The position numbers and the translations under genes are program-made. Under the pieces are notes generated by a model. It worked only from the letters and a program-made list of their open reading frames with translations. It searched no databases and had not been told where the DNA came from. A stretch of 64,000 nucleotides of DNA, taken from the NCBI GenBank assembly GCA_964016885.1, contig OZ024751.1:32984001-33048000 (forward strand), read 5' to 3'. Position 1 is the first letter of the stretch, and each line of letters opens with the position of its first letter. Source of the stretch: Eledone cirrhosa. Its lineage: Eukaryota. This document shows positions 1 to 64,000 of this stretch, piece by piece.

Positions 1-772
1 CCGCCTTGATAGTAATGAACTTTTAGTTGGGAATCACAAGGTTACACGTTTCCAAGGAGTGGATACATCGATTTAATCGACCGAGCTCCTTTCAGTATGG
101 CTATTTATCTTATCGACCCTCCGTTTGATGAAAAGGAAAACTTCATCCCAGTGGAGAATTAAAAACTCTGAACATAAACTATGTAATTTATGACTGCAGT
201 TATCGTGGCCGCGTACATTACTAATACTGATAGACCACTGACTGACACACACACACATATACACATATATATAAACACGCATATATATATATATACATAC
301 ACAGAAATATATACTCCACACACACACTCATATATGTATGTATATATATATATATATATATGCAGATTTTCGTTTTTCTATTTTATATGCAATATTATTG
401 ATGTGAAATCGTTTGTTGAAACATTATTATAAACTGGGAGGGACATGCTGGAAATAAGGTATAAACCTTCCCTCAATAGAAAACATGAATAAAATAAGGA
501 CACACCTTAATATAAGGACATGTAAATGCTGCATAAACAGACATAAACCCACCCCGGTCCTGAAAGACAGACGAGCATGAAAGTATTGCGAAGGTCGCAT
601 GATGTGTGACGAAAGAGATTTAACAATACAATATTACAATTAAACAACCATTTGTTAATTAAATAACCATTGTATGGATTACTTTCCTAGTTATTAATAA
701 AACTGAAATTATACTTAAGAGCTGTGTGAGTTTTATTGTCAGTATGACCCACCCATAGTATAATATATATGA

Positions 773-808
<36 letters not shown>

Positions 809-1549
809 TGTGCATGTGCGTACATATCCAGCCATGCATAGCTAAGTAGTACCGGATACGATCTCACAACGCTGCGCATTGAATTGGTGTCTTTTTCCAT
901 ACCCTCTGGATGATCAATATCTTTTGAAAGATGAATTTCGTAACGGAAACCACGTGTAAGCGCATTCTATATTTTACACACACAAATATATACATGCATA
1001 CATACATTCGTATGTATGTATGTATGTATGTATGTATGTATGTATGTATGTATGTATGTATGTATGTATGTATGTATGTATGTATGTATGTATGTATGTA
1101 TGTATGTATGTATGTACATATATATATATATGTGTGTGTGTGTGTCTGTGAGTGTGAACCTGACCTATATAAACTTGTGTAACGAACTGTAGTTTTTGTA
1201 GTTTATTTTTTCAGAAGTTACCAGAACCTTACAATAAACCGTGATCGATAAAACAAGATACTGACTGAAAAATACTATCAGGGTCGATATTATCTGACTA
1301 AAATATTTTAAGGGTACGCAACAGCGTGGCCCCAGTCCATTGAATGGGATATTACATTCATAAATGAGACTTAGCTGACATTCGAAGAAAAGAGGAATGT
1401 TAATTATAGATGAACAATCGAGTTAGGGACCCCTAAAAATGCCTCTACCAGGGTTCATACACACATATGTATACACACACACACACATTATGCACGTATG
1501 TATGTAGCTGCGTGTTTGTAGTTATCAAGTATTATTACAGTTAACTTAA

Positions 1550-1740
1550 GGGCGATGGAATTGGCAGTATCAGAGGGTCGGACGCCATGCTTTCCAGCAT
1601 AGTTACGTCCCTTTACGGTCTGAGTTCAAATCCCGCCAAGGTTCACTTTGCCTTTCATCCTTATGGGGTCGATAAAATAAAGTACCAGTAATGCACTGGG
1701 ATAATTGTTAGTCTTCTGCCAAAAATAGAAACAATTATTA
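1550..1740 (+). mobile_element. tRNA-derived SINE (Nin-type central domain), first unit of doublet
   Basis: A-box-like tggcagtatc, B-box gagttcaaatcc, core ctttgcctttcatcct...ggggtcgataaaataaagtaccag and (ATT)n tail; many copies in the window. Confidence 0.9.
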
Positions 1741-1746
1741 GTGCAC

Positions 1747-1934
1747 TGGATTGGCAGTATCGGTAGAGGGTCGGACGCCATGCTTAGACGCATAGAGTTA
1801 CGGCCCTTGCTATTCTGAGTTCAAATCCCGCCGAGGTTAACTTTGCCTTTCATCCATACGGGGTCGATAAAATAAAGTACCAGTAATGTACTGAGTAATT
1901 GCTGGCCTTGTGCCAAAAAGTAGAAACAATTATT
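1747..1934 (+). mobile_element. SINE, second unit of doublet
   Basis: Same consensus. TSD attattacagttaa at 1531-1544 and 1929-1942 brackets both units. Confidence 0.9.
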
Positions 1935-2590
1935 ACAGTTAATTGCATTGGCGCGACTATATTTTCACGTTATGTTTCAGTTGATCAGACCGATAAATGC
2001 TTATCGTCGAAACCGACGGAGGATCCAACGTATATCTACAAGAGCTGAACGTCTAAGAGCAGACTGAACACTAATTGTTGTTACAATAGTAGGAGTTCCA
2101 TAAAGATAGAGTTGTCGATATTGTTAGTTGTTGTTGTTGTTATTCGATGTAATGTGCAAGAAGACGACAGTTACACCTTTGGGAAAACACAAATAAAAAG
2201 TGGAGAACATTTCATATTACTCTGTCTCAATTAAGGAATTGGTATATTAAGATAATATCAGGAATTGATAAAAAAGAAAGTGATATACAAAACATAGCAA
2301 TATATATATATGGTCGCTGACAGAAATATTGGTCGAAGAAGTGGGTGTAATTTATAAGAAATACAGTCTGTGTATAGCCATTGTGGATAGAGATATTGTA
2401 GACGTTAGAAAGAATGTGTTCCTGCTGTGTGGACTAGAATCAAAGGTTAACGTGAAACTACTGAGCAAATCACCTCCAGACAAATCACAGACTTGTGTCA
2501 ATGAGACGGAATTTTTATTGAGGAATAACAAATATATATATATTTATATATACATGCATGCACACACATACATATAGATACACACACAAA

Positions 2591-2641
<51 letters not shown>

Positions 2642-2691
2642 AGAGGGGTAGATTAGGAGTATAAAGAGCATAACAAAAATAAATGGATTCA

Positions 2692-2878
2692 TAATTGTTT
2701 CTACTTTTGGCACAAGGCCTGCAATTATCCCAGTGCATTACTGGTACTTTATTTTATCGACCCCGTAAGGATGAAAGGCAAAGTTAACCTCGGCGGGATT
2801 TGAACTCAGATCATACAGGGAGGTAACTATGCTTCAAAGCATGGTGTCCGACCCTCTACCGATACTGCCAATCCACCG
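2692..2878 (-). mobile_element. SINE, full length
   Basis: Reverse complement of the consensus. Confidence 0.9.
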
Positions 2879-2885
2879 ACCCATG

Positions 2886-3110
2886 ATAATAATATCTTCT
2901 AATATTAGCAGAAGGCCAGTGATTTGGAGTGTGTAGGGTGGGGAGACTATTATAAAGACCCCATTACTTAACTGGTACTTTATTTTATAGACTCTGAAAG
3001 GATGAAAGGGAAAGTTGTCTGAGGCGGGATTTGAAATCAGAACGCTGAAGATCGCTACTAAATCTAATGACTTTCATCCGACCTGCTAACATGTTAGCCA
3101 CGCCACCACT
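2886..3110 (-). mobile_element. Older, long-variant SINE
   Basis: Diverged actggtactttattttatagac...gatgaaaggg...gcgggatttgaa. Confidence 0.7.
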
Positions 3111-3545
3111 GTAGCAGTAGTAGCAGCAGTAGTAGTAGTAGCAGTAGTAGCAGCACAGTAGTAGTAGTATCAGCATCAGTAATAGTAGTAGTAGTAGCAA
3201 TAGTAGTAGTAGCAGTAGTAGCAGCAGCAGCAGTAGCAGTCGTAGCAGCAGCAATAGCAGCAGCATAGTAGTAGTAGTAGTAATAGCAGTAGCAGCAGCA
3301 GCAGTAGCAGTCGTAGCAGCAGCAATAGCAGCAGCAGTAGTGGTAAAAGTTTGTGCGCACGCCTGCGTGTTCCTGTAGGCGCGTGCATGTCTGTCTATTT
3401 GTACCTCTCCAGACGGAAGTTTTTGCTAAGAACTCGGAAGGTCGACTCTACTACTTCTACTACCACCACTACCACTACTACCACCACTACCACTACCACT
3501 ACTACCACCACTACCACTACTACCACCACTACTACTGCTACTGCC
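3110..3545. repeat. (TAG/CAG)n and (CTA/CCA)n trinucleotide tracts
   Basis: Direct reading; the two tracts are in opposite orientation around a ~105-bp spacer. Confidence 0.9.
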
Positions 3546-4384
3546 GTTTGCTGCCCTACCTTTACCTATGATATCTACCCTTTCTTTTCCTTCCCATTCT
3601 GATATTGTTTATTGTCCTCACCTCTGTCGGTTTCTCCCCCTCTCTCTCTCTTCCCCCTCCCTCTCACACATTCTATTATGTCTCCTATTTCTCTTCTCTT
3701 TCCTCTATCCCCTCCATCCCCCATTGCTAATCACTTAATATTTCGCTTGATTCTTCACCATCAACCCCACCCTCCTCATTTTCCATCTTCTCCACTCCAC
3801 TTTGTCTTCCCCTTCTTGCTCACCCTCACATGTCTTACCTCTCTACCAACCACCCTATCCTCCATTTCTTATCTCTCCCTTCCTGTCTATCTTACTTACT
3901 CTTCTCTGTATCTCTTTCTCTCTTATTCGTATTCTATCTTTCTCTGACTCATCCTGCTTCTATATGTAAGTCCCTCTCACCCCTACCCCCACCACCATCC
4001 TCTGCCCCTCCCTCTCTCCTCCCTCCACCCCTACCTCTTCCCTAATCCTACTCTATACACCAAACTCTCCCACCTCCAGCTCTCGCTCTCTACATCATCA
4101 TTACCGTTATGCCGTTAGAACAACGGAAGCAAAAAAACAAAACCTAACAGAAAACATCAACAACAAACATCTAGACATTATTTCGCCTGCCATTGTTTAA
4201 CAAAGGAAGAATAATGGAAAAAAAATTACTATTGTAAATTAGGTGAAGGGGAACTCCAGTATGGTCTTAGCTGCAATATCGAAAACAACCTAAAGTCTAA
4301 AAAGGTAAAAATATAGACTTTTAAGAAACTGGGAAACTGCAGTCAAAGTGACGACTCCACTTCACTCTCTATCCCCCACTCCCT

Positions 4385-4428
<44 letters not shown>

Positions 4429-4578
4429 TATATTTATTTAATGGCTAAGTGGTGAGCCTTGTTACTATGGAGATCCAACACTTAGTTTTTAAACTCTACT
4501 TCGGTATTGAGTACTTTTTCTCACGTCCCTCAATAACACACATACACACGCACACACACACACGCACACACACGCACA

Positions 4579-4748
4579 CCTATACACACACACACATATA
4601 TATGTAGTACATTGGAGTTGAACTTTCAGTTATGTAACAGACATACATACACACGGACACCTATACACACATACATACACACGGACACCTATACACACAC
4701 ACATATATATGTAGTACATTGGAGTTGTACTTTCAGTTATGTAACAGA
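4579..4748. repeat. Local ~60-bp direct duplication
   Basis: cctatacacacac...gtagtacattggagttg(a/t)actttcagttatgtaacaga at 4579-4641 and 4688-4748. Confidence 0.9.
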
Positions 4749-4882
4749 AGTAAAAAAACCTGAGGTAGTCCCTATACAGTTGATGGTGCTAGAAACATTG
4801 GTAGAAGTGTAGACATAATTATGATTTTACAGTGATTTTAGAGGGAAACACCAGGAAACGAATACCAAAGGGAAGAGAATCT

Positions 4883-4972
<90 letters not shown>

Positions 4973-6770
4973 TATATATATATATATGACATATATATAC
5001 ACATGTTAATTCTGAAAGGAATAATGAGAAAGGAATCGACTCCAGTACATGATGGGAAATATATTTAAGAGTGTAAATGTGAAAAACGAAGTTGAAGTTT
5101 GTGGGATCTGAGCTCAGAACTCAGGTCACATTTTATATCTAGAACTACATTATTTATGACTTCATTTGTTTAAACTATTAGAATATAATTGGATGAACAG
5201 TTATTCCTTGCTTAACGATGTATAAGTTTCTTTGTTAGCAGGATAATTACATGACATTCTTTAAATGTGTATTTGTGATATACTAAGGTTTTAGTCGATG
5301 CGTTGACCAAATTTAACATGAAAATTATTCCTGGTTTTGATTTAAAGGAATGAAGACTGCAAGGTGAAAACGTGTTATAGGAATTAGTTTCAGGGTTATA
5401 ATTTTCATACATTGTAAAAGAAAGTTGAGAACACATAGGTAGTAATAAAACCAAAAATATGGAGTGTTCTGTAGGAAAACTCGTATCTTCTTTTACAAAA
5501 TGAGTAAATTTGCATCGTTAACTACCGGAGAAAGCTCTGTTGGTAGCATACTAATGGATTTTTTGTGATGGAGGACTGTAATAATGTGTGCGTTTTTTTC
5601 TTGTTTTCAGCTGAAATAGAATCTTCCTTCAATACATCTAGCAAATATTTTCATAAATGTATATAAGCGTTATATTTCTATTTTTTTAAAAAGTATTATT
5701 TATCTTGAGAGCGGACCAGGCATTTCAACGGTTACATGTGTAATATCTATTACTGTATCTGAAGAATAATTTCTACAGCAATATGATACCTGCCCCATCC
5801 AAGTTATTTAATCCCTATCTTTATAATAAGACCTACTCTCCAGCTTTTAGGAACGGGCAAATATATTCGCTCCGATATCTCAGAATAATCTTGCTCAACT
5901 TACCTTATAACTCAGTCGCCTATCTTGTTTCAAAGCCATAGAAATTATAATTGTCAATCAAAAAAAGTAGTTCTGCTGTAATAGATATTAGGTTCTATTA
6001 CTGTAATAACAGTGTTAAGTAGCTCAGCTATAATAACAACAGATGTGATGGCTGTAATGGAAGCAAGCAATTGATACTTTTTCAAATATCCATGAAAATT
6101 ATAATAATTTGGCCCGATTATATACCATGCAATAGATACTTAATACATAGATACGCATATACAATATATACACATGTATATATGTATGCATGTGTATTTG
6201 TATTAGTATATAAATGTTTGTGTGTGTGTGTGGTCTAAGAATTTGGTTCCGAATTTCATTTTGCAATTATCAGATCCAGGCAAATTGAGCAAACATATTT
6301 CCCCATAACCTCGGGTGAACCCAAGCCTTGTCAGTGACATTGTTTAGGTAGAAACTGTATTTAAAACGATTTTCATTCGTTTTCATAATTGCGTTCAACT
6401 GCTTTGAAATCAAACCAAATCAATAAATTAAAAAAATAAATAAATGGATAAATGATTAAATAACAAAGATAAAAGAAAGAAAGAAATGAAAAATAAATGA
6501 ATTGTGGAACTTTGAAATTTGAAAATGTGTTAATCACCATGCGGATAGCTATACATAATAGTTGGATAAATTCGAGGTTTGAACCCCGCAAATGTTTCTA
6601 TCTAATTTTGTCCGGATCGAGACATATTTCATCAGACGTATTCAACTAATATTTTTAGTTAACAACTATTAATTGTAGTTATCTGCATTGAGGCTAACAT
6701 ACTCTTAAATTTCATATAAATAACTATGAATGGTTAATACATACATATAAATCAGGATGGATTCATTACT

Positions 6771-7030
6771 CACCAGAGTACTCGAAACTTGGGGTAGTAG
6801 AGTATGGTTCTATTCAGTGGTAGTTCTATTCAGTCGCTACAGAACTGCAACACCCTCTATTTCCATTCGATATTATCGATAACATTCAATATAATCAGTA
6901 AATATTTTAAACTATGGTTAAACATTTCTGACATTTCCCACTAATTTTAGTTACGACCCATCACTGCTTATATTATAAAGAGTCGGGACCCCAGCGGCCA
7001 AGCTCGTGCCGTTTCAACAGCTAGTTCCAA
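6771..7030 (-). mobile_element. Old, interrupted family-B copy
   Basis: 6980-7030 (gggaccccagcggccaagctcgtgccgtttcaacagctagttc) and 6771-6815 (caccagagtactcgaaacttggggtagtagagt) resemble the reverse complement of the family-B arm and tail. Confidence 0.55.
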
Positions 7031-7975
7031 TAAACATAAGCTTATGGAATTTCTATCAACGAGAATATTCATTACTGCACGGATTGAAAAGGTGACAAAT
7101 AGCCAATCAAATTAATGAATGGACCACATTGACACGTGGTTTATTTTCATAGTCCGTCGAACCCCTCTTTTCTTCTGTCCATCTTAGATTTTGTATTACG
7201 TCGCACCATGACTTCGTATTCAGTTCACGATCGTAAGGTTGTGATTTCTATTCCCGGCAACGCGCTGTGTTCTTCAGCAAGACACTTCATTTCTCATTGC
7301 TCCTGTCCACTTTCTATAGAAATAAAACTGAAATAAGTATTAGTGTCGACAGAATAAACAAAACACTTGAAGTCGATGCCCCAGCTTGAACAGAGTTCAA
7401 TTATTGAAACCATAAAAGAATAAATGAATATTTTGTTGTGAAATTTAAAAAACTAAATTAATTTTGTCTGGTTGATTATAATCCTGTGTCTTGTATGGGA
7501 GAACCGTTATTTGTCCTCTCAATAAACACCCAACACGTGTGGTGTCATGAAACTTTAATTTTACATGCTATTGCAAGTAGCTGGATTTACTGTCAGTCTC
7601 TACAGTTGTTGACAGTCGCTAAATTTTCCTCAGAAAAAAATAAAATAATATTTGGACAGCAAGTATAACAAAATACATTTCTTTCTTAATTCGAAGAAGA
7701 TTATCTCGTTTCTCAGATGATTACCAACGATACCTTAGTGGATAATAATGACACAATCTCCTTAGTTACAGCTTTTTATTTCAGAGAGTATTAGAAACCT
7801 TGAAACTGATGGTTTGATGAATAAATGAAAGGTTTTGTACTAATAGTAAGTTGGGGGAATAAGGACATTAACTCTAGGATATTTCTATATTTGGTAGGTA
7901 TGGAATAAAGCATCTCCATGGTCCTAACAAGTCCTCTCACACGGGAGAGATTGGTGTCTGGAAGGTGAAAAGGAA

Positions 7976-8430
7976 AACGTCTCCATGGTAAAAAGTCTAC
8001 TTGGTAAAAAGTCTCCATGGTAAAAGGTATCCATGGTAAAAAGTCTCCATGGTAAAAAGTCTCTATGGTAAAAGGTCTCCGTAGTAAAAGGTCTCCATGG
8101 TAAAAGTCTCCATGGTAAAAGGTCTCCATGGTAAAAAGTCTCCATGGTAAAAAGTGTCCATGGTAAAAAGTCTCTATGGTAAAAGGTCTCCGTAGTAAAA
8201 GGTTTCCATGGTAAAAAGTCTCTATGGTAAAAGGTCTCCGTAGTAAAAGGTCTCCGTAGTAAAAAGTCTCTATGGTAAAAGGTCTCCGTGGTAAAAGGTC
8301 TCCATGGTAAAAAGTCTCCATGGTAAAAAGTCTCCCTGGTAAAAGTCTCCAAGGTAAAAAGTTTCAATGGTAAAACGTCTCCATGGTAAAAAGTCTCCAT
8401 GGTAAAATGTCTCCATTGGAAAAAGTCTCC
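7976..8430. repeat. Minisatellite, 15-16-bp unit ctccatggtaaaa(a/g)gt, about 28 units
   Basis: Direct reading; explains ORFs 7791-8321 and 7924-8502. Confidence 0.95.
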
Positions 8431-8938
8431 AAGCCCTTCGAAACAAGAGAGATTGATGCGTGGTATGGATAGAGTAAGAGGCACGTCTCGAGGCCTTAAC
8501 AACTAAGATTCTCTCTCAAATCAATCATAGAACACAGTCTTAAAAAAACAAAATGATGTTAAAATATGGTTCTAGATACACTAGACAAGATAGTCATATT
8601 TTGAACTCTTTAAATTATAAGTCTTACCAATTTAAGCTAAGGTTGTGTAAATTATAACAAAGATAGTGATCATGTTTTTTACAATGATTCTCAATATTCT
8701 CAATATTTGACAATCAATTATACCGAGTCAATTGAAGTCAAATATATTTTGTATTGATTATACATGTAAATCGTGTTACATTATAGTAACACTAATATTT
8801 TAGTCGCTAACTGGTAATATCATAATATACTGGCGGACGATACAGATTTACTTTTTTCTATGGTAACATTCTCTCATTAAGTGTGTGTAGAATGTTCATT
8901 ATGGAAGTGAATATGATCACTTATGTCATTACAGTTAG

Positions 8939-9041
<103 letters not shown>

Positions 9042-9080
9042 TTCAAAATATTAATAAATATAGACATTCATGTAATCAAA

Positions 9081-9150
9081 TATATTTTATTATATATATT
9101 TCGGAGGTACTGTGCTGTTTCCTCAGTACGTCCTCATCAGATAAAATATA
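9081..9150 (-). ncRNA. Minimal type-I hammerhead ribozyme
   Basis: Minus strand reads tatattttat-CTGATGA-GGACGTACTG(aggaaacagca)CAGTACCTCC-GAAA-TATATA-TA-ataaaatata. It has a perfect 10-bp stem I, an intact CUGAUGA/GAAA core, a 9/10-bp stem II, a palindromic stem III and an AUA cleavage triplet, and lies about 40 bp from a (CA)n(TA)n tract. Confidence 0.88.
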
Positions 9151-9741
9151 TAAATTGATGTATGACATACCTCAACTGTGCTGATGGTTCAATTCCAGTC
9201 TTGGCAGTGGTTATATATATATATTTAATATATATATATATATGACTTCTCCACCTACCTCCTTCCAGCCTTCCAATTTGTTTATATTGTTTTTGTAAAA
9301 TCGATTTTCTTTCATATATTTATTTGTGTGCATCTGTGTGTATGTGTAAATATATATGTATGCGTGAAAGCTATTGTGTGTAGGAGGTGTATATACAACT
9401 GGCCTAGATGTACTTATGTTCCTGAGTATATTACAAAACCTTTTCCGACAACACTACATCTTGCGACCTTTCTTTGCTGGAATACAGTTGACATGTTGAT
9501 AGGTTTGGAAATATCACAGATAAGAGCGCTGATCACTTATCTTTCCATTCCATAATGAATATGTATTCAGATAATGTCTACTCTTGAAAAGGATATATTA
9601 TTGTCACTTGATTTACTGCATGTATTCTAATTTTGTTTGTAAATTTATTTGTAAATTTGAATTTCTACTAACGCTTTAACGGCCATTGTTTGTGTGTGTT
9701 GATGCGTGTATATTTATATGTAGGTACACATACACACACAT

Positions 9742-9865
<124 letters not shown>

Positions 9866-11129
9866 GTATGTATATGCATATATGTTTTCATTCTGATAAT
9901 AGCTCATGATGTTTTTATGCTGTTTTATTGGAATGACAATCTCTTTCTCTCTCTCTCTGTTTCGGTCTTTCTTTCTCTCTGTTTACCCCCCCCCCTCTCT
10001 CTCTCCCTCTTTTATTCTTTTTCTCTCTATTGATTTATTGATTTAGTAACAAAAGTAAAAGTTCAACATTGAAATACACTTGTTTCTCCAGTACAAAGTA
10101 CTATTCGAAAAATGGAGGTTAAGCTGTTGTCAGCAGTGATAAGATGGAAGTAGCTACATCAACAGAAAGCTATTAGTCAAACATCGATTTCACTCAGTAA
10201 TCGGTCCCAGTCTGTGTGTAATAGTTATAGTGAAAGTAAATCGAAAACAGTTTGGTTCGCTTGAATCATTCGCTCCGACGCCTATGAAGCAAATACTAGT
10301 CTTTTTTCCTACTAAGGCACACGACGATCACATTGCTTGCTCAGTTGCTTTTAAGGAAATACTAGCACTACAGGAATATCTACATTTATTTTTACATTAG
10401 TCCCATTCTGTTGACATCTACTTGGTTTATATTAAAGTGAATGAAAACAAGCTTTATAAAAACTAACGAAAAACACAGGAAAAACCGTTGATAAGCTGTT
10501 GTAACATTCCAGTATTCACATGGAAACAATTGTGTCCCTATTGACGTCATAAAAAAGCAGACGAGAAAAGCTTGAATGAAATCTGCCGGTTTCTGATGAC
10601 ATTGACGACGTTGTGTTGAGAGCCACACGAAGCATGGTAGGAGAGAGAGGGGGTAGAGATGCAAGCTAACCCACCTAACAGCTAACCAACAACCCTGCCA
10701 ATATGTCATCGTTACAAAATCCGGTTATTGGGATACAATTACAGACATCGAAAATTAATTATAGCTTTAATTATAATCACGTGACGTAATCCCGTTTGTG
10801 TAGAGATTTGTTCTCGTTTTTTTTTCAGGCCTGAGTCAGCTCTGATCACTGTGACATAGAATCAAATCTATTCTAATCAATACTATTGCTTCTTGTTTCT
10901 CTATCATTGGTTAAATTGACTTTTGTGTCATTTCTACATTTTAAACGGTAGCTGTAAGTTATTTCCTCTCAAGGAAACCTGTGCCGTGTACTCTACATAT
11001 AAGTAGAGTTCTAATGAAGCAGAAGGGAAGTTGGAATATCTCGAGGTCGTGTTCACGAGATATGGAAGGCAATAGGCTGAATTAAGAGCAAGAATATTGC
11101 AAGTGCTGTTGCAGTGATGTGCTAGATTT

Positions 11130-11455
11130 AGCATTCAGTAACAAAGGAAGGAAAGTAGGTGTAAAAGCCAAACACATTATCTTCAGTTCCGTATTCCTGC
11201 CAACACTTATCTATGACCGAATAAGTACGATCACAGATACATATTTTACCGGCAAAACCAACCACCAAGAGACCCAGGGGTAGACTCCGAGAAAGATGGT
11301 TGGATAATATTCATGACTTCAGCTGGTAATGCTTGTAGACCCAGCCGGATCAATTGGAGACGGTTGATTCTGAGAAGCCAAAGAAAATCACGCCTGAGAA
11401 CTCTGCCCTCACGACCTTCCCAGGAACAAGTGGGCAAAGAGGAAGAAAGAATGGT
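11130..11455 (+). mobile_element. Degenerate RTE-like 3' end
   Basis: SVFLPTLIY (11186-11215), then AKPTTKRPRGRLRERWLDNIHDFSW, ending in a gaggaagaaagaat tail-like sequence. Confidence 0.65.
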
Positions 11456-11789
11456 ATAATTTCATGTGGATTTGATTGCTATTTTGAGAAGGTCGAGTGA
11501 CCAGACCATGTACTGGCAGTCTCGTTAGCTTCTGTTATGTTTATGTAAATACACATACAATTGGTCTTGATGCGAACATTGATTTTTGTTAAAGCGTATG
11601 TCAATGAAAACAACTTGACCAATAACAGATCAATGACAGAATTTAATGACTTTCAACTCTACTGAAGCCTATAAATAGTCAATGGATATCCATCGGTTTC
11701 CACGATGAATATTCCAATTGTCCGCTTAACGAAACAACTTCCTAATTGAATTAGTGTATAGGTGGCTGACCTTTGGGATGGACTTCCAA

Positions 11790-11925
11790 ACAATTTCCAT
11801 CTGCTCCATTTCACTCTGAAAGCTTTTATCGATCTAAGGCTATGGTAAAAATACATTTGTCCAAGCTGACATGCAGTTGGATCGAACCTGGGACCTCGTT
11901 ATTGCGAAGGGAGCTTATTAAAGAT
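11790..11925 (-). mobile_element. Old tRNA-headed SINE of a third type
   Basis: B-box ggttcgatcc on minus (ggatcgaacc at 11879-11888); related diverged pieces at 6225-6360, 39080-39155 and 40730-40820. Confidence 0.45.
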
Positions 11926-13361
11926 CCATATGCTACAGGTAGTCCCTGACGTAAGAGTATGTACTTTATTCACTTAACATTCTTTACAGAGTATAACGGT
12001 GATTGTTGGTGATCATTAACTAAGATCAATCTATCATTTAACCACACCACTTATGATCAAGTCGAGGGTCAGCTGAAAATGTCATAGGCTGACTATGAAG
12101 GAGTGATGCTAGAGCTGTGAAATCTTGCATGCAGTAATTTCAACTCTTCTTATTATTAACTGCATTGCTACTTTCCAGGGACTATGTTAAACAATAAACC
12201 TCATTTGATCATCCCATGAGAGTATCTTGGTCAGCCTATGAACCTTTCAGCCTATGAATGTTTCACCTAACCCTCGTATATATGGTAAAAGATGAAAGGC
12301 TTGAGATGGAGATCGCAGATTGGGAATTGGAGGAAGATACCGGACAAAATCAAAGAGACTGAATGTTTACATCTTGTAACTGGTGCCAGAACGTCTCTCT
12401 GGGGTCAAAATACTTCATGATTAGAACATTACTTAATCACTTCCTTGAATATAGGTAAGAACAGGAATAATTCAAAACACAATGATCAAAACCGATTGAT
12501 CCGATCCTCAAACCAAGTCGTACAAAAACTCTCGCACGCCGAATTTCATACTATAGTTAAATATATAAGTCCGTAGTGTAGGTAAGTAGGTATAGAAATC
12601 AGAAGATATTGTAGGTAAATATATATAGATAAATCGATATTGTAGGTAAATATATATAGATATAGGACCGTTATGTAGGTAAGTAAGTATAGATATAAGA
12701 CTAGTATATCTCTCTCTATATATATACATATAAGTCCGTTTTATTAATTCGTCGCTTATTAAAGTGTGATAAGTTAGTCAAACGTTTTGTCCATAAACTA
12801 TGTCGTATAAATATAGTCAACTCGGACACAAAATCGAACTATGATGTCATTCTTTCAAGCAATCACTTTCCCTCTATCACTCTCTGCCTTTCTGTCTGTC
12901 CCTCTCACGCACAGAAAAATACAAACACATATACACAGAACCACACACAGACACAGAAACATACACAGACACACAGAAAGAAACCTACACACACACGCAC
13001 ACACACACACACAGAGAAGCATACACAGACACAGTCACATCATTTTACTCTCTTTCTATCTAACTAACCTTCCATCATGTTCAGTGATTTCCTCCAAATG
13101 ATTCATTTGATTAGAGCACACTGTAAAATTCTTCGTAAAATTGTTACCGCAGACATTTTATAAGATTTTTAGTTAGATATGTGGAAACATTAGATATATA
13201 TATATATAGTAGTGTGCTGTGTGTGTACCAATTCTATTATGTCTGACTAAACTCCATTTCCTTTTGTTAATAATCCAAGATTAGAATTTGCAGCAGCGTT
13301 ATTACGACCGATATATTAAACATTTTCTTTGCCACCCTTTTTCTCCCTCCCTCGCTATATA

Positions 13362-13415
<54 letters not shown>

Positions 13416-13426
13416 CACATATATAC

Positions 13427-13459
<33 letters not shown>

Positions 13460-13505
13460 TATATGTATATATGTATATATATATACACACATATATATAT
13501 ATATA

Positions 13506-13564
<59 letters not shown>

Positions 13565-13899
13565 GTGTGTGTGTCTGTGTATGTACGTGTGTGTGTATGC
13601 GAAAAGGAAATGAAAAAAAAAACAGACGATGAAGTACAATGAAGTTATATATTAGTTCCATGCTTAATATAGTAGGACAAGTCTTAACGTTTCGGATGCA
13701 AGTTTTTCACCAGAAAATAGAATGTGAAATTATAGAAGAAATAGAAATATAGAGGAGAGCGAACAGGAGTAGAAACGAAAGAAAATCTATTTATTTCGCC
13801 AGCTCTTGGGAAACTATAGATAGGAGGGTTTATGGCGCACACATTTCAGCTAGACGTTCTTAGGACATCATTCTAGGAGATGGAAAACTTAGATGTCAA

Positions 13900-14350
13900 A
13901 CTTACGACTTACCTGCTGAGAATTACAGACCTATTGAGTGTTTAAACTTTCATGTAAACTGTCGACGGGAATACAGCTATAAACCAACAGTCTTATTGTC
14001 TTACAGATACAATGTTGTTCTCCTAGCAGTATAAGAAAACCCGATAGAGGCAATGGGTATAGTTGTTCTTGGCTTGACTATCTCATTAAGAACAAGAAAT
14101 ACAAGTGTTATAAAATGTATACATGGTAATATAAAATATCTTAAAAGTTAATGTAAGTACAGAAAACGGTTATACAAATATCGACCTCTGCCGCCTACAG
14201 ATTTCTCGTGAAATGAGCCGCAAGCTACAAGTTAACTGTAACCGGGGAAAAGAAGGAAATCTATAGAAACAGGTAGCTAGATCACATCTTAGAAACATAC
14301 ATCTTATAGATGACTGGATATATAATTCTTCTGAAGATCTTTCAATACAA
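13900..14350 (+). mobile_element. Highly degenerate non-LTR RT remnant (possibly R4/Dong-like)
   Basis: Collinear motif relics: ENYRPIECL (13918-13944), SWLDY (14067-14081) and HLIDD (14300-14314). Confidence 0.5.
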
Positions 14351-14960
14351 ACTCCTACCGTAGACATCGTTAAATCAATGATGCAGCGGGTAATGATTCC
14401 TGTTTCGATTTTATATAGTGCTAGCTCAAAAACATGTTACATGATCAAACAACTATATGACATTTTAATAGCATGACGTAAAGATGCAGTAACTCAGTAG
14501 GTATTTCATGAGTTTGTCATTTCAAATTGAACTGTTAGCTTCATTTTGTTATGTGAGCAAGATGGTTCATCTATTTTATTATATTTATTTACTGTACGTC
14601 CTCAGTCCATTTAGATGGTGGTTAAATCATTTGACGATGTCGTGAACTCGAACTGGACATGTAATTACTTGGCCAAGAGTTTATTTATTACACGTTACTC
14701 ATTTAATTTATGTGGTGCCTCAGCTCATCTCAATGTGGAGATAGGTCAATAATTTCTGAGAGAAATGTTAATCCCGTTGATCAACTGTTTGTGACTGTGT
14801 AGCACTTCATCCAATCACTGTGTGATGAACAATTTATTTGACTAAGCTCCCTTTAGCCAACGCTTGAAATTATCTTTAATCTAATTCTAAGATATGATAC
14901 AAAACCTGACTCTAAACCACAAGTGTGTTCCACGCGGAACATTTGTGATCTGGTAAAATT

Positions 14961-15047
14961 ATATAAACACATTTATGTCAGAATATATAAACACATTTAT
15001 GTCAGAATATATAAACACATTTATGTCAGAATATATAAACACATTTA
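14961..15047. repeat. 24-bp tandem repeat x3.5
   Basis: aatatataaacacatttatgtcag. Confidence 0.95.
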
Positions 15048-16218
15048 GGTCAAAGGTTTCAACGTGTATAGAAAAGTTATGTTACATAAATAATAAAGAA
15101 AACCTAGAAAATGTATCTCGCTATTTCTATCATTTAAGGAAAGATCAACAAAGTCGATAATTACTCCAACAATATTATAGGTATTTATTTTCCTGTCAGA
15201 ACATAAACAGATGATTATTAATTTTCTGATGACTTGGCCGTGTTGTATCCATGTTTACTTTTAAATATTAGATGATTTCTTATACGAACCGTTTTGATTA
15301 TTTATCATTGGTAAATATTAGCTAAAAATAATTCTGGTTGAGATAAACATTCTTCAAGTGCTACTAAGAAACTCTGATTCTCAAACCTTCTGTAAGACAC
15401 ATTAGCAAGCTTTCGATTCAGGGGCCAATTTCATCGGTTACATAGTTAGCAACGATCTTCTGTGCTGTATTCTGTGCAAAATAGCACAGAAGGGATGATT
15501 ATTTGTTCAAACAACAATATTTCGCAAGGAGCTTGATAAGAGAAACCGACTTAAGTTTCTAAATCTATCTCTCTGACCCATTTGCCAGTGTAAAGTCATT
15601 TTGGAAGGATTCAGTCGGCTGCTTTTCGCATTAACAGATTCTGTGTGAGATGATTACCCATCTTTATTTCTGTTTGGCGGGTTTAGTACTGTAAGATTCA
15701 TTTCTTTCTATTTTAGTTTGTTTATTCATGTTTTATATTCCTTTACGTTCAACGTATTTTCAGTCCTACTTGCTCAACAATAAAAAATAACCCGAAGAAG
15801 TTGTATCAAGGAGAGTTGAATATTTACACATGTCTTCACATTCATACGCAACCTTTTCCTCCCACCACTCACTTCAATTCGTCTCGTATTCTACTTAATG
15901 TTCACCCACTTCCATCTTTCTCTCTTCCAGTGTCTGTCTACCCCGTCTCTCCAGCTCTTTTGCCATATTACGAAAATACTTCACATATAACTTTATAGAC
16001 TGGGATAACTTTAGTGTGTGTGCTTGCGTATGTGTCATATATATCAATGCTATTTCTTTTTCATTCCCTTCTTTTACATGAAGAATTCCCCAAATATCTC
16101 TTTATCAATTAAATATCTCTCTCTGCATTATATATTGTCCTCTTCAACACCTCTCGGCACAGGCACTGCTTTCTCCTTCCAGTAGGTTTCAGGGACATTA
16201 GTTAACAAACAACAGACT

Positions 16219-16309
<91 letters not shown>

Positions 16310-16311
<2 letters not shown>

Positions 16312-16432
16312 CGATTGCACGTCGGAGATGAAACTCAGTGGTGGGAAAACTAAGAACCTCGTCCTCTCAAGAAAGCCCGTGCAGATGATCAGTATGTGAG
16401 TGGTGTTACACTGAAGCAGGTGGATTACCTCT
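16310..16432 (+). mobile_element. Degenerate RTE-like RT fragment
   Basis: EMKLSGGKTKNLVLSRKPVQ, then after a frameshift VSGVTLKQVDY, similar to the post-YADD region of RTE RTs. Confidence 0.55.
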
Positions 16433-16628
16433 CTGATTTGAGCTAACATGTGGTTACATGTCTAAAGTATGAATCACTTGACAAGTTTCGAAAAGCTCAG
16501 TTAGTCTTGCTTGAGGATCTGGCTGGATTAATGGGAGACGGTTGTTTCTGATAGAACTCTATGGATAACATGTCTGCCAACAATGCCGCCGTGTCCCACT
16601 CAGGGATAAGTATGCGAAGAAGTAGAAG

Positions 16629-16664
<36 letters not shown>

Positions 16665-16686
16665 TTTATTTTTATATATATATAAA

Positions 16687-16779
<93 letters not shown>

Positions 16780-16805
16780 TACTGTATACATTGCAAATAT
16801 ATCCA

Positions 16806-16845
<40 letters not shown>

Positions 16846-17860
16846 CATGTAAATACAAGCACACGCTTATTTATATTCAAATATATGCAGGATACAGATT
16901 ATATTTACATTTAGGGATAAGACGAATCCAACATTCTTACACGACTATAGCATTAAAACATCCTGTTTACTAAATGGCCAATGTCTTACAATATTTGGCA
17001 TTGAAAAGCAAGTATATCGGATTAACAGTGAATACCTTGAAATGCAGATATACACATTACAACCACTCTTTTCAGCGTAGAAGCAAAATAAATGCTACAT
17101 CGATATCTTAATACTTGTGTAGCTTGAAGGAGGAGTATATTGATAATAGAAGTATTTGTCAGACTGCAATGAAAATCGCTGCCTGTTATGTCAATAGTCG
17201 ATGAAATTGTCTTCCTCCTCACCTGATGGAAAAATTGCTTTTTTATGGTGTTTTCAGAGGAGGGGTTTGCAGTGCCGATGGCCTTGTTTGGAGCTCCTAC
17301 GAGACTGGCAATGGAAAAAAGTGAAAACTATGATTTATAAGTTGTTTTCAGACCGGAAATCTGCTCCGAATATTTTCAACAAACTGACCTTCACTTAGGC
17401 AAATAAAATCCAGATGGTGTCGTTATATCGTCGACAAATTATGTCAAGTACACCAGAATATGTATATATAAACAGTCATGACATCGTTTCCATTATTAAA
17501 TACAAGATACTCTTCTAAACAAGTTACACAGAACCTTCTTGCCTAGGATTTGTGTAGTGGAATAGAGTTTGTTGAAAGAGATATACTTTAGGGGGAACGG
17601 TTTCTACAGTCAACAAATTGCTGACTAATATATTATACTCTTTCCCTAATCAAGGAACGCTTATAATTTATTGAAGCGTTTCAATGAGGTTCATAAAACT
17701 GAAATAATAAACCAGAGTTAGTGATGAAATGCAGGCTTAATTATAAAGATCTGGTAAATTATCTAATCTAGCAACATACACGATACTACCGTACTCGGGC
17801 ACATGTTGGCTTCCCTTATGTATGTATATATTTTTATATTTGAAAATGTGGGAAGCCCAA

Positions 17861-17940
<80 letters not shown>

Positions 17941-18014
17941 TGTACGGTTCACTGTACATATGTTAGGAACTAACTTTGCCTAACGTTTCTTTCTGTCATT
18001 ATATACCGAGATGA

Positions 18015-18204
18015 GGCGGTGGATTGGCAGTTTCGGTAGAGGGTCGGACCCCATGCTTTGACGCATAGAGTTACGGTCCTTGCCATTCTGAGTTCAAATC
18101 CGCCGAGGTTAACTTTGTCTTTCATCCTTAAGGGGGCGATAAAATAAACTACCAGTAATACACTGGTCTAATTGCTGGCCTTGTTCCAAAAGTAGAAACA
18201 ATTA
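18015..18204 (+). mobile_element. SINE with 16-bp TSD
   Basis: TSD attatataccgagatg at 17998-18013 and 18201-18216. Confidence 0.92.
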
Positions 18205-18569
18205 TATACCGAGATGGCAGGATTTAATTTTGAAGGAGGTTGCCTGCTTTTTCTAATGACTTCTTTCTTGTCACATTACGGGGCCAAGTATTTGCTCACC
18301 AAGACGGAACTTGACTTCATTCTTACCGTTTAGTCAGAGTAGGAAGAGTAGTTGCTATGATATTTTCAGGGCATCCCAACCTGATGCAAGAAAAGAAGTA
18401 AGGCGCCCCCAACTGGAGATCTGGCTTGAGCACTTGTAACCTTGTTAACTAAGGGTCTGATGATTGTGTGAAAGCAGGTGATACCACCCAAATAGACCAC
18501 AGCTAGTTATGAACACAGAAATAACCAGGTGCCCTAAAGATTCTTCCAGTTTATTGCCCTGTATTTGAT

Positions 18570-18700
18570 CTGTATTTTACAACCCTAGCTGAATGAAAGA
18601 CAAATTTGACCTAGGCTGGATTCATACCCAGAGCTCCGGAACAAATAATACAAGGCATTTTGTTCTCCGCTCTAACGACTCAACCAGTTCGCCCGCCTAT
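18570..18700 (-). mobile_element. Old SINE fragment
   Basis: Diverged gaatgaaagacaaatttgacctaggctggattcatacccag. Confidence 0.5.
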
Positions 18701-19167
18701 TGCTACTGAACGGGTGTTAAAGGGGTATCTATATTACAAAAAAATGCCTGAGATTAAAGCACCCATATGTGAAAGAAGACACCCCTTTAAACGGGAACAA
18801 TGTTACTTAAGACTATGTAATCGGAACACACATTCAACATTTCCCTAAACCTTTCATTCTATCTTTCTCACTAACTTTTTATCTCTCCCTTACATGTCCC
18901 CAGATACATGCACACATATACAAACGCACACACATGCATATATGCATAGGGCTTTTTAAGCAACCATACCAATTACTAAGATGTACACACACGTTTATAC
19001 ACACACACACACATACACATACACACACACACATACACACACACATACACACATATATCTATATAGAGAGATATGCACACCCTCATATACATCATGCATT
19101 TATATATATATGCACACAGCCGTATATATATATATATATACTCATACACACATATACACCCACACAT

Positions 19168-19198
<31 letters not shown>

Positions 19199-19407
19199 CA
19201 TACTCATACATACACACACACACACATATATAGATATACATAGTTACACATAATACTCAGTCGTTAAAGCCCCCCTCTATACTTACACACTTGATTCGCA
19301 ACCTTGCTAGAATGCCTACCAGATATTTTTGTCTTTCCCTTTTTTCCCCTTTTGTTTGTTTATTTGTTTATATATAATGTTGGGGTTTTTTTTTTGTCTA
19401 CCTCGTA

Positions 19408-19612
19408 GGGGGCTCGGAGGTGATGTGAAGGGGGCTTGGGGGTGATGAGAAGGGGGCTCGTGTGTAAGGAGAAGGGTGTTCGGAGGTGAGGAGAAAGAGG
19501 GCTCGGGTGTGATGAGAAGGGTGTTTGGAGGTGAGGAGAAGGGTGTTCGGAGGGGAGAAGAAGGGTGTTCGGAGGGGAGAAGAAGGGTGTTCGGATGTGA
19601 TGAGAATGTGTT
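19408..19612. repeat. G-rich ~21-bp minisatellite
   Basis: gaagggtgttcggagg(g/t)gag variants. Confidence 0.85.
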
Positions 19613-19798
19613 TTATGTGGCCCTAGCTGTTTGCAGGAACAAACATGAAGGTGAGCAACAATTGTATTCTAGATATTTCAATTAAACTCTCAGATGAAAT
19701 GAAAATTTAGCAATTTTTTTTTTCATTTCCAGTGCAAGTATACATGTATACACACCTACATTTACACACATATATATATACATACATACACATGCTTC

Positions 19799-19901
<103 letters not shown>

Positions 19902-20522
19902 AGAGGTAGATAAATTGGTATGATTCTAGATAGATAGATAAATTTATAGGCGTGTATGTGTATGTATACGTAATTATGTATTTATGTGTGTATGTGTATG
20001 CGTGTATTATTTCGAATTGTACTTTCCTAGATAAAAGTTTAATTGATGTTAATGGAAATTCAGGTCTTGTGTTAACACGACAAACTGGAATGACAAAAAA
20101 TAGTACAAAGAAAAAATAACAAACAAAAAACAAAATTCCAATAAAATATAACAAAATACTAACAGTAAAAACAAACAAAATGTAATACATTATGATGCAT
20201 TTTACTGCATTTTATGTATCTATCTCCTATTCTCTGTCACTTGGTATCTCTGTATCGTCTGACGGCCTGACTTGTACGTCTGTCAGTATATAAGTTAGGC
20301 TATCTCTCTGTCAATCATGTAATCTTTGTCTTTGTCTCTTGGTATATCTGTCTGTCTCTGTCGTCTGCCGACCTGGCTCACGTTAGTGTTTGTCAATCTA
20401 TCTTTCTTTATATCTCTACGTCTCTCAGTATATCTGCCTATCCGTCTGTCAGTATAACTCTCTGTCTATCTATCTCTCTGACTCTCTCTTTCTCAGTATA
20501 TCTGCCTATCCCTCTGTCATTA

Positions 20523-20704
20523 TGGCAGTATCGGTAGAGAGTCGGACACCATGCTTTGAAGCATAGAGTTACGTCCCTTTATGATCTGAGTTCAAATCCC
20601 GCCGAGGTTAACTTTGCCTTTCATCCTTACGGGGTCGATAAAATAAAAGTACCAGTAATGTACTGGGTAATTGCTGGCCTTGTGCCTAAAATAGAAACAA
20701 TTAT
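20523..20704 (+). mobile_element. SINE
   Basis: Matches consensus. Confidence 0.9.
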
Positions 20705-20892
20705 AACTTTCTAACTGTCTCCCAGTCTCTGTCTGTCTGTCCTTCGTCTGTCTTTTTTTCTATTTGATTCAAGCAGAAAATTCACATTCCTCACACCAAT
20801 AAAGACATATACATAAATACATATCTGTAGATATATACAGGCATATATACTCACATATACACAATACATATTCACAGACAAATATATACTCC

Positions 20893-20981
<89 letters not shown>

Positions 20982-21365
20982 ATAAACAAAAGAGTTTCGT
21001 TTACATATATTTATTGATTATCGACCTAAACTCACTGAATCACCTATACTATACTATATATACATACATATATATATAAATATATATATACGTACTTATG
21101 TGAACCTATATATATATATTAATATATATATTAATATATATATAATAATATATATATTATATATATATATTATATATATATATATAATATATATATTATA
21201 TATATATATATACATATATATATCCACGTAAACAGACATATATAAATGTGTAGGCAGGCAAATATATACACCACACATACAGGAACCAACACATACAATA
21301 AGAGATACATAATAGGCAGACAACGGAAATTGACACAAATAGATGAAAATATATTGACTAGGATA

Positions 21366-21406
21366 TACACAAACATACATATGGTTTGGATGACACATAC
21401 ATACAT

Positions 21407-21437
<31 letters not shown>

Positions 21438-21472
21438 CAAACATACATATGGTTTGGATGACACATACATAC

Positions 21473-21521
<49 letters not shown>

Positions 21522-21597
21522 AACATACATATGGTTTGGATGACATATATATATATATATATACACACACACAAATATACATATGGTTTGGATGACA
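21366..21597. repeat. Compound repeat: 4 x aca(c)aaacatacatatggtttggatgaca separated by variable (TA)n
   Basis: Direct reading. Confidence 0.9.
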
Positions 21598-21872
21598 CTT
21601 TATACGTATATACACAAACACTTAGCTTCGTCTCTGTAGCACTCTCTCGCTCACTCAAGCATCTCTATACTTATACATATGCAGTTATACGTTGACACAG
21701 AAGCACACGCAATATTTTACTCCATCTGTTTGTTTGTCTATCTCTCTCTCTTCTCTCTTACACACACGCATTCATGTGTATAAATCTATATGAACGTACA
21801 TATATAAAGGCAACGCACACACACAAAACCATCTAGGTGAATACGTGCATTCAGATAAACACAACATTCAGG

Positions 21873-21947
<75 letters not shown>

Positions 21948-22033
21948 GGTTAACCGAAGCGGAAGGACGAGAACAACAACTAAGTTAGTTACGTAATACA
22001 TTAATAGACAAGGTACATATATATATATTTGTT

Positions 22034-22150
22034 ATAGAAATGATTTCTACAGGACAAGAATGTCACATTCCTTTGAAAGCAGCAGGAATGTATGTTCCTG
22101 ATGATTTCAAACGTAAGAAACAGTCCTTTTCCTGTAGAAATGTTTTCTAT
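22034..22150 (+). ncRNA. Slightly degenerate type-I hammerhead inside a fold-back insertion (GAAACAG...CTGTA family)
   Basis: gttc-CTGATGA(22098-22104)-tttc(aaac)gtaa-GAAA-CAG(tccttttc)CTG-TA-gaaat with a GUA triplet. 22034-22063 is an imperfect inverted copy of 22120-22150. Confidence 0.6.
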
Positions 22151-22454
22151 GTGCCGTATATATGTATCTATCAATATATACGTACATACACACAAACACA
22201 CATACATATATGCGTGTGTGTGTGTATTTCTATATACAAGAACGTATGAATTTATTTGCACGTATATATATATATATATATACCATCTGCATACAGACAT
22301 ATATATATATATATTTATTAAATATTTTAATAAATATTTATAAATTTTAATAAATTTTAATAAATATTTGCTCTACGGTTCTTATATATTTGATATATAT
22401 TTTCCTTATCGAGCCCTCTTTGGATTTTAGTCTTCAATTTTATTATTATTACTA

Positions 22455-23675
<1,221 letters not shown>

Positions 23676-23676
23676 A

Positions 23677-23877
23677 TAATCTGAGTTTTTCGAATATAAA
23701 AATAACATTTGATTCGTTTGCAATTATGCAAACAAGCCTCATTTTAAAGCCATGTCAGTAGAATGAACCCTTCATTCTTGCTCTTGTGTTCTACAAACAT
23801 GGCTCTAACAATGAGGGTTGTTTGCATTATTGCAAATGAATCGAATGTTGTTATTAATATTCGAAAAACTCCGATTA
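23677..23877. repeat. Diverged long inverted repeat (~87-bp arms) abutting a (TA)n tract
   Basis: 23677-23763 is an imperfect reverse complement of 23789-23877 (e.g. gagtttttcgaatat / atattcgaaaaactc). Confidence 0.8.
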
Positions 23878-24039
23878 CGTTTATTGTATTCAGCCATCGA
23901 GAGCGAAATTTAAAAAAAAATTATATATATATATATTCATTAGTTAAGCAAAACAAGACCACACATTTCACAAGGAAGACATTATTAAAATAATGTCAAC
24001 ATATTTTAGTTTGATGTAAGGAATGTAGAGAATAATAAT

Positions 24040-24223
24040 AATTGTTTCTACGTTACGCACAAGGCCAGCAATTATCCAGTGCATTACTGGTACTTTATTT
24101 TATCGACCTCGTAAGGATGGAAGGCAAAGTCAACCTCGGCGAGATTTGAACTCAGATCGTAAAGGGACGTAACTATGCTGGAAAGCATGGCGTCTGACCC
24201 TCTACCGATACTGCCAATCCACC
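24040..24223 (-). mobile_element. SINE with 15-bp TSD
   Basis: TSD gtagagaataataat at 24025-24039 and 24224-24238. Confidence 0.92.
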
Positions 24224-24238
24224 GTAGAGAATAATAAT

Positions 24239-24472
24239 TGCAATAATATTTGTGTTTTCATCAGATAAAACAGGAGGACATATCTGATGAAAACACAAAT
24301 ATTATTGCATGATGATATTTGTTTTGGAAATGCGCATAATAAAATACATGGAACTCCTTTAACCATCTTTTGTTCTTATATATTATGTATACTCCAGTCC
24401 CACAAACTGTAGAGTGCTTCTTATCCGATATCTGCATTGCTTTATTGTACTACAATAAAACTCACCTCCTAC

Positions 24473-24474
<2 letters not shown>
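24239..24474 (+). mobile_element. Second family-A copy (truncated fold-back, hammerhead core present, stem I 5' strand mostly lost)
   Basis: 24281-24474 is nearly identical to 30345-30536 and ends at the same base before (TA)n. CTGATGA at 24284-24290, GAAA-TGCGCA-TA at 24327-24338, short inverted arm at 24239-24267. Confidence 0.75.
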
Positions 24475-24534
<60 letters not shown>

Positions 24535-25049
24535 AGTATGTATATATATATATATATATATGTGTGAGTATGTATGTATGTAAGCATATATATATAAAAT
24601 AACATCGCTTTTAATTCTCTCTCTATATATATATATGTATAAAACAAGATTCTGAGAGCTGACCTTAGAGTTAGTATCAATATGTGTTTCTATACCAGGT
24701 CAGATTTGTGATGGGGTTTGGTTGGTGGAAGTTCCCAGCGGTTTTACTGGTTATGGGTGACTTCCATGGCAATTAGGTAAAGTAGTGGTAGAGTCTGTAC
24801 ATTATTATGATATAGAAACGACGCTATATAGCGGCTGCAGCTTTACGATGTCCGTCATTGACATACCAGTAATTTGTGCAGACTGGTGGGCGCTTTGTCG
24901 AGAGCGTTGGGTAATACTTTAGAATGCACACCAATATTATATGAGGAACAATATATTGTTTGGAACATGCCACAACATTTTACTGTGTATCTATCATTTC
25001 ATTTTGATATCGATCAACCAAACCCGTCTCGACTTCTTTAATGCCCGTC

Positions 25050-25370
25050 TATTATCAGGAAAATACTGCACTGAATTGGTGGAAATTTGGAAAAGTTTAG
25101 AAAGATGTCCAGATGGGGAATATATGAAGAATATGGATGGTGTCTGGATGGTGTTTATTAGAAGATGGATTAAGAAGCGGCTAAATGATGGCGGACATAT
25201 ACGGCTGTAGTAATGGTACAAAAATGAGTGGGTTGTTTGAGAACATCATTTGAAATAAGGGTCAGTGGTTACAGCTGAAGTGACGTTAAGAATGAGGGTG
25301 GATGGACACGGTTGGAGAACAAATTATAGAAAGATATATTAAACGTGAGAGAGGGAGAGGATTTGGATAC
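25050..25370 (+). mobile_element. Possible very old LINE C-terminal remnant
   Basis: IRRWIKKRLNDGGHIRL resembles the RRRRLRWxGHVxR motif; purine-rich; weak. Confidence 0.3.
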
Positions 25371-25974
25371 AAAACAATTCAGAAAAGCACGTGTACGTGC
25401 GTGTGCGTTAGCCATATATAAGAATATACCTGGAGTTACCTTTATTTCAATATATACAAACATGTAAGCAATATAGAAACCATGTAGCTGTTTAAAGTTA
25501 TCGATTTATAATCAGAAATTGTTTCAGAGATATCCATCCATACTTACAAAATCTTAGAAAAAAATCGACAACTGTAACTAATACATTCCAAATAATTGTT
25601 AAAAATGTAAGTAAAATATGATGTTTGTTAAGAAAGTTAATATATTTAACCATATATTTCATTTAAAACATTGAATAAAAAAATAATTCCCATTTTTTCA
25701 TATTAGTACATGAAAATAGTATATTTCAACGAAATATTGATTGTGTCAATCAAAAATGAAATCGAACATTATTCATTCATTTATTATTATTTGTTTTTTA
25801 CTAGATTTTGTCATTGGAGTGTGGTCATGTGTAGCCACTGTTTAACCCAAACATATATTTATTTCAAGTCTGAATCTTACTTTATCGATTGGATTTTGGT
25901 TGAAGTGTTATCTAACGTTACATAAACACATAGACAAACATACACATACACACACAAACACACACACATACACA

Positions 25975-26019
<45 letters not shown>

Positions 26020-26179
26020 ATGTGTGTGTTTATGTATATCCGTAAGGGGTTGATGGTGGAGAGAAAGGAATACTCATTACTGGCGTAGAGTTTAAACGTT
26101 CATTTTATTAAATAATGAGTCTTGTTAATCTGGAGTTTGGACCTGGAGTTTGGACTATTCATCACAGGGTCATAAATAA

Positions 26180-26271
<92 letters not shown>

Positions 26272-26290
26272 GCGTGCGTGCGTGCGTGAG

Positions 26291-26362
<72 letters not shown>

Positions 26363-26742
26363 GTACGTCAGTCGATTGCGATAAACAATAGTTTCGAAAC
26401 TCGGCCACCTTTGTCCGTCGCTATCGCTATTTTACCAGGTTCTAGAAGCTGTTATCTCCATTGATGCAATATTCTTACATTTAGTTAGTATTTGGGATCC
26501 ACAGATTTTAAAACTTCAAAATATTTAGGGCTTCGTAAAATTTAGAGAGCGATAGACAGAAAAACAGATAGTAATGTATATATATATATATATATATATT
26601 TTTATATATATATTTGTATACACACAGACAGAGAGAAAGATGGATAGACATATAGATAAATGAATAGATTGATTGTAATGTATATATATATACATATATA
26701 TAGATAGTTAGAAAGATAGTTAACTATATATATATCTATCTA

Positions 26743-26835
<93 letters not shown>

Positions 26836-26880
26836 GTATATATATGTATATATATATATATATGTATATATATGTATATG

Positions 26881-26950
<70 letters not shown>

Positions 26951-26971
26951 TAGATAGTTAGAAAGATAGTT

Positions 26972-27061
<90 letters not shown>

Positions 27062-27072
27062 ATATATATATG

Positions 27073-27167
<95 letters not shown>

Positions 27168-27860
27168 GTATATATATGTATATATATATATATATATAAT
27201 ATATAGATATATAGATAGATAGATAGATAGATATGTGTGAAACCCTATTATTTTTTATTTATTTCATATAAATCATTGTCAGTATTTTTGTTTGAGAACA
27301 TGATTTCTTCAGCATATCCTTATTCAATGTTTCACAAAATTTCTTTATTTTCTGTTTATAAATTGCAAATAGATTTTTACATCTTTTCATCGACCTTCAA
27401 ACGTCACTGGAACGTTTGGGGTTTTTTAAACAGATTTCTATTAATATGTGCATGAAATATATCTATGTTAATATGAATGTGTGCATGAATCTATGTGTGT
27501 ATATATGTATATATTGTATGTATGTATTAAATGTACACATATGTGTACATATATTACATACAAAAATATGCCTGTGTGTATATGCACACACATATAGATA
27601 CATACATACACACATAGATACATGCATATATATGCATATATATATACGCATATATATATACATAGACAGATAGTTATATATATGTGTGTATATATATATA
27701 TATATGTGTGTATGTGTGTGTATGTGTGTGTATGTGTGTGGGGGGTGGGGTGAGGGCGTGTGTGTGTGAAGGGTGAAAATGAGATTCTTACAAATTGATA
27801 TATATCAATAACACATATTGTGTATATTTTTGTTCACACACGCACTCACTCACAGAGAGA

Positions 27861-27896
<36 letters not shown>

Positions 27897-28028
27897 AGAA
27901 ATATATATATATCACAATTATATATATATAACACTAATATATGTATATGTAATATATATATATATGTGTGTGTGTGTATATTGCATATACATATACGCAT
28001 AAACCTAAATGTATATGTATGTATGCAC

Positions 28029-28097
<69 letters not shown>

Positions 28098-28144
28098 CAC
28101 ACACATATATATATAAATATATATATATATATAAATACACACAC

Positions 28145-28187
<43 letters not shown>

Positions 28188-28206
28188 CACACACATATAT
28201 ATATAA

Positions 28207-28269
<63 letters not shown>

Positions 28270-28291
28270 ATAGAGAGAGAGAGAGAAAGAT

Positions 28292-28332
<41 letters not shown>

Positions 28333-28729
28333 TATATATATATATATATAATCTACGTTTATTTATATATGTATATGTAATATATACATATAATACCTAA
28401 TTGTGTATATTTATATACATATATATGTGTGCGTGTGTATATAAAGAAATAAATCTATACATATATAATATATATATGCTGCCATACATATACGCAAATT
28501 GATATCAATATACCTGTATGTAGCTGTATGTGTATCTCCCTAAATCTACCTAAGTCTCAATATGTTTCTGTGTACACACGCCAAATGTAGTGTTTACCAC
28601 TATCATGGAACTATCATGGAACTTTCTTTGAGGCAAAAGATATTTCATTGAATATGCAATTCTTTTCTCACTCTGTCTGAAGATTAACATTGTTGCACGC
28701 ACATGCTCTTGTATGGTTCTAGACACATG

Positions 28730-28803
<74 letters not shown>

Positions 28804-28893
28804 ATATATATATAAATGTACATATATATATATATATATAAATATATATATGTATATATATATGTAAATATATATATATATATATAAATATAT

Positions 28894-28935
<42 letters not shown>

Positions 28936-29124
28936 GTATATATATATATATATATATGGATATATATGTATATATATATAAATATATATATGTAATTATA
29001 TATATATATAAATATATATATGTAATTATATATATATAAATATATATATGTAGTTATATATATATAAATATATATGTATATATATATAAATATATGTATA
29101 TATATATATATATAAATATATATG

Positions 29125-29160
<36 letters not shown>

Positions 29161-29161
<1 letters not shown>

Positions 29162-29293
29162 GCGTAGGTCCCGGGTTGAGTCGGGGATAACCACAGTAAG
29201 TAAGATACTCAATACAAGGCAGAGTAAAATTTTTTATGAAGATTTTATCTGAATGAAACAGTACTAGTCCTGTAGAAGCTCCTTCTATAAAAT

Positions 29294-29295
<2 letters not shown>
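29161..29295. mobile_element. Penelope-like terminal fragment in (TA)n: family-C tail (minus) joined to a degenerate hammerhead (plus)
   Basis: 29169-29225 matches 47922-47979. 29236-29280 reads atgaaga-tttt(atct)gaat-GAAA-CAG(tactagtc)CTG-TA-gaag. Confidence 0.55.
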
Positions 29296-29363
<68 letters not shown>

Positions 29364-29369
29364 TATATG

Positions 29370-29425
<56 letters not shown>

Positions 29426-29432
29426 TATATAT

Positions 29433-29479
<47 letters not shown>

Positions 29480-29521
29480 TATATATATATATACATAAAT
29501 ATATATATTAATATATATACA

Positions 29522-29634
<113 letters not shown>

Positions 29635-29991
29635 GAGAGAAACACCCAGATACATGCGGACACATACATATATATGAATATATTCACACATATCCCTGTG
29701 TTAGTGATTTCTTCTCTGTTTATAATGTAGTATATATATATACATATTTGTATATATATATATATATGCATATATACATATATGTACACATATTTATTTA
29801 TTTACCTATGTATTAATTTATATTTATTATATATAATTACACATACACACACATATATATATACATATATTATTTATTTACCTATATATATATTTATATA
29901 TATATATGCATATATATGTATATATATTTATTTATATATATATGTATATATATATATTCGTATATATATAAATATAAACTCTAAGCTGTTA

Positions 29992-30150
<159 letters not shown>

Positions 30151-30176
30151 AGATCAAAAGATGGTTAAAGGAGTTC

Positions 30177-30253
30177 CATGTATTTTATTATGCGCATTTC
30201 AAAAACAAACATCATCATGCAATAATATTTGTGTTTTCATCAGATAAAACAGG
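30177..30253 (-). ncRNA. Minimal type-I hammerhead ribozyme (family A, inverted left arm)
   Basis: Reverse-complement copy of the motif at 30338-30414 (tcatcag at 30237-30243, tttc at 30197-30200); core intact. Confidence 0.82.
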
Positions 30254-30337
30254 AGAACATGATATGAAGGCTAAAAAATAGTGGATAGTGCAGTTTTAAA
30301 TCAACACAAGTGTTTTTTAGCCTTCATATCATGTTCT

Positions 30338-30414
30338 CATGTTTTATCTGATGAAAACACAAATATTATTACATGATGATGTTTGTTTTTGAAATGCGCA
30401 TAATAAAATACATG
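30338..30414 (+). ncRNA. Minimal type-I hammerhead ribozyme (family A, right arm)
   Basis: catgttttat-CTGATGA(30348-30354)-aaacacaaatattatt(acat)gatgatgtttgttttt-GAAA(30391-30394)-TGCGCA-TA-ataaaatacatg. Stem I is ttttat/ataaaa plus catg/catg; stem II is long with G-U pairs; stem III is palindromic; predicted cut after 30402. Confidence 0.85.
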
Positions 30415-30534
30415 GAACTCCTTTAACCATCTTTTGATCTTATATTATGTATACTCCAGTCCTACAAACTGTAGAGTGCTTCTTATCCGATATCTGCATT
30501 GCTTTATTGTACTACAATAAAACTCACCTCCTAC

Positions 30535-30614
<80 letters not shown>

Positions 30615-31025
30615 TATATATGTGTATGTAAGTACGTCTGCAAATGTATAAGTGTGAACACCTATCAGAAAGTTTCCCTGTTAAAATCAATTCATACATT
30701 TCTCTGTTACATCTCCATAAATAGCCGAGTCTTCTTTCACAGTGGTTTATATATTCGCTGCAAAATAGGGTCCATTACAGGTGCTAATCGCAATTGGACA
30801 TTTCTATTTCATATATTTAGTAAAGAGCAATGCTATTATGTTATGGCCAGTATTAGTCATAATTATTATATAGTTAGGAATGGTGATAACGTTGAAGGTG
30901 TATGACCTAGCGTTTAGTACTGCGGTCATAATGTATCTTTCACACCTGGACCGGGATATATGTTGTGCTTTTCAGCAAATCTCTTCATTTCTCAGTGCTC
31001 CAGCACACTTGAAAAGTACACAAAT

Positions 31026-31058
<33 letters not shown>

Positions 31059-31120
31059 ATTATTTATACGTATATATATATATATATATATACGTATATA
31101 TGCTTATATATATATATATA

Positions 31121-31180
31121 TTCTTTTATTCTTTTAACTGTTCCAGCCATCCGACTTAGGCCATGCTGGGGCACCGCCCT

Positions 31181-31183
<3 letters not shown>
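31121..31183 (-). mobile_element. 3' end of a second SINE-like family with an (ATAAAAGA)-type tail
   Basis: ttcttttattcttttaactgttccagccat...ggccatgctggggcaccgcc; diverged relatives near 1240-1345, 4245-4305 and 7335-7425. Confidence 0.55.
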
Positions 31184-31232
<49 letters not shown>

Positions 31233-31237
<5 letters not shown>

Positions 31238-31431
31238 AACGAGTAGGACCCCGACGGCTGAGCTCAAGCCGTTTCGACGGCTAATTCTGGACTAGAATTG
31301 AGTCCAGAATTAGCCGTCGAAACGGCTTGAGCTCAGCCGTCGGTGTCCTACTCGTTCCTATTACCCACTCTACTACCCTAAGTATTGAATACGTTATGGT
31401 CCACCTGGTTCCTTACCACATTTCCTTCGTT
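31233..31431 (+). mobile_element. Family-B palindromic insertion in (TA)n carrying the 3' half of a hammerhead-like motif
   Basis: Arms 31233-31293 and 31301-31361 (one mismatch) around a 7-nt loop. The right arm has GAAA-CGGCT(tgagctc)AGCCG-TC; a unique tail runs to ...catttccttcgtt before (TA)n. Confidence 0.7.
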
Positions 31432-31472
31432 ATATATATATATATGTATATATATGCATGTATATATATATG

Positions 31473-31504
<32 letters not shown>

Positions 31505-31508
31505 GATG

Positions 31509-31612
<104 letters not shown>

Positions 31613-32566
31613 TATATATTTATATGCACTATTGTGGTGTGAATATAATTCTTTTAAAGTCGGTACTGACTGACAAATACCAACAAAGATATAATGTAAC
31701 GTCTAGTCTACGGAAACTTTGGGAAAAAAGAAAGGAACTAATTTCCTATTATGAAGCAGTTTTTTTTTATTGTTATTGGTTGGTAGATCATTAATCCACC
31801 AGGGAAAATGTATTGCCACCTTTCTTTATAAGGCCTCATTCTGGTTTAGAATCTCATCGAAGTCAACTTCGCATTTCATCCTTCGAATACCTGGTAAGTA
31901 TTTGGGTCGAATTAATTGATTTCCTACTTCTTTCTAAAGTTGTAATTATGTTTCAATTAGACACCATTATTAGGGTCATGGGAAGTGTTGGATTGCCAGA
32001 ATCAAGGGAGCTTCCGAAAAGATGATTTGCTGGATTTTTTTTTCGGGTCTTTTGTTCTGATTTGTATTCAATTAGAACTCATTATTGATGATAATAATAA
32101 ATAATTAAATTTATAGGTTTTTTTTCTTTTCTCTTGCAGCGGTAAACATTAAAAGAATATCCATCATCGTTATTAAGGCATCACTGAAGTATTTTCCAAA
32201 CGCAATCGGGTGGATATGTAATTAGTTAATGAAATAAAATAGATGGTTTAGTTAATAATATAATTCAGTTAATTATCTATTCCCTCTGGTTGAGAAATAC
32301 AATCCTTCCCCAAACTGTCCCCTTTCTCATCAACCATCATCAATATACAGTCCTCTTTGTCACCATACCACATCAATATACTAGAATATTCCTGCAAATA
32401 AATTTGTCCTTAACGTTAAAAAGAAATCAATGCGAACAGCTGGGTTTTGTTACGAAAATTGATACAACTTCCATATTAAGCTTATTGATATTATAAATAA
32501 TTTATTTTTATCTGACCTAAAAATTACTAAAAGTAATTTAATCTTTTTTGTTCTGTAAGAATCCCA

Positions 32567-32792
32567 AAACCCCTGCATGTCCCACCCCCACCCCCGTATA
32601 CCACCCCACCCCTATATGTTACCCCACCCACTGTATGTCACCCCACCCACTGTATGTTACACCCGCCCCTGTATGTCACCCCCCTGTATGTCACACCCCC
32701 CCTGTATGTCACCCTCTCTGTATATCACCCTCCGCCCACTGTGTGTCATACCCCGCCCCTGTATGTCACCCCTCCTGTATGTCACCCCGCCT
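32567..32792. repeat. C-rich minisatellite, core cccctgtatgtcacc
   Basis: About 11 variable-length units. Confidence 0.9.
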
Positions 32793-33095
32793 TCTGTTTT
32801 CTCAATTAGAACTAATGAGTGAAATTATTTGTTGCAGGCAAATTTCACTAAGGTAACATTTTTTAATGCGATTCTCAAGATGATTAAAGTCGGAGTGTAA
32901 CTAGGGTATGGCACGGATGGATCGTGCCATGGGTTACACTTGAAGCGGGAAGAGGGCGCCACTTGCACTAAAAACACTTTCTATTCAAGTCAGATCAGCT
33001 ATCGTCGGAGAGTGAAATGTATGATCTGTCTTCGATTATGTTAGATCTATGGTGTATTGGAGGAATATTTAGAGATTTAACTCTCTAGAACTTTA

Positions 33096-33158
<63 letters not shown>

Positions 33159-33223
33159 ATGTCGTCGCCGTGGTAGTGGTAGTGGTAGTAGTTGTAGTCG
33201 TCGTGGTAGTGGTAGTGGTAGTG

Positions 33224-33255
<32 letters not shown>

Positions 33256-33526
33256 CGTAAAAAACAATAATTTGGTGTCTAAATATCCAATGTTCTGGTG
33301 AATTACAATAATCCTTTCATCTTTCTAAGTGGCAAATAGCTGCGCACACGACTTGTTACTTAAAATATAGAGTTTTATAAAACTACTTTGAAATAGTAAG
33401 ATTATGAGGTGGAGGAGGAGGAGGAGAGGGAGGGGAGGTGGAAGTGGGGGGTTGCTGAGGAGGAGAAAGAGGAGGTGGTGGATGATGATGGTGAAGAGGT
33501 AGTTGGCGACGATGACTTGAACAACA

Positions 33527-33563
<37 letters not shown>

Positions 33564-34071
33564 GGAGGAGGAGGAGGAGGAGGTATAAAAGCTAAATCAT
33601 TTATCATCCATGCGTGTTACAACTTCATAATCACTCATATACTTATTTCGACTATATCAAAGAGTTCTGGCTATAAGAATGGACATATAGAGGTATGGAG
33701 TAGATTTAAATAGGATATTACATATGTATGTAGTCCATTATTAAAACCCTGTGAAATGCCATATATAAATCAAGAAGAGGTGAATGAAAACATTTATTGT
33801 ATTTAAATCTTACACAAATATATGAAACACTGTTGGACAAAGCTGTTGTGAAGACGGAATGGGTTTACTGGGTATTAAAGAATGATTGCTGATGCCTTAG
33901 AACTCTCGCGGAAAAAGAGGTAGATTTATTGGATAAACGGTATAGATAGATAAACAGTTACATAATAGTGAGATATGGGCAAATAAACATACATAAACAC
34001 ACAGGCATATATATATATATAAACATGCACATATACATAAATACATACATATATACGCACATACATACAAG

Positions 34072-34104
<33 letters not shown>

Positions 34105-34217
34105 ATGTGTGTGTGTGCGTGTGTGTATGTGAGTGCGTATGAGTGTGTGTGCGTGTGTGTGATATGAAGTTTGATCTGGGAAAAGGTTCCAATTTCTCTA
34201 GGTAGGCAGAAAGATAA

Positions 34218-34248
<31 letters not shown>

Positions 34249-34271
34249 GATAAATAGACAGAGATTGATAT

Positions 34272-35105
34272 CTATCTATCTCATCTAAGGCGGGTAAAAT
34301 TCCCGAGATCCATGGACGAGTTCTCTCCAGCGGTCTCTGTCCCTCATTATCGCTGCCATGTCCTGCATCTCCAACAGACCAGTGTCTGTCCTTAGGGCAT
34401 CAACATACGTTAACCTTGGTCTTCCTCTTCTAGTGTGTTTATGTAGGGGCTCCCAAAGGAGTACTGAGTGCAATGTCAACTCTGGATGTCGGTGAGCATG
34501 TCCAGCTAACCTCAGTCTCCTCTGTGTTACTTTTGAGCTGACTTTTGTGATGCTACCATACAGCTCTGAGTTTTTCATCCTCAGTGTATACTGATTAATG
34601 TTCAGAGCCATCCTCAGCATTCTCGTGTAGCACCCATCCACCATCTGAGTAAGTTTCTTGGTCAGTGTCCAAGTCTCAGACCCATACAGCAGCACATACT
34701 CCACTACAGCAATGAAGAGGCGGATTTTCAGGTCTCTACGAAGGTCCGACTTCCACACCGATCTCAAGCTGTGGCACGCCGCCCAGGCCTTGCTCTTCCT
34801 CTCAACCACATCATCTTCCGTATTCCCAATCTTTGCTCCCAAATACAGGAAGTCCTCAACCAATTCCAGTCGCTTCCCGCCTACATTAGTGATCCCCTCT
34901 GGCTTCTCAACATTCTCTACCATATATTTTGTTTTAGTCTCATTCATTCTCAGCCCCACACTCATCGACACAGTCTCAACCTCCCGCATCAAATCCTCTG
35001 CCTCCTTCACTGTATTTGTCACCAAAACTATGTCGTCGGCAAATTCAGCATCCGATACCTTTTTCGCCCTAACTCTCCTGCTCTGAGCCGGTGCTACAGT
35101 AAAGC
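34272..35105 (-). mobile_element. 5'-truncated RTE-type non-LTR retrotransposon with 13-bp TSD
   Basis: Uninterrupted frame encoding FADDIVL, KTKYM, FLYLG, VLLYGSETW, RRLRLAGH and RGRPRLTY. The stop at 34285-34287 is followed almost at once by a short (GATA)n tail. TSD cagagattgatat at 34259-34271 and 35106-35118. Confidence 0.93.
34285..35105 (-). pseudogene. C-terminal part of a LINE reverse transcriptase (no true start codon; ORF-track start lies in flanking DNA)
   Basis: The 283-aa ORF carries the RT catalytic motif FADD and RTE-typical C-terminal motifs. Its first ~10 residues lie in the TSD and flank. Confidence 0.88.
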
Positions 35106-35473
35106 CAGAGATTGATATATAAATAGCAAATAACACTTCTATATCTTAAGAACTTACGTCACTAAATGTAACTGAAGTTGTTTGAAGTGTATTATCTCTG
35201 TTTACATACAAGTCTGGAAAATTTAGTCAGGACAAGTTTTCTGTGTGATATTTCAATGTAACAAGAGAGACAGGCTTGAGGAAAATGTAAAACAGTTTAG
35301 AATATTGGTCGGTATAGGAAAGAACTGATCAATGAAATGTTAGGGAATGGAAATAATGATGGGTGAATCATTGATACGAGGCTGTATTCCCTCCATCTGC
35401 TAGAAATAACAGCTAAATAGCATTTAAATCATCACATATTACCGTCTTAAAAAGAAACGGAAATATATACTAA

Positions 35474-35665
35474 ATAATTGTTTCTACTTTTTGCACAAGG
35501 CCAGCAATTACCCAGTACATTACTGGTACTTTATTTTATCGACCCCGTAAGGATGAAAGGCAAAGTTAACCTCGGCAGGATTTGAACTCAGAATGGCAAG
35601 GGCTGTAACTCTATGCAGCAAAGCATGGCGTCCGACCCTCTACTGATACTGCTAATCTACCACCC
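35474..35665 (-). mobile_element. SINE with TSD
   Basis: tata(t/c)actaaataat at 35464-35478 and 35668-35682. Confidence 0.9.
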
Positions 35666-36280
35666 CTTATACACTAAATAATGTATTTATAAATGCAGTC
35701 TGTCATGGGAAAAGACTGGATAGTCACGACTGGAATACATCTTACTGTGAGCCGATTCGATCAGAAGTATAATGGTAGTAAACAGCAACAATAGCAACAA
35801 AAACAACTGTAAAGATAGAACTGTACAAGTGTTGGCAAGATTTAATTTAAGATTCTGTGTTAGTAAATTTTAATTTTGTCCCAATCTCCTTCTGGGATAC
35901 TTAAATTAAAACTTCCATTGTTATCAAGGATGTTTCTGGAATATAAATATTTAATTAAATATGCATCATTCGTTGTTGATGACCAACTCACAATTCTTTA
36001 AAAACGTAATTAATTCTCATCTAATTATTTCAAAATAAAAATCATTGTCTTTATATATAATTTATATTACATGCTTCATACTTCTGTTTCAGGGGCTTTG
36101 TTAAGTTTTAAGCGTGTAATAAGGATTGTATTGATGAGCTAAACATTGTAACTAAAACAGTCATCGACCTTTACAGGTTTTCAGTTCTTTACCTTTTACA
36201 CACACACACTTATATAGGTATATATACATATGTTGGTATATACGTATGTATGTATATATATATATATATATATATATTTA

Positions 36281-36340
36281 ATATAGAAAGGTTTCTACAG
36301 GACTAGAACTGTTTCATTCGGGAGAAATCATCAGGGCTTC
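36281..36340 (-). ncRNA. Degenerate hammerhead of the GAAACAG...CTGTA family next to (TA)n
   Basis: Minus strand: CTGATGA-tttc(tccc)gaat-GAAA-CAG(ttctagtc)CTG-TA-gaaacc. Core is intact but stem I pairing is lost; homologous to 22098-22141 and 29236-29280. Confidence 0.5.
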
Positions 36341-36435
36341 CACAAGAAAACGAGAGGGAGAAGAGTCGACTTGGTTAAGAACTGATTATTCAAAAACCCC
36401 GATGAGATGACAGGCAAAAACCGATCTTGATATTA

Positions 36436-36467
36436 TACACTGTACATGTGTATACATGTACAGTGTA
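36436..36467. repeat. Perfect 14-bp inverted repeat
   Basis: tacactgtacatgt-gtat-acatgtacagtgta, one base away from the 36469 palindrome. Confidence 0.8.
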
Positions 36468-36468
36468 C

Positions 36469-36538
36469 ATTTGAAGCGACTATAGTGTCGGATAAAATAC
36501 CGTAAGGTATTTTATCCGAGACTATAGTCGCTTCAAAT
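36469..36538. repeat. Near-perfect palindrome (33-bp arms, GTAA loop), probable hammerhead-derived fold-back
   Basis: atttgaagcgactatagtgtcggataaaatacc-gtaa-ggtattttatccgagactatagtcgcttcaaat, one mismatch. The right arm has GAGA-CTATAG-TC, resembling GAAA + palindromic stem III + UC. Confidence 0.75.
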
Positions 36539-37644
36539 TGGAAAATTTACAGAATGAATATTTCGTTATAAATCCACAATTTGTAGGGTTAAATATTTAA
36601 ATGTCTATAGAATTGTAGATAGAGTGATATTTGTATAAGAGTAGTAAATGAGGAATTGATAGCTATAACTGTAGAAGATACTACTTCTTGTTATCAATAT
36701 ACATACCCAAATATAGACATATATACATAGAGACGTAGATCGATATATATATATAGAGAGAAACACATTTTATGTATATATGTTCGGCACTTTGAAACAT
36801 CAAAATTCGCTTAATTTACATTTTGATATTTATTCATAGATTAGACTTTGAAAATTTTATAGTAAAACGTCATTTTTAATTAATATTCTGATTCATTTGA
36901 AGATGTCTTGGAATATAATTAAAATAATCATAAAAACTAATTTAGAGATATTCCTGTCTGATATAAAACTTTGAAATGATCTTTAATCAATTAGAAGCTT
37001 TGGAATTACTAAGTAATTAACAAACATTACTAAATAATTTCATTTTACTGGACTAAATACAGTGAAATCAGAATAAGCTATATTGCGTTTTCAATTCTCT
37101 ATAGAAGAATTTTGTTGAAATTCTCACCATTAATCTGATCATTATCTTATTAAATAAAATCATCCAATATTGCAGAGAAAATTAGATTTTCATATTCGAT
37201 TCTATTTATAGGTTAATATCAAATAGAGATATGAAGTTGAAATACTATAATGCAACACAAAATATATACCTGGTTGTATGAAATATATAGTAACAATAAT
37301 TTCATTTTCACCTGATTTTTCTACCTATTATAACCTTATTTCAAACTACTGAAATATCTAACACTATCTATCACTCATAGTTAGATCTAAATTTCCAGTG
37401 GCCCTGTGGTTGTTGGCACATCCCTGCGCACAGCCGGCTTACTAAGAAATATTTGTTTCATGTGTTATAATGATGGGGACGCTCGTCCTGTAATAACATT
37501 ATTCATCCGGTGATGGGAGGGGGAATTTGAACTAACGTCTCAGAATATATCACAAATCCTCCCTGTAAATCTCCCACCACTCTCGACTGGCCCTTTATTT
37601 ATCGTACCCTGATAGGATGAAAGGCATTATTTAACTCGGCGGAC

Positions 37645-37855
37645 TGGCAGTATCGGTAATGGGTCAGACGTCATGCTTTGCACCATAGAGTTACGACCCT
37701 TTATGATCTGAGTACAAATCCCGCCGAGGTTAACTTTGTCTTTCATCCTTACGGGGTCGATAAAATAAAGTACCAGTCACGCACTGGGGTCGATTTAATC
37801 GACTTTCCCCTCCCCCATAAATGCTGTCCTCGTGCCTATATAAGAAACCATTATT
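37645..37855 (+). mobile_element. SINE, long variant, head-to-head with an older minus-strand fragment (37586-37643)
   Basis: Retains the extra gggtcgatttaatcgactttcccctccccc segment that is absent from the short variant. Confidence 0.88.
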
Positions 37856-39173
37856 AAACTCGGTGGTTTTAAACAGAGAGCAGTAACTAATTAAGACAAA
37901 GTATTTAATACGACGGCTTAACAACTGTTAATTCACAGCATATTTCCTCTTACAAGCATACATAAAAAATATATATTTTAACCTTTGGTCTTATATTATA
38001 AATAAACTCTATAATATGCGTTGAAACATTCCTTACTCATTCGTCGAAAACAAATTAATACGCACATACATACATAGGCATACACACTCATACACACACA
38101 GACTCACTTACATATATGCATACATATATATATATGTATATGTGTGTCTGTCTGTGTCTGTGTAATTATATATAAATACATATATACATACATACGTATA
38201 CACATTCATACACACACAGTCTCGTATATACAAATACATATAAATATATATACATACATATAAACAAATATATGTTTGTGTGTGTGTGTGTCCTGTGGCA
38301 GCATATTTATACCAATGACACCATATATGTACTCACGCAGAAACAAAAGAGACACATAACCCAATTATATTTCTCAAGTATAGTTGTATTTTCTGTATTT
38401 TTACAACCCAACATACAAAACGGATCCTATCATCCAACGTCACTCATTCTTAATCGCTTTGTCACGCTAGGTATATCTCTAACGAACTCACCCTTTGTTT
38501 AACAACTTCATCACCACACCTTATGTTATACATATTTACAGAATCTAATAGAGACTACTCATCCCTACAACAAAATTATGTGACAGACTGTGTCAGTCTG
38601 AAGCAACATCGCTTAGAATTAATTTTTATCCTTCTTATATTACACCCACTTGCTATTACAAAAAGACGCATCCTTTTGAACATCATCTATTTATACACCC
38701 AACTGATTAACGACAATTTAAAAACCATCTGCCGCATCTAATAACACCAGCCCATTAGAAACTAATAAACTGCTGTATTATCATTGTTCTAATAGTTTTC
38801 CTTATTGTTAATATTCCCACGAGTATAATTCTGCTAAAGTAACTACTCATGAAGAAAACAACATATTTCAGGTAATGCTGAAGATAAGCTATTATCTTGC
38901 ATATAGTTTTACAAAGATTCCTATAAAAGTAAAGAGAAAAAAAAACGCCAGTTGTAACTTACATATAACATACTGAATAACTTGTCTATCCTGTCTGTTC
39001 TTATTTAAAAACATATGAAATATTGTATGAATACAAGAGAGTTGGTGGAGGGGATGGTTGTGGGGTCCTACATGAAAAGGTATGGCCGTGTGGTTAAGCG
39101 ATTTTGTTAGTAATCACATGATACTGAGTTCCATTCTACTCATTCTGCAACACCTTTTATTATTATTATATGT

Positions 39174-39350
39174 TGATGCATAGAGTTACGGCCCTTGCCA
39201 TTCTGAGTTCAAATCCCGCCGAGGTTAACTTTGCCTTTCATCCTTACGGGGTCGATAAAATAAAGTACCAGTAAAGGACTAGGGTCGATCTAATCGACTT
39301 ACCCCTCCCACAAACTGATAGCCTTATGCCTAAAGTAGAAATCATTATTA
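39174..39350 (+). mobile_element. 5'-truncated long-variant SINE
   Basis: B-box, core and long segment present. Confidence 0.88.
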
Positions 39351-39356
39351 TCATAT

Positions 39357-39538
39357 GGCAGTATCGGTAGAGGGTCGGACGCCATGCTTTCCATTATAGT
39401 TACGTCCCTTTACGATCTGAGTTCAAATCCCGCCGAGGTTGACTTTGCCTTTCATCCTTACGGGGGTCGATAAAATAAAGTACCAGTAATGCACTGGGTA
39501 ATTGATGGCCTTGTGTCTAAAGTAGAAACAATTATTAT
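39357..39538 (+). mobile_element. SINE inserted at the tail of the previous copy
   Basis: TSD attattatcatat at 39344-39356 and 39531-39543. Confidence 0.92.
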
Positions 39539-39982
39539 CATATATGCGTGTGTGTGTGTCTGTATATATATATATATATATATATACAATACATTAATAG
39601 AGAAAGCCTTAAGCTATACTCTGACTAGCTTCCATCTCACTCAACAAACATTAGGATATACCTTAGTATAATCCCAATTTTACGTTTGGGGTGCTAACTA
39701 TATGTATTTTGCGGAAGGCCAGTAGTATTATTTTATATGAGACATAATTAAAATATATCTCCTTTTCCAAACAATTGTTTCATTATAAGTTTTCTACAAG
39801 TTGAGAGAATGTTTCCGGGTTATGTAGAAGCCTTCTCAACATTCCGTAGGAATATATGCAGGTGGGCACTTATAAATCATCAGTGGATGCCCGTCAAACA
39901 TCGATATAAAAAAAAACTTCTCTTACCGATGTTTTAATCCCATGTCAGTGATTGTCTCTTTCCGTATCAGAATGACCACCAA

Positions 39983-40023
<41 letters not shown>

Positions 40024-40458
40024 TATGCACACACACAGATATATATATATATAAATATATAAATGAAAATATATTATATATATGTATATATATATATAAA
40101 TGAAATATATAAGATATATATATATATACATATATATAATGTGTGTTTCCTTTTAAAAGATAGGTAGACGTTTGATGACAACATGCTGCTATTAGTAAGT
40201 AGTCCACGGAAGTACTAAAATGAATGTATGGTATTGTATGACTATAATCCTCTATATATCATCTACCAAGCCTATACGTGTTTGCTTTCATATTCCGTTT
40301 GAGGCTGCATTTAAATTTATTACAAAACAATATATTGACCATTCTTTTATATCATTAGAATAATCCACATTGCAACAATAACATGCACACACCCTTACAT
40401 GTGTGTGTGTCTGTGTGTGTGTGTGTGTATGTGTGTGGAGAGAGTGAGAGAGAGAGAA

Positions 40459-40509
<51 letters not shown>

Positions 40510-42659
40510 TCATCGTCGTTGTCGGCAGGTCTTCCTCGTTTCTGAAGATATTTTCCTTCTTTTCAATTTTATCGACCATGATGTTCCCTCAAGTGACTTG
40601 CAAGACCAATTTTTGCAATAGAAGCTTGTCCACATCGGCCACTGTTTGTGTATACACACATATATATTCTAACATATGTGCATACATCTACATAGACGCG
40701 GGCACACACCCACAAACACACACACATTTAGACGGCTGTTTTCACTCCGAAATGATACTAACAATCTAGTGAGATTGAACCCGGTATCATGTGTTTACAA
40801 AGAGAATCCCTTTTGCCATACGCCTACTTTTATGTAAGTTTTTAAACAAGATGTTTCTCACGGCCCTGGATTGTATATTCGATTTCAAGTGTTCATACGA
40901 TACTCTAGTTGCCATTTTAGTTCTCCCTTTATAGAAGTGATCTCTTGCCTTAGTTATTTTGTCTCTGTCGCTCTGTATATCTTTCCATATGTCTCTAAGT
41001 TGTTATTGTGATTGACGTCTGATGAATGTGTGCTTTGGATTCCTGTTTCTTTTACATATATAACTTTACTTCTTTTTATATTCAAATGGATGTTGTTTGT
41101 CTCTTTTCCCGTTTTATCACTATTTCTAGAAATACTGCAATTTGCAATATTTCTTCGTTCAGTTTTGGAAATTATCCATAAAAAGGGATTTTACTTCCCA
41201 TCTTCACAATTGACTTATTTTATTTATTTTGCTTCTGTTGCTACTTTCCTCCATTAGCCCTATGTCTTGTGGATGTCTTCATGTGCCTCTCTTTTCAGGT
41301 CTCTCACTGATTATTCTTCATATTTTATCCTGTACATATTTTCTTTATTTTTCTGTGTAGCATTGTTTTTGTTTTTTTACTTGCTACCTGCTTCTAATGT
41401 GTCTTATTGTTGTTGTTGTTGCTGTCTTATTGGAGGTAAGTACGTATCTAAACCAACGGGTGAAGTAATATAGGCCATTCTTCTACTTCCTAAACCTTCT
41501 GTCTCCATCTTGTCTCGGTATGTAAATGTAGTGAGTCAGCTTTTGAGTGATGTAATCTGAAATTCTATTGTTTTCTTTTGTTTTATTTACTTTTCTTGCC
41601 TTTACCTTTGTTCTCTTTTATCTCATGTGCGGCTTCAAAAGTATTACACCGAATCTTTATGTTACTGCCAGTATTACTAGACAGTTGATCACTTCCATCT
41701 TATTTTTTTAACTCAATTCATTCTTTAGAAATTATTCAGCAAATGGAGGGATGTATTCGTTTTGAAGCATCTTTTCTACAGTGTCATATTGCAGCATATT
41801 TGCTTCGTTGATTTCCAAATACTTGCATGACTTTTCGTCTACCCGCAAATATTTCAATAACTTCTTTTTTTTTTTTTTGGAATATGAAGCCAAATATATT
41901 CTAGGTGTTTTGTTACTTATTCTGTTTGCTTTTTTCAGAACTCATTTGACCCTGCCATATTCGTCAAAATAACTCACCATGAGACAAATCATAAAGATAG
42001 AATATTACAAATTAGAAACAAAGAACGATCATTCTCTGAATTGTTAAACAGTCAGGTATCACAATCAGATAATTTATTGCAGATTTGCAGAGTTTCTAAC
42101 CAATCTAGAGCTGTTCCTCTTAGGAAACCAAAACAGAGAGAAACATTGCAGTGCGAGTAGTTTTTCCTTATTTGTCAGATATATTACAGTCAAAATGTGA
42201 ACTAGATTGGGTGTTATTTCACCGAGAGGAATTAAATGGTCAATTCTAAATCAGGAACGTCTAGTTTAAGAATAAACCTTCCATTACTCGAATTTTAATG
42301 AAACAAAAATGTTTTAGAAAAAAATTATATTCATATAAATAAACTTCTATTAAAATACACTTTGTCTTATACGATTTTAGAAACTTAATCTGGGTTTTAC
42401 AGAAATCTACTTTGGAAAAACTTTGTTTTAAATTAATAAATAATGTTGTTTGTTTATTTGGATGCCACAGGAAATCATTATTGGTTAAATAAAGGGTTCA
42501 TAGATTTCTGACCACTTGAATTTCTTTATCTACTTCATCTTAACTCCATTTAGATGCAGATCACAATTCACAAGATATCACAAGATATCAATTTGTGCCA
42601 AATCAGAAGACAAATACTAGGGCATTCGTATAAGGACTTTAAGTTAACAAGATGTCAGT

Positions 42660-42860
42660 CGATCCCCCACTCTTCGAAAACTTTCCACAAGTCCTGTGTA
42701 ATTCACTCGTATGCTTTTGAGATGTCCACGAAACAAGTATACACCTCTTGGTAATACACCCATTATTTCTTCTAAACCTACCGCAGACTAAATATTCGGT
42801 GAGAGTTTTCTTGGGAACCCATTGCTCCAGCTCACCCAGTCGTTTACCGTTGTTTGGTAC
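42660..42860 (-). mobile_element. Degenerate RTE-like RT fragment
   Basis: Minus frame reads RIFSLR*V*KK*WVYYQEVYTCFVDISKAYE*...LWKVFEEWG, matching the IFxLRQ...FVDxxKAYD...LW motif; multiple stops. Confidence 0.75.
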
Positions 42861-45800
42861 AGGGCTGCTTATTTGTCTAAAAGAAGCCCACTTATATCGC
42901 AATCTGGTGATATTATTGCTATCCGCCTCCTGCTAACCATTCTCCTGCAGAAATGCTTTATTTATTATGATATTTAAAAAATGCTTGAAGGTAGATACAT
43001 ATTCAATACACCACGTCAGAGTTTATTTTTATCCCTTCAGGGTCGATATTATAAATACCAGTAAAATTACTGAGTTAGATTAACACAACAAAACCCATTC
43101 ATTATTTCAAATGAATAGCTTTGTGTCAATTTAAAACGAAAAATAATTACGAAGATATTGCCAGGGAATGTCATAATTTGTCTGTTCTAAGTAAGTGCTC
43201 TATACATCCCTTTTATTCACTGAGAGTGAATCACAGGTCCCCATGGTGTTCTCACACTGTTTCCTACAAGATGTTTAATTATACATAATGTTTAGAGGCC
43301 TGTCACAGCATGGCGTAGCTAATGAGATATAAACCGACTTAGCTAATGAGATACAAACCAACGAAACTTCGTCCGTTTTCACCAACCCCCAATCAACGTA
43401 GCCAGCTGTAAATCTATTAGAAAGCCTCGTATATATATATATATGAGATGTCATGAAATGTTTGAAATGTCATGTATTAAATTGGTATCTTTAATCTTAA
43501 TGCTTTGATGATTAAACTAAATATGATTTAAAGATTATTTGAATTGAAATATAATTTAGAATTAACCATTGAATCCGTTAAAACTTTTCCGCTTCATTGA
43601 CGTTGCTGATGTCCTAATTAAATCAACAACTGAGTACTATTGCTACTTCTGTCATTGGCGTAAACCACCTTGGAGTGTTGAAAGTGAAAGACAACTCTAT
43701 GAGGATATAAACTTTCATCACAAGTAGTTACTAAAACTACTATTTCTGACACTGCAGTGTTTCTGTACATTCAAAGCGACATTAAATTATATTTATCAAA
43801 GCTATATAAGAATTTTCGGTTTAAAGCCACTGGAAGTAGGTGTGTGTTTATAGAGAAGAGTTAAATATATGTCACCATAAGTAAATGTTTAGCGGCAAGT
43901 TCTGTAGAGTTCTATATAATATCTCGCCAAGCTAAAATTATAGATAATAATATGGTTTCAATCCCTATTTGAATCCTTTCAAATCCTTTTCCTTCACATG
44001 TGCAAATGTATGCCATTGCAACAGATTCGTCTACAATCTTACTTTTTCAAATCTTCCTTTTTCAAACTAAACCGCTCTTTATTCAAAGCAAATTAAATAT
44101 ATTTTATATTGCCTAAAAACTGTAGTCATGGCTAAGACACTTAATAACTTAATTTGATTTTAAACAGAAATGAAATCTTTAGTTTTTTTAGTACAACATA
44201 ACAGTTGTAAAACTTAGAGAATTAAAACGTTAAAAAGATATAAATACCCCTACGTCTACAGTAAGGAGTCTTATTAAACTCATCAGAAACCTCGTCACGT
44301 CAGTAACATACTTTATAATAAAGAAGATGCTGCTGCTGCTGCTGATGATGATGATAGCTTTGTTTCTTCCCCACTTCCTCCTCCTCCTTCTTTTCTCACT
44401 ATTTGCTCGTGTTTTTCTTTTGTTCTTTTTCTCTTTTCCGTTTTTCTTTTCTTTCTTCCTTCCTTTCCCTTTTCATTTTCTGTTTTCTTTTTCTTCTCTT
44501 TCTATTCCTTTCTATACCTCTTTTCTCTCTTTTGCTCCCTTTTCCTGTTTCCCCCTACGTTCCCTACTTCCCTGTTCTCACCCCACCCCATTACATTCTC
44601 TCTATTTATTTCACTATATTATGAAATATATAGAGCCGAAGTATGTCGAGGTCATTTGGTGTCGACCTTTTCTCTGAAAAGGTCATAGTTCTCTGCTACC
44701 TCACTGATGGGCGCTGTGTTCGCTCTTCATTGTTTATCACTTAAAACAACAGATTACATTGCACTACTTAAGACGAAATCTGTTTCTATGGGTTGGTGTG
44801 CTCAGTGTGGTATCGACTTTGTATCTATATAAATTTAATACATATACATTGTTCTATATAGAGCTCATCAAGGTTACATCCTCAATCCAAAGCAACGGCC
44901 ACCAACTAATGGAATTCCCCACCATGAAATAAGAATCCTTTCTGATCTTGACATTAGATCACTTGTTGAAGGTGATAAGTTGATTTCTTTTATAGCTTAT
45001 TATGAAAGAAAAGTAGCGTCTAAGAAAGATTTCAAAAGTCCCCGAGACTGATGGGAAGACGGGAAGTGGGTATTCACAAACTAGAGAGATCTTACCCCAA
45101 TTCTTGCAACAGACATTGAAAGTACAGTTTACGTATGTAAGCATAAACGGTATTGTATAATTTAGGTTTGTTTATTCCTAACTTTACATTCCTTACTTTT
45201 GAGAGTTCCAATATTTAACTGAGACAAGGTATTGTAAAATATATTGCTAGTAATTTCTATCGTTGGACAAATGAAAGAAATCTTCGACTCCGTTGGAATA
45301 TTAAAATTATAGACCGACGAAAGTGAATGCTTCGAGGTATTTAGTCCAATGCTGTCTAGTTTCTGCCAACTAGTTGTCTTAAAGATTAATGACAACGTGT
45401 AATTGACCAGAGTTTCGTTAGTTTGCGGTGGAGTGTTAAGCGAAAATTCTCCCTTGGGCAAAAAGCACGCAACACGATAAGCTAGATGGAAACAATATGT
45501 ATAGAACTGCAGTAGTGAAGCATGTTATAGCAGACTTTGAGCGAAATACGGATGAGATTACTTTATAAAAGAATGTTGAGTGAGAATGAGAAAAGATAAA
45601 AAGAACTAACAAATATAAGCTAGTCTAAAACAAAATGCCAATTTAAACAGATACTATACAACAATTCGGTAATAAAACAAATAATAGACCAGGTGTCTCT
45701 GCTAGCAAATGAAACGAAAATATATCTTTCGGGAATGATATTAATTTAGTTGTGTCTAAGAGATTCTATAATACTAAATAATATGGTTGTTTCTCTTTGG

Positions 45801-46510
45801 TTTTAAGCGACTCGGTTTACGTTATATTGCTTTCTAATGTATCCATCATTAGTAAAATGTGATGCGTTTGCAGAAAACCAAGAAAGAGGAGAGGATTAAA
45901 TTAAGGAAGCTTGGTAAGAGTTTGAAGATGAGAAAGTCATGCATAATCATTCGATTGATGACCTTTTCTTTTCTACTGATAATGTTTTCAAACTGCAATC
46001 ACGATTTAGCCAAAATTCTGTCTCGTAGAAATATCCTTGCTTGATATACTTTTAAAAAGATAAGATACAGCCAAGTGCTGAAAGTATAAATGAACCAAGC
46101 CGCTGGTCAGGTCACAGATTGTGTAAACAAGCAATTTGTCGAAGGTTGATTAAAGACAAACATTTCAGAATGAGTGCTATTTTATAAAACTTTCTTCATA
46201 TAGATTTTCAACGATGATTGTCACAAAAATAGCATTGGTATTTTTGCTATCGGCAGTTAGTTAGAAACAGAATTCGATTACCAGTGAGAGATTGTTTCCA
46301 GAAACGATGATTCGATTTAGCGCCATTTTCGACGTTTCATTTTATGCGAAATTAAACAATCAAAGAATTTAGCAGATGCTTAATAAACCTCTATTGTCGT
46401 GTTATTATGTCCATCCATCTATATACCTGTATATACCTGTATTCCTCACAGTCTCCGTATTATACACACACAAACGCACACACAACAACGGAGATTATAT
46501 AAACACACGT

Positions 46511-46543
<33 letters not shown>

Positions 46544-46562
46544 CATACATATATATATATAC

Positions 46563-46643
<81 letters not shown>

Positions 46644-46652
46644 CATATATAT

Positions 46653-46721
<69 letters not shown>

Positions 46722-46806
46722 AGTATGTAGTTTTCTATATACATAAATACATATATGGACACAAAAACACACACAAACACATATACACACATATACATGT
46801 GTATAA

Positions 46807-46908
<102 letters not shown>

Positions 46909-47283
46909 GTATATATATGCATTTATATAAATATATATGTGTGTGTGTGTGTGTGTTTGTGTGTATATATGAGTGAAGAGACAAAAATAAATAAATATAT
47001 AAACGAAAACTCGCCAGAACCCTGTGAAATTAGATGATATTAGTTTAATGCTGAAAGGTGAAAGTCAGTTATATATGCATCTACCTTTTCCTTTCTTCTC
47101 ATAAGATTTACATTTCGATCAGATATCTGTAAAGTTGTACAAATTCCACCTTGGTAATCTGTAGTGATCGACATTAGAACTAATAACAAAGAAGCTATCA
47201 GACTTTCTTCAGCTGTGCCCACACCATAATATACCACTGGTTCACATCATAACATAGTATTGCTGGTTCACATCAAAACATTT

Positions 47284-47346
47284 ACTATATAGTAGTTTAA
47301 CTATATAGTAGTTTAACTATATAGTAGTTTAACTATATAGTTGTTT
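47284..47346. repeat. 16-bp tandem repeat x~4
   Basis: ctatatagtagtttaa at 47285, 47301, 47317 and 47333. Confidence 0.92.
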
Positions 47347-47620
47347 TAACCTTTTAGAATTAAGAGGCGAATCTCCCTCATATTAACCGCTAAAAAAAGT
47401 AAACGACTCTTAAATCCTGATAGAATCCAAACGGCTTATTTTATACCTGGCGAAGCCTATGGATCTCCTGGTCAGTATGCAGTCGATTTCTTCTTCTTTT
47501 TCTTTTTCTTTTTCTTTTTCTTTTTCTTTTTCTTTTTCTTTTTCTTTTTCTTTTTCTTTTTCTTTTTCTTTTTATTTTTCTTCTTCTTCTTCTCCTCTCT
47601 CTCTCTCACCCTCTCACACA

Positions 47621-47706
<86 letters not shown>

Positions 47707-47711
<5 letters not shown>

Positions 47712-47900
47712 AACAAGTAAGACCCCGACGGCTGAGCTCAAGCCGTTTCGACGGCTAATTCAGTACAGAATTAGCCGTCGAAACGGCTTGAGCTCAGCCG
47801 TCGGGGTCTTACTTGTTCCTATTACCCACTCTACTACCCTAAGTATTGAGTACTTTGGTGCGTTATGGTCCACCTGGTTCCTTACCACATTTCCTTCGTT
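47707..47900 (+). mobile_element. Second family-B palindromic insertion in (TA)n
   Basis: Perfect 55-bp arms 47707-47761 and 47768-47822 around a 6-nt loop. Same start point, tail and 3' end as 31233-31431. Confidence 0.72.
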
Positions 47901-47918
47901 ATATATATATATATATAT

Positions 47919-47979
47919 GTTATCCCGGGTTTAATCGGAGGTAACCACAATAAGTAAGGTACTCAATACAAAGCAGAGT
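47919..47979 (-). mobile_element. Family-C terminal fragment
   Basis: tcccgggtttaatcggaggtaaccacaataagtaaggtactcaatacaaagcagagt is a diverged match to 29169-29225 and abuts (TA)n at the same end. Confidence 0.6.
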
Positions 47980-48133
47980 TGATTTTGGTGGGATTTAAAC
48001 CTAGAGCGCAGTAAACTAACAAATCAATAAATAAAATACACACACACATATATATATATATATATAAATATATATTTTATTTATTGATTTGTTAGTATAC
48101 TGCGCTCTAGGTTTAAATCCCACCAAAATCAAC
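47978..48133. repeat. 61-bp inverted duplication of flanking DNA
   Basis: 47978-48038 is the reverse complement of 48073-48133 (one mismatch), separated by a CA/TA tract. The right arm continues into an old SINE body. Confidence 0.85.
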
Positions 48134-48192
48134 CGTGTCTTTCATTCTTTCGCGGTCGATAAATAAAGTACCAGTCCAGACCTGGGATTGAT
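48100..48192 (+). mobile_element. Old SINE fragment
   Basis: ggtttaaatccc...tctttcattctttcgcggtcgataaataaagtaccag. Confidence 0.7.
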
Positions 48193-48879
48193 TCTTCCTT
48201 TTCCTTGGTGCGATTTTAATGCAACTAGAAATCCTGTGATGACTCATTCAGTATCTCACTTCTGTCAATAAATCAGAAACAATGTGAAGTAGGGAAACAA
48301 CCATTGACGATGGTCATACGAGACGTTGAAACACGTGATCGCCGCATAAAGCCCGAGATTTTAGGGACTCTTTTTCTTTAAAAAATATGAGTAAGGGCCT
48401 AGATATCACTAGAAAGGGGGTATGGTGACAGCTGAAAATATGTTTGGTTATAAATAGGATGTTCGATTAGGGTTGACATGAAGTAAAAACAACAACACAA
48501 CAATTCAACCAACTAATCAACCCCAGATCGATTAATGGCTAATCTTAATCCCGATTTTACGAGAGAAATTACAAAAATATAACGAGCTCATTTTGAAAGA
48601 CTTTCAACAATTCTACAATTCTTACCCAGTTCCTGCCGTTGCTGTCCCCAATATTCCTATAATAGATAGTGTGATAACAGCTCGTTAACTTTAGCTTTTT
48701 GCTTTGGGGCTCCTAAGGATCGAACAATCGACATTCCGATAATTTTGCAGCTGTGTATGATTGCTTCCGACGTAGGCAATTTGATTTTCATGATTACACA
48801 TGTGTGCCAGCTGCTACAAACACACATGCGCATGATGATTTGCGTTATCCCCCCCCCTCTCGCTATCTATATATCTTTC

Positions 48880-48940
<61 letters not shown>

Positions 48941-49198
48941 GTTTGCTAAAAGATTTGAACTGAGAGTGCTGCTGTACTCAGTCTCGGTATGCTGGAGTCG
49001 ATGGTTTTTCAATATATATATATATGATATATATATGATATATATATGATATATATATGATATATATATGATATATATATAAGATATATCAGTGCATCTA
49101 TTTTTCTTTTCATCTCAACTCTATCTCTTTCGTTTAGATTGATACATATATATATATATGTGTGTGTGTGTATATATATATATGTATGTATGTGTGTG

Positions 49199-49233
<35 letters not shown>

Positions 49234-51024
49234 GGATAGATATAAGCAATAGGTGCATGTATATATGACAATATGTAATGGTGTACGTGTTTGTGTATGG
49301 GAGAATCGTATGTACGAATGCGAATGTATTATGGGCCCGAGTCAGAAGTTAAGTATATTAATACATTCTCATAATGAACGTACGAGGAGTTTCACTTAAA
49401 GAGTTAACATGATAGGTGCAGCTGAGTTGAATATCAACTGCAAGAATTGGATGAGACTCTGGGGAATATATCTATATTCTCTGAATGGATACCTTTCAGA
49501 TAATTTATAACGATGAAATTTCACTGCTCTACCAGTATTTTTGTGCATTAACGATTTCACTAGCATGTATACTTAGAAATACTGTATATAATGCTTTCAA
49601 ATAGTTTGAAAATAATGAATAATTTGGAGGGAATTAGTGATATATATATAAATTATTTTATCATTATCAAGATTTGGAAGTTAACAAAATAAAGAATATG
49701 TTATAAATTCCGGATGAAAATATTTATATACTAAATATATATACTAAAAGCAAGAAGTTTTATAATGTAGAAAAACTGGCGGTACCATTCCATTTGGTAT
49801 TAATGGCTTTAATTTTTCTGAGATATTCGAGTAATTATTTCAGCATTTCAACCATGATAATTCCACTATTGTTTTAGTAAGTATTTATCTTGGATGTTTC
49901 TAAGAAGATTTTGCTACTATATCTAGCATGTTTAGCTACCACATAGATTCTCATTCTTGGCTCAATAAAATGTAATATTTTGCTCTATCACAACTTTTAA
50001 TCTTTTCTAATCTTCATTATATGTTAGTCAATAAATCATTATTTTGTAGCGCACATCGATTTTAATTCAAGACGAGAATTAAAAAGTGTTTTCATAAGAG
50101 GAAAGTAATATTTATCTTTGTAATTCCAGATGACATTAGCAGTATATACCAGTGTATCCTATCAGTCTGTTGATGCTACACAAGTAATATACTATAGGAA
50201 TATTTGCTGCAAGCTGTAGGAGGCAACATAGGACGAAATAGTGCTCCAATAAAAGAAACCTGGGTCAAATAGGGAAGGAGAGGCGGACTAATGAGGACAG
50301 GGAGAGGCTAACCAAGAAGAGATTACGCTTCGGCGTGATGGTTTACCATGGTAAATATAGCAGTCATATTCCCCTCAAATAATGTCATGTTTGAAATAAA
50401 AATAAAAGCTAGGACCGCTTGAATAAATGTATATACACGAGGGACATATATTGCCAATAGTTGAGACAAAGAGGTAGCTGGACCTGTCTGTCCGTCTGTC
50501 TGTCAGTCAATCTGTCTGTCTGTCAGCCTGTCTGTCAGCCTGTCTGCCAGTCTGTCAGTCTGTATGTCTGTGTCTATCTGTTTCTGTGTGTGCCAGTATA
50601 CAGATCTCTGTCAACATTCTCCTCCATTACCGTCCTTCAATACTCTCATTCGTTGCTCTACTAACTCAATAGTTTGATAAGAGTGACTACAATAGTTGTA
50701 TTTGTGTTGGTGTTCAACTGAAGATGGTTTTCAAACAGTAAATAACATTTAAATATAGAGTTATGTCTTCAGTGATCTAATCGAGGAATAATTCATCTAA
50801 TATTTATTAAGAAACAATAAAATTCCTTTCTCTCCTAATGCATAAATGTTCATTCATAATTAATGGATGAATTGTGAGAATAGTAAAATTTATTAATTAA
50901 TAATTATATATTCAAGCAAATAGCTACATCATTATACAGATTTTAATTTATCATGAATGGGTGGAGTCAGGCATAAACTTGTGGGTGTTCTGTTTCCTGA
51001 CACAAACATTGAACTGTGCCATTG

Positions 51025-51055
<31 letters not shown>

Positions 51056-51115
51056 TGTATATATAGTGTATTTTGCAATACACTATATGCTTAATTCTAA
51101 AACACACACACACAC

Positions 51116-51212
<97 letters not shown>

Positions 51213-51213
51213 A

Positions 51214-51324
51214 ATAATTGTTTCTACTTTAGGCACAAGGCCAGCAAATACCCAGTACATTACTGGTACGTTATTTATAGACCCCGTAATGATGAAAGGC
51301 AAAGTTAACCTCGGCGGGATTTGA
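51214..51324 (-). mobile_element. 5'-truncated SINE
   Basis: Consensus from the B-box to the tail. Confidence 0.88.
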
Positions 51325-51588
51325 TCAATTTAAGCATAATTAAAGTGAAGCCATTTACATGGGAAGAGTGAAATAATTTTCTATACGTCTTCCCTGTTAC
51401 TGTTATTGTAATTGTAAATATTACATCATGTGACAGAGAATGAGATATAATAATTAAACAGCTTTTCGGACTATTAACCACATTCTTTCTATTACAATAA
51501 TGTTTAACTATAACGTCCGGCGTAGTCATTATTTTAGTTGGTAGCTTACTGTTAGTCATCACTAAAGTGTGTTAGTGAGTGTGTGTTA

Positions 51589-51653
<65 letters not shown>

Positions 51654-52194
51654 CGAGAGAATGTGTATCAGAGCGGGAGAGAGAGAGAGGAACAGAAAGA
51701 GAGAGAGAGAGATTGATAGAGAGAGAAAGGATAAAGGAGAGAGGATGAAGAGCGAGAGAATAAGAAAATTTGATCGGGGAGAGAGAGGGAAAGGAAGAGA
51801 GAGAGGGAAAGGAAGAGAGAGAGGGGGAGAAAGGAAGGGAGAGAAGGAATGTGTGTGGCAGGGAGAGATAGGTAGACAAAGAGAGGGAGAGACAAATGAA
51901 GAAAGTGGAAGACCTGCAGACAGACAGGCAATCAGACAGAGACGATATGTTAACATAGTATTTGTGTAGAACGATGGATGTAAACATCCAAATTGATGTT
52001 AATTAGATTATATAAGTTGTTAGATAATTAACCTTATTTTAAGACATGAGACAGTATTAGATTGTTCTAGGTTTAGAACCATTTGTCATAACATTATGGA
52101 CATAATATCGGTCATGATTATAACTTGTTACTTAAAGCTATCTTAAACGAAAGGTTGTAACGTCTTATACATATATTGGGTGAAGGTAGCATAT

Positions 52195-52345
52195 TGGCAG
52201 AGTTAATACAATGTTAGATAGAAAACTGTGTGGCACTAGATTCCACTGTCTGTGCTCTGAGTCCATGTCCATGGGGTTTACTTTGCATTTCTCCTATTCG
52301 ACGTTGCTATGAAAAGTACCAGTACAATAATGGGCTCGATTCTTC
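52195..52345 (+). mobile_element. Old SINE
   Basis: tggcagagtt...ctgagtcc...tactttgcatttc...aaagtaccagtac. Confidence 0.55.
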
Positions 52346-53842
52346 CAGCCCCCCCCCCCCCTCTCTATCTCCATTTTAAGATTTTGGGTGTGTTCAGCCC
52401 CTAGAGAATGATGGGCTCCGTCAGATTAAAAACCATAGCGCCCCTATACCCCATCAGAAGTTACAGATATATACATACCTATATACATATTCGGCCACTG
52501 AAATATCTATTACTTATCTCAGACATTTAGGAGACATGTTTCTATATAAAGTACTATAATAACACTTACTTACACACTACGCTCTTTCTCTCTTAATATG
52601 TTTTTCATTCTAGTGTGAGATGGATAAAGTACAGTACCAGTCATTTACTCAGGGCATGATAGTGACTATACAACGTTCTCTGCCACAGAGTTGTGGTCAT
52701 ATAATTAATGACTCATTAATAAAGGACAGCAATAATTAATATTGTTACAGTGAGGAGCAGAAGAGGCCTGAATTAGTGAAAAAAATAGTTGCAATGTAAA
52801 TGAATTTCTTATAAACGTTAACAAAGAATAATTATTGAAGAGCTTTGTGAAAGACTAGATGCCAAATAAAAAAAGATACAACTTCAAAGCGAACCCTTCA
52901 AAGTAGATTCTTGATGGATAAATTCAATACTGACGTTAGTCTTTGATCACATTTCACTCGGTCTCGTTTTTTCAAAAAATAAATAACGAAAAAATAAATA
53001 GCTGTTTTGTGAACGAAGTAAACCGACCACACCTTTTAAAAGCCATTAACAATCTTGAGAAGTCATCAAGTTTCTTATTTTCTCATTGCTGTTGTTACTG
53101 TTGTTGCTGTCGTTGTTGTCATCATCATCATCATCATCATCATCATCACTATCATTATTAGTAGTGGTATTATTGTTGTTGTCGTGGTTATTATTGTTGT
53201 TGTTGTGGTTATTAATGTTGTTGTTGTCACCAACATCATTTTTATTTTTGTTTTTATTATGATTGGTTTGTTATTCCTGAGATTATCTTTTTGTAAACTG
53301 AAGAAAAAATATGAAATAGAATTGAAAAAAAACAAACAAATGAAAAAAAAAAGGAAATAGAATAAAAAAAAATTCAAACACTCACACATACACACACACA
53401 CCTACACTCATACGCATATACACACACACACATATATTCATACATACACACACATACACTGACACAAATACACTCACACACACACATACACTCATACACA
53501 CACATACACTTACACATACACACATACACACTCACATACACACACACTCGCACTGACACACATATACACACTCACACACATTAACGCTCAATCAAACACT
53601 CACACACACACACACACGAAGGAAACAATACATAAACAAAATATATTTTAACCATTATGACCGTGAAAATATTTTCTTTATTTCTATGACAGAAATTGTG
53701 AAAGAGTTGCTAGTTTCTCAGCTGTCAAAGCAAGTAATTTCTGTCTCTTGTTTCATAAATAAATTACTTCCACTTTGATACACTACAATAATTATAACCG
53801 CTGATAGTTTGTACCATATATTATCATTATTATTAGTATATC

Positions 53843-54032
53843 GGGGAATTGGCAGTATCGGTAGAGAGTCGGACGCCATGCTTTCTAGCATAGTTACGTC
53901 CCTTTACAGTCTGAGTTCAAATCCCGCCGAAGTTAACTTTGCCTTTCATCCTTCCGGGGTCGATAAAATAAAGTACCAGTAATGTACTGAGTATTTGCTG
54001 GCCTTGTGCCTAAAGTAGAAACAATTATTATT
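53843..54032 (+). mobile_element. SINE, first unit of doublet
   Basis: attattattagtata at 53826-53840 and 54024-54038. Confidence 0.92.
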
Positions 54033-54038
54033 AGTATA

Positions 54039-54221
54039 CGGTAGAGGGTCGGACGTCATGCTTTGACGCATAGAGTTACGGCCCTTTCCATTCTGAGTTC
54101 AAATCCCGCCGAGGTTAACTTTGCCTTTCATCCTTACGGAGTCGATAAAATAAAGTACCAGTAATGTACTGGTCAATTGCTGGCCTTGTGCCAAAAGTAG
54201 AAACAATTATTATTATTATTA
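54039..54221 (+). mobile_element. SINE, second unit of doublet
   Basis: Starts at cggtagagggtcgg and ends in (ATT)n. Confidence 0.9.
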
Positions 54222-55418
54222 CTGTTGTTGTTAATGCCGACCTCAAAACATCACTGTTATTTTAGTTGTTGCTGCTGTTATTGTTGCTGTTATTGTTGTT
54301 GTTGTTGCTGTTATTGCTGTTATTGTTGCTGTTGTTGTTGTTGTTACTGCTGTTGTTGTTGTTTTATGTCTTTCGTCTCTGTGTTTGCCTTTTTACTATT
54401 GTTTGTCTCAGCTATGTGTACCGTTGTAATTTTATAATTCTCCGTTAAGTTGAATAGTTAGCTCCGCTGCAACATATTTACACGTGTGCACATAGACACA
54501 AAATAAATAAAGCAAATAAAGTTTTTAAAAATAATCATAATTATTATTATTAATATTATTATTATTGTTATGTCTAAATTAGAAATCATCATTATCATTA
54601 AAATCATCATCATCATCATTATCATTAAAATAACTACTACAACAAAAATAGCAATAATATTAAATTCTGTGCCTCAACTTAATGTGGTTTATTTCAGGTG
54701 TAGTCAGTCATAGACTTTCAGCAGGAATTAATACCAGAAGATTCCGACTTGATATGGCGACAATTCTGTTTCAACAGAAACGATTCTTTGTTTTTACATC
54801 AAGAAAGCAATCTAAATTGAATATGAAAATAACTTTAATTCAAAATTTTGACATCCCCGCCAAACACGAGTTTTAATTAAGATTTTGAATTAGATATTGC
54901 TGACTTTTCGATTATTATAATTTCATTTCATTCTATTCTTAATGATAATTTATATACTTTCCATTAGATTCAAAGAAATAGAAAAAGGAAATATTTGCTA
55001 TTAAAAAACATAGAAAGTTTTAAAATATACGAAGCAAATTCTTAAAATTTGATATAATTAGTGATATTTTCATGAATTTATAGAAAAGCCCCATAATTTA
55101 GGAGACAAAGAATAGGTGATGTTGAGACATTCATGCATTTTCTAAGAGCATTGGTGGTGAGTAAATGTTTTTTATTTACATTGGTGATAAGTTTCTAGCA
55201 AAATGAGAATACATTTTCAGCTTGGGTGCCTGATGCCCTTCTCACATACAGAAGACCCCAGACAAGATCCCGTAAAATCTATCCCAGGAAGACAAATAGC
55301 AACTAAGTTTGTATCCTTCAAAGATGTTTCCATAAGAAGCAAAAACTGCTTGTCAAAAAGGTCATGAAAGGTTAGTCAGAGATCTGATGACACCGCGAAG
55401 GTAGAAAGGACGCAAGGA

Positions 55419-55778
55419 TGGTAGGTAGGTAGGTAGGTAGGTAGGTAGGTGGGTAGGTAGGTAGGTAGGTAGGTAGGTAGGTAGGTAGGTAGGTAGGTGG
55501 GTAGGTAGGTAGGTAGGTAGGTAGGTAGGTAGGTGGGTGGGTAGGTAGGTAGGTAGGTAGGTAGGTAGGTAGGTAGGTAGGTAGGTAGGTAGGTGGGTGG
55601 GTAGGTAGGTAGGTAGGTAGGTGGGTAGGTAGGTAGGTAGGTAGGTAGGTAGGTAAGTATATAGGTAGGTAGGTAGGTGGGTAGGTAAGTAGGTTGGTAG
55701 GTAAGTATATAGGTGGGTAGGTAGGTAGGTAGGTTGGTAGGTAAGTATATAGGTAGGTAGGTAGGTAGGTAGGTAGGT
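55419..55778. repeat. (GGTA)n microsatellite
   Basis: Direct reading. Confidence 0.97.
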
Positions 55779-55896
55779 CCACCTTGTTAAAAGCCAACGC
55801 CGTGCAATGATACATCTCACTACGGTATGGACTGCAAAGTTGACAATTGTTTTTCTTCGTGGGAAATATTGTTGGGTGGAAAAAGAGTTATTACTA

Positions 55897-56008
55897 AGTT
55901 CGAATCCCGCCGAGGTTAACTTTGTCTTTCATCCTTACAGGGTCGATAAAATAAAGTACCAGTAATGCACTGGGGTAATTGCTGGCCTTGTGCCAAAAAG
56001 TAGAAACA
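55897..56008 (+). mobile_element. 5'-truncated SINE
   Basis: B-box gttcgaatcc through gtagaaaca. Confidence 0.88.
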
Positions 56009-56191
56009 GTTTTAAAATATCCGATAACTTTGGATATCATCTGTTTGTCATCTCTGTCTCTTTTCGACATCTCTTCTCCCCCTTCACATCATCATCATCC
56101 TCATCATCAGCATCATCCTCATATCCTCCTCCTCCTTCTCCTCCTCCTCCTCCTCATCATCATATCCTCCTCCTCCTCCTCCTCCTCCTCC

Positions 56192-56231
<40 letters not shown>

Positions 56232-56358
56232 GTGGGACTGGTGAAGGAATAGGTTTTAAACAGTGACAGGAAATATAAAATCTAATAACATTACTGAAAT
56301 ATATATTTTTTCTAAGTCAAAGTTGACAAAGAAATCTATCAAGGTTCTCCTCAATCTG

Positions 56359-57694
56359 CCACCCTTCCTTCCTTCCACCCTTCCTTCCTTCCACCTTTCC
56401 TTCCACCCTTCCACCCTTCCACTCCCTTCCTTCCTTCCACCCTTCCACCCTTCCTTCAACCCTTCCACCCTTCCTTCCACCCTTCCACCCTTCCTTCCAC
56501 CCTTCCACCCTTCCTTCCACCCTTCCTTCCTTCCACCTTTCCTTCCACCCTTCCACCCTTCCACTCCCTTCCTTCCTTCCACCCTTCCACCCTTCCTTCA
56601 ACCCTTCCACCCTTCCTTCCACCCTTCCACCCTTCCTTCCACCCTTCCACCCTTCCTTCCACCCTTCCTTCCTTCCACCTTTCCTTCCACCCTTCCACCC
56701 TTCCTTCCTTCCACCTTTCCTTCCACCCTTCCACCCTTCCACTCCCTTCCTTCCTTCCACCCTTCCACCCTTCCTTCCACCCTTCCACCCTTCCTTCCAC
56801 CCTTCCACCCTTCCTTCCACCCTTCCTTCCTTCCACCTTTCCTTCCACCCTTCCACCCTTCCACTCCCTTCCTTCCTTCCACCCTTCCACCCTTCCTTCA
56901 ACCCTTCCACCCTTCCTTCCACCCTTCCACCCTTCCTTCCACCCTTCCACCCTTCCTTCCACCCTTCCTTCCTTCCACCTTTCCTTCCACCCTTCCACCC
57001 TTCCACTCCCTTCCTTCCTTCCACCCTTCCACCCTTCCTTCAACCCTTCCACCCTTCCTTCCACCCTTCCACCCTTCCTTCCACCCTTCCACCCTTCCTT
57101 CCACCCTTCCTTCCTTCCACCTTTCCTTCCACCCTTCCACCCTTCCTTCCTTCCACCTTTCCTTCCACCCTTCCACCCTTCCACTCCCTTCCTTCCTTCA
57201 ACCCTTCCACCCTTCCTTCCACCCTTCCACCCTTCCTTCCACCCTTCCACCCTTCCTTCCTTCCTTCCACCCTTCCACTCCCTTCCTTCCTTCAACCCTT
57301 CCACCCTTCCTTCCACCCTTCCACCCTTCCACTCCCTTCCTTCCTTCAACCCTTCCACCCTTCCTTCCACCCTTCCACCCTTCCACCCTTCCTTCCTTCC
57401 ACCCTTCCACCCATCCACTCCCTTCCTTCCTTCCACCCTTCCACCCTTCCACTTCCTACCTTCCACCCTTCCACCCTTCCTCCTTTCATTATTTCCTTCC
57501 TTCCTTTCTACCTTCCTTCCACCCTTCCTTCATTCCACCCTTCCTTCCACCCTTCCACCTTTCCTTCCTTCCACCCTTCCTTTTATTCCTTCCTTCCACC
57601 CTTCCTTGCTTTTATTCCTTCCTTCCTTCCTTCCTTCCTTCCTTCCTTCCTTCCTTCCTTCCTTCCTTCCTTCCTTCCTTCCTTCCTTCCTTCC
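56359..57694. repeat. 1.3-kb polypyrimidine satellite built from CCTT/CCAC words
   Basis: Direct reading; 56461-56700 is repeated exactly at 56761-57000. Confidence 0.97.
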
Positions 57695-58346
57695 TCATTA
57701 TCCCCATCTACATTATCCTCCTAATCTTCATTAGCAACATATTCATCATCTACACAACCATCTTGTTCATTTTTAACTATCATCATTTCTATCATCGCAT
57801 TCATCATCATCATCATCGTATAGATCATCATCACTGCCATCACCACTATCGCCTACTTGTAGTGTGTCCGAAGGGTGTGGGTAGGTCAACAAATCAATCT
57901 AGCCCCCCCTCCCTCCCCCCGACTATGTTAGAAAAGCTCGTTGTTATCATAACAGCCACTAGCAATAGAATATATTGAGTTTTCACATTGACACAAGTTG
58001 AAGGGGGTCAGGCTGACCAGGTTTCTACAATTATCCCACCTCTCTCATCAACAGACCGTTAGCCACATGTCCACATATGACGTATCATATGACTAAGGCT
58101 AACCAATGAAAATACAACGATTCCAGGCAACTTAATTTCCTGATTTTCCAACATTATCTGAATAGATTCTTGAGGTTTGAGTCGCCTGAAGGATGGCAAC
58201 TCAACGAGAAACTCTGAGTAGAGTTGGTCGTGATGGAGAGAAGCACCGACCAACTATAGAAAATCGACATGGTGATACTTTCACTATATTTGTCTATGGT
58301 TTCTACTTCTAAAACCACACACGCACAAAAATACATACATACATAT

Positions 58347-58393
<47 letters not shown>

Positions 58394-58396
58394 CAT

Positions 58397-58471
<75 letters not shown>

Positions 58472-59120
58472 CATATATAAATATATAGATATATATACAT
58501 AATTGTCTGCGGGTTGTACATCTAAAACCACACATGAACAAATATACATCTATATATATATGTGTGTGTGTGTGCGTGTGTGTGTCGTGTCTTTATATAT
58601 ATATGTATGTATATATGTGTGGAGATGTGGGGGTTGTATGTGCATGTGTGTGTATATATATATATATATATATACATTTGTACACACTCATACACACACA
58701 CATATATCAAATGACATTAATATAGCTGCGGAAAACACACGAGCAGACAGACGTACAAAGAATAGTAATAGACAGATACAGACATACACAAACACATACA
58801 CACACACATACACACAAACGCACATACACATATATATATATATATATATACATATATATACATATGTGTAGTGCCATACCTATACATACATACTTATACA
58901 TTCGCACAATGCTTCCGCAGATATACGCACGCCCATACATACACACATAATTTCACACACACATATACTTCACACACATACTTCACACACACATACACAC
59001 ACACACACGTCTTTTACTCTCCCCCTTATCAGTATCCAAATCTCCAACAAAGAATATTAAAGTTGACATTCGTTAAATTAACAAACCATACGGCTTTCTA
59101 ATTCTTGTTTCATTCGGGTC

Positions 59121-59548
59121 ACCACCTCCACCTTCTCCACATCTACCATATCAACACCACCACCACCACCTTCTCCACATCTACCATATCAACACCACCA
59201 CCACCACCTTCTCCACATCTACCATATCAACACCACCACCTCCACCTTCTCCACATCTACCATATCAACACCACCACCTCCACCTTCTCCACATCTACCA
59301 TATCAACACCACCACCTCCACCTTCTCCACATCTACCATATCAACACCACCACCACCACCTTCTCCACATCTACCATATCAACACCACCACCACCACCTT
59401 CTCCACATCTACCATATCAACACCACCACCACCACCTTCTCCACATCTACCATATCAACACCACCACCACCACCTTCTCCACATCTACCATATCAACACC
59501 ACCACCTCCACCTTCTCCACATCTACCATATCAACACCACCACCACCA
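59121..59548. repeat. 38-bp minisatellite x11, followed by a (CCA)n-like tract to ~59750
   Basis: ccttctccacatctaccatatcaacaccaccacc(a/t)cca with starts at 59131 + 38n. Confidence 0.97.
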
Positions 59549-60442
59549 CCAGCACCACCACCACCAGCACCACCACCACCACCACCACCAACACCACCAT
59601 CAGCACCACCAGTACCACCACCAGCACCAGCAACACCACCACCATCACCACTACTAGCAACACCACCACCACTGCCACCACCAGTACCAGCACCACAACT
59701 GCCACCACCAGCACCAGCACCATCACCACCGCCACCACCACCACCACCATTTATTTAAGACCCCATTATGTTTTCAGTGTTTGTTTTCATTTATTCGTTA
59801 ATGTCAGCAACGAAAATGTTTTAGTGGTTTCCCCTTCAACCCCCACCCTACACCACTCCATCTATTCACCCACACAGCTCCTTTGCCTCACTCCTCCCTA
59901 CACGCCCCCTTAACCTCACAGCCCCCCACATCACACCCGTATTTTCCTATTCCCACTCAACTTTAACAAATATCTATCATTACTTAGTAAAGGTGACTAG
60001 TTAAACTCGTGTAACAAATATCTAACTATATGGACTAGATCAACCGTTTCCTCCTCATACCGACCCCCATTGAGGGCTCTTCTTCTGTCGACGTACTGCA
60101 GTTTTCTGCACACCCCCACTCTCACCCCCACCCCGGAAAAATCGGGAAGAGTGCATCCTACTTGAAGTAACTCCGTGAGGTGATGTGGGTGATGCAGTAG
60201 GTATTGCTTCCACCTTTCTGTCTGCGGGATGCAACTAAGTCGAACCATATACAACTGTGGTCTTGTGTCTCCCCGCTTTCCATTAGGTTTCCTTTAAATA
60301 TTTTCCTGGTTCTTTTGTTATTCAATCTTTGTGTCTTGAATGAAACGCAGATGGATAGTAAACGTCTTTCGTTTATTCCTAATAAATTCTACAATGTACT
60401 TTGTACATTTAGTTTGATATTTTACTTTCATTAATTATTATT

Positions 60443-60637
60443 GTAGATTGGCAGTAACGGTAGAAGGTCGGATGCCATGATTTGCAGCATAGAGTTACGG
60501 CTCTTTACAGTCTGAGTTCAATTCCTGCCGAGGTCAACTTTGCCTTTCATCTTTACGGGGTCGATAAAATAAAGTACCAGTAATGCACGGAGTAATTGCT
60601 GGCCTTGTGCCAAATGTAGAAGCAATTAATTATTATT
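60443..60637 (+). mobile_element. SINE with TSD
   Basis: attaattattatt at 60430-60442 and 60625-60637. Confidence 0.9.
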
Positions 60638-61622
60638 TGTTTTAGTTTCTTTATATTTAAGGACTCTGTGCCAGAATAAATATCAAACTACCGTATACAG
60701 TATTCCTTCTTCGTATCTCTAAAAAATTATCAGTTGGGCGTTGGAGCACAACCAGAGATTCTTGTCTTTATAAATCTTGGGATGTAGGGAATATGACAGA
60801 AGCCAAAGCCGGTAATCTTCCTTGGTTATTTCAAAATTAATGATGTTACGGTTTGGAACCTGAAAACCTTTCCAGGGTAAAGCAGTCTTTTACTTATTTT
60901 CAAACCATTCCTGTTTCGAAACTAATGTTTCTAGAATTTAAACAAATCCGGGAGGGGAGCAGCACAAGACAGTCCTATAAAAAAGCGGTTGATCACAATC
61001 TTCACTGTCTTGAAACCATAACGATGCTAGAATCTTCTGGGAACAATGTAGCTTTAGATATTCTCTAGAGAGGACATTCTTAGCTGTCTAGTAACCATTA
61101 CTTTACTAAAATTCTGCCTTATCAGGGTGAGGGTAGGCATTCCGAAATATTCTCTAAGGAGCAGAGTTGTAGCTGCATCAAACCTATAATAATGCTAGAA
61201 TCCCATTTAGGAGGGGGCAATCCTACATATTTTCCATAGACCACATCCCTTATACAGTCGAAAATATAATGAGGGTATTAGTATTTTGATGATGCCTGTC
61301 GTATTTAGTAATATTCTTGGAATTTTTAACCGAATACTTATTCCAACATTGGGGTAGATATTTCTCATTCAATTGTCCATTCCTGGAATATTCTTGTATA
61401 TATTAGTTATATGTGTGGTCATTGTTCCCGTTAATGTAGTCGGGAGGTGAGTTATACTATGTGATGGAGATCAGGAACTTTAAACATAACTTCTCTCGTC
61501 TTTATTTCCGTCATATATTCATCAGACGGGACATTAGCATAGTTATGATCAGTCTCCATCGAGTATAAAGTGAAGTCCTTAACATTATGAGAATCAGTTC
61601 AAATCAGTTCGATTAGTGTATA

Positions 61623-61688
<66 letters not shown>

Positions 61689-62491
61689 TTTTGAGTGTTT
61701 TAATTTCACCGTAACATAAATGAAATATATACACATATATATATATAAAATGGAAAACGAAGAATAAGTGATGCATCGGAACACAATTTATTACGTATTA
61801 CAATTGTTTCTTCGGCGAACAGCTCGAGGTGCGATCTCTTTGTGGATCGAACCTGACTCTGGATTCGCAAGTTCCTCGGATACGTCTAGTGATTTCGGAC
61901 CCCCACAAAATTATATATATGGGGCACCCAAAAGACAGTAGTCACTAGAACATTTCAAAATATAATAATGTTTATATTTATTAAATATTCACATTTTAAT
62001 AGATAAAAGGGTTTTATCCTGGACTATTACGTAAGGATGGTATTTGAAAGAGAAGTGAATCATCACCCTCACAACATTAGAGCATTTCACAAGTCCGCCA
62101 TAACCAACATATTATCCAGTATTGATAGATGTTCTCTGATTCAGGCATGCTAACCTTTCAGAACTTGTATTGAATCAGTTATAGAAGCTAACGGGGGATT
62201 TATTGAATACATATCAGAAATATATTGTAAATAAAATATGTACCGATTTGTAACCAAATATAGCATTTCTTTGATGTGTTAAACGTCTTTTTTTATACAG
62301 TCTTTAACATTTATTTCCTCGTTATCATCCTTTAACCACATATCTACATATGTACCAGTATTTTATGTTCTTTTATTTCGCTTGCACCGTCTCTATTGTG
62401 TTTTCTATATAATTTTATCCTTCTGTTATTACTATCCTTTTACTGACTGTGTAGTGAAATTATAAATAAAATATATATGATATATGATATA

Positions 62492-62553
<62 letters not shown>

Positions 62554-62816
62554 TATATATATATATTTATATATATATTATATATATATATATAATATAT
62601 ATATATGATATATATATATATATAATATATATATATAAATATATATATATATGATATATATATATATAAATATATATATATATATGATATATATATATAT
62701 GATATATATATATATATATATGATATATATATATATGATATATATATATATATAAATATATATATATATGATATATATATATATATATAATATATATATA
62801 TAAATATATATATATA

Positions 62817-62853
<37 letters not shown>

Positions 62854-62914
62854 TATATATATATGATATATATATATATATATATATGATATATATATAA
62901 ATATATATATATAT

Positions 62915-62945
<31 letters not shown>

Positions 62946-63058
62946 GTATATATATAAATATATATATATATATGATATATATATATATATATATGATATA
63001 TATATATATATATGATATATATATATGATATATATATATATATAAATATATATATATA

Positions 63059-63118
<60 letters not shown>

Positions 63119-63715
63119 CAATATTGCTATCACATATTTCTCGCAGTTATAATGCTCCAAAAGAAACAATATTATATTTCCATCAGATGCTACATTTATA
63201 CCAAATACAATATTTATATAATATTTATCACACACACACACTCACACATACAAACATACATATATATATATATATGTATACACATACAAGGTTTCTACTA
63301 CATACAATAGATATCTATCACATATATTTCTGACTCCTCTCGTAGAGAACTCCGATTTTTAATCTTGTTAACATTATAACTAAAATTTATTACTTCCCAA
63401 AGACTGCGGGTATTTTTGTTAACATTATAACTAAATGATTATTCATGTTTACGTTATAAATACAATTTATTACTTTCAGGTATCTCTGTGTACAAAATGC
63501 AATAAGTTTATTGATATCCCTACTTTAAATTCCAAATATTTCAATATTTTTGCTTCTGTTGAAGTAATTTGAAAATTATTTGCTACCGTAGAAATTACAT
63601 GCTTCAAAGATTTTACAATTTCGATAAATCATGAAGCAAACTTATTATTAGAATATCGAGAGTTGGTGTGCGTGCGTGTCTGTGTGTGTGCGTGTGCGTG
63701 TGCGTGTGCGTGTGT

Positions 63716-63816
<101 letters not shown>

Positions 63817-64000
63817 AGACTTCAAATTTACTGCTGAAACGAAATAAAGAGAAAAGCAACCAATATATAAAAAATACATTTTATTTTTGTTCTTCCTTAA
63901 TACATCAAAGCGACATGTTTATGATGTAGATAAAATAAGTAAGAAAATATTGTTTGAGATAATTCTTGATGAATACTAAGTTTAGTGTTGAAGAAAGAGA

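Follow-up and report, generated by a model that had tools for sequence, protein, structure and literature searches.

Positions 9081-9150 of a 64,000-nt stretch of the Eledone cirrhosa genome (NCBI GenBank assembly GCA_964016885.1, contig OZ024751.1, positions 32,984,001-33,048,000; hereafter the window) resemble a hammerhead ribozyme on the minus strand. This raises the questions of whether the motif is genuine, to what kind of element it belongs and whether a lone copy cleaves. The window is eukaryotic, AT-rich and rich in microsatellites. Read on the minus strand, the sequence contains a complete type I hammerhead in which all core nucleotides are present: C3 U4 G5 A6 N7 G8 A9, G12 A13 A14, the A15.1-U16.1 pair and H17. 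Its parts are as follows.

9141-9151, minus strand: 5' strand of stem I, 11 nt (sequence, fold and descriptor).
9134-9140, minus strand: core C3-U4-G5-A6-U7-G8-A9 (sequence); only N7 (9136) varies at 5% or more in X1, a public run described below.
9124-9133, minus strand: 5' strand of stem II (fold), with G10.1 at 9133 and an unpaired C10.4 at 9130.
9113-9123, minus strand: loop 2, 11 nt, in which 4 of the 11 positions vary at 5% or more among the copies in X1.
9103-9112, minus strand: 3' strand of stem II (fold), with C11.1 at 9103 and a mismatched C11.4 at 9106.
9100-9102, minus strand: core G12-A13-A14 (sequence).
9092-9099, minus strand: palindromic helix III, 8 nt, from A15.1 (9099) to U16.1 (9092); predicted 8-bp intermolecular helix in the two-copy fold.
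9090-9091, minus strand: predicted cleavage site after A17 (9091), 9091|9090, from hammerhead numbering.
9080-9090, minus strand: 3' strand of stem I, 11 nt (sequence, fold and descriptor).

Stem I comprises 10 bp within 9081-9150 and 11 bp with the additional pair 9151·9080. Stem II has ten positions, in which 3 bp closed by G10.1-C11.1 are followed by a C·C mismatch (9130·9106) and 6 bp. An initial annotation of this DNA had described a 10-bp stem I, a palindromic stem III and a cut between 9091 and 9090, all of which agree with the anatomy given here, the cut being a predicted site; it had also called the motif essentially perfect with a GC-closed stem II, which holds for the closing pair but not for the helix that the mismatch interrupts. 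The 70 nt fold with -13.6 kcal/mol (z -2.69; equally good folds in 4 of 200 shuffles). A 9-nt direct repeat on the minus strand, at 9177-9169 upstream of the motif and at 9117-9109 across loop 2 and the 3' strand of stem II, may be due to chance.

We searched the window with a descriptor consisting of the core, a stem II base of at least 3 bp, UH and a stem I of at least 6 bp. It matched three times, at 9081-9150 and at two copies of another hammerhead family in the window (family A). The same descriptor found one match in 300 block-wise dinucleotide-shuffled windows, and none with a stem I of at least 10 bp. The hammerhead at 9081-9150 is a genuine motif, as the initial annotation had held. 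The covariance-model score that it proposed as a check gave no support: Rfam yielded no match at the gathering threshold in the whole window, and at E<=10 the 20 weak matches in 8900-9400 included no hammerhead family. Rfam hammerhead models fit the variants found in Penelope-like elements (PLEs) poorly. A loose pattern detected 29 loci in metagenome contigs; by eye none of them had stem II together with a palindromic helix III, and they were taken as chance matches. A pattern specific to the 9081-9150 family had no matches in viral contigs and none in prokaryotic genomes.

The motif lies in a short stump bordered by microsatellites.

9212-9243, unstranded: imperfect (TA)n tract that borders the stump at its 5' end (sequence).
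9038-9211, minus strand: stump of a dispersed high-copy repeat that is truncated at its 5' end and likely represents a PLE 3' end (pseudo-LTR), delimited by run depth and variant tally.
8943-9037, unstranded: compound microsatellite, (TA)n then (TG)n, on the 3' side of the stump, the likely insertion target (sequence and tandem repeats).

The stump extends 71 nt upstream of C3 and 53 nt downstream of the predicted cut. It is inserted in a microsatellite, with (TA)n on both sides and no discernible target-site duplication. To analyse its abundance, four of the eight listed public runs (X1, X4, X5, X6) were aligned to 9040-9700 at 80% likeness; X6 comes from a different study, X4 carries a second organism label, and the window may itself stem from X1. 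Matching sequences numbered 1,519 contigs in X1, 2,236 reads in X6, 74 contigs in X5 and 11 contigs in X4, one of the latter being identical over 66 nt. Depth in X1 was 71,008-377,434 over 9040-9200 versus 16-40 at 9247-9315, with a drop near 9210. The resulting ratio of stump to flank, about 1,500- to 9,600-fold, is a rough figure and not a copy number; its baseline is thin, comprising three bins, and 9316-9700 has a depth of zero. The segment 9040-9200 is a dispersed high-copy repeat with a hammerhead near its 3' end. The description of the motif as stand-alone in the initial annotation is thus correct for the window, where blastn revealed no second copy, but not for the genome. At the 3' end, 186 and 95 reads of X6 continue past the stump with non-microsatellite letters, and other copies are therefore longer at this end.

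Family A occurs in the window as two inverted pairs.

24239-24281 and 24284-24475: inverted 5'-truncated pair of family A inside (TA)n; the copy near 24.3 kb is degenerate.
30146-30243 (minus strand) and 30280-30536 (plus strand): inverted 5'-truncated pair of family A inside (TA)n.

Copies of family A end at either of two distances beyond the cut, 43 nt or 134-136 nt. Its stem II starts with A10.1-U11.1 and lacks G10.1-C11.1, and its palindromic helix III is stronger and of a sequence unlike that at 9081-9150. Helices II and III thus differ between the families while pairing is kept in both, as the initial annotation had noted when it assigned the motif to a family other than A. An apparent similarity of the flanks was rejected as not significant, since 1709 and 1456 of 2000 shuffles scored equally well. 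Both intact copies of family A have C·U at position 4 of stem II, and a C·pyrimidine mismatch at this position is common to the two families. This shared mismatch is a new detail.

Sequence variation within the 9081-9150 family was tallied in X1 only, using all 25 changes listed for this run (23 positions) and leaving out 26 rows of X4-X6. The 11 invariant core positions showed no change (P=0.18), and the sole change in the core was U7 to C. Among six changes in stems, five keep pairing (9095, 9103, 9104, 9142, 9149) and one breaks a pair (9084), giving p=0.043 with a 10-bp stem I and p=0.145 when the eleventh pair is counted. These conservation statistics for core and stems are weak. In X1, both 9130 and 9106, which form the C·C mismatch, stay below 5% variation, and loose ends in X1, X4 and X5 carry other stem II variants that retain C at position 4. 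Since family A has C·U there as well, we regard the mismatch as a family trait and reject decay of the 9081-9150 copy as its origin.

Fold prediction separated the monomer from the dimer. In the 70-nt monomer, stem I (as an open helix) and stem II form with pair probabilities of 0.6-0.99, whereas helix III does not exceed 0.001 at any temperature (18, 25 and 37 °C) or context tried and is predicted in the two-copy fold only. There, the minimum free energy structure at both 37 and 25 °C is a double hammerhead, in which the copies exchange stem I strands and join through an intermolecular helix III of 8 bp. The predicted gain from dimerisation is -12.1 kcal/mol for family A versus -6.2 kcal/mol for the 9081-9150 family, energies that leave out tertiary contacts and Mg2+. 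Co-folding of family A with 9081-9150 predicted no double hammerhead. Activity of the lone copy is doubtful by these predictions, because its helix III probability is close to zero while two copies co-fold.

A Pfam search of 91 non-low-complexity ORFs of at least 55 aa in the window detected a reverse transcriptase (RT) fragment at 34288-35145 and two sub-threshold matches, and would have passed over short exons. One of the latter, a Folliculin-like match at 15898-16101, was rejected as a host gene since it had no PDB match at E<=1. No PLE ORF adjoins the stump, and the sole RT of the window belongs to an unrelated LINE fragment 25 kb away.

The type I hammerhead in this high-copy stump of 170 bases most likely marks the 3' end of a truncated Penelope-like retrotransposon, and we hold the mechanism set out below to be part of this reading. 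That the motif is part of a high-copy stump, likely of a retroelement, had been overlooked by the initial annotation. Penelope-like features described by Craig et al. (PMC8557442, as far as its available sections go) include inverted 5'-truncated copies and an optional 3' tail. According to File S1 of that study, 26 of 27 Hydra-clade PLEs have (TA)n as their target, as do octopus Naiad and Hydra families; the ribozymes of the Hydra clade in File S2 lie near the 3' end and have a helix III built from a palindrome of about 4 bp, closed by a loop of 0-3 nt. The consulted part of PMC4209133 describes PLE hammerheads with a long helix II and a palindromic helix III, mostly as single copies from truncated PLEs, with opposite-strand ribozyme pairs 100-700 bp apart. 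In O. vulgaris, Penelope-like elements are reportedly expanded and partly active (PMC13282606, in the portion at hand). We read the stump as a PLE end because its (TA)n flanks, the copies running on at the 3' side and the inverted pairs of family A match these traits. Inverted truncated copies and an optional tail are clear in family A; in the 9081-9150 family they may be reflected in four thinly supported opposite-strand joints and in the run-on reads. Five joints were listed for this family, and each of the four comes from one contig or from one or two read starts; one opposite-strand joint may reflect the inverted repeat of stem I itself. Both PLE membership and clade rest on architecture, since no RT or GIY-YIG ORF is linked to the stump, and lacking an ORF we assign no clade because Naiad also targets (TA)n.

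Under the PLE reading, the GIY-YIG endonuclease of the parent element would have cut the (TA)n microsatellite, and reverse transcription would have ended some 70 nt upstream of the ribozyme, so that a single ribozyme remained with neither an ORF nor a partner. For the intact element, the prediction is that the ribozymes of two pseudo-LTRs, carried on a single RNA, swap their stem I strands while their palindromes pair as an 8-bp helix III. The double hammerhead so formed, possibly aided by the protein of the element, would excise the element RNA from its precursor.

Comparison with known systems showed both likeness and difference. The variant from Drosophila virilis Penelope and the rotifer, shrimp and mosquito motifs, as given in the examined part of PMC4209133, share with 9081-9150 the type I topology, a long helix II with G10.1-C11.1 and a palindromic helix III; they too are predicted to depend on dimers and mostly occur as dispersed single copies. 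Helix II of the D. virilis motif is likewise irregular in its middle, through a bulge in place of the 1x1 C·C mismatch of 9081-9150. In contrast to these motifs, stem I measures 11 bp instead of 2-5 bp, no unpaired nucleotide lies between A9 and 10.1, and no ORF is linked. Hydra-clade elements in the available files of PMC8557442, including Hydra-1_Obim of Octopus bimaculoides, share the (TA)n target, the ribozyme near the 3' end and the palindromic helix III; with 3-8 bp in stem II and mostly 3-7 bp in stem I (Files S1 and S2), both stems are shorter than at 9081-9150. Identity with Hydra-1_Obim was rejected, as its ribozyme sequence is different and six short motifs had no match in the accessible supplement of PMC8557442. 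Poseidon PAc of Anolis carolinensis (PMC11167929, in the sections consulted) is also a PLE pLTR ribozyme with an intact core and a model for the conservation of a motif with weak helix III; cleavage was assayed for PAc and depends on the protein of its element, and the cut at 9081-9150 is a predicted site.

Metazoan non-LTR retrozymes (PMC7229834; bioRxiv 10.64898/2026.07.22.740005, both as far as available) are like 9081-9150 of type I, without ORF and present in many copies, and those of amphibians are dimer-dependent (PMC7229834). The stump could be a lone unit of such a retrozyme of the non-autonomous kind, derived from a short element of tandem repeats whose circular RNA is mobilised in trans. 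High copy number, the type I hammerhead, the missing ORF and low GC fit such an origin, and dispersed monomers have been described in the accessible text of both sources. The two readings are also close, because the preprint derives retrozymes from PLE pLTRs. Retrozymes, however, are head-to-tail repeats with canonical contacts between loop 1 and loop 2 in the descriptions at hand, and neither feature was seen at 9081-9150. There is no tandem array at the locus, and none of the five listed joints is head-to-tail, although a unit longer than the aligned stump would escape this count and arrays elsewhere are possible. The layout differs from the canonical 6-bp stem I with 4-bp stem II. Insertion into (TA)n is characteristic of PLEs, as are inverted pairs such as those of family A. 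We therefore consider a retrozyme monomer unlikely and retain the truncated PLE.

As a PLE hammerhead, the 9081-9150 family adds to the known set of Penelope-type motifs, and its kind is already known. No description of the family was found in the literature or in the available supplement of PMC8557442, and Table S1 of PMC4209133 lists no cephalopod; the comparison covered part of the 56-motif alignment of that study. The core spacer is 31-36 nt in this family and family A versus 7-17 nt allowed by one published core search. It is conceivable, with a low probability, that the stem II of 3 bp, conserved C·pyrimidine mismatch and long helix defines a distinct class of PLE hammerheads, of which same-strand solo pairs, or solo copies assisted by the protein, could cut host pre-mRNAs. 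Thousands of solo stumps would then carry the same self-complementary helix III, and a very long intron could come to contain two of them on the same strand. For the switching-on of such weak ribozymes, the mismatch that both families have at position 4 of stem II offers a small, testable lead. Greater importance would follow only if solo copies, by mutual pairing or with the protein of the element, do cut host transcripts.

The initial annotation had named the motif the best candidate for an active ribozyme. A lone copy that cleaves in cis and cuts a host pre-mRNA is very unlikely, even though the core and the G10.1-C11.1 pair, absent from family A, are intact and stems I and II form well in the isolated 70 nt prediction. 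Apart from the missing monomer helix III, folding within 700 nt of genomic context lowers predicted pair probabilities to 0.0-0.29 for stem I and to 0.08-0.90 for the base of stem II, values that vary with the permitted span. One further feature is predicted to compete for stem II.

9256-9262, minus strand: 7-nt flank complementary to the stem II 3' strand 9109-9103, a predicted competitor in one context (pair probability 0.78-0.88 in 8990-9300).

Published motifs behave alike as far as the cited sections go: a single Schistosoma min-HHR did not cleave, with dimers cleaving weakly (Cervera and De la Pena, PMC4209133), and cleavage by the Anolis PAc ribozyme required the protein of its element (PMC11167929). 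Family A is not predicted to serve as a partner and itself gains more from dimerisation, and no host exon was recognised among the 91 ORFs. The lone copy probably cleaves little or not at all, as predicted from the failure of helix III to form alone and from the lack of a compatible same-strand partner in the window; the rank of best candidate is accordingly not upheld.

A chance match in AT-rich, microsatellite-rich DNA, for which stems I and III made of A/U alone and the lack of a hammerhead match in Rfam might speak, is excluded for practical purposes by the shuffled windows and by the large repeat family that carries the same core.

The surroundings of the stump contain further repeats. 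The fragment at 34288-35145 (minus strand) is an open LINE reverse transcriptase fragment of 286 aa (Pfam RVT_1, DUF6451), which we take to be RTE-like; its best named match among 120 listed is an Octopus vulgaris protein with 72% identity over 60% of the length, and unnamed matches among these 120 reach 74%. A SINE-like repeat of about 185 bp, presumably an octopus SINE, occurs more than 10 times and in both orientations, in places as a tandem dimer (1550-1950, 2690-3044, 18015-18208, 20521-20707, 24031-24224, 35456-35664, 37626-37790, 39173-39541, 51206-51324, 53845-54225, 55894-56020 and 60433-60655); two short motifs of it had no match in the literature. A 270-bp repeat is present in two copies at 31188-31449 and 47662-47918, which are 89% alike and adjoin (TA)n. 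At 7974-8431, 600 nt from the ribozyme, lies a 16-bp minisatellite with 28.8 copies and 85% matches.
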